DNA of 62,426 bases, the filler included, from Hausera hauseri (Eukaryota): NCBI GenBank assembly GCA_046269625.1. It is 12 parts of 12 records of this genome, joined end to end, with 100 filler letters (N's around TTAATTAATTAA, not from the genome) between each part and the next. Parts side by side here need not be neighbours in the genome. Positions count along the whole stretch, not along the records: positions 22,348 to 28,505 come from JBJURY010132761.1; positions 28,606 to 34,937 come from JBJURY010112210.1; 10 more parts are not named here. One strand, written 5' to 3'. The notes beneath the pieces are model-generated. The model did no database searches. It was not told where the DNA came from and was given only the letters and a program-made list of their open reading frames with translations. A program made the position numbers and the translations under genes. This document shows, piece by piece, positions 1-62,426 of the stretch. Numbering within the stretch: the first letter of the stretch is position 1; every line of letters begins with the position of its first letter.

Positions 1-11720: not shown

Positions 11721-14700
11721 CTGTAGGATGAGCTACCCCTTACATAACACATTCGTAAGACACTGGTACATATAAACAGTCATATAACAACACGACACCC
11801 TCATCTACCCTCATCTACCCTTATGAAAGCTTACAAGACGAAGAACAAGAAAACGGTAACCACATGGGGACAATAATATGATGACTTTGCAAGCCTACAA
11901 CAAATGACACACACCCAGCATAAACCCTTATCTAGGATTGCAAAACACCACTCGGCTTAAGGGGACAATAATACGCTGATATTATATAAAAAACACCCAC
12001 TTACCTACATATATATAACATCATTTAACAAATTAGAGGCATGAAACTGACACTGCTTGCTTTCACAACATAAGTAGGTGTTACCTGTCTTTTTCATAAT
12101 ACTACAATGGTTACATCATGTTCTTCATGGTTTGATAAAGATACCTTAAAGACTCACACTTCATAGCTCTTGTTTATGGTGTTACATGAATTCTGTGGTT
12201 TCCACTTACATCTTTACTTACTCAGTGCTTATTCTGCAGTTTTGTCACAGTGTTTTTTTAAAAGTATATATTCAGCAACTGAGTTAGAAAATTGTGCTCT
12301 TTTTTTGTTGGACATTAATTTGACAGTAGAAACATACAGGCTACGTTTTGTTTATCATGTGGTGATGTGAACTAAGGTACTGTATGATTGTGGCCTTACT
12401 GTATTTTCTGTAAAGAATATATTTTCTTTTAACAAACTGAATTTATTAAGTTATTTATTTTGTAATTGAAATATCATTGCATTCAATTCCATTTTGCTAG
12501 CTAATAACTTAATCTGGGTCCTTCAATAAACTATTTTTATATCAAATTTGAAGATATTCTGAAAAAACTTTGGCAATTCCACAATGCATATTTCTGACTA
12601 CAACTGAACATTTTGTATCACCAACTTCACCATGTAATAGCATCAAATAAAGCAAATACATTGAACACCTCATTTATTAATCTCCTTTTCAATATTGTTC
12701 AATGCAGTGTACTTCTTATTCTTATAATAAAATAAAATTCAGATTATTAAAGATTTATTTTGTCAGTATCTAGTGAATTATCATATATATAGTAGAATCC
12801 CACTAATCTAAACTAATTAGGACCAAGGCCTGTTCACATTAATCAGACTCAATGTTACATGTACTATTATTTTAAAAGTATAAAAAAAAAAACAGATTCT
12901 AAGAAGTCACTTATTTGATTATGTACTATGTTGAATTTTTATATACAAAATACTAAATTTCTGTTGGGTGTGAGGACACGTGGTAACCAATGTCCTTTGG
13001 AGAATCAAAATATGATTTCATTTATTATATGTTTATAATATGTTTGAAGTTAGTTTAGCATGAGCATGTGTACTCTGAGTAAATTATATGACAGGGAAAA
13101 AAGAAAAAAACTCCTGTTCTTAAGAAGCTGTTTGACAAAGTGGATTCCTTCAGACTTGTTGATTATTACTAGAAATCTTTATGCATATTAACATGAACAA
13201 ACAAATATAAAGTATTGCTCTTGTCTGAATTAAAAAAGTGAGAATTTTAAAGATCTCTTTATGTGCACAGAGAGATCAAATTAAGAAGAGATTATATATA
13301 TATATATAGTTTTTAATCTCTATGCATTAAACAAAACAAATCTAGCAACTGATTTTATTATAGTTCATTGTACAAGTGTTGGCTATACATGTTGTAACTC
13401 AGATATGTGTTTCATTTTTAATGGGTGATGCATTCATTATCTATAACTTCTCAATAATGTACAAAATTATAACAATATAATTTTTCTTCAACTTGTAACT
13501 AATGAAGCAATTTAATACTTGAAAAATTTTAATGTTTAGTAAATAGTGTGATAAAGTTGCTATCTATACTAAACAATATATTGGAGTCATACTTACAGTA
13601 GAATACAGAGCAGAGCAGTCCCAGTGCATCAAGAACAGATTTTTATGGGGGGGGGAGTTCCCCTGGATACCATAAAAGTACAATCCTTGAAGGGTAGCAG
13701 CAGCAGGCAATGGTATGGGAAGGCAAAGACTGGTGAAGCAGGGTGGGAGAAGGCGTGCATCGAAGAGAAGTGGTGAGAAGGCTGGCAAGATGGTATAGAT
13801 TTTTAATACATGGCCGGAAAAGTGCAGTTTGACTATTGTGAATCAGATATACTCACATATGCCAAACAGTACTCATTCAGCCTTGCTGAAGAATTCAAAA
13901 ATAAGCAAGGAAAGGACAATCCTAAAAAAAAAGCAGAAAACCTGAAACATTCAAACTTATCACTAAGTATAATTATTCATATATATATATGTGTGTGTGT
14001 ATCACAGATGCATGCCATCATAAATAGGATATATTTATTGAACATTAATACTACAATAAAATTCTGAAATGGAATATTTCAATTTGGTAGGATAACTTTA
14101 AATAAATCCATCATACAAAATTTGTACTTAGAAAACATATATATATATATATATATGAAGTTTGTATTGAATTTTAGAAATTTAAATTTAGAAATGTAAG
14201 GAAGAGAATTTCAGCTGAATTTCTAAGGACCTCAAGATACCAAAATAACATTTTATTTTATGCTGTGCATCAGCAAAAATATATGACTTATGACCATATT
14301 TTAACTATAAGTTACTGCTTAAATGTTGTGAATTTTTTCAGAACTTTATTTCTGAATGGTCTGTATTGATATTGCAAGTCATTCTGAAGATTGTTACAAA
14401 TGTTTAGCACTAAATTTGGATGCAAAGGGGCACATTTTATACTCAAATACTGCAAAATGTCTTGGTCTCGAGTATTTTAGTTTATTGTCCTATATTATAT
14501 AAACAAAATACTTCACTTCTAATAAATAAAAGTATGAGAAACATATCAAAATAGAATACATGTAATAATTAATATATGGAATTAAATATATTCTTTGAGA
14601 AGAATATTAAATAAAAATACACCCAAAAGCACATTTAAAATTTGTAACTTTTTTTTTTTTGTATCAGACAGCTATAATAGTTCTTGTTAGACATTAAGTT

Positions 14701-15539
14701 ATTTAAGCTCCAAATTTCCTGAATATTTTGTTACTGGGCCACTGAAAGGTAATGAACCCTATCCCCTGGGATAATTATTAGAATTTATAATTATAGTTTC
14801 TTAACAAGAAGCAAACAAACAATCAAGCTTTTCATTACCATGCAAAAAAAATCCCCCATAATTTATTTTCTTTGTTTACTATAATACTGTACAATTTGTT
14901 GCTGTATGATAGAGAAGTGACTCTATAATTTTAAAAAATCACAATAACTAGATATATTATGTAAATGAATGCTTGTTTTGTCAGTGAGCCAGTTTTTTTT
15001 TTCTTTTACTTCATTGCTACCAGAAACATTATTTGTTTACATGACTGACTTATCAGTAAAAGACAGACATATACCTCTCTGCACTATACATTCAATTAAT
15101 TTGGCAGAATTTAACTTTTCAGCAAATTGAACCACTGTCCACTGTTCAACTTTCCCAACATTAAAACACAGTATGAAACAAGCACAAATTAACGACATAT
15201 TGAAAGGAATACTTAATGCAGAAAAACTCTTCAGATGCATTCCCAAAGCTGTATTTTATATAACAGTTAATCGGTAGCTTATTCCTAAATTTTTAAAATA
15301 TACAGTTTGTGTTAAATAATAATCTTGTAAAAACAATTGAGTGTATACAACATACCTGAATTTCTAATGAATAACCAGTATGAGAGACTTTCATTACTGC
15401 CTCTCGCGATTGCCGAAAATGATGTCGGAACTGAGATTCATTCATTTCGAATAGATTTAATCATCTTCAATTTTCGTTTTAACGTTGTAATAGCCAAAAT
15501 TTCATCAATCTTCGATGTTTTCAATGTATTTCGTAGACT

Positions 15540-15780
15540 TACGAGTAGGGGATGTAGTTCGCAGCATCCATTTCGTAATTAGGAACTTCATAGTGCTCAA
15601 GTGGCAACGGCAATTGGGGTTTTAGGACGTGTCTAGGCATCCGGCCGGCAGCCGGTTCCGTAGACACACCCGTGTTACTCGTCTACGCTGCCGGCCGGTC
15701 ATATGACGTCATAAACGCGCCAAAGTCGGTGGTGGGCTACAGGATAAGAGAATTTATCGCCCACATTGGCGCTATTCTAG
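15540..15780 (-). promoter_or_regulatory. CpG-rich putative promoter and first exon of an unidentified gene
   Basis: Local GC/CpG island in an otherwise CpG-poor contig. Palindromic CRE TGACGTCA at 15704-15711. Minus-strand ATG-GAT-GCT...TAC-TC is followed by a GTAAGT donor near 15540. Confidence 0.35.
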
Positions 15781-16364
15781 GGAGTTTTTTTTTTTTTCTA
15801 AGATATGATTCTTTGAACCTCTCTATGGAGCTCAATCGTTCTAGAGTTGGACTGTTTTATCTAAGCACTGTTATCTGGCATTCAGTCTCAGTGTTACGAT
15901 TGAACTTCTAAATTAAATTCTAGAGAATATAAAATATTGAATTAAATATGTCTTTATTTTAATTATTTCTTCATCAGTACTTGTTATATTATGTATATTA
16001 AAAACACACTGAATTAGCATTCTTGTTAAAATAAATATTGGAATGTATGGTTTCAAGAAGCAGGACCTCACAGATTTTTATTTATAATAAAAAAAATAAA
16101 ACTTCAAGGTACAATGTAAAAATTTCTCCTTTCAAACAGTTAGTTATATAAATGGAAGTTATTAGAAAAACTCCTAGAAAAAATTCATTTTAAAATGAAC
16201 TGCAATTTTATTTTTAAAATATGTCTCTTTTAATTTATCACTGTATGTATGTAGGGGGAGGGGGAACAGGTATCGTTTAAACTATTCATTAATATAAATC
16301 TCTTAAAATAAATTCATATATTTCTTGATTTAGCCAACATATTTGACCGTATCATAATCAGACC

Positions 16365-16612
16365 TCGTGTAATCGTAATCGTGTAATCGTAATCGATTAC
16401 AATCGATTACAAAATGTTGTGTAATCGTAATCTAATCATAATCCAAAATTTTGGATGCACTGTAATCGTAATCATAATCATAATCCAAAATTCTGGATAC
16501 CCTGTAATCGCAATCGTAATCGTAATCTGAGATTTTCGGTGGCCTGTAATCGTAATCGTAATCTAATAGACCACTGTAATCGCACCGATTACAACCGATT
16601 ACGAGGCGATTA
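16365..16612. repeat. (TAATCG)n-based repeat with inverted CGATTAC blocks, probable non-autonomous element
   Basis: Multiple TGTAATCGTAATC units about 40 nt apart, with reverse-complement CGATTAC(A) units near both ends. Confidence 0.7.
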
Positions 16613-19600
16613 CGGCATTATTTTGTTGTTTGTCTTCCGCAATCTTGCCCCTACTTTTTCGACTTTAGATTTCTTCTCTTTGGGGGTGGGTTTACTACAA
16701 GGATTCCTCCGTGAAGGAAGATAAGGCAGTTTCCGAGAAATGATATAATTCATGACTCCCTCTAACTATGGGGGGTGGGGAGGAGTGAGAGGAAGTCCGA
16801 AACAACTTGTCGGACATCGGGTCTCCGTTTCTTTGTGATACTGATAGCTATGTGTGGGGTAAAGGGCTCCATTCGTATTTTTACTTCGAAAGGTTACGTG
16901 AAGTTGAAATGGCTAAAAGAAATTTACACGTTTTTCGAATAGCCTAGCTCTGANNNNNNNNNNNNNNNNNNNNNNNNNNNNNNNNNNNNNNNNNNNNTTA
17001 ATTAATTAANNNNNNNNNNNNNNNNNNNNNNNNNNNNNNNNNNNNNNNNNNNNCTTTCCTGGCCCAAATTCTCCATATTTTTTGGTGAGGTTTCACACCC
17101 CTGGCCTTCAGAATCTTCTGCGTCTATTGGCGTTTCTTTCTTGTTAAAATTTTTACCCATTACCATAAAAATTAGCGTCTTTGAATTTGTCCGTATCAGG
17201 ACATTTTGGACACTAATTCTACAATTCATTATTTCTAATTTACAAAATTATCAATAATTTCAATATTTATTCATTTCTCCTTGCAATTAGCTGCTAAGCA
17301 GCTTATATCCTTTCTATATATTTATATTATATATATATATATACTGCTTGGCATTTTTTGATACTGACTGAAGAAGCCATCGAACATAATGCAAAGGATT
17401 TTGATGGAGTTCGAGTGCGGTTTCTTCCAGAGCCGAACAGAGTCTATCGTAGTACGTTGTTCTTTGTGGCTCCTTTGTATTTTGTGATAAGTCGAACGGT
17501 ATCACGAGTTCATGCAAAATTTTAATACTTTCATTGGGCAGTTGAAAATATTTTAACTCGAGATACAACGTCAATGAATCGTTCCAAATCCTTTGTTAAA
17601 GTAGCATCATTCGATAAATCTTGGATCAGCATTCCATGCTGATACGTTTTTAGCACCAACAACAACGGCCATATTCAGATAACTGATTCTTTTAGCTCTT
17701 TCAGTGACAGGTTAGACTTTTCTCCTTTTATGAGACAACTGCAAAATTCCTTCATTACAAGTTCTAGAATTGCTATTTTTCTTCCTTCTGCTATGCATTT
17801 GTCAAACAGATCTAAATGATTGATTATTTCAAGAAATAATCAATCATTATTATTAATTTATTCTCTACTATAATATTTATAATTATCATTTAAACAAGAT
17901 GCATATTAAGCTTATGGATAAGTACCATGAATTTCTGGCTGTTACAATACGAATATTTCCAATTATCTGATTTTAGTTGCACATGCAACGAGATATGCCA
18001 TCGCTAAATTCAAGGTTATAGTTTGTTTTAACTTGCTAATTTAATCGATTTAGATTAAATACAAAACAAAAAACAAACTACAACATTGAATGTTACGCCT
18101 GTCATAGGACACATTGAACTATGAATTCCAATAAATTTCAAAACAAAAATTGAAAATATATTTTTTTGAAAAATCGACTAAATTTACTTTGTTCTTGTTG
18201 AAAACTTTTATCGAACCAAGGTCGAATATTTCGAGGAAATGATTTCTGTCGAATTGACTGTGATTGTAATAACTGGATAGTTTGATCTGTCATCAATTCC
18301 GCTAGATTTGCCCTTTCTTCAATGACCTTCGATTTTTCCAAAATGGAAGCTGACGGATGGCAGAAAAATGCTTTGTTAATTGCAGCTCGGGCTTTAATCA
18401 TTTCGTCTTTGACTTTCTGTAAATCCTGACTTCGTTTCAAATCGAACAGTGAAAGATAAACGTCCGAATTTCGGAACTGGGAATTTAAATAATTATTAGA
18501 CGTTTCTAAACAAGTCTGAGGCATTTTAATATCCAAATCGGGTTGCTGTTGGTAGGTAAAATATCTCCTGGAATGAGTTGAATGGAGAAAATCTAAATAA
18601 ACGATTTATACTTATTATGGAAAAGGATCGGATTGAAATAAGAATAAAAATCAATGTTGGACGTGAAATTGACAAAGGATTTGATGGGGCTGATTGCAGA
18701 ATCTTGTTGAAGGTCTCGTTTATGATTGTACGATCTTGGAGCTCGTTCGTGCTGAACTGCTGGAAATATTGAAATAAACTAAAATATATATACACTAAAA
18801 ATTTAAAAATAATTTCTTAAAAATTTCCCTTCATTTGGTTAAAGACGTGGATCATTCAACTAACATAACTGCTGAGTCATGTAGTCACGTGTAATAATTT
18901 GATATGTCCTTGTTTTAATTGTCAGTGACCCGCATATAACTGTAAATTATTATGTGTGACTACAACTTTAGTTAAGTTCGATTTGATTATTGATTCATTT
19001 CATTACGTAACTTAATTTTAGTTTGTATGTGACTACGTGACTCACACGGAAAAATAACTTACTGTTAGTCAGAGTTTCACAAGTTCTACTAGTACAAAAT
19101 TTTATTCTGATTAGTAATATGAAAGCATTTCTGCAAAATGGGCTTCTGAATGTTACGTCATTTTGCAATTCTTCAATTTTCCCCCTAACAAGCAAAGGAA
19201 TTTTGAAATTTCATAAAATTTTCGTTTCCCCTTTTTCAACCAATATTTTATCGTGCACAGAATTCCAATTTGTCATTCATGTTATGTCAAAGTAAAATGT
19301 ATTCGTCTAATTATCAGTTACATCACTAATATTTCTTTCTATAAAAATATTAACTTTACACATTAATTACGAGAATATTACATATAGATTACCCATCTTA
19401 TGTACAAATTACATTTATTACCTACATTACCTCACTTTAAATATATACTTTTCCTAAGGTATTGATTTTATTGATTAATGAATTGATATACTGATTATTA
19501 CGTACTTTATATTTACCTATATTGTAGTAAGTTTAATGCATTTTAGTAAGGGAAAAAAGAAGAGTCTGGCATAAGGGGGGGGTACGCCTATGAGAATCAC

Positions 19601-19930
19601 TTGACCAACTGCGTTCGAATAACGTGGTTATCTGTCAATTGGCACATGCCGAATTTGATGGTGTAGAGTATGTCGCCGCAGCACTAAAAGCAAATCCAGA
19701 AAATGCAAAAGAAAAAAAACAACTTCTTCCAGAAGCAAAATCTGAGCAGACAGATGAGTGAAATTGTATTTTGATGTTCGGGCGTTCGGAATATATGCAT
19801 AACGTCTGGGTTGGGTAATTCGGTTAGGCGGGAAATTCTGTCAAAAAGAAGAGGTGGGACCTGTGTGACTGTATGAAATGTGTTGGCGCAAAGTCGTTCA
19901 TGGTTTTGCGAGTCGCGTGACAATCACGTG

Positions 19931-20503
19931 AGTAGGTAGAAGCGAGCTGTCCACCGCACTTTTCTGATTGGTCCGCGACTAGTTTTCCCCATCTGATTAA
20001 CTGTTCTGAACATTTTACTAAAATTTTCACACGACCCCCCCAGAAAATGAGGTCGAGCAAAGAGGTTCGGACCAGGTGATATCTGTAGCTCGTAACGAGA
20101 TGAGCAAAAGTTAACAGAGGTGCGGCTTACAGAAATGTAAAGGAGAGGCGCTAGAAGAAGAAGCAAAACAGGAAATGCTCCACGTGTAACGCGAAACATG
20201 TTGCTAGCACTGAGAAAATGTGTACAAGGGGTCAATCGATATTGGCAATTGCAATTGACACTGTTGCAAGTCGGTCAGACCATGGGAACATGGGGAAAAT
20301 CGATGGTAAAATTTCAAACGGGTAAAATTTCCCCATGTTCAAGTCTGTTGGTGATGGAAATTGGTCTAGTACCTTGCCATAAGCTGGGGAAAATTTCATA
20401 TTATAGGCGCCTCACGGTCAGACCAATGATTCGGGGTGAAAAATGAAATCAAACGAACGAACCAACCAACCAAAAAGCGCAATGTTAAAGTCAAAATCAT
20501 CAT
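19931..20503 (+). repeat. Head element copy B (diverged)
   Basis: Starts AGTAGGTAGAAG and shares the 3'-half blocks with copies A and C. Contains AACGAACGAACC, the inverse of TTCG. Confidence 0.7.
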
Positions 20504-21112
20504 AGTAGGTAGAAGTGCCTTCTCCTAACCACTTCCCAAAAGGTGCTCAGATAGAGATGGAAACCAGTTTTCTCCACCTATCTCGCAATTGTGAGTATTT
20601 CATGTTTTGTGGTCGGAGACCCCCTCCAGCCGGAAGCACGTCACATGTCGCACATTTCACCGTCGGAAATCGGTAAAGCTAGATGAGGCGAGAAAAATTT
20701 TCTAGAGCGACGAGAGTCGAAAATATTACTAGGCAGCGCTAGAAGCAAAAGAAGCAAAAGAGGAAATGTTTTATGAGAAACGAGACACGAATTATGAATT
20801 GTGCAATGTTTGGTGCAAAAGTCAAATCAATGTCGGGGAATCGAATGCGCACAATTCCAACGTTGTCTGACCATGGGAACATGGGGAAAAATCGATGGGG
20901 AAATTTCAAACTCTAAAAATTTCCCATTGTTCAAGTCTGCTAGTTGTGGAAATGGGTTGAGCACGTAGCCCTTAAGTAGTTTAGCATTTCTATTATAGCC
21001 GCCTCACAATCAGACCAATGGATCCCGGTGAAAAATGCAACAAAGACACATTGTTAAAAAGTCAAAATCATTATCATCATCGTTGTAAATGCGTTCGTTC
21101 GTTCGTTCGTTT
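20504..21112 (+). repeat. Head element copy C plus short (TTCG)n tail
   Basis: Starts AGTAGGTAGAAG, collinear with 924-1484, ends TTGTAAATGCGTTCGTTCGTTCGTTCG. Confidence 0.85.
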
Positions 21113-21269
21113 TGTAAAAAGTCGTGTAAATTTTATTTTGTACGACGAACTCATAATTGAGTACTACTACTACTCAGAAGGAGAATGATTGTGACATTAT
21201 TTCTCATGATTTGTTCGCCCTTTGGTACACAAAACAACAGCAATAAAATAATACACATTTCACAAAAGT

Positions 21270-21600
21270 GATTGTAATGTTAGCCACAATAAGCAGTAAT
21301 GCCCACATAGTATAGTCATTGGATGTTGATAATGAACTCGATTATATTCAACACGGTATGATGATTGCCGTTCAATTTAAGAAACTAACGATGACGGATA
21401 GTAAAATCCGAGCGGATTGAATACTCTTACGACGTTGGTCGAATGGTGGACGTACACAGCAATCCAGTGTTCGCCCGGCAACGATGAAGTGTGTGTATTG
21501 ACAATAAAGCCACTAGTTTGTCGTAAATCATGCGTCACACAGTCCAGTGGAAACACGCCACGAAATTTCACGCCCAAGAGCAGTTTTCCGTAGTGACTTA
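21270..21600 (-). pseudogene. Polinton adenain-type cysteine protease, frameshifted
   Basis: FRGVFPLD, IVNT...PGEHWIAV, then in another frame VEYN...YQHPMTILCGHYCLLWL. Confidence 0.85.
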
Positions 21601-21696
21601 GCTCGCTGGAGCCAAATGTGAATTAAGTATGATAGTAATAATAGTAATAAATTACTTCATAGTACGACGAAGAAGTGAGACACAGCAGATTTTATT

Positions 21697-22247
21697 TATA
21701 CAATGACAATTCCGTTTTTCGTTATTTCAACCTCGGCTTCAAATACACCGTAAATGTACATCACGGTAGATTACTCCAACGCTTTAGCAAAGTGAACCTC
21801 CAGTTGTAGGTTTCCCTGCTGAGATAGTTGAGTCTGTTCAACGTCATAATCCGGAGCTAGGAAAAATCTGAAGATGGACTTGAACAAATCCATCGATATG
21901 CCATTGTTGACATTTTTGTTGAGCAAACCCATGTTGCGCACGATAGATTGCATATATGTGCAAACGTAATGACCGGTGTCGAAATCCTACTTGTATGTCT
22001 CAACAAAATCAGCATTCCGACTCAAACTGATGTAATTCAAACAGCTATGGGTAAACGTTTTCGAATCGGTCGCATAACTGTCCGTTTGTTGAATAGTCCT
22101 TTGAAATGTAACGAGAACACATTATGGCAATCGCATGTCGCCAAACAGTGCGTCCTTGTAAAACGTTGTCGAACCTTTGGGTATGGTGTAAAACACGAGT
22201 TCTGTGCGTTGTATCGGGTAACAGGCATTTTGTGTTTCCAAGCCCAA
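21697..22247 (-). pseudogene. Polinton major capsid protein, C-terminal remnant
   Basis: LAPD...QQGNLQLEVHFAKALE*STVMYIYGVFEAEVEITK aligns by eye with the end of the intact capsid at 25036-26340. Same capsid-then-protease order. Confidence 0.85.
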
Positions 22248-22365
22248 NNNNNNNNNNNNNNNNNNNNNNNNNNNNNNNNNNNNNNNNNNNNTTAATTAAT
22301 TAANNNNNNNNNNNNNNNNNNNNNNNNNNNNNNNNNNNNNNNNNNNNTTTTTTAGACTGCTTGAG

Positions 22366-22529
22366 GTCGCTGCTGGCGCCCTCTGGTGGATAAAAAGGGA
22401 ACTTCTTATTTTTGGTGCGTAGCATTGCATAAACAATAGAGGGTAAATTAAAATTAATTAATTAATAAGTTATTATATATAATTGCGGGACTTAGAATTT
22501 TTCAAGTCGCTGCTGGTGCCCTCTCGTGG
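22366..22529 (-). promoter_or_regulatory. Two CTCF-like motifs in a 24-nt direct repeat, 140 nt apart
   Basis: GCGCCCTCTGGTGG at 22376-22389 (reverse complement CCACCAGAGGGCGC) and GTGCCCTCTCGTGG at 22516-22529, each preceded by GTCGCTGCTG. Confidence 0.6.
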
Positions 22530-22582
22530 TTGAAAAAGAGATATAAAAAAGGGGGTTGTCTGTTTTTTATTTAGTTGTTGAG

Positions 22583-22753
22583 ATGCCATCGACGCAAGAA
22601 GTAATCAGCGTGCTGTGTTTATACGCGTTTTTAGCTGGCATTTTTGTACTGATTTACGTGTTGACAGGAAGTGAAAAATTAGCGGTGGATTTTATTTTAC
22701 GTTTCAACGATACTGGAAATTTATTTTTTCTACGTCGGAATGTTACGTTTTAA
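22583..22753 (+). CDS. Small predicted single-pass membrane protein (56 aa)
   Basis: MPSTQEVISVLCLYAFLAGIFVLIYVLTG hydrophobic run. Preceded by TATAAAAA (22542) and TTAGT (22571). Confidence 0.5.
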   Translation: MPSTQEVISVLCLYAFLAGIFVLIYVLTGSEKLAVDFILRFNDTGNLFFLRRNVTF

Positions 22754-22788
22754 ATGCACTGTGAGGAATAATTATATTTCGCGTGACA

Positions 22789-23829
22789 ATGAAGAAAGCG
22801 TACCTAGATCCAAGTCACCCGGCAAGTTATGCTGGCTCAAATGTCTTTTACCGTGCATTGCAAAGAAAAGTGCCAGAGAAAGAGATTCGAAATTGGTTAA
22901 GTGGCGTGGACGCCTACACCTTGCACAAACCTGCGCGTCGAAATTTCCCGACGAACCGCGTGATTGTGTATTCGATCGATCAGCAATGGCAAGCGGATTT
23001 GGTGGACATGCAAGCGTTGCAAAAATTTAATAAGGGGTATCGATACATACTCACCTGCATCGACATTTTATCGAAGTATGCGTGGGCGATTCCCCTCAAG
23101 TCCAAGCGAGGGGAGGACATTACTAAAGCCTTTCAACAGATATTTTTAGAGCGCAAGCCCCAATCGCTGCAAACAGATCAAGGAACTGAATTTAAAAATG
23201 CAACTTTTCAAAAATTGTTAAAACAGCAAGGGATACGATTTTTCACGACGTTTAACACAACTAAAGCCTCGATTGTCGAGCGTTTTAACAGAACTCTGAA
23301 AACGAGGATGTGGAAATATTTTACGCAACACTCTACTTATAATTATTTGGATGTGCTCGATCAACTGACGTACAGTTATAACCGTACGATGCATAGCAGC
23401 ATTCAGAGGACCCCCGCCGACGTGCATGCGGGGAACGAGCGAGACGTATGGTTCACCCTGTATGGTGACTTACAGGATGCCAAGCGCAAACCCTGTACCT
23501 TTCAGGTGGGGGATACGGTGCGTGTTTCCAAGCATAAACTCACCTTTGAAAAAGGATATGAAAGCAACTGGTCCGAGGAACTGTTTAAAGTGACCGAGTG
23601 CGTGCCGCGCGACCCCCCTGTGTACCGGATCAAGGACCTGATGGACGAACCTATTCAGGGAACGTTTTATGCGCAGGAACTGCAAAAAGTGCAAGCCAAG
23701 GAAGAGTTTGTGGTGGAAAAAATATTAAAAAGGCGTACGAAGAACGGGCGCGAAGAATATCTTGTAAAATACCGGGGATATCCCGCCAAATTTAATCAGT
23801 GGGTGACGGATGTATTTAAACTATCCTAA
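22789..23829 (+). CDS. Polinton retroviral-type (rve) integrase with C-terminal chromodomain
   Basis: DDE triad WQADLVD / LQTDQGTEF / IVERFNRTLK; NWSEELF; chromodomain VEKILK...YLVKYRGYPAKFNQWV. ATG at 22789 preferred over GTG at 22783. Confidence 0.95.
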   Translation: MKKAYLDPSHPASYAGSNVFYRALQRKVPEKEIRNWLSGVDAYTLHKPARRNFPTNRVIVYSIDQQWQADLVDMQALQKFNKGYRYILTCIDILSKYAWAIPLKSKRGEDITKAFQQIFLERKPQSLQTDQGTEFKNATFQKLLKQQGIRFFTTFNTTKASIVERFNRTLKTRMWKYFTQHSTYNYLDVLDQLTYSYNRTMHSSIQRTPADVHAGNERDVWFTLYGDLQDAKRKPCTFQVGDTVRVSKHKLTFEKGYESNWSEELFKVTECVPRDPPVYRIKDLMDEPIQGTFYAQELQKVQAKEEFVVEKILKRRTKNGREEYLVKYRGYPAKFNQWVTDVFKLS

Positions 23830-23831
23830 CC

Positions 23832-23866
23832 TATAAATAAAGCTGTCACGACCTACCTCCATCAGT
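23832..23866 (+). promoter_or_regulatory. TATA + initiator core promoter for the capsid block
   Basis: TATAAATA at 23832, TCAGT at 23862, ATG at 23874. Overlaps AATAAA at 23836 just after the integrase stop. Confidence 0.65.
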
Positions 23867-23873
23867 TGCTACG

Positions 23874-24617
23874 ATGAATTTCTACATTACCTTACCGAGC
23901 GACAGCTCTCTGAATTATTTTCCCGAGAATAAAATTTCGCATTTCATCACACGGTTGCCGACCCCCATTGAACTGATAGGCGAATGGGAAGTCGGTTTGG
24001 TAGAATTTATTTATCCCCATACCTGGTATAATGTGAATAGCAATAATAATTTAATCGGATTTGACTTGAACGATGGAAAAGTGCTGGGACGGCGCATCCC
24101 ACCTGGATTTTACGAAACGGTGCCTGACATATTAAAAGCGATTACACTGGAGAAGCATCGAAATAAAATCTATTTTAAATTTAATCCAGTCACCAAGCGG
24201 GTGACGATTAGTGTGAAGAATGGAGCCAAGGTGGTACTGCGTCCCGGATTGGCCGAAATGTTGGGTTTTGATCCCTGCGAAATTGAGTCCCCCGACGAGA
24301 ATGTAGAAAAGGCGACCGAAAGTCCGTACGTGGCAGATCCGTGCGCTCACTACCGAGTCCTGCTAGTGTATTCGGACATTGTGGAACCTCAAATTATTGG
24401 AAACGTGCACGCACCTTTACTGCGCATCGTGAATGTGACTGGAAAGGATGGAGAAGTGATGAGCGCCCAATACGATCGACCCCATTACTTGCCGGTGAAC
24501 CGGAAAATTATTGATACTTTGGAAATAGTTATAAGGACTCACACAGGCGAGCTCACGCCATTTGAACGCGGACGCTCGTACGTGAAGCTTCATTTTCGAC
24601 AAAAGTACCTCTCATAA
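23874..24617 (+). CDS. Minor capsid protein (penton-like, PX)
   Basis: FYITLPSDSS...FP.N...F...LP.PI.L.GEWEVGL N-terminus and VYSDIVEPQIIG...PLLRIV...Y.PV...LHFR C-terminus typical of Polinton pentons. Confidence 0.88.
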   Translation: MNFYITLPSDSSLNYFPENKISHFITRLPTPIELIGEWEVGLVEFIYPHTWYNVNSNNNLIGFDLNDGKVLGRRIPPGFYETVPDILKAITLEKHRNKIYFKFNPVTKRVTISVKNGAKVVLRPGLAEMLGFDPCEIESPDENVEKATESPYVADPCAHYRVLLVYSDIVEPQIIGNVHAPLLRIVNVTGKDGEVMSAQYDRPHYLPVNRKIIDTLEIVIRTHTGELTPFERGRSYVKLHFRQKYLS

Positions 24618-25033
24618 TGTATGTGCCTTATCAGTGCTGTCAAAAATCCTTTGAGGATTATTATCTGCATCAAACCGGAAGCGGACTGAATTATTACCAA
24701 GGTGCGCCTTATCAGAAAGGTTATGGCTTTGGCGGACTCTTTCGTTCGTTTTTTCGTGCGGCGGTGCCCCTTTTTAAATCGGGGGCGAAAGCCCTCGGAA
24801 AACAACTGTTTCACAGTGGTGTGAATCTCCTGAATGACGTGTCTCGCGGGGAGGATCCCAAAATAGCGGCCAAGCGACACTTGAAAGAAGCCGGTCGACA
24901 GTTAACCGACAAGGCGGCTACTAAAATGAAGACCATGATTGGTTCCGGCCGCAATAAAAAGAGGAAGCGACTTCAAAAAACCATCAGTTCCCGTTCTGGC
25001 AAGAAAGTGAAAGCACGTGATATTTTTGATTAA
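24617..25033 (+). CDS. PZ-type core/membrane-active virion protein
   Basis: YY..QTGSG, QKGYG, amphipathic FGGLFRSFFRAAVPLFKSGAKALGK, MIGSG followed by a basic tail, terminal DIF. Confidence 0.72.
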   Translation: MYVPYQCCQKSFEDYYLHQTGSGLNYYQGAPYQKGYGFGGLFRSFFRAAVPLFKSGAKALGKQLFHSGVNLLNDVSRGEDPKIAAKRHLKEAGRQLTDKAATKMKTMIGSGRNKKRKRLQKTISSRSGKKVKARDIFD

Positions 25034-25035
25034 AG

Positions 25036-26340
25036 ATGTCGATCTACAAAGACTCCCACGCTTGTTCGAAATCCGAACTTGATTTGTTTGCCGTCCCACC
25101 CACACAGACTGCGATTGAAAAAGGACATTTTATCGAATTCTTTCCCTTGGCGAATATACGCGATGGAGGACCCGTGGAATTTAACATATCGGGGAGCGGA
25201 GAGGATTATATGGACTTATCCTCTTCCTACCTGCACGTGAAAGCCAAAATTGTGAAATCGGATGGAGTCCCTTTACCTGAAAACGAACCGGTAGCCCCCG
25301 TGAATTTATTTTTACAAGCCCTTTTTTCGCAAGTGGATGTCAGCTTGAATGAACGCGTGATTTCTTCAGCCAGCAGCACCTACCCCTACCGAGCCTACAT
25401 CGAAACTTTGATGAACTATGGAGAAGATGCCAAGAAAAGCTTACTCACCTGTGAATGTTTTTACAAGGACACTCACTTAAACGTGGCCGACCCCCTTCTG
25501 GCAGCAAAAGGAAACGAGGGACTCAAGAAACGCTACGAGATGACCGCCAAAAGTCAAATCGTAGACATGATTGGACAATTACACTGTGACATTTTTCAAC
25601 AAAATCGACTGTTACTGAATATGGTGGATCTGAAAATAAAAATGACCCGCAGCGAACCCAATTTTTGTTTGATGACAGCCAAAGCCGATACCAAGTATAA
25701 AGTGATTCTCATGCATGCTTCGCTGTTTATTCGCAAGGTGAAAGTGAGCCCCGGCGTATCTCTGGGGCATGCCAAGGCTTTAGAAAAAGGCAATGCCAAA
25801 TATCCCATTGACCGTGTGCTCTGCAAAACCTTTTCTGTCTCGCAAGGAAGCTGGTCGTTTATGCAAGACAATGTGTTTTTAGGGGCCATGCCCAAGCGGG
25901 TGATTATTACTTGTTTGGAAAATGCCGCCATTAATGGGCAGTACAATTTAAATCCGTTCCTGTTTGATCATTATCACGTCAACTTTCTCAGTATTTACGT
26001 GGACGGACAACCTGTACCCAGCAAGCCTTTGGAACTGAATTTTGAAAACAACAACTACATACGGGCTTATCACCGATTGTTTGCTGGATTTAATCAAGAT
26101 AAGGGACTTTATGTGACACGAGACGAATTCGCCCAGGGGCATACTGTGTATGCCTTTGACTTATCGCCCGATCTCTGTGACGGACCCCATATGAACTTAC
26201 AACAGCAAGGCAATTTGCGAGTCGAAATTAAATTTTCAAAGGCCTTGGAAAAGACTCTGACCGTATTTATTTACGCTGAATTTGAAAACGTCATCGAAAT
26301 TACAAAATCACGACAGGTGTTGTGCGATTTCGCCAATTAA
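25036..26340 (+). CDS. Major capsid protein (double jelly-roll, hexon-like, PY)
   Basis: CSKSELDLFAVPPTQTAIEKG, LFSQVDVSLN, YPYRAYIETL, AFDLSPD, GNLRVEIKF; 434 aa uninterrupted. Confidence 0.93.
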   Translation: MSIYKDSHACSKSELDLFAVPPTQTAIEKGHFIEFFPLANIRDGGPVEFNISGSGEDYMDLSSSYLHVKAKIVKSDGVPLPENEPVAPVNLFLQALFSQVDVSLNERVISSASSTYPYRAYIETLMNYGEDAKKSLLTCECFYKDTHLNVADPLLAAKGNEGLKKRYEMTAKSQIVDMIGQLHCDIFQQNRLLLNMVDLKIKMTRSEPNFCLMTAKADTKYKVILMHASLFIRKVKVSPGVSLGHAKALEKGNAKYPIDRVLCKTFSVSQGSWSFMQDNVFLGAMPKRVIITCLENAAINGQYNLNPFLFDHYHVNFLSIYVDGQPVPSKPLELNFENNNYIRAYHRLFAGFNQDKGLYVTRDEFAQGHTVYAFDLSPDLCDGPHMNLQQQGNLRVEIKFSKALEKTLTVFIYAEFENVIEITKSRQVLCDFAN

Positions 26341-26342
26341 GC

Positions 26343-26819
26343 ATGAATACCACGCAACTCAGTCGCGTGTTGAAGCAAGACCGCTCTACCCGAAAATACT
26401 TTTTGGGTGTGTTTCCAAGTGATCACGTGCCGGTCCGGTTCTCTCGTTTTCCCGTGTGTTTCGTTGTGAATGTGGACCCATCGACGGAAGCGGGCTCGCA
26501 TTGGGTGTGTTTTTACGTGACCGATGCTGCTCACCTTGAATTTTGGGACAGTTTTGCCAAGAAGCCTAGTTTTTATCCAGGACCGATTGCTGATTTTGCC
26601 TCAAGATATCGACATGTGGAGCATAACCCCCTGATGCTGCAAAGTTCTGTCACGGCTGTGTGTGGCCAGTATTGTATTTATTATTTGTATGCGAGATGTA
26701 GGGGACACCCCCTGAAAAACATTGTGTCTTCTTTTGTGACTCGGCATGTGTGTAATGACATGCGTGTATATAATTTTGTTATCAAGCGTTTTCATGTACG
26801 TGCTCCTTTTTATCAATAA
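26343..26819 (+). CDS. Adenain-like maturation cysteine protease
   Basis: FLGVFPSD; catalytic H (GSHW), D (FWDSF), Q and C (LQ...VCGQYC). ATG at 26343. Confidence 0.93.
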   Translation: MNTTQLSRVLKQDRSTRKYFLGVFPSDHVPVRFSRFPVCFVVNVDPSTEAGSHWVCFYVTDAAHLEFWDSFAKKPSFYPGPIADFASRYRHVEHNPLMLQSSVTAVCGQYCIYYLYARCRGHPLKNIVSSFVTRHVCNDMRVYNFVIKRFHVRAPFYQ

Positions 26820-26822
26820 ATG

Positions 26823-26857
26823 TATTTAAATGTTAACCCTGTGTCCTGGTCTTTAGT
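26823..26857 (+). promoter_or_regulatory. TATA-like + initiator core promoter for the ATPase
   Basis: TATTTAAA at 26823, TTAGT at 26853, ATG at 26862. Confidence 0.55.
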
Positions 26858-26861
26858 CACG

Positions 26862-27491
26862 ATGGAATTTCCAAAGCTGCAACACCCCCATACCATGGTG
26901 GTCGCGGGGCCTACAGGGTGTGGGAAAAGTTATTTTGTACGCGATTTGCTAAAGTATAAGCGGGAGATGATCGATCCCGTACCCGATAAAGTGGTGTGGT
27001 TTTACGGCATATGGCAACCGCTCTACGAAGAAATCCCCGACGTCACGTTTGTGGAAGGCCTCCCTTCGAATTATCGAGAGTACTTGGGGACGCACACCTT
27101 GTTTATTATCGACGATTTAATGAGCGAATGTGGAGGAGATAAGCGGCTGACGCACCTGTTTACGCGGGGAAGTCATCATTTGAATTTAAGTATTATTTTT
27201 ATCACCCAGAATTTTTTTCACAAAGGTAAAGAAATGCGGGAAATTACGCTGAACGCACATTATATACTGCTCTGTAAAAATCGCCGAGACCTCGGTCAAA
27301 TCACCCATTTGGGGCTGCAGTTGTTTCCCAGACACTTAAAATTTTTTCAAGAAGTGTACGAAGATGCCACGAAAAAGCCCTATTCCTACTTATTTATAGA
27401 CTTGCGGAGCGAAACTCCCGAGAACCTGCGATTGCGCACGCAAATATTACCCAATCAAATTCAATATATTTATGAAAGAAAACATATTTAA
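26862..27491 (+). CDS. A32/FtsK-like genome-packaging ATPase
   Basis: Walker A GPTGCGKS, Walker B LFIIDD, FTRGSHH...ITQN, PYSYLFIDL. Confidence 0.93.
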   Translation: MEFPKLQHPHTMVVAGPTGCGKSYFVRDLLKYKREMIDPVPDKVVWFYGIWQPLYEEIPDVTFVEGLPSNYREYLGTHTLFIIDDLMSECGGDKRLTHLFTRGSHHLNLSIIFITQNFFHKGKEMREITLNAHYILLCKNRRDLGQITHLGLQLFPRHLKFFQEVYEDATKKPYSYLFIDLRSETPENLRLRTQILPNQIQYIYERKHI

Positions 27492-27519
27492 TCCCTTCGC
27501 ACTCTGTGAAGAGTTTAGT
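27485..27519 (+). promoter_or_regulatory. TATA-like + initiator core promoter for the last two genes
   Basis: TATTTAAT at 27485, TTAGT at 27515, ATG at 27527. Confidence 0.55.
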
Positions 27520-27526
27520 TGTCACG

Positions 27527-27856
27527 ATGACAGTGAGTCAGCAACAGCTTCATCAATTACAGCTTCTCCAAACGTGTCCGCAAAAATTACGCAAAGATTT
27601 ATTGAAGCGGATACCTGCTACCTGCATTCAAGCGATCTGTGAATGTACTTTGAACTTGCTGAAAGGAAACGTGCCTGTCACTCCCCAGCAAAAGAAGTGT
27701 TTAAAAAAATATAAAACTGTACTGCGACGCGTGGCTGATAAACGAACCTCTCTTTTTACGAAACGGAAATTGATCGTACAGAAGGGCGGGTTTTTAAACG
27801 TACTATTGCCTGCTGCTATTTCGATTTTAAGCACCTTATTCCATGGAACACGCTAA
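27527..27856 (+). CDS. Adenovirus pX/mu-like basic core protein precursor (PW-type)
   Basis: ICEC..NLLKGNVP, basic KRKLI, then QKGG|FLNVLLPAAISIL, which resembles the pX GG cleavage site plus hydrophobic tail. Confidence 0.75.
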   Translation: MTVSQQQLHQLQLLQTCPQKLRKDLLKRIPATCIQAICECTLNLLKGNVPVTPQQKKCLKKYKTVLRRVADKRTSLFTKRKLIVQKGGFLNVLLPAAISILSTLFHGTR

Positions 27857-28466
27857 AAAATATGCTTTGGTCCCAGAGGAGAGCTTATCCAGGCATACCC
27901 CTAGCAAAAAGCACATGACGGATTTTGATCGAGAAATGTCTCACATTTTAAACAGTACCTTAGAAGATTATGAAAAAGTGCAACGCTATTACGAACTCTT
28001 GCAAAAGAAAATGAATCTACAGCAGCATAATCTACCCTGGATCCCACCTCCCGAGACGGAAAAAGCGCCTCCAGAAAAAATGAAACCCGAGCCCGACGAC
28101 GACGACTACAGTGCCACGATTTTAAATGCCGTGCCCAAACCTTTGAAAAACCAAGCCCGGGGACTGATGGAATTATTAAGAAAACATCCCGCTTCTTTCA
28201 CCTGGAATAATCAAGGCCAGATGATGTATAAAGGACAGAGTTACTCCAATTCCAATATGGCGGATTTGTTCAACTTGCTGTTTACACATCGAAAAAATAC
28301 ACACGTGACCGACAAGAATGCCTTTCTGAATGCACTCTACGATATGAACATTCCTAAACTGTATGTCAAAAACAAGTATTTATCCTATCCTCTGAAATCA
28401 CAGGATGTATCACCGACTGCAAAACCTGTCTCTGATGTAAAACCCAGTTGGATCCATTATGAATAA
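27843..28466 (+). CDS. Conserved Polinton protein of unknown function (PM-type)
   Basis: MEHAKKYALVP, D.EM..IL, K...Y...LQ, WNNQGQMMYKG...SNMADL. AATAAA overlaps the stop codon. Confidence 0.72.
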   Translation: MEHAKKYALVPEESLSRHTPSKKHMTDFDREMSHILNSTLEDYEKVQRYYELLQKKMNLQQHNLPWIPPPETEKAPPEKMKPEPDDDDYSATILNAVPKPLKNQARGLMELLRKHPASFTWNNQGQMMYKGQSYSNSNMADLFNLLFTHRKNTHVTDKNAFLNALYDMNIPKLYVKNKYLSYPLKSQDVSPTAKPVSDVKPSWIHYE

Positions 28467-28724
28467 AAGAATGGTTTTTATAACATAACTGTGTTGATTA
28501 TTTCANNNNNNNNNNNNNNNNNNNNNNNNNNNNNNNNNNNNNNNNNNNNTTAATTAATTAANNNNNNNNNNNNNNNNNNNNNNNNNNNNNNNNNNNNNNN
28601 NNNNNTTGATGAGAAATGATACGATGAATGATGATACGAAAAATGGCGATCCGATAAATGCCGATACAAAAAAAGCAAATATCTATACCAAAAATACGAT
28701 ACACCGGACTGGCCCAGAATATAC

Positions 28725-29460
28725 ATAGAGTTTTCTCGGCCCGTTATTTACATTAACAACCAATGTTATACGTTATTAGAACCGCACTGTCAAACTGAGC
28801 TTGATTCCGTTGAAAAAACGCTAAAATATTTTTTGGTTATTGCATAATTCCCAAAAAACAAAATTTTTATTTTTGAGTCTAATGCGCAAAATCACTCATG
28901 TCATATGTCATTCGATGCGTCTGCACTAAACCTTTCCATTGTTGTATGGAGAATTTTTTATCACTTATAGCTAATGAGTTATTGCGTAAGTAAACCTTTA
29001 AATTGCTCTAGAGCAAAATTAAATTGTGCTCAAACTACTCACCAAACCAACTCTGTTCAGATACCAGTTGATGGAGTTTACCAAATAATACCCAGCAAAA
29101 TGTATAAAAGTTTCAAACGTTATTTAAATTGTGAGCAGTGCTCAACTAAAAATGACTTTTTTGCTCAGTTTTCTACTCATACCGTCGGTCCCGGCGGTAC
29201 AGTGCTGTCAATAATAGATTCATTCGATTCGCGTCATGGAGATGCATCGAACGACGCCTTAACCAACTCCATAGGTTTTATGCGTGCTAAGATATTTAAT
29301 TTCCGTCGATTTTCATTGAAAAACCCGAAGTGTGCCAGAACGAACATAGTGTTTTCACGGCCCACTGTTCAATTTTCCACATCGTGTTATATACCGTTTG
29401 AACCGCGCTGCTAATCTGAGTTGGAATCCGTTGAAAAAATGGTAAAACCACTTTTTTAAA
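28725..29460. repeat. Diverged direct repeat, ~620 nt apart
   Basis: CATAG.GTTTTC.CGGCCC...GAACCGC.CTG...CTGAG...TCCGTTGAAAAAA at ~28725-28835 and ~29345-29460. Confidence 0.6.
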
Positions 29461-32400
29461 ACATTGATTACACAATCACGGTACAATATTTTGCAAATAA
29501 CGCGCTGCGCAATTTTCTGGGCACATTGCGTCTAAATCACGTAATTTATGCCCAAAATTGCACAAAATTTACCCGAAATTACGCAAAAATTCACCGGAAG
29601 TCACGCAAAGCGCACCGGAAGTTGCGCAATTGTGAAATTCCGCAAGGAACCCCCACACACATGGCACAGAACATATATTTTACCCTACTTACAGAGCCTT
29701 ATATAAGAAAGTAAATAAATTATATGACAAATAAAACATTTGTTTCCAATTATACATATTTAAATTTATTATTTATAATTCTAGCAAATTTCCGAGAGTT
29801 TCCATATTGGATCAATGATTCCATCTTTTTCCTTGCTTCCTTGATTTTTTTACTTTCGCATTTCTGTAGCCAATTGATTCAGATGTTAAATCTCTGCCGA
29901 TAACATCATATAGTTTTACTCCTTGAGAACGGAAATAGCTTTCTCCTTTTGTTTTCAGTTTCATATCCATTGTTCTTTGTTAGTGTTCAATTCATTTTCT
30001 ATTACAGATATATTGTTATTGCTTATTTAATGACATTGTGTCCGTATTTTCACCTTTTAACTAACACAGTATCTGCAACTCGATAATTTGACGAACCGGT
30101 AATAGACTCATTGTAAATCCATGGAATTTTCTAGGTTGATGTTTTTCTACCATAATTGTAAATATTAAAATAACTTCACATTAATATACCTGTTTGTGAT
30201 CTTCTATTGTCTATTTTTTCATAGCATTCATCATCTGATGTATTTAGTTCATTTCATTGATCCAATTTCATACGTTTAGGAAAAGAGACGTTTTCTTCTG
30301 CTTCACCTGCTTATACGTTCTGCTTATTTACAATCAACATGTGATTTGTCATAGCATCATAGATCAGAACAGCAAAACCTGAACATTTAAACAATGTTTT
30401 AAGTATCATTATCAGAGCTGGATCATTATTTTTTTCCACTTCTTTTTTCTACAATTTCTTCGACTGACAATGGGGAGAGAACATTCATTGTGTTGAAATT
30501 TTTTGAAAATATTATAAGGAAGACTTTGTCTATGATTCTTCTTCTTTAATTAATATGTTTATGTAGTGTTCATAACACTCCCCTCCCCAAATCCGTCCAT
30601 ATATATAATTTTTATAATACTTTGTGGATCGTAATACTAACAAACATCAATTACAAACGGTTCACAAAAGAGATCTCATGTGACAGGAAATAAATTCCGA
30701 TTCACACAATCGGGAGAAACCAAACAAGTACCAATTCCGAATCACTCAATCGTCAAATAGACTTTGTTTTAACGCATAAATTTATTTAAGGGGTGGGTAG
30801 GCGTTTGTGCCAGAACTCCCATTTTTCCACTAATATTATACATTTCAATGAAAAACTAACTTTAATAAATAATCTAATTATTAATTTGCAAATAATCATT
30901 AATTATTATAAAAATTTATCTTGGAAATTCGGTTAGACTCCTGTCATATTTAAAAATGACAGTTGAACACAATTCTAAAAATAGACCAATAAATTTAGTG
31001 AATCTGTCAACTATAGAAAAGTTGTTTTCAGTTAATTAACCGTCTGACATTACTTGTAAGAATTTGTATGATCAATTTTGGAATTTTTATGCCATTTTCT
31101 ACTTATTAATTCGATAGTCACCATATGTACTTTTGTTTGTAGAGGAATTTGTTTGACATATGTACTAGTTATTTCTTAGAGGTATTTTCAATACAATCGT
31201 TTTTATTTAGTTGAACAAAATTTCATTCGATTTGAACAAAATGATTAAAATATTTCATAAGCTGAACTGTTGAAACCACAATTCTAACTTTAATCAGAAA
31301 TAAGTTTCTACTATTAAAATTATATGTTGATTTACTATGCTTTTATAAATCATGTAATTGATTTTACGTAAAGTTTGTGTTTCTTTTGTCTCTAACATGG
31401 TTTTTATAAAAATTAGTAATAGAAGTACACGATTTTATGCCGATTAATAATATGAAAATTATTTTTCACAAAGCTAAAATGACATAATTCGAGGTTTTAG
31501 CTGTTTCGCCATTTCGTACATCTTTAATTTCCCCCTTACATGCATTAGAATTTTGAAATTACAAAACATTTTTTCTCATAAAAATATTTTATTAAAGTTC
31601 GATTCTAAGTGGGTCGTTAATGTTACAAGAAAGTACAGTGGATTCGTTTAATTATAAGTCTCTTCGTTAATATTTCTTCGGATATGTATAAATGTTTGGT
31701 TCTACGCATGAACAACGATGGATCACGATCCGATTATTAGTTGGATATTTATTAATTCAACTGAGTACCAAGAAAATACTAAAAGTTAAATATCAATGGT
31801 CAGTAGAATTGTAGAAAGTTGTTAAATTTCAAAATGCTTCCACGTTGTGGAAAATCGAACAAGTGTGAAAATATGTAACATTTGAAAGCCCTGTCTACAC
31901 AATACTTTTTTTCATATCATCATATCATATAATCATCAGTAAATGTTGTACTTGTAAAATTAATGTTCATAAAAAATTTTGCCATGTAAATTATTTGAGG
32001 AGACTTAGAAATTCATTAGTTTAATAATTTACTAATTCAAAATCAGGAAATAAATTTCAAACAAAATTACGGTGTTTAAACTTCGCGGTAGCAGAGTAAT
32101 TCAACATATAGAGAGTTGCGTAAACGATGCGAGGTTTTGGTTACTTGAGTCCGCTTAATAAAACGAAGATACTAATTAAATGTTTATTTCGTTTATACAT
32201 CATACGTTATCTAAATAATGTAAATTAAATTAATGTTTACATATGTTTTATCATACATATCACATTCCCCAAATGGAGCATCGAAAATTGTCATGTTAGG
32301 GACGCTAAATATCATTACCTAAAGGATTTGTACCAATACATTCAAAGCCTAAATTTTATGAATTTTATGTAATAAAAATTGCAATAAAAAGCTTATTAAT

Positions 32401-34369
32401 AACGGAGTTCTAAAAAGGTGACAAATGACATTGTTGTGTAAGATAATCTTCCTTCAAGTTCTATTACACAACAAGTAACAAGTGCAATAAACAATTTATT
32501 TAAAAAACAGTAGCGTTTTACTACTTTATGTCAATGCGATAAAACAACATTTTAAATGACACTATCTGTGCAACTAGTTCCTTGATACATACAGCTAAAT
32601 TGTGACCAAACCCATTTCCACGTAGACTTACAATATATGCAACGGTTCCTTCGTCCGAAATCTTGTGAACATAATGTGACTCTGTCTTGGCAGAAAAACT
32701 TCTCTTCAATGTCCACAGATTCGTCTTAATGAAAACGATTACCATACATTTCGGTATTGAATTGACTTACTGTCAGTTTGCGATTTCTCATCATTTTCAA
32801 GCGTTGGTAAAGATAAGCAAACTGTAACGAGCAGAGCAATTGTTAAAAATTGTACTTTAATCATTTGTTTCGACTTAGGCTCGTCTACGTTCTGCTTGCT
32901 TTTATAGTTAATTTATTGTGATGCATTTTCACATCGGACACCGAGTCATTCTTTCGTTTCTGGAGGCGTGATTTGAAGATCTGATGAGTCAGTCCATTTG
33001 TGTTGGATTAGTAATGAAAATTGTACGTAGATTGAAATGTCTAACCGATTAATATATTGTTTTTTTTACTTTAATATACATTTTACTTTAAATTGTTGAT
33101 TGAATTCCAAACTGTTTAACATCATTTACAGTTCCCTTGCTTACATGCCTATGGTACCGTATTACATATTTTAAGTTTATGCGACATGGAGGTTGTGAGG
33201 AGGAATTTAAATGAATATTAATGTTTAAATTTAATTCAAAGTTAATTCAATAAACAGCCAATAGAAAGTCAGGAAATTCAAAAAAGGATGAAAAGAAGAA
33301 TCATTTAATGAGTGAAAGAAATAATTGTTATACAAACTATTATAATAAACTTCTTATGCAGAATTCAATCTTTCAATCATCGAATGACGTTGAGGTCGGA
33401 ATGGTAGAAACGCGATATACTAACAGGTATATAGTTAGGCGGTAAACGGTTGTAGAGTGTATACTTAGGCTAAGATTTCGCAGCATTTTATGCATATCTG
33501 ATTAAACAGACATGCATCGAAGTAATGTACAAAGACTTATCAAAGCAGAAGAAGTGCAATTTTCTGAGAAGAGTATGTACGTTGTTAATTGATTACTTAA
33601 GAATGAAAAGACTGAAGTGGTGTGGGCAACTGTGAATTTATAAATGGGATGAATTTGTAGGTATGGTTAAGAAATAGTCCCTGTTGCATCCATTCATTCA
33701 AGAACGATATTTCAATGGCAATTGAAGGAACCATCCGTCTGGATGAATTATGTATATTTAGACCGGAATCAATTTAAACCTGAAACCTTGAATTAGCCGT
33801 TTGTGAAAGAAATTATCATGTGCTCTTTGTGGAAGAGATTACCAAAGAGAATGAATGTGCAGTAACAGTTCGACACCCTTAAGTATGGACTACATATCAC
33901 TTTTTTCTGTTAATAATAACTGGAGTTACAACTCTTTCACGTTAAAAATATCTTGTTTATTTACTAATTTTCCCTAGTTTTGTACGAAAAAGTTTTAGGG
34001 GTTTAGAAAGATTTGTTTGTCAAAAATTTAAGTTTCCACACGCTCTCATGTATTTTGCGGGTTTTGTTCTTTTGTAGACATCAAAATAATTTATTATAAG
34101 TAAAATTTGACCATAATTTTTATGGTTGAAACAGATTTGTTTTATCCGATTTTTGGAAAGAAACATAGATAAATGTATAGGTTTTAGTTCCTTGGATAAG
34201 TGATAGAATATGCGTTTTTCACGTTCATCCGAAATTCCTGAGCTATTAGAAGATAGTAGATGGATGTGAGCGCATGAGATCAGACCCCCAGGGAAAGAAA
34301 GCATTGAGCGTGGGAAAATTTTTGGACCGTGGGAAAATTTTTTGTTATCGAGAAAATTGTTTTTCCTTG

Positions 34370-34820
34370 GTAGCTAAATTTTTTTGAAAGTTCTGTCTTG
34401 TGCAGAATTTAATTCTGCGTCTAATGGTATATAAAGGAACTTCATGTGACTTTTGCCCCTTGTGCTATTGTACAAAAATGTGTCAATTTTGCACTTTTTC
34501 TACAGTTTCTTTTCGATAAAATTCTTTTTTTAGTAGCAAAATTTTTTTTGAAAGTTCTATCTTGTTCAGAATTTAATTCTGCGTCGAACAGTGTATAAGT
34601 CATCCTCATATGACTTTTCCCTGTTGTGCTATAGCACAAAATGTGCCAATTTTGCACTTTTTCTACAGTTTCTTTTCGACAAATTTTTTCCTTAGTAAAT
34701 AAAATTTTTTAATTGGTCTATCTTGTGCAAAATTTAATTCTGCGTCGAATGGTATATGAGTCAACATCGTATGACGTTTCCCTGTTGTGCTACAGCACAA
34801 AATGTGCCAATTTTTCTACT
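34370..34820. repeat. Tandem repeat, ~163-nt unit, ~3 copies
   Basis: AATTTAATTCTGCGTC near 34406, 34570 and 34731; TTGTGCTA...AAATGTG.CAATTTT recurs in each unit. Confidence 0.85.
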
Positions 34821-36237
34821 GCCGTGATCGTGGTTTCACTATTCCCATCCCCACTTTGTCTAAATTTCTATAAATACCGCTGTGTAAGTGTCACTTATGA
34901 AAATGTCTCAACCAGATATCTTGTCATTTAAATTGAANNNNNNNNNNNNNNNNNNNNNNNNNNNNNNNNNNNNNNNNNNNNTTAATTAATTAANNNNNNN
35001 NNNNNNNNNNNNNNNNNNNNNNNNNNNNNNNNNNNNNGATAATCAAAAATTCATTTGAACACGTAAACGGACCAGCTAAATTCGTTATAACTTCTTTAAT
35101 TTCTAACCAAAGTTAATCCGATTTTGTTTCTTCTCAATACCGTTCGAACAAATTCTGACACGCTTACGGTATTCCGTTGGTTCTAAAAAATTCCTTTCGC
35201 TGATTTTCTCCATAATTTTGTTCAACAAGTCTGTTCATCTTTCCGGGAATTCACGAGCGGCAATCGTCACTGATTCCGATAGTTGATCGTCGATTTACTA
35301 CTGAACATAAGATCGGCGACATGTTTTCGAACGTAAACTCGATCGTTTTCGGAAATAACATCGTCAATATTGTCATCTACTTTCCAATTGTGTTTGACAA
35401 AATTCTTCAATGGAATTCTAGAAGAAATTTTAACGTTCTGATTACATTCACTGGCGATAATTTGGAAGATTGCTTCGGTAAAATTGTTGAATTTTTTTCA
35501 TTTGAAATAACAATTCTTCGACTGGTTTCCGAATTTCATTTGACTGGCACATTGACAAATCCGATCGTTGGGATAAGTGGTTAACTGCATTCGACATTTT
35601 TAATCACTGGTAAAACTTTTTAAACAAAAAGTTAGATTTCTTAGTATTTAAAAAACATTTAATTAATTATTGTTAAATGCTCTGGTGAGTCCGATTAGCA
35701 AAATTTTATTTTTCTTACCCTCACAAATTCCTTTAATTTAATTCAAATGTTTGATCTAAGAATTTAAATGTTCTGTGAGCAGAGGGGGCGCGGGTTAAAC
35801 CCAATAATCCGCATCGGCTTAAGGGGCATTTAACGGTGGCCATTTCTCAAAGGCCGGGGTTATGCCTGTGATCGCGGCACTACAATGCGTTTAATGTATC
35901 CTTCTATAACTTGGAGCCTAAAGAAATTGAATTGATCGAAAATGAATAGAATACGGAAGTTCGCTATTAGTAGCATATCTATTAAAAACAAAAACAAAAA
36001 ACGAAGACGTTGAAAGTGACAAATTTCGGTTAGGATAAATTTATATTTTGTTATCTTTGTGATGTTTCGTTTTCCATTCACGTGATTTCCTTAATGATAA
36101 GGTGCCAAATTTATACATGAACACCGTAAAAATAATAAAATATTCAAAAAAGATAGTCGGAAAAAATTTTTATTCCAGTCAAAATTAATCAGAAAATTAT
36201 TTGCTAAAATTTCCAGAAAAATTCAAAATAAAGTTAT

Positions 36238-36493
36238 TTACTGAAACGTTGACAAATCATCAGAACTCAAATCCAGTAAATATGGTACAAAATAGCTGAT
36301 AATAATCGAAGCCCCTGAAAAACAAACAACTGAATATTGGACCACACAACAGATCATTGTTACCGGCTCGTTTGAAACAATGCATGGTCTCTAGAACGCA
36401 TTGTTTGAAATCAATTACACCCGATGTCCCTGCAGCATGAATCATAGAGTATTCCCCAGACACTTGGTAAACGGCAAATGGATAGTCCGGATA
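36238..36493 (-). CDS. ALAD: Delta-aminolevulinic acid dehydratase (porphobilinogen synthase), last two exons 36493-36364 and 36314-36238
   Basis: YPFAVYQVSGEYSMI...VLETMHCFKRAG / ASIIISYF; the 49-nt GT-AG intron splices in frame. Upstream exons not recognised. Confidence 0.85.
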
Positions 36494-38141
36494 CTGGACG
36501 AGAATTCAAATAAAGTATAACAAACGAACGAATGGTTCGAAATTTAACATCACAGGAACAAATTCTTTCACCTATTTTCAAGAGACCTTTAAATGAAATA
36601 TGGAAGACTAAAAACAGTTCAAAGATCTGATGAACATGATAAATATCATCCAGGCTAAAAAGTAGGAGGAAACTGAAAACACAATTAACTTTAACAGGAA
36701 TGTTAGATTTCTCGCAAAAAATGGAAAAACTGGAACATTTGACAATTCAGTAATTATTAATTGACAATATCGAAAAAGCAAATATAACTCCCCATTTCCG
36801 AACCACGCCGATTTTACAAGCACAAAATTTTATGGTGATTATTAACACCGGTGGGTGACGCTGCAATTGGTATTATGTTTCACCCCGTGGTTTGTAATTT
36901 TAATAAAATTAAATCGCGTATTATCCAAAAAGAATTTTTATTACGCAACTATGTAAACCCTTCACAGCTCATTTTTAACCGGTTCAGTCAAAGATTGCAT
37001 ACCTGGTTAAAGTACGATAGTCACACTCCAAGTAAAATGTCTTTATTTATTGACATTCTTCTTGGCCTGTTTTCTACTCTCGTTTCGAGCCCTTCTAACT
37101 TTTCTAGATGATACCTCTTTTTCTTGAAGTTTGTGATCACAAATTTTTCTCTTCGATTTACTCTCCGTCTGGCTGTAGATCTTCATTTTCGAGCAGTGAA
37201 TCCACAAGTGATTCCCAAGAGGACAGAATGTTTACATCTTTGGTGTTTTCAAACATGTGTTGAAAAATCAAAGCTTTTTACAAATCGCGCGACTTGAAAA
37301 TCACGTGATAGCCTAATTGCCGTGAATGTGTTAATGTGAAAAAAGTTTCAGTAGGCAAGGCTAAAATTACGCAATGGAGCGCTTTCAAATGTTACGTCAT
37401 TTTGCATTTCTTCAATTCAATCCTATCATGCAGAGGAGTTTCGAAATTCTGTACTTTACTTAACGTTCGACTTCAAACTATCAAATTAAAATGTTATCTT
37501 TGCTTGTAAACATTTTGTCAATATTATTAATTATCATGAAATTGTGTACTTGTATAACTAAGTTTCATAAAAAATCCGGATTATTACTAAAATCCTTTTG
37601 TTAACATTAAAAATTTAGATCAATTTGATCAAACTGATTTATAATTCAATCCAGATTAATTTACGATCGTTTGAACAACATTTATGATCAACATTAAAAT
37701 TTGATTTAGTCTACGCACTGTTTATTTAATTTCATTTATTCTGTCTAGTGCGAAATATCTGTTTTATTTTTCATTTGTAACAAAAACTGTATTGTAATTT
37801 TTCATACTTCTGAAAAGGGTATATAAACCCATTGTATTGGAATATCACTCAGACTTAGAAATTTCTTGAACCTTATATGATGATTGCCAGTTATAATAGT
37901 TGTAAGTTTTGTTGTGCTTTGTTTATATGTATTTTAAAGATGTTCTTTTTATCTTTGATAGTCTGATTATAACTTTATTAGTCTTATCTTGTTGATTTTA
38001 TTGATAATTACGCGTATTATAGTAAACGTTTTCAGTAATAAAGTATTGGTAGTAAGATTTTGATATGTTTATAAAAACAGGATCCCTCTAGTATTACGGT
38101 CATAAAAAATCGTATAACCACAAAATCCAATAAAATTAGGG

Positions 38142-38396
38142 TACGACACCAGTGTTCCTTCTGGTGATCGAATTCATTCAGTTAAAAATTCACTCTGAGC
38201 CGACCCCACAGGCGGCTCCTAAGATTGAATAATATTTTAGGCTCAGGAGAAGAGAAAACTCCGAGCTATACATACTGAGTACATACTGAGTACATACTGA
38301 GTTACGAGGCCAAAACTTTCTTGACTAAACCTTTAGTTCATTTAAACCTTAAAGTTACCACTGGTGCCCCAAGTGAGGAGGCACACTGGCGTCGTA
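38142..38396 (+). promoter_or_regulatory. LTR 3' part, tRNA-Met(elongator) primer-binding site (38362-38379) and structured leader
   Basis: ...TTACCA-C-TGGTGCCCCAAGTGAGGA is complementary to the recalled tRNA-Met 3' end (CCTCACACGGGGCACCA); gag follows. Confidence 0.75.
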
Positions 38397-38487
38397 TTCT
38401 TTACGCAATAAACGTAAAGCACACGCTCATAATACGATTTCTGCTACAGATTCGGCAAGGAGTAGTTCCGAATCTGATACAAATCCC

Positions 38488-39807
38488 GTGATAGATCCGA
38501 CCGAAAACCCAGAGATGCCGAACTCCGGAGTAGGCGTAAGTGTAGGCAATAACCTATCAGGAACTGTGGTGTTGCCAATGGAAAAATACGAGGGCAAACC
38601 TGACCAGGACTACGCAGAATTTATTAAGCAATACAAAATGTATTCTGAAACTGGACAGATGAGTTCAGGATGAAGAGACTTTTCTTGCATCTCAAAGGCA
38701 TGGTACTTAGTGCTTATACACAAATAAAAGACGAAAAAAATAAAGCTGATTGGGCTAGCCGTAAGGACTCCCTGGAAGAAAAACACTTAGTAGACCCATC
38801 AAGAAAAGGTCGAATAGGAGAGTTTAACAGAAGACGTCAAAGGAAAAGCGAAACAGTGCAAGAGTTTGCATGTGCCCTTCAGAAATTATCTCAGAGAGCT
38901 TATGCAGATGTTGATACAAGGGAAGATGCCCTCTTAGCTCAATTTTGTTATGGAGTTAACAAAGAAATTCAGAATTATATTATCGTCGCAGATCCGGATA
39001 CATACAAATAAGACGTCAGCAAGGCAAGAAAGATTAAAGTCAATTATGAGAGACTTGAGAATACTAAGAAACAACCTAAAAGTAATGATAAAAAACCGAA
39101 AATTTTCCAACAGAAAGCAATTTTCAACAAAAACCTTTTCAAAAATATTTGAATCAACCGGAACAGCAGAAGAAGAGGGTTTTGTGGCAAAACCAGCCTC
39201 AGAAATCTGCAATGAAAAAGCCTCCGATTAACCAAGATGGGCAGCCATTGTGTTTTGCATGTCAAAAATATGGAGATATGGCTCGCTCTTGTCCCAACCA
39301 AGGACAATCAAGTCAAAAGGAAAAGAATGTTGATATAGTTGGTAATATATTTGACACAGACAATGAGCATGAGATTACAGATACAGAGCCTGACGAAACT
39401 ATTGAAAAGTTACAGCAGAAGATTAGATCTAAACTAAAAGAAAGTAAAACCAGTACAATAGAAGAGAAAGACAAAATAGCTAAATTAAAACAGCTGTATA
39501 TTGAATTAAAAGAACAGCAAATTTTTGAGAGAAGACAGAAAATAAATGATGAGAATTCAATCATCGTTCCTGTTGGTGCTAAGCCTAAAAAGACTCTTGC
39601 GTCAGAATCAGATGTTGAGAAGAAAAAAGCCAAAAAGAAGAATAAACCTTTAATACAAGAGGAAGAATTAAAGACTCCAGAACCTAATTTACCTTCCTTA
39701 AGTGGAAGTGGAAAAGGTGAATCAAGTGAGGAAAATGAACCGAAGGAAAAGAGAAAAAGAATAAGAAAAAAGAGAACAAAGGAAAAATCCCAAAGTTATG
39801 AATTTCC
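38488..39807 (+). pseudogene. Ty3/Gypsy-like gag, disrupted and truncated by contig end
   Basis: KYEG...F...Y, RLFLHLKG..., RRQRKSETVQEFA..L..L..RAY, QF..G, degenerate knuckle CFACQKYGDMARSC. Contains frameshifts and a stop. Confidence 0.8.
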
Positions 39808-39945
39808 NNNNNNNNNNNNNNNNNNNNNNNNNNNNNNNNNNNNNNNNNNNNTTAATTAATTAANNNNNNNNNNNNNNNNNNNNNNNNNNNNNNNNNNNNN
39901 NNNNNNNAAAAAAAAAGAAATATTATAGGAAAAAAAGGGCCTTAC

Positions 39946-41935
39946 CTGGTTGGCAATGTTTCAATGTTGGGAACTTTGCTGCTAGTACCTGAAATTCACG
40001 ATCTAAACAAGCCTTCTGTTTTTCTGTCATGAATCTAGGCATAATTTTGTCCTTTTGCTCACAAATATTATCACTAATTTCTTCAACAATATTACCGACC
40101 AGTGAAGTCTGCTTCATCAAATCTTTTTTGGATTTTTTTTTGTTTTTTGTTCTGGAAACAGAGTCAGGTCTGTTGACTATATTAGGTGAGAATAATTCTT
40201 GCAATGTGCCAGATTTTCCGCTCAGTAAGCCTGATAGTGATGAGTGATGGACACTGTTTTCGCAATTCTTCCCACGGCACATACATTGTTTGTCTTGTGG
40301 AGTTACTGGTTTCACAAGAAACATTTCTTTATCTTGAGTAATATTCTCCTTGTCCTGGTTGTCAACTACAATATTTTCACTGGTGATTGTCTTTTTTCTC
40401 CGGACATTTCTGAATGTATACTTCCCCTCTGCAGATTTCACTTTATCAGATCCATCCATTTTCAATTCTACCTTATTTTTCTGAGGTCTGCCATAAGGGA
40501 TTTTCATGTGAAGGTTATTCTTTCTTTTCATTTCTTCTGCTTCACTATTACCACATTCGTCATAGCAATCCCAGTAATTTATGGTAGTACATATTTGTTC
40601 TTGAAACATGTTTTTTGCTTGATCACGGAGATTCTGAATATCATTATTTCCTGTCACAATCTCAGGTCCAACAACTGCCCCAATTTTCATCCTCCTTCTC
40701 CATCCAGGTTTAATGATTGTCAAAGGTACATTTACCTTGTCTTCAATTTTCACTGTTTTTTCTTTCTTTATCAGCTTCCTCTTTATAGTTTTATGCTTTT
40801 CCTCATCTTCACTGTTTTTGTGAGGACTTTTCAGGTTTTCATTACTTGTGCTGTTTTTGTTCTTTAAAGTTTCCTCAGCATTTGTATGTATATTGCCCTC
40901 TTCAATTTCTCTCATATTCCAACATACATTTTCCATTTTCTTTGTTCTTTTGCTGCCTTGTGAATAAACTGCACTCCTTTTTCTGTTATCAGAAGTTGAC
41001 TTTTTGTCACTGTCAGATCTGTTCCGTTTTCTCAAGACACGCAAATCAACACATTTCTCAACCTCTTCCGATTCTTTTAACATATTTGAGGGCCTTGGCA
41101 AATCTGAACAGATGTCATTTTCTCTGCCACGTTCAACAGATAGCCTGGATTTCATAGTTCTGAGTTTTTCATCTCCAGGCTCAGCAAAACTATTTTTATC
41201 ACAGTCAAGAAATGCAACCTTGTTGGCCGGACACTTTTTTACAAAGTTTTCTGCATTGTAGACACTGACTTTGTGATTAGCATGCATTTTTAAAATGAAC
41301 TCATTTCTTGCTACTTTGTTTTGATTCGTGGATGCATCATCCGTTTCAACTTTCTCTGCACATGAGGCTTCACCTAAAACAACAGGCATTTTCTTTTTCA
41401 TTGCTTGCCATTCATCTGACTGGACATGCTTAGAATTAACCTTTTTTCTATACAAAGAACGTTTTTGTGCAACCTGTTTCTTCCTTTTATCTACTTCAAC
41501 AATCCCAGCCATCAGTCTTCCATCAAAGACAACATCTATATCATCTTCCAATTCTTCAGAGAATGTTGAAAGAAAGGGTAAGTAAGCCAAGCAGGACTTC
41601 AGTAACAGAGCAGATGCCACCACAGAACCAGACTTTGCAAGCCCCTCCATCTTCTTGCCTTCTCTCTCGACAATGTCTAGCAAATTCTGAACTTCGTATA
41701 CTTCCGCTTTGTCATGTTTCTCATTATTTCTGAAGTATAGGTTTTGAAACTTTAGTTCTGCGAGCTGGTATACAGCATCCAAAATAATTTTGCTGCTAAC
41801 ACTGCTGCTATGGGGATTTCTGTTTAGATTCAAGCTACCTCCTCTGTGTGACATACTGAGCTGCTTGCCCGAGTTTATGGAAACTTGGAGAACACAGACA
41901 GCCAAACTCACATGTGTTTTATTTCTCCATAAAAT
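39946..41935 (-). CDS. Large internal exon (~660 codons) of an unidentified K/E/S-rich protein
   Basis: Open for 2 kb and bounded by a TTTACAG acceptor and a GTAAGG donor. No domain recognised. Confidence 0.55.
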
Positions 41936-42156
41936 CTGTAAAGACAAAATTTAAATGTTCTTAATGACCTGAGCAAGTTTTTTTTTCTGTGGAAAAAATA
42001 TATTAGTAATTCTTTACACAAAATGTGTGTGATGTTCAATTATATTGAGCAATAGATCAAGAACGTAATCATTGCATAGGTTATTTCAAAGAAAAGAACC
42101 AGCACAGTAAAACTCAAGGACAAGAATTCACATTAGCATTATCAAACAGATTTCTA

Positions 42157-42419
42157 CAGACTTATGTACCACATGTTCAACAGACTAAAGATAGGGACCA
42201 CTGATCAATGTGACTGCGGTACTGAGAAAATGACAGCTGAACACCTAATGCAGGATTTCCCATTATACGAGGAACAGAGAAAGCTTCTGTGGCCGTCCCT
42301 GGTGACCATCAAAGACAAGCTGTATGGAGGAGCTGATGACTTCATGATGATAGCTGCTTTCCAAAAAATTTCAACTTGACATCTGAAGGCGTACGAAAAA
42401 GAATAAAATTAAAAAAAAA
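42157..42419 (+). mobile_element. 5'-truncated non-LTR retrotransposon 3' end
   Basis: C-terminal Zn motif CDCG...TAEHLMQ.(C>F)PLY...W...KLYG, A-rich tail, and candidate target-site duplication AGATTTCTA at 42148-42156 and 42420-42428. Confidence 0.75.
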
Positions 42420-44135
42420 AGATTTCTAGCTCTATGAGAATCTAGCAGATGGATTAACAGAAATGCAGTGACAAAGGAATCATTTATAGGAACAGCTTAA
42501 AAGAAAAACCTAGGAAAAGAAATCATACAAAAACTGGCTATAATAGAAAGGTGAAGAGACTAAGACCTCAAAAGTAACAGAAAGAATACAATGAAAAGAA
42601 GAAACAAGTTAAGATAAAAGTCAGAAACGATAAAGGACAAGAGGATGCAGACTAAAACAAAGTTCTACAACTCAGCTAACTCTTATACAGTGTTTCAGTG
42701 GTTAAGAAAGTTTAAAAGTAAATAGTCCACACTGTTATTTTTGACATGATATCCCATGGGCACATGATTTTTGTTTACGTTAATTTCATTATTTAAGTTA
42801 CTTTTGACATGACATCCCAGGGGAACAAGAGAAAGGGGTCCTTTGGTGGACATAGTTATCATGATGCAGCCTAGCCAGCTAAAATAGCCAACGCACACCA
42901 CCAACATTTACACACCCTCCTGGGAAATTAGAAAGTTGCCTCAAATCCCATGCAGGTTAAATTGCATACAGAAAAGTGCAGCTTAGCAACCGATCCATAA
43001 CCGCAATGCTTTATATGAACAGGAAAGACATGTTTGCATGAATGTCATAAAACAGAGACTATAGGACATTCATTACTGTTAAGAAATTTTAAATTTAACT
43101 AAGAAATTTGTACATGGCTGCTTATCCAGTGCATACTGTATCATGGATGGAAGTGCATGACTGCTGATAATTGTAATTACGTCTAGTCTGTGATGAGTCA
43201 CGCAGGCTATTTAAAAATTACATTCAATTTAAATGCTAGAGTCTAGACATGCACTTAACAATATAATAATTATGCTCATATTTGTAAGCTGCCACAAATA
43301 TAGCCCAATATTTTTTTTTTATATTTATTCAATTTCAAACAATTCAGTGAAAACAGCTGCACTTGTTAGTTATACATTACATTCTATTACTGTCCTAACC
43401 TTCACGTATTTTCTTGGTTTAGAAAGATTATTTAAGTGGAACAATTTGAGTTTCAAGTCAAATTTTCAAAAGTCGAAAAATTACAACTTTTGAAATTCAT
43501 AAATTTCTGGGGGGTTTTCCTAGAAAATTTCTAAGTAATATTTGTTTTTTGAAGCAGATTTACTCTTTTTTACTTCCTAACTACAATGGCTTTAATACGC
43601 CGTCATACTGAACAGAAGACCAGGTGAATTATTTTTGCCCTGTCTGAGTCTTCCAGTTCTTCCTATTTTAGCCTGATTAGTTTAATTTATTTCATTTGGG
43701 GTCTGAATTAACTGCATTTTTTTTTCATGGGATACCATTTTTACTTGAACATAAGACTAAGACAGATTTGGTTATTAAGTCTGTAATATTTGATAGATAT
43801 TGAAACAAAAAGTCCTGACAACAGAACATGGAAGTAGTAGAGGGATATAGTTTGGACATTAGGGGAAATATTGTTTCACTAACACTGCAAGTTTTGGGGT
43901 TTCTAAAGTGTGTGATGGATGTGATGGATGATACAAAGGACACTCACTGCGCATAGACTGAACAGCTCCCAGGGGAGTTGGTAAAGTACTTCCTGTCACT
44001 CCAACACCCCATTGTGTCATATTTTCACTCCACAANNNNNNNNNNNNNNNNNNNNNNNNNNNNNNNNNNNNNNNNNNNNTTAATTAATTAANNNNNNNNN
44101 NNNNNNNNNNNNNNNNNNNNNNNNNNNNNNNNNNN

Positions 44136-47100
44136 TACCTGACCACTTACATCGATGGCGTACATTTTTGATCTCAACGCAACGAAACGGGTGATGATCT
44201 TCCCATTCACCTCGTCTTTAAACTTCCCGAGGACGTTCTTGTTGACGGTTGAGTAATTTGGATGATCCTTCGGATAGTCCGAGGTATCCATATACTGCGC
44301 CAATTTTGCACACTTTTCAAAGACATCATCTGTGTGGATCTGGTATATGAAACTGTTCGTGTCCATGTACATTAGCTGGAGCTCCTTGAATGTGGGAAAC
44401 ATGATGTTGTAATGAAAGTCATATATAAAGGTCTTGGATAGATTTAATATGGACATGCCCACATATATAGACTTGTTGAACTCAAGTGATGTCTTGAGCA
44501 TATGGATGCTCACCAGGTTCTCTGTGTATATTGTGCTGCTGTGGAAGTTGGGCTTAGCGATGAGTTTCTTTGCCCTCTTCCAGTCACATAGCAGCTCGAT
44601 GTTTATCCAGTTCCGTATATTCTCCATAGTTTTGCCAAAGACCGAGTTGTTATACAGCTTGAATTGGTCCTTTTCAAACTCGTTCTAGCCATTGGCTCTC
44701 AACTGGGTATTGAGGTCTATGTATGGATTCAGCCATTTGGACTGGCTGAGCTGCAGAGCCCAATAAATCCTGATAACTCGGAGTCCACTTTGGATGGCCT
44801 GTTGGAGATTTATGTAGTGGGCTACATACCTCTCCCTGTTTTCCGAAGTGACATAGCAACTTCTTATGCTTACCATTTGGCGGCCTCTTGATCTCCGGGA
44901 GAAAAGCCAGCTGCTCATGCCTTGTGTGGATGCTATGTGGGTATTCCACGTCCACCTCCAGTGTGTAACCCGTATCTCCATTGGAATCCATACCTTCAAT
45001 ATCCAGGACTTGCGGCTGCTCCGCCCATGGAAAGTTATCATAGGGCAATGGGTGGTTCGTTGCCCATTCATACACATTGTTGGCATCCAGGTATGATATA
45101 TATGAGGATTCCTTGGATGAATCATAATCTACCATGTATTTGTTCTTGGCCTCACTGTACCTGTAAATGGCCTGGCAGATTCCGCCCCTGATGCCTCTAT
45201 TAATCATGAGGACTATATGGTAATCCTTCAAGATCTAGAGCCTTATGCCGGTATAGCGCGGCATAGCTGCCCAACTCAATCTTGGAGCTGTAAAGAAATG
45301 GGCTGGATTTAACTTGTGGTTCTTAAGGGTCACATCCCGGAAGCTTTCGAAAACATCAGTAAGCAACAGGACATCTGTGAGGAGATAGATATCACTGTAT
45401 TCCCCTATTATCCTGCAGTGGAAAGTCTGCCATACTCTTTGTGCGTGATCATAATCAGCATCGCTAATAAGACTGTATGACAACTGTCTATAGAAGTCCT
45501 TCTTGGCCGGTAATGCATCTTCATCAAGTGCTTTACATAACGTTATATAGTCATAGGAGAACATTCCTTTCCGCTTCACCAGGTCAAATGTGTCCGAGAA
45601 GAACCTCTTCGTCTCCTTGAGCTCATCAGCTGGAAGGTTCTTCACGAGGCTGTCCAGTGACGAGCTCATGAAGCGGAAGCTATCAATGAAGCGAAGTCTA
45701 ATGCGGCCCACATGCTTCACGAAGGTGGTGTACTTCTCACTATTTGGAATCACATCAATGTTCCCCTAAATATTATCCAATTCTCGAACAATAAAGTGTG
45801 AATCGTATCCACTAAGATTGTGGAATACCACTGCAACATATGTACATGTATTGCAGCGTAAGTTGCAATTGTTGCACGCTACGCCTCGGTATATGCCTGC
45901 AAAATGGCAGTGATCCCTGACATTGTGATTGTTCCATGTGAATGGCTTTCTGCATAAGTAGCATGTTAATGCTTTGCGCCATTCACATTTTTTTGCTGCG
46001 ACATCACATGTAGCCCTTATGCTGCTGCAACATGTCTTTAAGTTTGTGGACGTAATGTTCCAGATGCTGCATAAAATGTGCTGCTGCCTTTACACCCCTG
46101 TATATCTAGGGTTCTTTGTTCAGTCCTTTAGCATACATGCATTATGATGATAACTCATGGTACTGGTATGCTGTAATACTGCTTTGCTGTGGATTGGGGC
46201 AGCAACTGTGAACTGGATTGAGGATGGCCCCAAAGTCACAATATATAACAATCGGCACCTTCTGCATCTTCTCGAACTCCTTGAATTCCACGTAATCCTC
46301 CTTGGGGAATTCTCCTCGGATGAAGTAGTTTGTATTGCAGCAGGTCTTGTGCTCCTCCAGCTTTTCTGCGGCTGTGTCTCCATTAAAATGGGTAAAGCAT
46401 CTTTTGAATATATTTCTAGCTTTGATTTATGCTTGGATATTTGGGATCCTACGAGGCGCTCAAAATTCTCGATCCAGATGAAATGCCTCGTTTTTCCATC
46501 ATCTAGCAGGAACAGATCCCTATGATCCTCCACTTCTTCATTGCACACATGTAAGGTATAAAATTTGTCCTCCTCCAATCCGAAGATGTTGATGGAGATG
46601 TTATTCACGCTTTCAAATTTCACGATTTCATCTAGGCTCGACGGGAATGAAATACATCTGAAGTCGTATATGTGCTGCATTTTGTCATATATCCAAACTC
46701 GGGAATCATTATGTTGATCCTAGACTAGTTTTGACAAAATATAATACATGAAGCACATACTGTCCTCATTATGGACATTGATGCATACCTTTTTCTTAAC
46801 TATCCATTCAGGAAGCGGTATGTAGGAGCTGCCTCTCATGGGAGAATACTTGTGCACATGCACAAGTAACCCCTTTATTGTTGCTAAAGTCCAACCGCTC
46901 TACTTGTCCTGGCTTTCTTCGGCTTTGCAGATGAGCCTGGCATAGTCCTCTGTAATGAAATCCTTAATGTTAGAGGATTTCAATAGTGGTCTGTTCTTTG
47001 TCTTGAAGGCTCTACTAGACAGCTCTCGTTTGACATTGGTGAAGCTGGCTTCCAATTTGAAGTTCACCTTAAGGGCTTTCAGCTCCAATAAGTTGTTCTG

Positions 47101-47170
47101 GAGAATTCCTGCTGCCTCCGTCTTTGAATATTCCAGGAATTCATGGAGCGATATTTGCCCCACTGCTGCT
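44136..47170 (-). pseudogene. Protein-primed PolB of a Polinton with OTU-like and EndoVII/HNH-like domains
   Basis: SGW, RGSSYIPLP, INVHNEDSMCF, HFIWI, YCDF, CYLC...RDHCHFAGIYRG.ACNNCNL, FHNLSGYDSH, FIDSFRFM, GIRGG, YLDANN, KLYNNSVFGKTMEN, YMDTNS, GKFKDE. Stops and frameshifts present. Confidence 0.93.
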
Positions 47171-47384
47171 ATGAAGTATCGGTGAACTTTGCTCTTAGTT
47201 CAGCTACATCAACTGGCCGCTGTCTTTGGCTTTTTGATGGAGCACCTGCTGCTACTTTTGATATGCGTTTTAATCCTGCATCGGGCCTTGCTGCTAAAGC
47301 AGGCTGTGCTACCAAAGCAGGATGCTGCTCATTAAATATGACTTTTGACTTTGATGTGAAGTCAGTCAAATGAATTTTGTGAAC

Positions 47385-47709
47385 TTCATAAAACTATGTA
47401 TTTTCACATTCTGGGCAGATATAATAGATGATCCTATTGAATTTATGTCCATAATAGCTCCTCATAGTATTATGACAGTTCTGAGGATTGTGTATTCCAC
47501 ATGTGCAATACACGTATGAACTGCATCTTTGAATTTCCTTTAAAGTCGTTATTGGCATATTGGTTCATTTCTTTTTTTGACTTGGTGAAGGAAATTAAGT
47601 GCTGTTTCTGGACATTGTAAAAGTCTTTATAATTGATTTGGAACACTACCTTACATGTAGGGCATATATAATACTGATCCCTGTTGTATAGATGGCCAAA
47701 GTACTTCAT
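47385..47709 (-). CDS. Two tandem paralogous small Cys-motif ORFs upstream of PolB (second one disrupted)
   Basis: MKYFGHLYNRDQYYICPTC (start 47709) and MRSYYGHKFNRIIYYICPEC (start ~47466). Confidence 0.45.
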
Positions 47710-47964
47710 AATACTGTGGCAATTTTCAGGCTCGTGGATTTAAGCCAAACATTCTCTGTAAAGTTTGCACGTCTAAAAATCAACCAATTATTTTGAGGAG
47801 CACAATTAAAAACTCACTATTCGTTGAAGTGATTTTGGAAATAATGAAATATATTGACATATCACCATATACTGCCTCGCTTATTCATTGGATTTAATGC
47901 GCTCTTGTTTTAATGCATTAATTAAATTAAATACATGGCGGCGCCAACTTCAAATAGCCTTTTG

Positions 47965-48400
47965 CCCATGGGAATTCGAATGGCATCATTACATTCTTCG
48001 AATAATGCATGTTTGACCGAATATTCGAGTTAGAATAGCTAAGTATTTGACTTGTGAGCTCGAATTCGAATACCTGGTGCCATATTCTGATTCGTTATAT
48101 GTCTTCCTATCTGTGCCCGCTATTAGATTTATTGATTTCCGCTTCACTGGGCTTTAAATGCACATTTTGCTTAATTCAAAACATTGATTTTGTACCTATA
48201 TAGTACATTTTCATGGATAAGGAGGTATTCGAATATGACGAATCGATTGCCGCTGTTAGATTTTTCGAATAGTTCGATATTCAGTATGTGAGCCAAAAAA
48301 TATTCGAATGTCGAATATGACTTGAGATTCCAAATCACCATATTCGATTTCCTATCTGTCCTCGCTAATTAGAATATCGAATTTTGCTCCCTTAGGGCCT
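47965..48400. repeat. TTCGAA/ATTCGA-rich non-autonomous repeat
   Basis: Dense ATTCGAAT-type words; TTCCTATCTGT..CGCTA..TTAGA repeated near 48103 and 48349. Confidence 0.45.
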
Positions 48401-48994
48401 AAAAAACCTATGGGAAGTCTGTCCCAGTTGCACTTTGGATCGATATTATTCGAAATCGGCTCAATAAATTTAAATTCTAACTGCACATTCATATACTGCA
48501 CCATGTTTCCAATCGATCCCACCCGGTCACATGTCCTAATNNNNNNNNNNNNNNNNNNNNNNNNNNNNNNNNNNNNNNNNNNNNTTAATTAATTAANNNN
48601 NNNNNNNNNNNNNNNNNNNNNNNNNNNNNNNNNNNNNNNNGTGGACAATTCGATTTATGATTTTACAAAAATCTCTAAAACCATTCATCGTTCTAATTTT
48701 CCAAATCGGTCGATCAGTAATCGATTTGTTGATCAGAATTATGTGAACACCTCTAAATTTTGTACGGTCCAATTTACAGTTGAAATTCACACTCGATTCC
48801 CAACGATAATCGTAATTAATTTCTGAAAATTGTTTACTATCACTGGTAAAAAATCAACTTAATTCGCCAAAAATCAACTGTTCGTAGAAAGAAATAAAAT
48901 GGCCATTTATCTTTTGGATTTAAAAAGCAATAACATCTTTATTATTAAAACAAATTGTTTTTTAATATTTAAACAAAAGTTTTCTCACAACGCA

Positions 48995-49360
48995 GTCGAA
49001 TGTATTTGTCCATTGTTAACTCCAAATATCACCAAATAAATATGCTGGAATTGGACCAATTCTGTTAAATTTTTCCGGGTAATATTCACTCAAACAGTGT
49101 CGAACGAATACGTGGAATTCTCGAAATTGTCTTCCTTAAAATCACCCTTCAAATGAAATGATGCAGCGTCTTTGTAGCCATTCACTCGAGCTCCAATATT
49201 TTCTAGTTCCATTCTTTGAACGTGTAATTGTCGAATCTTTGCACCGGTTTTATCGGACCAACTTTTCCAGAATTCTCTCTCCAGCACTTAAACAGTGTGC
49301 ACGATAACACGGTATATCGTTGTTGTAAATTGACGAAATCCGTTGAGATAACCAATGGTA
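48995..49360 (-). pseudogene. Angiotensin-converting-enzyme (peptidase M2) fragment
   Basis: ISSIYN...C...CL, FWKSWSDKTGAKIRQL...ENIGARVNGYKDAA, and GPIPAYLFGDIWS*QWTN (ACE motif GPIPAHLLGNMWAQ). Frameshifts and internal deletions. Confidence 0.75.
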
Positions 49361-49460
49361 TTTGAAAGAAACTTTTGTATTCTTACTGACAATTGTAGGA
49401 GAGATTAGTTCAAATATTAGTCGAGTATTTCTGTGAACCACCGTTTGACTGGTAGAAGTT

Positions 49461-49799
49461 CTATATTCCCATTGACTTCTTTTCAAATTTCTGTGTAATA
49501 GAATCAATCGGAGTATCATCTTGCATTGAACGTCCCAAATAAATTTTGTTTGTTTTACGCTTCTGGTGACGAGTTAATCTTCCATCGGTAGTTTCTGGTG
49601 TAATTAGGATATTTAATGAATTGGTAAGAATAAATTTTGATGTTATGTCGATATGCTCAGCAGGAACCCATTCGTTGAGTCGACGATCATGACGAAGATA
49701 ATGAACAAAATATTCAAATTCATTTGAAGTGGACAAGCGGCTTTCTATTGTAGTTGCTTTACAGAGAGTACTATCACTTTTTTGCCACATAATTATCAT
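49461..49799 (-). pseudogene. KAT8/MOF-like chromo-barrel (Tudor-knot) fragment without a MYST domain
   Basis: EYFVHYLRHDRRLNEWV and RLTRHQKRK match the MOF N-terminus; the sequence breaks off before the HAT domain. Confidence 0.75.
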
Positions 49800-49826
49800 T
49801 AATGGTTAACTCGGACGTGTTCTTTA

Positions 49827-52407
49827 TCATTTAGAAAACAGAGTTCGGTTTATAAAAATTACAAGAAACGTGTATAAATGTACTGATACAAAAACTTGGG
49901 AACTATAAATGAATATGAACTGGAATTGGATACATTTTGCACATCCGTGGAAGTATTTCGGTTCCACGTGGGAATTGTAGAAACTCGGATTGAGAATAGA
50001 CGATGCCAATTTACTAACTGGTTGACTGTAATATTCGCATATCTCTCCGTCTTCTTCGGAAAACAGAGTTGCTTTCAAAAGAGGAAATTTGTCAACCATT
50101 GACGGATTTACTCGACTGGTTTTGAATGAGGTTTTCGGTGAGATTTTGGGGTTTCTCGTTTTCGTTTTGTATTCCGTACGCGCGGGGATTTTCGGAGTAT
50201 CCTTACTACGGACTACGGGTGTTGGTTTACTAAAATAATCATCTTTGTTTACGGCCGAGTCGACCGTCGCAACTTTCCCTTCGCGTGAAGACGTTTCATC
50301 GTCACTTGAATCTTCAAAATATTTCTTCTTTTCTATACAAATTTGGTAACTGATATGCTTGTCACAGTAGATCTTCGAATTAAATCGTCGATAACACAAC
50401 GGACAAGCGTACGGTTTCAAATCGGAATGAACTAATTCGTGACGGATAAGCGACGATTTCGTTTTGAACGAAGAGTAACACTTAATGCACAAATATTTGC
50501 CCTGGTTCAAATGATGAAATCGAATATGCTGCTGAAGTAATTTGACCGTTAAAAATTGCTTTTGACAAAAATTACAGGCCTTCCGTTTTGTCGTTAAACC
50601 TTTCCAACAATCCTGAACATTGAGTTTTTCTTTCAGATTATCATGGCACTTTAAGTGGCCTTTTAAAAAAGATTTATTTCGAAACGTTTTCCGACAGATA
50701 TAACAACGAAAACATCGTTGAGTCAGACGATTTGTCATCGTCTTAAATCGACTTGCCAATGATTTTAAATCAGCAACGCGAAATGGAATAGCAGATTCCT
50801 GGACGTGCATTTGTCCGGTTTCTTCGTCGAGTACTTCTACTACTTCCGGTAAAATGATCGAATAGGAATTATTCATTTTCAATTTAGATATTGGACTGGA
50901 GAAATTTGTCGGTTCGAAAATATCATCAGTGGGAAAATCTTCCAGCTGCGATGCGTTCCACATGTACTCAAATTCGTCGTCATTGGACATCATTTCGTTG
51001 CTGGACTCTTTAACATCGGTTTCAATAGGCTCTGACACGTCGTGATCTATATAGAAATTTGGTTTGGGTTTCGATCGAACTCGTCGGTGAACTTTAATCG
51101 GATCCCGGTCATACTGGTTTTTCTGATGAACAACTCGAATATGGGTATTCATATTGTGTTCATACGTGAAACGTTTGATACAAAATGGACACTTGTGTTG
51201 TTTCTCCGGTTGATGCAACACCATGTGAATTTTCACTGAAGACTTTTGAGAAAATCGAGCACCGCAAATCGGACATGGGAAAGCCTTAACACCTGTGTGA
51301 GTTACTTCATGACGTCGAAGCAAAATCGGCGTTTTAAACGTCTTAAGACATATTGGACAGGTCGTATCACCTTTACGACGTTGGTAATTGGGATCATCTT
51401 TTCTTGGTCGTCCACGTTTGGAAACACAATTGTCTCGATTGTCGTCTTGAGGATCTTCAGCTTCCGTACAAAGTTTAATAATTTCATTGGCAATAAAAGT
51501 CGATTTTCGCCGTTTTAACTGACTACCATCAACAGGCGGAATTCCGGATGTTGTCTGAGCCACTTCATTACTACTTTCGGTCTTCAGAAATGTATTGGAA
51601 TCCATCCATTCGGTAGCTTTTTTCGGATGAAATTGGGCGTAATGTTTCTTTATATTCCCAACACAATCAAATAGTTTGAAACAAGTTTTACAGCGCAAAT
51701 AATTCACAGACATTTTCTGTTTGCATAAATTCCCATTTTCAGTTTCTTCGAGATGCTGGGACAACAAAAGTTTGGATTTAAAAGGCGTAGAGCAGTGTTC
51801 ACAAAGTAATTCTTCATCGGTTTGATGAACAAGACAATGGCCTTGTAAAGCTTTCTTCCGTGAAAATGCTGTAAGGCAAATTGGGCATTTATAAGTTATT
51901 TCACCTTTATTTTCATCGTTATCCGAACATTCTTCTGTGTGAATCATGGTAATATGAACCAATAGATTCACTTCGTGATTGTAACTTAAATTGCACCAAC
52001 TGCACTTGAATTCCCGATCATTTTCATGGATCGACATGTGTTTTAAATACGATCGCTTGGACGAGAATACTGTTGAACAAATAGTACATTCTTGACCTTG
52101 ATAATAACTTTTATTTGGATCATAATCGTAATCACATGTTTCTTGATTCAAATCATTAACCTCACTTGCTTCGGCTGATGGTTTTCGTTTTCGGCCTCGT
52201 TTATTTGATTTTAAATCGTCGCCTGAGATCATATAAAAAAATATTTCAATTTCCATTGCCAATATACTTACCAGAAATTATTGACTGATTTGGCATATTG
52301 CCGCATTGATCCCTACTAACATTTCCCTGAGAAAAACTATCGTTCCTCAAAAAATTTGATGTACTCACAACAATAACTTCAGATTTAGGAGTACAAAACG
52401 TTGTCAT
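49827..52407 (-). CDS. Multi-C2H2 zinc-finger protein; probable first exon 52407-52272, intron 52271-52223
   Basis: About a dozen CxxC...HxxxH fingers in clusters, linker HTGVKAFPC, AT-hook-like KRGRPRK. A 49-nt GT-AG intron joins an upstream ATG in frame. True 3' end uncertain. Confidence 0.88.
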
Positions 52408-53549
52408 AAATATAAAATAACCTATTCAATTAGATATTAGAATTTATTATCAAAACACGATTTACTTTAAAACTAGAGACTCAATAATCAAATTGTACAA
52501 ATATAACAACTTAAGTTGTGTTAAAAATAAATTGCAAATTTCAAACAAAGCATTAAATTTGGTTGTAATTAAAAGATTTTTGAATATTTATTAATTTTCT
52601 ATATTTAATAATTTCAGCGAAAGTCCCATTTTACACTGTTAAGTTTAACTCTGTTTTACGCAAAAATTTCTAAACATTAAGATGATCTAGGTACATTTTA
52701 TTGTGCATAATAATTTTATTTCAAACCATTTTTATTTTTCGACATAGTAAGTTTAGGGAGGTGATTTGATACAAGGGTAGTGAGAATTATTTTTCACTAT
52801 TGTCTGAAATTCTCAATAGCATATAAACTGAAGTTTAATTGATTTGTACTAATTTTCCTCTTTTTTCATAAAATAAAGTAATCGCTGATGCTTGAAGGCT
52901 TTCTCTGTTGTCTAAAGGAATCACCTACTGACAAAAATGAAACATTTTTTCCAATCTTTTCTAATCCGTGAATATTTGAACTTCATATCAAAAGTTTGAC
53001 AGCATACAGTGGAATGAGCAAAGTACCAAGCCGGAGAATAGTTTCAAAAAATAATTTTTTGTAAATTCCATACCAATCTTCAAATCCCACTTGCATACGG
53101 TATGGTATCAGATTCAGAAATTATTCTATAAAAATTAGCGATCGCTTGGTGATCCCGGAACCATTATGTTAAAGATATTCAGATCCCATATTTCAATTGT
53201 ATTTCTAGGTATTTGTGAAATCTTTTGATTTTATTACACATAGTGATCAGCAAAACCAGATTTCTTATGTATCAAATGTTAGAAATTTTCAAATTATTTA
53301 AGTATTTTTTAATAAAATATTCTCCGGTTGGGTTTTTCTTTTTGTAAACCTTTACTCTTAGGACCAAACCATTAATATTATTTTCGATATTTTACTTCAA
53401 TTTTTTAATGGATCTGATGTGCCAAATTAGGAAATTCAAAATTGTAAGTNNNNNNNNNNNNNNNNNNNNNNNNNNNNNNNNNNNNNNNNNNNNTTAATTA
53501 ATTAANNNNNNNNNNNNNNNNNNNNNNNNNNNNNNNNNNNNNNNNNNNN

Positions 53550-56500
53550 CCATTCTCTTACATCCTTTACATACGAATATGTAGTTAACTCGCATTCTTT
53601 GTCATCAATCCACTCGGATGATACTTTCATCGCTACCTCAAGTTTAGTCATTAATATTTTAGCATATTTTTTATCAAAAGTTTCGGCACCGTGCTATAAA
53701 TTGTGTTTTCACTAGATAATTTAGTTAAAGTTGGAATAAGTTGTCTTAATTTATTTTCAGCAATATTTACGTTAATTAGTTCAATCAAATCTTTTTCAGT
53801 TAACGCTGAATCCAGTAGCATCTCCACATTGAATCTTCTGTTCTGTGGGCATGTTTCTATCTCGTTCAATCGTACTGAAGTCATGGGATTTTCGGTCAGC
53901 ATTGCGTCGAAGTATGCATCCCATTCTGGCTCATTACCGACATTTGGGAGTCCAGTGCCTACTAAGGCTACACTTGTTCTTTGCACATTTTCCCGAATTT
54001 CTTTCAACCTGGGTTGTATTTCCCTCATCTGCGTAGTTCGGAACCCTACTCCATTCCCACAGACATATTGAATCATTTTCAGTAATTCTCCGATTTGTTA
54101 GAGTCGATGAGTCCCTTTTGGTGATAACCTGTTAAATCAATGATTACATCTTGTTGCCATCTCTGTACAAATTCTCGTTTATTCTTGATCTCTGACTGGG
54201 TAAAAGTATATTTGTTTCGATAGACTTCAAGCACTTTTGTTATTTCATCTAACCTTGTCGCTCTGTTTCGTCTTGATGCATGTTTCTTCTACTTTCTGTA
54301 TCTTGGGCATCAATTGCCTCATCTTCTCATCACTAATTTCTGCCATTTCCACCAATAGATAGGCTAACTCATACATTTATAACCTTTGAGTCAGGGTCCA
54401 TTGCATCCGACAATTTCTTTACCAACTTGTGTTCCTGAAAACTAAAATGTGGATTGTCTCTTATTTTTGTCAACTCGGTATGGAAATTCTGATCTGATCC
54501 AGTCATCCATTCTTGTGGTTTGTGCAAAAATTTTATTGCGTCCGCTAACGTATCTTAATGTCCTGGGCAAATATCCAAGATTTTAATATCTTCTACAGAG
54601 ATTTCGTCGATCGATTTTCCTGTTAAGTATTGGACTCCTTCTAGTCAAACAATCCTTAACTTTGAATTTACATCGTAAATCATATTTCACTTTTCCGTAA
54701 AGTTCGTCTCTTCGATCAGTTTATAGATCTCCTCCAATATCAACACTTCTCGTTCCTTTTCCATAAATTTCAGTCATCGTAATGCTACGAATTGAGTGCG
54801 AATGTCTATTTCTATCCGCATTGTGCCTAAATCATGTTCACTTTCCTCTAGTTGCTTCTTCACCATTGGCCCTCTTTGCGGAAATTCCTTCTTTTGATCT
54901 TCTACTAATTTGCTTAATTGCGTTATTAATTCGGACCACTCCGACAGTTGATTTGCGATTATCTGTTTTGCCATTATAGCCTTATCTAGCATCTTATATG
55001 CGTCTTCTAACTCATCGTCTGGTTCTCTTAGGAAATTCATAATCTGGCCGGCATAACTGAACTCATCTTTATATTCGTCCAATTCTATGGTACAGGCCTT
55101 CACTACGTATTTGGTTTCTTCGTTATTTGGAGACATAATTCGGTTTCTCAAACTATAAATCTGTACTCGCTTTTCATTCTCTATCTCAATCCGATTTTCT
55201 AGGTTTGTATATTTTTTTGGTGCAGCAAATGCGATTTTTATCATCTCCATCAAGGGCGGAATATTTATTGGGTCTATACTCAGTATTTCTACGTCGATAT
55301 TGCTTCGATGGTTAACCGGTTTTCCCTAAGCCGATTAATAATTGTGTACCGAATTTCGTCCATCATACGTTCTAAATTACGGACTACTGTCTTCAGTTTT
55401 GGTTTGACTTCTAAGGTAGATAAAAACGTTTGTGCTTTTGTAACTTTAACATCGACACTATCCTAGTTTTTACTCCATCTTTCCGAAAATTCTACTGCGC
55501 TTTTAATCCATGATTCTAATTCCTGCTTTCATTTTAGCAACGTTTCGGTTGATACCTCTTCGGGTTGTTCTAAGTCGATTGCTTCTTCGAGCTTACCTTC
55601 ACTGTATAATTTTAGGTTTTGTATAATTTCTCCGCATATTGTTGTTCTTTTCAGGATAAATCTACTTGTTCGCTAATCTGCTTGAGTCTTTCTAAATTTT
55701 GCTGCAGTATTTCTGGATTGTGACATCTAATTTTCATTCTCTTCAACTTGTTGGCGTTTTTCCATGAACGTCGGACTTTCCATTTTTTGGGTCGAACTCA
55801 TCGATGTTCACCGTTTCTTCCTCACTAGTGGGAAGTGGGCAAATTTCGTTAATTTCGTTAATTGACTATACAGACTCCGTTACTTCGACAGGTTTGTGAA
55901 CCAATTTCTGGTATATTCAAACTATGGTCCGCGATATTCGGGTTTTCTGTTTCTTCAATTTTCTCTCTAGTTACTTTAGAGCGTGAACGACTTCTACGTT
56001 TCGTTTTAAATGAAGGGCTACGGCCTCTATTTTTGGCGATTTTAAGTATTAATGGCTCTGTAAACTCTTTTTCTGCTGTATCATCATAAGTAGACTTAGT
56101 TACTTTCTCAACCGTAAACTCAGACACTGCATCTAAATCGACTTCTGTCGATGTGCCTGGTTTATCAGATTGTTTATTACTTGTCGGGACACACTTCTTC
56201 CGTGTCATATCAATTCGCTTAGGTGCTATCGCATGCTCAAAATCAGTTTCGGGTTCTACTAAATCATGATATACTTCTAATAGTCTCAATTTCTCTCCGT
56301 TTTCTTTTCTAGCCATCAAAATTTGTAAGTTAGTAGTATCCGGCTGAGCATCTAAGAATTTTCTCAAGTCCTGTATATCGATGATAGTGCCTGTATTTCC
56401 ACGAACGGCATACTTTGCTTTTAAATTCTCATTAATTCTGATCATACTAGTCTTATTTGGCTCGGTAAATGAGACGCTATGCGGATTTGGACATGACCTT

Positions 56501-57531
56501 GAAATATGTCCTTCTTTACCGCAAGTAAAACAAATTAAATTCCCATTTCTGCCGACTCCTTGTCGACCGTATTCGTTTACCGGTGACTTAAATCTATTTA
56601 TACTTTTATTATACTGGTTTGACGAACTCTACGTGTTGTCGGCATTTCGCCGATTATCCTTATTTCGGTTATCGCCGCTTTGATTCGAGTAGTTCGAGCC
56701 TCTATAATTTCCTCTATTCCTATCCCAGTTAGAATTTGATCTGCTCGTATTAGCATAATTATTACTTCGGCCATTTCTGTAACCGCCATTATTATTTCTA
56801 TTTCCATAATTTCTGTTGCCTGTTAATCGTCTGTCATCTCTTCCACGATTATCGTTGCGATTTCTGTCGTTGCGATCATTTCGGTCATTATTTCTATCAT
56901 TTCTGTCACTCTGTCTGGCGTATCTATCAAGCGCCATATCTAAATCTTGGGTTAATTGTAGAGCTCCTTCAAAGTTTTCAGGTCTAGCCAGAATCAATTG
57001 TTTAACCAAATCTCGGGACCAAATACCATGGATTAATTGAGTCGTCATCATAATATCTAAATCCGGTGGTGTTGCCTTTTCTGCGGCCTCACGTTCCGCA
57101 TCCGTTTTGGCTTTAGCCACATTGGCTATACGCAGTGTGTTTATATGACTATTAGCAAGTTTCTTGAACGAAAATGCGAACTGGGTTACCGATTCACCCT
57201 TTTGCTGTACTCTATTCTAAAATGCCATGAGTTTCCGTTGTGGAGTTACTGTTGGCAACAATTTACGGTTCAATGCTGCTACCAGGGAGGACCAAGATTT
57301 CTTCTCATCATTAATAAGCTCATTATAAGCGTCAGCGGCTAAGTTTTTCAAATATAACGACAAGCGTTTAATCATTACTTCAGGAGTGAGGCTAGCACCT
57401 TCTGCGTGCAATTTATAAGTTCTCAAGAATTCATTAAGCCCGTCTGGGTCTCCATCATATGCCGGCAGGTTTAGAGAATCAAACGTCAAGATGTCCAGTT
57501 TCTGCGCTACTGGTGGGTTATCTGCTGCCAT
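53550..57531 (-). pseudogene. LTR-retrotransposon gag with long C-terminal extension, disrupted
   Basis: LPAYDGD...FL..Y, RLSLYL...A..AY, QQKGESVTQFA, R/N/D-rich linker, intact knuckle CFTCGKEGHISRSC (~56490-56532), then ~3 kb of broken coiled-coil-like coding sequence. Confidence 0.75.
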
Positions 57532-57900
57532 ATTAATTACGTTATTTAGCTCTAAATTTGCTTTATTTACTTTAGGTTTCTCAAGTGGAATTTTAAATTC
57601 TTTATTTTGCGCGACAACGTCTAGTTTAATTTTATTCTAGGAATTTGAACGTTTATCTACTTTTTCTGTTTCTCTATATATGTTTCGACGTGTCTCACGT
57701 ATAGGTGAATTATCTTTTAATATATGATTTATTCCTGACCTATCAATGTTTGTTCTCGATTAAATTTTTGCGTTACTTATCCCTGTCAATAACCTTATAT
57801 ACCCAATTCGATTTTAGTTTTCCAATATACCAAATTAATTGATGTGAATGGCGCTGTTTGCCGATATGTAATTAATTATCTCTCAATAGTAAGTCTAGCG

Positions 57901-58149
57901 AGGTACAGACTGTCCTGCTAGAGTCGCCAAATGTTATATATTGGGGTGGCCCTTATTCAACTCCCTATGTAACAATATTTTCACTTGAAATTTATCTCCT
58001 TACGCAGGTCGGTCTATCGTTATCGAATAGACAGAATGTACCTTAACGATTTTCAATGACTATGCGTGTGATTGCTTGCGGTCCTGTGCCGATAATTAAT
58101 AATGTCCTCTCTTAACTATATAAGTTGAGTAATAAGTTAACCTTAATGT
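57901..58149 (-). promoter_or_regulatory. Partial 5' LTR (58149-57932, ends ...AACA) and tRNA-Arg primer-binding site (57929-57913)
   Basis: Minus strand reads TATAACA-TT-TGGCGACTCTAGCAGGA; TGGCGACTCT is complementary to the recalled tRNA-Arg(UCU) 3' end. Confidence 0.8.
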
Positions 58150-58292
58150 NNNNNNNNNNNNNNNNNNNNNNNNNNNNNNNNNNNNNNNNNNNNTTAATTA
58201 ATTAANNNNNNNNNNNNNNNNNNNNNNNNNNNNNNNNNNNNNNNNNNNNACGTGAAATTATAGTATCAGCGTTCACTCTGCTTCGAGTGTTG

Positions 58293-58523
58293 TACGCCAG
58301 TGTGCCTCCTCACTCGGGGCACCAGTGATAAGTTTACAGTCTAAGATTTTCTGGTCTTACGACCTTAAACTTATACTTTTTACTTATAAGCTTGAGTACT
58401 CTCCTTGCCTCAAGCTTTACTTACTTTATTACGGTAATCGGCGGCCTGTGGGTCCGCTGAGGTTGATTATTTTTAATTATTTAACCTTACTGTATGAGTA
58501 CCGTCAGGAGGAACACTGACGTA
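58293..58523 (-). promoter_or_regulatory. LTR 3' part and tRNA-Met primer-binding site (58324-58307), related to 38142-38396
   Basis: Minus strand reads TTATCA-C-TGGTGCCCCGAGTGAGGAGGCACACTGGCGT, nearly identical to the + strand at 38355-38392. Confidence 0.75.
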
Positions 58524-59374
58524 GCTCACCCTTATTTATCAAAAGTTTAACAACCGACCTTTAAAAGGAAGGTATACCAAAGTGGGATAAGAATATTTGT
58601 ATAATTTACACTTATTACAATACGATATTCTTACTGAAATTATTTAATATTAAAGATATAAAAACAAACCAAAACAAGGTATTTAATATTATGCAAATTA
58701 TAACTCAATCAAAATATAACAAAGAAAAATGATAATTAACAAAAGAATAAAATAACTCACATCCGTCGTACATGGTATTCATATTACAAGCTGTCATGAA
58801 AGATTTTGTTTTTTTAAACTAGTACCAATCATTTCAGTATATATAGTAAAGTTTTTAAGTGCAACAGATGTAGGAAAATAAAAATTATTTTCAATATGTA
58901 CAAAAAAATTAAAAATGATTAACAAATAAAAATATATCATTTATTTCAAAGTCACGTCATTTATTTTAATTGTTCACTTGAACAATGAACATCTGGCGTA
59001 AATCTGCCATTCATTTATTCTGTACATATATATACAACACACACTTCTACAACTGGGCGTTTACCGGATTACCCAACTTGTCTGTTGGGTTCTACCACTC
59101 AAGTTGACCTGTTTCCTTTCAAAATCCTTCATGCGTCTGATAATTTTTTATGGCATTTAAAGATGCGAAAGGCGAATTTTTCATTTGTTGATTTCAATGA
59201 GGATAAAAATTCAATAACTAATGTGCTTTTGCTGTTCAATCACAATGAATATTTGATTGATAAATTATGCAACGTAAATTATGCAAAAATAAAAACCAAA
59301 TCAACGCAAATGAAAAACAAAATAGCTATATTTGTATACAGGCGACGCACACACACACGCACACAAATTTCCCT

Positions 59375-59992
59375 TCATTCCTGAAAACGCGAATTATTCA
59401 CATTACGAAATTGCCCATTTAACGGTAAGACTCTGGAAGTATTGCCACGTGTTGCCACCATGTTTCCTCTGATATTCGTACGTATCTGCGTCAATGCCAG
59501 ACCAGTTCTGTTGGTGTTTACCGGTGTTACGTTACTCTGATCGATGGCGCTGTGGAATATTGTGCGATTGGATCCGGATTGATTGTTGGGATTCTGGAGT
59601 ACTGTCTGGCTGACTGATTTGGCGAACGTGTTGCCCGAGTGCCGTCCGATAACATTCTGTCTCACCGTCTGATACGATTGCGTCATTAGCCTCTGTACAA
59701 CCTGACTATTGGATCGCCTCGGTGTCTGCATGGATGCGCGGTTTTGATGAACTTGGAATTGAATGGGATTTCGTGAATTGATGGCTACGTGACTTGTGGT
59801 TACCGGTGTTGAACCCGTCATGATATTGTTGCTGTTGTTGGCATTGATTGAACATGTCACTGGGATTTGTGATGTTGGGTTAGCTTGTTGATGGATTAAT
59901 GATGTACCTGATACCTGAACGTCAAACTCAACGATATATTTTTCGTATATCATGCGAAATTCCGAATATTTTTCCATAAAATGAATAGTCAA
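59375..59992 (-). CDS. Probable exon of an N/Q/S/T-rich low-complexity protein
   Basis: Open 205-codon frame with coding-like composition; no domain recognised. Confidence 0.4.
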   Translation of the reverse strand: MTIHFMEKYSEFRMIYEKYIVEFDVQVSGTSLIHQQANPTSQIPVTCSINANNSNNIMTGSTPVTTSHVAINSRNPIQFQVHQNRASMQTPRRSNSQVVQRLMTQSYQTVRQNVIGRHSGNTFAKSVSQTVLQNPNNQSGSNRTIFHSAIDQSNVTPVNTNRTGLALTQIRTNIRGNMVATRGNTSRVLPLNGQFRNVNNSRFQE

Positions 59993-60779
59993 ACAATTTT
60001 TTTCGGTTGGGATGAATAATGAAGATTAAAAATATGAAAAATGTTTTTGTAAACAAAGTCCAAATAACGCAATTAGAGATTTTAAATGTAACAGCATTTC
60101 ATATTTATTCAAGTTTCCCCCGCTATGTTTAACAATTTTGAACTTTGACAAAACTTTTTTCATTTTCTCCAGATAATAATCTTTTAATATTCGATTTATG
60201 ATGTTTCCTGGACGACGTTCCTGTCAATCTAAAATGTATTCGTCTAATTATCAATCTCATATTCTGACCGACTGCAAACTACAGACCGAATAATCATTGG
60301 ATAAATTTTATTTCAACAGAACATCAAGAAAATATTAAAAATCGAATATCAGACCGACAAAATGAACGAAAATATTGTCCAAGTTCACAAATCCATAAGG
60401 TAGCAAGAGAAAATTGAACAAATGCAAAGTGCATTAAATTTTTCTAATGACGTTATTTTGGGTTTCGTTTGCAATATATATTAAATGTACAGCTGGGGCG
60501 ATTGAGGCGTCAATTTTTATTGGGCAAAATTTCAAGTAATGATAATTTATTGATAAAAGTCAGTTTCTGTGCTTATGCAATACAAATATTTACATTATTA
60601 ATGAAGACAAAGCGATTGGACCTGGTTGCCAGCAACACAAGTCCAAAATATACTCCCAATCAATTGACGACTTCCAAGTCTAGCGGAAACGTGTGCAGGA
60701 TAGTGAATAAATCAGAACAGTTCGAGAAAATCAAAAGATCGCCTGGTTCGGAATTTATATAAGTGGAATTATCGGACCG

Positions 60780-61230
60780 ATATTTTGGGTTTATGACGCC
60801 GCATTCCCGAAAGAAGGAATCAACACTCGCTGGTACTAAGAAATGCTGGAGAACAACATCATTCCGGCAATGCAACAGCTTCCAAAGTTCTATAATTTGA
60901 TGTTTACGCGAGATGGAGCTCCTGCTCACAAAGCCATGGAAGTACGCGCTCTTCTCGATCAAACCTTCGAAGATCACTGGATAGGCTATAGCTCTGAAGC
61001 ATATCCGGTTTCTATCCGCTGTCCCCCACGTCGCCCTAATCTTATTTCGATGGATTATTTTTGCTAGAGCTATCTCAAAAGTAAAGTTTACACCGACCGC
61101 CTTTATGCCGATCTCAACGACCTTGGTGAGGAAATCATCAACCAAATTCAGCATGATCGATAAAGCAGTTCAGGATTTTGTGCGCCATCTGCGAGTGTGC
61201 ATTGAGCGAAAATCAGATCATTTTATCAAT
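60780..61230 (+). pseudogene. Tc1/mariner-superfamily (maT/Tc3-like) transposase remnant
   Basis: RDGAPAH...VR..L...F..HWIG...PPRRPNL..MDYF...YLKSKVY, a degenerate form of QQDGAPAH / WPPRSPDL. Confidence 0.8.
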
Positions 61231-61421
61231 GTTTATTTGTTGTTCATCTTTTAATTCCAATAAGTTTTCTTGAAAAAATGACTAATTTTTGAAAAGGCTT
61301 TAAAATAAAAACGTTATGGGCCCAAACGACTTTTGAGAAATAGTTACTCCATCCTGTATACCTCAACTGTATGTCGTTGACTGCCATACAAATTTTGATC
61401 GCAAAATGAGTAGTCTTCATT

Positions 61422-61954
61422 TATTGGGTTAGCGCATAATTTCGTGCGGGTTTTTTTAAATTCAAAATTGCGCAAATAAACTATTTTGGCTAAGTCTTTT
61501 ATGTTATTCGATAGAGAATATTTTTTTTGTTTTTTTTAGATCTTTCAAATGAAATGTTAAGTCGACAAAAATGGGTATTTCCGACACTTTCTTTTTGCAT
61601 TTTATCAAGGATTTAAGGCCACCAATGCTGCTATCGCGATATTTGTACAGTGCATAGAGAAGGTGCTATCCTCTTTATTCTTCATCGGATTTCCATCTTT
61701 TCCGATAACTTTCAAACGCCTTTGCAAGGAGTTACGTTCAATAATGATGAGAAACTGAAGGCATGGTTGGAAGAATTCTTCGAGTCCAGACCAGACAATT
61801 TTTACTGCCGAGGCATAAAAGAGCCTGCGGAACGTTGGGAAGAAGTTGTAAACACCAAAGGAGAATGCATTATTGATTAAATGTTATGTTAATTTTTGTT
61901 TAAAATATAAAAATTGAATTAAAAAAACCCACAAAATTATGAACCAACTTAATA
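61422..61954 (+). mobile_element. Internally deleted mariner element
   Basis: Imperfect TIRs TATTGGGTTAGCGCATAATTT and ...AAATTATGAACCAACTTAATA with TA ends. N-terminal HTH remnant joined to the C-terminal FY.RGI...ERW..VV...G..IID. Confidence 0.82.
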
Positions 61955-62426
61955 GATCAGTACTAACCAATTGTATCTATTTACAGTTTATTTGGTGTTA
62001 ATCTTATTTTCAAATTTTCTTTAAACAATATAATTCAATGACTGTTTTATTTCCATTGGATGCATGTATTGTAGAAATAGAATTTTTATAACTGACATAA
62101 TGGGATTTCATCTACGAACTTCCGTTATCTGGTTCTGAAACAAACAGTAGAAAATTCTATCGAGTAAGGCACACAGACTCATGCATACAGCGAGAAATTT
62201 TCTTGACTTTAGTTAGAAAAATTCAGAATACATCTGGTTATGAATGTAAAGTATAAGAAATAAATCTCTAATAATACATTTTAAAAATACAATGAAAATA
62301 ATGTAATGTCGTGTGGAACGAAAATGTTGGTGGCAAGCGCGGATCCACAATGGAACGTTGGGGCGAACGCCCGGAATGAAAAAAAGTAACTGAAAAAAAT
62401 TTTATTACAGAATTAAGAAGTACTGT

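Follow-up and report, generated by a model that had tools for sequence, protein, structure and literature searches.

What does a fully open block of viral genes represent when it is found on a single contig of an animal genome assembly, and by what means could such a genome remain expressible once it has entered a chromosome? The window analysed here is a stretch of 62,426 nucleotides, filler included, made up of 12 parts from the Hausera hauseri assembly GCA_046269625.1, in which positions 22348–28505 are one entire contig of 6,158 bp (JBJURY010132761.1). A first-pass annotation had described this contig as an intact Polinton module, recent or active, and either a young endogenous copy or an exogenous virus in the sample.

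Gene content of the contig

The nine ORFs (Table 1) are intronless and co-oriented on the plus strand, and they take up 93% of the contig with inter-ORF gaps of −14 to +44 nt. Our translations agree with the annotation that none of them contains a stop or a frameshift, and the catalytic motifs that it had reported were read again in the integrase, the protease and the ATPase (Walker A GPTGCGKS, Walker B IIDD). The presence of an integrase, a double-jelly-roll capsid protein, a protease and an ATPase likewise bears out its assignment to a Polinton/adintovirus virion and integration module. Both integrase domains scored over the Pfam cut-off (rve, E 1.5e-13; Chromo, E 3.2e-9). Structure prediction had been proposed for the capsid and the penton, and it was informative for the former, with a double-jelly-roll fold (pLDDT 83) matched by Foldseek at E ~1e-15 and with TM scores of 0.52–0.61 against the iridovirus, PBCV-1, mavirus and Sputnik capsids, but not for the latter, the single-sequence fold of which had a pLDDT of 34; ESM Atlas clusters for the penton candidate at 0.98 were mostly viral. 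The protease aligned with ASFV S273R (E 4e-4); its alignment with adenain was weak (E 0.09). The ATPase has a further in-frame ATG at position 26820.

Table 1. Features of the contig, in positions of the window
Feature	Position	Strand	Basis or remark
Inner end of ~140-bp subterminal repeat array, two units	22348..22541		local alignments; assembly breaks here
CTCF-consensus motif, predicted, 14/14 match	22376..22389	-	points away from genes
CTCF-consensus motif, predicted, 13/14 match	22516..22529	-	same orientation as 22376..22389
Hydrophobic 56-aa ORF	22583..22753	+	open, 51-73% identical in L002, L003, L004
RVE integrase with C-terminal chromodomain	22789..23829	+	D70, D130, E164; Pfam
Likely minor capsid protein (penton)	23874..24617	+	gene order int-mcp-pw-Mcp-pro as in PMC8097293
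Likely PW ('Cupiennin'-class), basic glycine-rich core protein	24617..25033	+	synteny
Double-jelly-roll major capsid protein (F54H12.2-like)	25036..26340	+	fold; capsid matches
Adenain-type maturation protease	26343..26819	+	H53, D69, Q100, C107
A32/IVa2-type packaging ATPase	26862..27491	+	Pfam Adeno_IVa2 and Pox_A32 over cut-off; Walker motifs
Likely PM ('GasderminX'-class), hydrophobic GGF-led C-terminus	27527..27856	+	order atp-pm-pz
Likely PZ protein	27843..28466	+	synteny; homologues elsewhere in assembly

The small ORFs were named with less information. The 56-aa ORF had no Pfam match, and PW, which has homologues at the matching position in L020 and L216–L220, takes its name from gene order. 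PM, conserved in L020 and L210, may resemble adenovirus pX. The Cupiennin- and GasderminX-class labels likewise reflect gene order only. The stop codon of PZ overlaps a polyadenylation signal (AATAAA at 28462), and the contig ends 39 nt past this gene.

The element on the contig is an ordinary kind of Maverick/Polinton. With the vertebrate Mavericks, as far as the main text of PMC8097293 describes them, it shares the int-mcp-pw-Mcp-pro and atp-pm-pz modules, whose ORFs are open and lack introns, capsid genes under purifying selection and, at the level of its family, termini that start with AGT. It differs from them in having both modules on one strand with no ppolb just before atp (42 nt separate the protease stop from the ATPase start), in its end motif (AGTAGA in the family, (AGT)2 in vertebrate Mavericks) and in its host, likely a spider. 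That text counts 134 elements that are intact, from 17 species, so an unbroken module is no rarity. The Beta (Terrapene-class) adintoviruses, in the portions of Starrett et al. 2021 (PMC8502044) that present their maps, share the rve integrase with chromodomain, penton, hexon, adenain and FtsK-type ATPase, and the contig fits the orders Integrase-Penton-Cupiennin-Hexon-Adenain and FtsK-GasderminX-Adintoc2; the same portions already include spider adintoviruses from Parasteatoda and Nephila. Queries with the integrase, with the capsid alignment and with the terminal 22-mer each recovered no relatives in IMG/VR.

The annotation had suggested extending the contig to PolB, terminal repeats and a target-site duplication. 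Protein-primed PolB is absent from the 6.2-kb contig, which comes from a fragmented assembly and falls short of the 13–25 kb of whole Mavericks/Polintons; the whole assembly has 93 PF03175 matches, none of the polymerase loci examined was linked to the contig's lineage, and neither a contig overlapping the right end nor a joined polymerase was found in the assembly. Nor does any contig in the assembly join the gene block to a terminus, the link to the ends being a repeat unit shared at 71–83% identity. Among eight terminal matches (see below), no reverse-complement flank pair of 4–8 nt indicated the 6-bp target-site duplication of Mavericks/Polintons, although two ends of one insertion are improbable in so small a set. 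In L022 a PZ fragment has a polymerase-like piece next to it, which was discarded as a linked polymerase because it leads to zinc-finger fusion genes; the assembly contains zinc-finger arrays fused to a polymerase-like domain.

Copies, selection and host

In sequencing run X1, 572 unitigs map to the contig at 85–100% identity (184 at ≥99%, 203 at 95–99%, 139 at 90–95% and 46 under 90%). Runs X2 and X3 gave only short pieces at depth 2–4 and were set aside. The contig is therefore likely a path in which several near-identical copies have collapsed, and a break private to one copy would be invisible. This raises the possibility that many older copies, each of them broken, were merged by the assembly into a consensus whose intactness is an artefact. 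Stops private to single copies would sit below the 10% share threshold of our variant tally, a low-depth animal in a mixed sample might be expected to assemble best at multi-copy repeats, and damaged copies do occur: among X1 copies the integrase shows a 136-nt skip and a −1/+1 pair, L021 has a frameshift and L022 a stop. However, 387 of the 572 unitigs are at least 95% identical to the contig. The coding differences listed among close copies, a tally that covers 40 of 117 difference rows and only changes at ≥10% share, were synonymous in 29/35 cases (83%, where 21.6% was expected; p 2e-14) and included no nonsense change. Furthermore, a stop was present in only one of 26 related HSPs at ≥55% identity, compared with 38/79 below 55%. 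We consider a consensus of broken copies very unlikely.

For capsid, penton, protease and ATPase, dN/dS among open copies was 0.08–0.21 wherever dS was measurable, and sister lineages are numerous, at dS 0.37 to saturation. Taken together with the 572 unitigs, the synonymous excess and the open HSPs, these sequence comparisons point to a multi-copy family under purifying selection. The description 'recent or active' thus holds for the family, while the contig itself is likely not a single copy.

The assembly itself is a mixture containing at least seven mitochondrial COX1 types, of which one is from a spider (90–92% identical to Lycosidae, Cheiracanthium and others). Comparison with 'host' contigs or with MCM2 depth is therefore unsafe, as such contigs may stem from an animal other than the host of the element, and the mixture affects any other finding that assumes one host. 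The best named matches of the capsid were from spiders (Stegodyphus 72%, Araneus 69%), and in a quick version of a capsid tree the smallest starred clade with the contig's protein comprised 19 rows (SH-aLRT 99), with all four named rows being spiders. The family is thus likely resident in a spider.

The GC content of the contig (0.435) is indeed the highest among the 12 parts of the window, as had been stated, but the 'host contigs' to which it was compared need not belong to the element's host. CpG retention had likewise been listed in support of a young copy, but the observed/expected ratio of 1.14 is unremarkable, as 8/11 other parts are at ≥1.03. We rejected GC and CpG as age markers altogether, because a distant and mostly broken capsid family of 26 loci has equal values (median GC 0.45, CpG ratio 1.10, compared with 0.44 and 1.12 for the coding part of the contig's element); the frameshifted closer relative L021 is also still at 1.10. 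In the tree this 26-locus family lies far from the contig's element, and its loci may come from another animal in the mixture.

Element ends and their motifs

Related termini begin with 5'-AGTAGA. A terminal 22-mer pattern matched eight contigs (control, 0), six of which share inner terminal sequence, with a GC content of 0.30–0.40 outside and 0.50–0.57 inside. Ends of the form AGTAGATG follow different flanks in six related contigs, in agreement with the 5'-AG...CT-3' ends by which Mavericks/Polintons adjoin host DNA, a result for the family and obtained on contigs other than JBJURY010132761.1, and the family therefore integrates. The six termini are 49–88% identical over 151 nt, so those insertions do not represent one recent burst. 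The flank in L030 is just 21 nt long and repetitive, and that in L034 is gag-like, with no taxon given by ESM Atlas. One terminal cassette has two differing inner exits, and no contig spans both element ends.

These junctions bear on whether the contig derives chiefly from a population of virus that replicates freely in the sampled animal, as episomal DNA or virions, with the integrated ends belonging to older relatives. The fully open frames, the mostly synonymous variation, unbranched unitigs at a depth of ~60, and junction contigs that are mutually diverged and never joined to the contig would all suit a free virus, and a Mayetiola adintovirus is reported in both free-ended and integrated forms in the part of PMC8502044 that deals with it. 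The identity spread within one run and the deep sister lineages fit a resident family better, however, and integrated ends do exist. We regard a free virus as unlikely; of the two origins offered by the annotation, the endogenous one is the likelier at the family level, and there is no need to invoke an exogenous virus, given that related termini adjoin flanks that are unrelated. The contig is thus quite probably the integrase and virion gene block, likely a collapsed path, of an adintovirus-like Maverick/Polinton family; a spider is its likely host, in which it would be endogenous, present in many copies and recently replicating.

The contig begins in two units of a ~140-bp array that are 71–83% identical, in local alignments, to units in L014, L015, L016, L017 and L018, and L014, L016 and L018 extend to the element terminus; the first 54 nt are 91% identical to C908838/L018. 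Summed depth over 22348–22541 was 437; for the remaining 29 bins the median was 106. TRF reported no 140-bp array within the window because just two diverged units are present. Inwards, the array exits in two ways, to the integrase (the contig and L003) and elsewhere (L014, L033 and L222), the pattern that an array present at each end of the element would give.

With a CTCF consensus taken from PMC6746451, the window contained two motifs, absent from the annotation, compared with 0.10 expected, and none of 100 shuffles reached two. In 16 terminal regions (8,374 bases) there were 18 sites with no more than one mismatch, where 0.05 was expected, although these regions are homologous and the sites hence not independent. 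The coding part, 20 polymerase loci and the 26 old-capsid loci were all free of such motifs. The contig and related ends thus match the consensus above chance, as predicted sites. Beyond the array, related ends carry three further motifs, and overall the terminal motifs occupy four non-homologous contexts in a single, outward orientation. Perfect sites differ among themselves only at degenerate consensus positions; the site in L003 homologous to 22516–22529 is a different perfect variant, the integrase of this locus being at dS 0.92 from that of the contig. CTCF is reportedly present in arthropods. The whole assembly has its own motif excess (1,060 versus 61), which comes from low-CpG loci (median 0.55), maybe from fish in the mixture, and is therefore no sign of CTCF use by the host of the element. 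Among distant relatives, the ends of which are mostly uncaptured, 80 metagenome integrase loci (301 kb) contained five single-mismatch sites and no cluster, and six misbinned loci, also with ends mostly uncaptured, had no motif within one mismatch.

Related ends also carry a tRNA-like cassette of an A box, a B box and a T4 run. Scanning with A-box and B-box patterns found the B box in 9/9 cassette loci, the strict A box in 6/9 and the T4 run in 8/9, and an additional variant was read by eye in L222. The spacing fits a type-2 Pol III promoter, with the A and B boxes ~45 nt apart and a T-run terminator 17–21 nt past the B box, which would allow a predicted transcript of ~85 nt. The three elements recur in diverged variants with differing middles. 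Identity as a tRNA gene was rejected, as ARAGORN found no tRNA genes in 13 loci and none in six cassettes at relaxed score, and with Rfam, nine loci showed no match to a tRNA even at E values as high as 1. The consensus structure was weak (−5.4 kcal/mol, with compensatory change in 2/15 pairs and one input sequence mis-cut), so we claim no conserved RNA fold.

The element may be as described and its terminal motifs nevertheless bind another factor, such as the replication machinery or a zinc-finger protein encoded by the element or the host, with the tRNA-like piece being a captured SINE head or a VA-like small-RNA gene. We see this as a possible reading, short of a probable one. Of 21 flank-anchored array units, only 10 fit the consensus with at most one mismatch and 8 have at least three, half of the units drifting at positions 3–5; the cassette adjoins unrelated sequence in L015, L030 and L032, as SINE-like pieces might; and the short transcript predicted above would suit a small-RNA gene. 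Zinc-finger genes are carried by some adintoviruses, according to the passages of PMC11071296 concerned, and the zinc-finger/polymerase-like fusions of the assembly are of note here. What argues for CTCF is the recurrence of the motif in four unrelated contexts with one orientation and the restriction of variation to degenerate positions. A high-copy SINE is disfavoured in that one cassette type matched only six assembly contigs, all with other terminal parts, in a search that skipped very common words.

A proposed chromatin boundary

The cycle of the element could run as follows. A protein-primed polymerase, not linked on the contig, would copy the excised element; the ATPase, protease, penton, capsid and core proteins would package its genome; and the chromodomain integrase would insert it through the 5'-AGTAGA ends. 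The contig probably starts where a long terminal repeat gives way to the genes. Pieced together from separate contigs and read from the end inwards, this repeat comprises GC boxes and TGACGT motifs, up to three CTCF-type motifs, the tRNA-like cassette and the ~140-bp array, with one CTCF-type motif per array unit and all motifs facing the host flank. There is perhaps an almost even chance that such ends recruit host CTCF together with TFIIIC/Pol III, forming a boundary against silent chromatin on either side of the integrated genome. More tentatively, the terminal repeats might form a built-in insulator, in which outward CTCF clusters and the Pol III cassette with its ~85-nt RNA would shield the viral genome and plant a chromatin boundary with each insertion.

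Type-2 Pol III promoters with an A box, a B box and a short T-run terminator are found in tDNA/TFIIIC barriers and in the adenovirus VA RNA genes. The cassette is alike in promoter anatomy, but differs in having no ARAGORN cloverleaf or Rfam match and a freely variable middle. Host CTCF elements in viral genomes have precedents in the sections of PMC13120354 on HSV-1, where the sites cluster in repeat regions, and of PMC12165413 on the HTLV-1 provirus, where a site acts as an insulator. In the contig's family they are predicted only, and they differ in lying in the terminal repeat of an integrating invertebrate Preplasmiviricota element, paired with a tRNA-like cassette. The main text of PMC8097293 mentions neither CTCF nor tRNA, the relevant portions of PMC8502044 describe no insulator or Pol III element, and a 2026 review of viral CTCF sites mentions no polintons, Mavericks or invertebrates. 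We found no report of terminal CTCF motifs with a tRNA-like cassette in the literature on Polintons.

The intact gene block alone is ordinary, since intact vertebrate Mavericks under purifying selection and spider adintoviruses are documented. What may be of wider interest is the non-coding end, a part of Mavericks that is usually characterized just by length and end motif. If true, the predicted CTCF motifs and the tRNA-like cassette would be an undescribed anti-silencing route for such viruses and would offer a concrete answer as to how Mavericks can still be expressed once they have integrated in the germline. No Polinton would have shown such a cis-architecture before, with the small RNA as a functional parallel of adenovirus VA RNA. 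Viral use of CTCF would then extend to invertebrate integrating DNA viruses, and the elements would become potential carriers of CTCF sites to new places in the genomes of arachnids.

The gene block and its relatives

The block occupies one entire stretch of the window, the 6,158-bp contig C132761, with nine ORFs arranged head-to-tail over 93% of its length. The table summarizes the assignments, in which the names PW, PM and PZ follow from gene order alone.

Features of the gene block and of other stretches of the window
Feature	Position	Strand	Basis or remarks
Maverick/Polinton gene block	22348-28505	+	
56-aa hydrophobic ORF		+	ORF reading
RVE integrase with chromodomain		+	Pfam, both domains over cut-off
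247-aa likely penton		+	
138-aa basic protein, PW		+	Gene order
434-aa capsid		+	AlphaFold2 model and Foldseek
158-aa protease		+	Pfam below cut-off; H, D, Q, C kept
Packaging-module ATPase		+	Pfam over cut-off
109-aa PM		+	Gene order
207-aa PZ		+	Gene order
Degraded distant-Polinton capsid and protease	21293-22244	-	In the adjoining stretch; capsid 30% identical with 3 stops, protease 34% identical with 1 stop; GC 0.41, CpG o/e 1.29
Type-B DNA polymerase-like frames, broken	44088-46719	-	Presumed, from sequence motifs
Degenerate simple-repeat array, long, TTCG/TTCT-type	1381-7130		Extreme T skew; CpG o/e of its stretch 2.54

The first-pass annotation had described an intact Polinton gene set with catalytic motifs, and this description largely held. 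The protease could be aligned to ASFV S273R and, weakly, to adenain, and the capsid model (pLDDT 83; alignment of 61 rows) adopted a double-jelly-roll fold, with matches to capsids of iridovirus, PBCV-1, mavirus and Sputnik. The gene order is that of the vertebrate Maverick modules int-mcp-pw-Mcp-pro and atp-pm-pz in PMC8097293 but, unlike there, both modules lie on one strand and the contig carries no polymerase. The block itself belongs to an already known kind of element.

L020 (C44887; 6,999 bp) in the same assembly is another open-frame Maverick core, most of its genes being 42-60% identical. Its modules are convergent, as in vertebrates, with an additional 198-aa ORF between ATPase and PM, and it also falls in a clade containing spiders. 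Separately, L223/L237 (C102210), L224 (C902049) and L022 (C517268) encode C2H2 zinc-finger arrays followed by a Polinton-polymerase-like N-terminal domain, in a single frame in L223 and frameshifted in L224; L223 and L022 end at a nearly identical motif. These loci are possibly a zinc-finger gene family with a captured Polinton domain.

Host, age and selection

The assembly is a mixture with at least seven distinct mitochondrial COX1 sequences (pairwise 60-88% aa identity), and therefore 'host contigs' and MCM2 are unsafe yardsticks. One COX1 is from a spider, one lacks AGA/AGG codons (vertebrate code, fish-like) and in one AAA codes for Asn (flatworm/echinoderm code), which would suit a flatworm as a further member of the mixture; the remainder, judged from sequence motifs, look gastropod-, mite- and crustacean- or insect-like. 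The closest organism-assigned capsid relatives are spider proteins, with still nearer sequences at 75-85%, and in a quick 49-row tree the capsid fell in a supported clade of 19 rows, where each of the four named ones is a spider. Given these relatives and the spider COX1, the host is likely a spider. Polinton virion-gene contigs inside bacterial MAG records (L215-L220; Sedimenticola, Breoghania, Chlamydiia and SUP05 symbionts) are probably misbinned eukaryotic DNA.

Across the assembly we also observed a large, mostly broken Polinton family (including L141-L166), with 8,194 capsid candidates at first look, of which 97 were scored. It forms a distant long-branch clade and possibly comes from a different member of the mixture. 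Youth had been read from high GC and retained CpG. The contig does have the highest GC of the 12 stretches (0.435), but CpG o/e exceeds 1 in eight of the other 11, and 26 loci of the distant family, mostly with stops or frameshifts, had medians of 0.45 for GC and 1.10 for CpG o/e, compared with 0.44 and 1.12 in the coding part of the contig. This control is imperfect, since the distant family possibly resides in a different animal. Composition was thus rejected as a clock. Flanks adjoining related ends had CpG o/e of 0.37 to 1.28, so CpG may still carry some signal in the true host.

From run X1, which carries 72% of sampled words and is a possible source of the contig, 572 unitigs were placed on it: 184 at 99% identity or above, 203 at 95-99%, 139 at 90-95% and 46 below 90%, the longest among the matches listed being at most 697 bp. 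The contig is likely a collapsed path through copies. We used 37 difference rows (40 of 117, minus three driven by run X2), comprising two non-coding, 29 synonymous, six non-synonymous and no nonsense changes. Breaks private to single copies are invisible here, so the refuting case named earlier, a consensus of many broken copies, is half answered. Listed indels were one non-coding, one in-frame and one -1/+1 pair in the integrase, and one X1 contig omits 136 nt of integrase. Sister lineages at 55-92% aa identity had a stop in one of 26 HSPs and a frameshift in L021, and dN/dS was 0.08-0.21 wherever dS was measurable; below 55% identity, 38 of 79 HSPs had stops. The mostly synonymous differences, nearly all-open sister lineages and low dN/dS indicate replication of the family with its virion genes under selection, a pattern also reported in cyprinid Mavericks.

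Termini and their motifs

The first 194 nt of the contig match many short contigs, a trail leading to L014, where a 5'-AGTAGATG terminus adjoins AT-rich DNA. A degenerate 22-mer of this terminus matched eight contigs (control, 0). Six share inner terminal sequence with differing flanks, one a retrotransposon-like frame recognized by eye; the L030 flank is too short to judge. The six ends are 49-88% identical and therefore record several ages or lineages. Extension to termini, as proposed earlier, thus yielded related ends with different flanks, but none physically joined to the contig, and no target-site duplication pair among the eight. Two other elements, L056 and L058, share the 22-mer pattern with a different interior and no CTCF-type motifs; the starts of L032 and L034 coincide with an internal copy (AGTAGTT) of the end motif.

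Composed across L014, L016, L017, L018, L030-L033 and L222, the order inward from the terminus is GC boxes with TGACGT, as many as three motifs of CTCF type, a tRNA-like cassette apparently oriented for transcription toward the terminus, and ~140-bp units each carrying one CTCF-type motif. The outer region (L014 2570-2830, L018 731-1010, L028) holds many GGGGCGTGGCC boxes and TGACGT motifs. Adenovirus terminal repeats carry Sp1 and ATF sites, of which these are reminiscent. The contig holds the last two units, and its first depth bin is 4.1x the median of the others, summed contig depth not being copy number. The array has two different inner exits, which suggests that both element ends carry it.

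Against the published CTCF consensus CCASYAGRKGGCRS (PMC6746451), the two units scored 14/14 and 13/14, the only matches in 62 kb (expected, 0.10). Sixteen terminal regions gave 18 matches with at most one mismatch (expected, 0.05), all oriented toward the terminus, a count that overstates independence because the regions are homologous; at this threshold there were none in the coding part, 20 polymerase loci or 26 old-capsid loci. Stronger support comes from the occurrence of motifs in four unrelated contexts and from L003, which retains a different perfect variant with its integrase at dS 0.92. A genome-wide motif excess (1,060 vs 61) may come from the fish in the mixture. In the cassette an A box is followed by a B box at 44-45 nt and by a T4 run, all kept in variants with differing middles; one type occurs in only six contigs, all bearing other terminal parts. 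ARAGORN and Rfam rejected it as a tRNA gene. As sequence, this CTCF-plus-Pol III architecture is well above chance and appears so far confined to the clade of this element.

Eight of 21 flank-anchored units have at least three mismatches to the consensus, which counts against CTCF. The terminal motifs could instead bind another protein, the cassette being a gene for a small RNA or the captured head of a SINE, a possible if somewhat doubtful alternative.

A candidate boundary role

Among the matches listed, Polinton-focused literature mentioned CTCF once, for a zinc-finger gene; searches joining terminal repeat, tRNA, insulator or CTCF with Polinton gave, by their descriptions, reviews or unrelated work, and a literature search found no paper tying adintovirus or polinton to VA RNA and polymerase III. 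In the text searched, PMC8097293 mentions neither CTCF nor tRNA, PMC10748475 no tRNA and PMC13120354 no polinton. Such ends are apparently undescribed, though Repbase, subscription papers or the supplements of PMC8097293, PMC11071296 and PMC8502044 could still describe them.

CTCF and TFIIIC are insulator factors. HSV-1 (PMC13120354) and HTLV-1 (PMC12165413) are reported to use CTCF sites. On these grounds, and because the motifs point outward, we favour, tentatively and at slightly under an even chance, a boundary role for the element ends. From established Polinton biology, a protein-primed polymerase would replicate the element before packaging and integration; its ends may then act as a chromatin boundary through predicted recruitment of CTCF and TFIIIC, and outward-pointing sites at both ends would face the host flanks.

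What the first reader, a model, noticed from the sequence alone, without database searches (positions are those of the whole stretch)
22542..27529. Four TATA-Inr mini-promoters with near-identical spacing define the Polinton transcription map
Seen: TATAAAAA/TTAGT (22542/22571), TATAAATA/TCAGT (23832/23862), TATTTAAA/TTAGT (26823/26853) and TATTTAAT/TTAGT (27485/27515). Spacing is 29, 30, 30 and 30 nt; ATG follows within ~10 nt, three times as ACGATG. AATAAA sits at the ends of integrase (23836), protease (26815) and the last gene (28462). Known: TATA plus TCAGT/TTAGT is the invertebrate Pol II core promoter. Inference: four units (membrane ORF+integrase; penton-PZ-capsid-protease; ATPase; pX+PM) with extremely short 5' leaders.
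Basis: partly seen in the sequence, partly recalled or inferred. Interest (0 to 1): 0.72.

Follow-up and report, generated by a model that had tools for sequence, protein, structure and literature searches.

The report
Five compact promoters of a Polinton
A virus-like Polinton transposon, probably from a spider, carries four conserved TATA-plus-initiator sequences just before its genes and a fifth inside a gene upstream of the major capsid gene, which likely lets the host's RNA polymerase II read nine packed genes from five starts.

Summary
The four TATA/initiator pairs are present exactly as reported and far exceed chance. They recur in diverged copies from this genome and in metagenomic Polintons: 48 of 117 ATPase/pX upstream regions have the pair at spacing 29-32, against 2-8 at other spacings. 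The 'four units' map is incomplete. A fifth pair (24953/24984) lies inside the ORF before the major capsid gene. Such a pair occurs there in 8 of 13 distant relatives and is held by synonymous codons (10 of 21 against about 0.3 expected). The integrase-end AATAAA is part of a TATA box and is lost in 4 of 5 relatives. The ATPase has no poly(A) signal. The best map is therefore five promoters and two nested 3'-coterminal transcript sets. No RNA data were available, so every start site is predicted. Main rival: other Polintons in this genome encode a short TBP that could read these boxes. This scan noted related Polinton promoters on other DNA before. I found no paper that maps them in ten searches.

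The parts
22348..22541 (.). About 1.4 copies of a ~145-bp repeat that abuts promoter 1; the same repeat forms tandem arrays on other contigs of this genome
22376..22389 (-). CTCF-like site, 0 mismatches to a recalled consensus; binding untested
22516..22529 (-). CTCF-like site, 1 mismatch, 12 nt before TATA 1; counterparts 40 and 26 nt before TATA 1 in L003 and L004
22542..22575 (+). Promoter 1 (predicted): TATAAAAA / TTAGT, +1 at 22573, leader 10 nt
   Evidence: kept in L003 and L004
22583..22753 (+). 56-aa hydrophobic ORF (Kyte-Doolittle 19-residue maximum 2.59); 51-aa counterparts in L003 and L004
22789..23829 (+). rve integrase with chromodomain
23832..23866 (+). Promoter 2 (predicted): TATAAATA / TCAGT, +1 at 23864, leader 10 nt; contains the AATAAA at 23836, which is not conserved
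23874..24617 (+). Penton (minor capsid protein); predicted fold matches mavirus penton, E 2e-10
24617..25033 (+).
24953..24988 (+). Promoter 5 (predicted, not in the finding): AATAAAAA / TCAGT, spacing 31, inside the PW coding sequence, 83 nt before the capsid ATG, 50-nt leader without ATG
25036..26340 (+). Major capsid protein; predicted double jelly-roll fold (iridovirus, PBCV-1, Sputnik, mavirus; E about 1e-15)
26343..26819 (+). Adenain-like protease (Peptidase_C5 E 0.0029, below the curated cut-off); starts 2 nt after the capsid stop
26815..26820 (+). AATAAA overlapping the protease stop; likely poly(A) signal of set A; same place in L096
26823..26857 (+). Promoter 3 (predicted): TATTTAAA / TTAGT, +1 at 26855, leader 7 nt
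   Evidence: TATAAATA/TCATT at 30 in L012
26862..27491 (+). Packaging ATPase (IVa2/A32-like), 209 aa; an in-frame ATG at 26820 lies upstream of the TATA box, and the commonest length among the top homologs is 209 aa
27485..27519 (+). Promoter 4 (predicted): TATTTAAT / TTAGT overlapping the ATPase stop, +1 at 27517, leader 10 nt
   Evidence: counterparts in L012 and L096
27527..27856 (+).
27843..28466 (+).
28462..28467 (+). AATAAA overlapping the last stop, followed by a TG/T-rich tract; likely poly(A) signal of set B; AATAAA 13 nt from the stop in L096

Best explanation
This Polinton gene block carries five conserved TATA-plus-initiator pairs that likely act as host RNA polymerase II core promoters and are predicted to give two nested, 3'-coterminal transcript sets. 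Set A would start at 22573 (small membrane ORF, integrase), 23864 (penton, PW) and 24986 (major capsid, protease) and end after AATAAA 26815. Set B would start at 26855 (ATPase) and 27517 (PM, PZ) and end after AATAAA 28462. Each start would serve at most two ORFs. Shown: the motifs, their spacing, their conservation, the capsid and penton folds, and the two classes of intergenic gap. Inferred: transcription itself, the polymerase, and the 3' ends. Also inferred: the second ORF of a pair is made by leaky scanning past a cap-proximal AUG (best case pX to the last ORF; also small ORF to integrase) or by stop-start reinitiation (penton to PW, capsid to protease).
For: Diverged copies in this genome keep box and spacing while the spacer changes. 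P1: L003, L004. P2: L003, L007, L006, L097 (penton 85-51%); L096 keeps only the TATA. P3: L012. P4: L012, L096. P5: L009, L096, and L224 with a GCATT Inr. In 80 metagenomic loci (ATPase 40-57%), an Inr lies 28-32 nt after TATAWA in 24 of 43 ATPase/pX anchors against 73 of 513 control TATAWA (P 2e-9), and in 14 of 19 anchors from held-out genes (P 2e-8). Spacing is specific: 48 of 117 at 29-32 against 2, 4, 8, 8 and 6 at five other windows. Gene-class pattern of a near pair: ATPase 24 of 68, pX 24 of 49, PW 6 of 14, integrase 3 of 20, last ORF 0 of 13, penton 0 of 16, capsid 0 of 13, protease 0 of 11. A pair 76-200 nt upstream: capsid 8 of 13 against 11 of 182 for other genes. Inside PW, the G-I-K/N site uses GGT ATA AA in 11 of 11 loci that have it (16 rows examined; background GGT 0.11-0.38, ATA 0.17-0.49). 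The pair is present in 10 of 21 PW tails against about 0.3 expected from synonymous resampling. Gap size tracks the promoter: penton-PW 6 of 7 at 36-61 nt and 0 of 7 at -4 to +2; ATPase-pX 19 of 24 at 36-60 nt and 1 of 15 at <=32 nt (not dereplicated). Out-of-frame ATG is depleted in pX (85 against 120.7 +/- 7.4, 45 ORFs). AATAAA follows the protease in 9 of 10 metagenomic loci with downstream DNA. In L096 it follows both the protease and the last gene although the ATPase module is inverted, and no other + strand AATAAA lies in its 4-kb integrase-protease block. Literature: TATAAA and TCAGTT are the Drosophila elements (PMC10290830); TATA lies at -32 to -29 in mouse (PMC1779604); a 12-nt leader leaks to a downstream AUG in human cells (PMC2518114).
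Against: No RNA holder was listed, so no start or end was observed. More than half of ATPase and pX upstream regions lack a pair under my rule (44 of 68, 25 of 49). The rule's TATA variants were chosen after seeing the data, and CTTAAA was added. The window's fifth box is weak: AATAAAAA in a lysine-rich tail, P(syn) 0.037, at -33, just outside the mouse window, and at a different place and codon phase from the GGT ATA AAA box of distant relatives. 11 of 21 PW tails fail the rule. Some loci are near-duplicates (L174/L178 96%, L169/L171 85% capsid identity). A model trained on metagenomic sites scores P3 at only 7.6 and does not list P4 among its top 16, and it puts an antisense hit (27266) and a hit inside the capsid gene (25696) above P3. 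Five more + strand AATAAA lie inside set A of this copy and could end transcripts early. The high-copy family of this genome has no AATAAA within 300 nt after the protease in 4 of 4 copies. ATG depletion is slight in penton (0.92) and capsid (0.85), with 9 and 26 internal ATGs here, so reinitiation at those joints rests on adjacency alone; PW-capsid joints are equally tight although the capsid seems to have its own promoter.
Confidence: 0.7

Rival explanations
1. The boxes are real promoters but are read through an element-encoded short TBP, supplied in cis or in trans, which gives an early-to-late switch. This would explain the non-canonical boxes TATTTAA, AATAAAA and CTTAAA.
For: This genome has at least 150 TBP-domain matches, nearly all with low scores; those examined beyond the top few are short (about 150 aa) divergent ORFs. 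Two lie on contigs with a pPolB-like match (L272, L273), and one is head-to-head with a Polinton ATPase (L283). Three of the five boxes here are non-canonical. Earlier scan notes e1-7879962 and e1-8577431 describe such systems (unchecked leads).
Against: No TBP is linked to this subfamily; its contigs stop before the polymerase side. Only 1 of 80 metagenomic loci held a TBP-like match (L197), though most loci are short. Canonical TATAAA with TCAKT dominates in relatives. The five boxes share no single altered consensus.
Confidence: 0.13
2. One reading: four units with three poly(A) sites, and the capsid is made from the penton promoter by splicing or reinitiation.
For: AATAAA lies 6 nt after the integrase stop with a CA 21 nt further on, and L003 keeps it. 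The window's fifth box is weak (P(syn) 0.037).
Against: The fifth pair recurs at the same place in L009 and L096 and, in another register, in 8 of 13 distant relatives. The integrase AATAAA is lost in 4 of 5 close relatives and absent in all 18 distant integrase ends. No conserved AG acceptor precedes the capsid ATG in the 13 upstream regions shown (read by eye).
Confidence: 0.1
3. The pairs are 3'-end signals: an AATAAA/TATAAA hexamer followed by a CA cleavage site and a GU-rich tract, for the upstream gene on the same strand.
For: All genes are head-to-tail. Upstream of the ATPase, relatives often have pPolB on the same strand. 17 of 48 ATPase/pX pairs contain AATAAA.
Against: 31 of 48 ATPase/pX pairs and 6 of 6 PW pairs contain no AATAAA. 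The spacing peaks sharply at 30-31, whereas cleavage distance is loose (recalled). P1 follows non-coding repeats. A pair inside PW would cut that ORF. Double use as promoter and poly(A) signal remains possible for P2 here.
Confidence: 0.05
4. The pairs are chance matches in AT-rich gaps, or by-products of protein sequence.
For: The patterns were post hoc. The embedded box overlaps a conserved G-I-K...Q-S-G peptide.
Against: Null means are <= 0.025 against 4 observed. The held-out test gives 14 of 19. The synonymous tests fail to explain the pairs. The Inr falls in different codon phases in different loci.
Confidence: 0.02

Closest known systems
Maverick/Polinton elements of animals (adintoviruses; PMC8097293, PMC8502044)
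   Same: Integrase, penton, PW, major capsid and protease in one module, and ATPase with two small conserved ORFs in another, as described for vertebrate Mavericks. The closest named homologs come from spiders, including Parasteatoda adintovirus FtsK at 63%.
   Different: Here both modules are on one strand with the integrase module first; the commonest order among the metagenomic loci is ATPase-pX-PM-integrase-penton-PW-capsid-protease. 'Promoter' occurs 0 times in the main text of PMC8502044 and twice in PMC8097293, where the passage shown concerns a host gene.
Invertebrate/Drosophila TATA + Inr Pol II core promoter (PMC10290830; spacing from PMC1779604)
   Same: TATAAA-type box, TCAGT-type initiator, box at -31 to -32 for P1-P4.
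   Different: Leaders are only 7-10 nt. Three boxes are non-canonical. One pair lies inside coding sequence at -33. No DPE-like match was evident at +28 to +33 (read by eye).
Virophage promoters read by a giant-virus helper (mavirus TCTA motif; PMC8547959)
   Same: Short upstream motifs used to infer which transcription machinery reads a Polinton-related genome.
   Different: The motifs here are host Pol II-type pairs, not a giant-virus late motif.
Nuclear dsDNA viruses with TATA/CAGT early promoters and nested 3'-coterminal transcripts (baculovirus, adenovirus, herpesvirus; recalled, from no call)
   Same: Compact promoters, promoters inside upstream genes, shared poly(A) sites.
   Different: Adenovirus late genes use one promoter and splicing; this element appears to use many short promoters and unspliced two-ORF messages (inferred).
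Polintons with their own TBP (scan notes e1-7879962, e1-8577431; AI notes, not literature)
   Same: Boxes before packaging and capsid genes; short TBP genes occur in other Polintons of this genome.
   Different: No TBP is linked to this subfamily, and there is no single altered box.

Membership tests
Maverick/Polinton | rve integrase | tested here: met
   PF00665 E 1.5e-13 and chromodomain E 3.2e-9
Maverick/Polinton | Double jelly-roll major capsid protein | tested here: met
   Model pLDDT 82; matches to iridovirus, PBCV-1, Sputnik and mavirus capsids at E about 1e-15
Maverick/Polinton | Single jelly-roll penton | tested here: met
   Model pLDDT 88; mavirus penton E 2e-10, adenovirus penton bases next
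Maverick/Polinton | Packaging ATPase | tested here: met
   Adeno_IVa2 and Pox_A32 above cut-off; 63% to an adintovirus FtsK
Maverick/Polinton | Adenain-like protease | tested here: inconclusive
   Peptidase_C5 E 0.0029, below cut-off; position after the capsid gene fits
Maverick/Polinton | Protein-primed DNA polymerase B | tested here: inconclusive
   Not on this 6158-bp contig. A weak match (25%, E 6e-8) lies beside a broken 85% copy of the last ORF on another contig. Distant relatives carry pPolB.
Maverick/Polinton | [quoted passage not shown] | not testable with these tools
   The contig ends on both sides. A shared end beginning AGTAG with unrelated flanks occurs on three contigs linked only through the repeat.
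TATA + Inr Pol II core promoter | TATA box about 30 nt upstream of the start | tested here: met
   -31/-32 for P1-P4 and -33 for P5; spacing peak at 30-31 in relatives. P3-P5 are variant boxes.
TATA + Inr Pol II core promoter | TCAGT/TTAGT-type initiator | tested here: met
TATA + Inr Pol II core promoter | Capped transcripts begin at the Inr A; TBP/TFIID dependence | not testable with these tools
   Needs CAGE, 5'RACE or reporter data
CTCF insulator | Core motif CC...AG..GGC | tested here: met
   0 and 1 mismatches to a recalled consensus; the CC, AG and GGC features are as in PMC1904468. Only 7 of 19 repeat copies have <=1 mismatch.
CTCF insulator | CTCF binding and enhancer blocking | not testable with these tools
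   Needs ChIP, EMSA or blocking assays
Polinton with self-encoded TBP | TBP gene in the same element | tested here: inconclusive
   Absent from this contig and from L096; present in other Polintons of the genome; this subfamily's polymerase side is not assembled

The most novel reading that the evidence does not exclude
Animal Polintons run a staged, adenovirus-independent style of expression programme written into their coding sequence. A capsid promoter is embedded in the PW gene across the group. Its variant boxes are read late by a Polinton-encoded short TBP that one family can supply to another. In this spider subfamily, an array of CTCF sites with a tRNA-like Pol III cassette insulates the integrated element.
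Probability: 0.15. Interest if true: 0.82.

Novelty: new variant of a known kind. Interest (0 to 1): 0.6.

Why it matters
How animal Polintons express their virion genes is open. Barreat & Katzourakis suggest that expression may depend on activation by a giant virus (PMC8097293), as with mavirus and its TCTA motif. Conserved host-type TATA-Inr pairs argue that host Pol II can recognise these genes directly, although an activator may still be needed. The map gives nucleotide-level predictions that existing arthropod CAGE or long-read data can test. The capsid promoter hidden in PW explains how the most abundant virion protein could be made from the middle of a gene array, and it puts a DNA-level constraint on the PW sequence. 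The parts themselves are textbook, which caps the score.

Tried and rejected
No RNA holder listed. The one DNA run was laid as contigs, which cannot show starts or ends. Two scans of viral contigs found no relative. ARAGORN found no tRNA in 10 loci, and Rfam gave one chance-level hit in 7 loci, so the tRNA-like A/B-box stretch near the putative end is only a by-eye resemblance. CTCF as a general Polinton feature was rejected: 4 matches with <=1 mismatch in 308 kb of metagenomic loci (0.67 expected) and 1 in 266 kb of other loci from this genome; at <=2 mismatches the window count is 3 against 1.77 expected. ATTAAA at the PW stop (25029) as a poly(A) signal was rejected: 0 of 11 relatives. A baculovirus-type TAAG before the protease ATG is not shared by the 12 relatives shown (by eye). 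ACGATG needs no special explanation: 203 of 223 mapped starts have a purine at -3. The in-frame ATG at 26820 was rejected as the ATPase start. Pfam was run on 54 of 74 unmapped ORFs; I dropped 20 that looked like core genes or overlaps; none of the 54 was TBP. PMC4756809 held nothing useful. The passages seen of PMC4208683 did not state CTCF presence in spiders; that point is recalled. Scan look-ups by sequence, by place and for CTCF returned nothing.


Full report
SETTING. The finding lies in one stretch of the pack, window 22348-28505, which is the whole contig G000:C132761. It holds nine ORFs on the + strand: a 56-aa hydrophobic ORF, an rve/chromo integrase, a penton, a 138-aa ORF, the major capsid protein, a protease, a packaging ATPase and two small ORFs. 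Integrase and ATPase pass Pfam cut-offs; the protease match is weak. Predicted structures match double jelly-roll capsids (E about 1e-15) and the mavirus penton (E 2e-10). The closest named homologs come from spiders. The polymerase and both ends are off the contig.

OBSERVATION. The four pairs, their spacings (29, 30, 30, 30), the leaders (10, 10, 7, 10 nt) and three ACGATG are exact. A strict pattern finds 4 hits on +, none on - and none in the remaining 55,276 nt; Markov nulls average at most 0.025. That pattern is post hoc. The three AATAAA are present, but so are four others on +, and seven is the expected number.

CLOSE RELATIVES. Diverged copies in the same genome keep the pairs while the spacers change. 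P1 is kept in L003 and L004. P2 is kept in L003, L007, L006 and L097; L096 keeps only the TATA box. P3 is kept in L012, and P4 in L012 and L096. A distant high-copy family has TATAAATT/ACATT at spacing 30 before the ATPase in 8 of 14 copies shown, and no pair before pX, which abuts the ATPase stop (0 of 13).

DISTANT RELATIVES. Eighty metagenomic loci were fetched, the best 80 of 377 confirmed. TATAWA lay 31-70 nt before the ATG in 43 of 117 non-redundant ATPase/pX regions. An Inr followed at 28-32 nt in 24 of those 43, against 73 of 513 control boxes, with a peak at 30-31. Held-out genes gave 14 of 19. A fixed rule gave 48 of 117 at spacing 29-32 and 2-8 at five other spacings. The last ORF, penton, capsid and protease had no near pair (0 of 13, 16, 13 and 11). 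Intergenic gaps fall into two classes: about 36-61 nt where a pair is present and about -14 to +17 nt where it is not. The window's gaps of 44, 42 and 35 nt at P2, P3 and P4 fit the first class. Against this, over half of the ATPase and pX regions have no pair under the rule.

A FIFTH PROMOTER. A matrix trained on the metagenomic sites ranks 24953/24984 second in the stretch. The same scan scores P3 low and misses P4, because it was trained on canonical boxes. The site lies inside PW, 83 nt before the capsid ATG. The same position carries AATAAAAA/CCATT in L009, CTTAAAAG/TCATT in L096 and AATAAAAG/GCATT in L224. In distant loci a pair lies 76-200 nt before the capsid ATG in 8 of 13, against 11 of 182 for other genes. 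There the box is written by the codons GGT ATA AA in 11 of 11 loci that have the G-I-K/N site; 16 rows were examined and five lacked the site or matched elsewhere; background use is 0.11-0.38 for GGT and 0.17-0.49 for ATA. Synonymous resampling expects about 0.3 pairs in 21 PW tails and 10 were seen. Two pairs of loci are near-duplicates. The window's own box is the weakest case: P(syn) 0.037, position -33, and a different register from the distant box.

3' ENDS. The integrase-end AATAAA is part of TATA 2. It is kept in L003 and lost in L007, L006, L097 and L096, and none of 18 distant integrase ends has it. The protease-end signal recurs in 9 of 10 metagenomic loci with downstream DNA and in L096, but in none of 4 copies of the high-copy family. 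L096 also keeps the last-gene signal despite an inversion and has no other + strand AATAAA in its integrase-protease block. The ATPase has no signal. The simplest map is two nested 3'-coterminal sets. Five internal AATAAA in set A of this copy are unexplained by it.

SECOND ORFS. Each start faces at most two ORFs. pX is depleted of out-of-frame ATG (85 against 120.7 +/- 7.4 in 45 ORFs; ATPase 0.99, penton 0.92, integrase 0.91, capsid 0.85) and has one internal ATG here. A 12-nt leader leaks in human cells (PMC2518114, passages), so leaky scanning is likely for pX to the last ORF. Penton and capsid hold 9 and 26 ATGs, so PW and the protease would need reinitiation at their stop-start joints. 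That step is inferred from adjacency alone.

RIVALS. An earlier scan note led me to search for TBP. This genome has at least 150 TBP-domain matches, and short divergent ones sit beside pPolB or a Polinton ATPase. None is linked to this subfamily, and only 1 of 80 metagenomic loci held one. A poly(A) reading fails for most pairs, since 31 of 48 contain no AATAAA. Chance is excluded by the held-out and codon tests.

UPSTREAM REPEAT. Two CTCF-like sites precede P1, with counterparts in L003 and L004. The consensus was recalled; its CC, AG and GGC features agree with PMC1904468 (passages). Of 19 repeat copies, 7 have at most one mismatch. The feature is not general in Polintons. It is a lead, not a result.

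LITERATURE. Ten full-text searches returned no paper that, from title or abstract, maps Pol II promoters, an embedded capsid promoter, CTCF sites or a TBP in animal Polintons. Seen: passages of PMC10290830, PMC8547959, PMC8097293 (12 of 15 places), PMC4208683, PMC4756809, PMC1904468 and PMC2518114; passages and section 3.2 of PMC8502044; outline and abstract of PMC1779604. No supplements were read, and the original Polinton and Maverick descriptions (2006-2007) and subscription journals were not seen; any of these could hold promoter annotations. Statements on baculovirus, adenovirus and herpesvirus transcription are recalled. This scan noted TATA-Inr pairs in mini-Mavericks and TBP-linked boxes in other genomes.

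VERDICT. New variant of a known kind; interest 0.6.

Noticed in passing
window 22348-22541; L098-L101, L112-L115, L251-L254, L295, L296: A ~145-bp tandem repeat with a CTCF-like site abuts promoter 1. On other contigs it follows a region that begins AGTAG after unrelated flanks and holds GC boxes, CRE-like sites, further CTCF-like sites and a reversed tRNA-like A/B-box stretch. This may be the element's left end.
   Followed up: partly
L263, L265-L273, L283 and others in G000: At least 150 TBP-domain matches in this genome; those examined beyond the top few are short divergent ORFs. Two share contigs with pPolB-like sequence, and one is head-to-head with a Polinton ATPase, with a possible dUTPase-like ORF between them (seen by eye, not tested).
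   Followed up: partly
L013-L038, L073, L092: A high-copy decayed Polinton family has a palindromic box TATAAATTTATA before its ATPase, with ACATT at spacing 30 in 8 of 14 copies shown. Its pX abuts the ATPase stop without a promoter.
   Followed up: partly
L096 (G000:C44887): A relative with the ATPase module inverted. PW has its own promoter there, and an extra 167-aa ORF lies between ATPase and pX.
   Followed up: partly
L154, L162, L165, L175, L188, L203, L214, L216, L221, L222, L108: Accessory ORFs of relatives carry Bcl-2, BIR, PC4 co-activator, phospholipase A2-like and DEK_C domains. PC4 in three elements may bear on transcription.
   Followed up: no
L197:1905-2225: TBP-like match on the opposite strand downstream of a metagenomic Polinton ATPase.
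   Followed up: no
window 8458-8982 and 49827-52256: Host-like ORFs on other stretches of the pack: an MCM domain fragment and an 809-aa C2H2 zinc-finger protein.
   Followed up: no
window 39923-41854 (-): A 643-aa ORF with no Pfam match.
   Followed up: no
window 25696 (+) and 27266 (-): Further TATA/Inr-like hits inside the capsid gene and antisense in the ATPase; conservation not checked.
   Followed up: no
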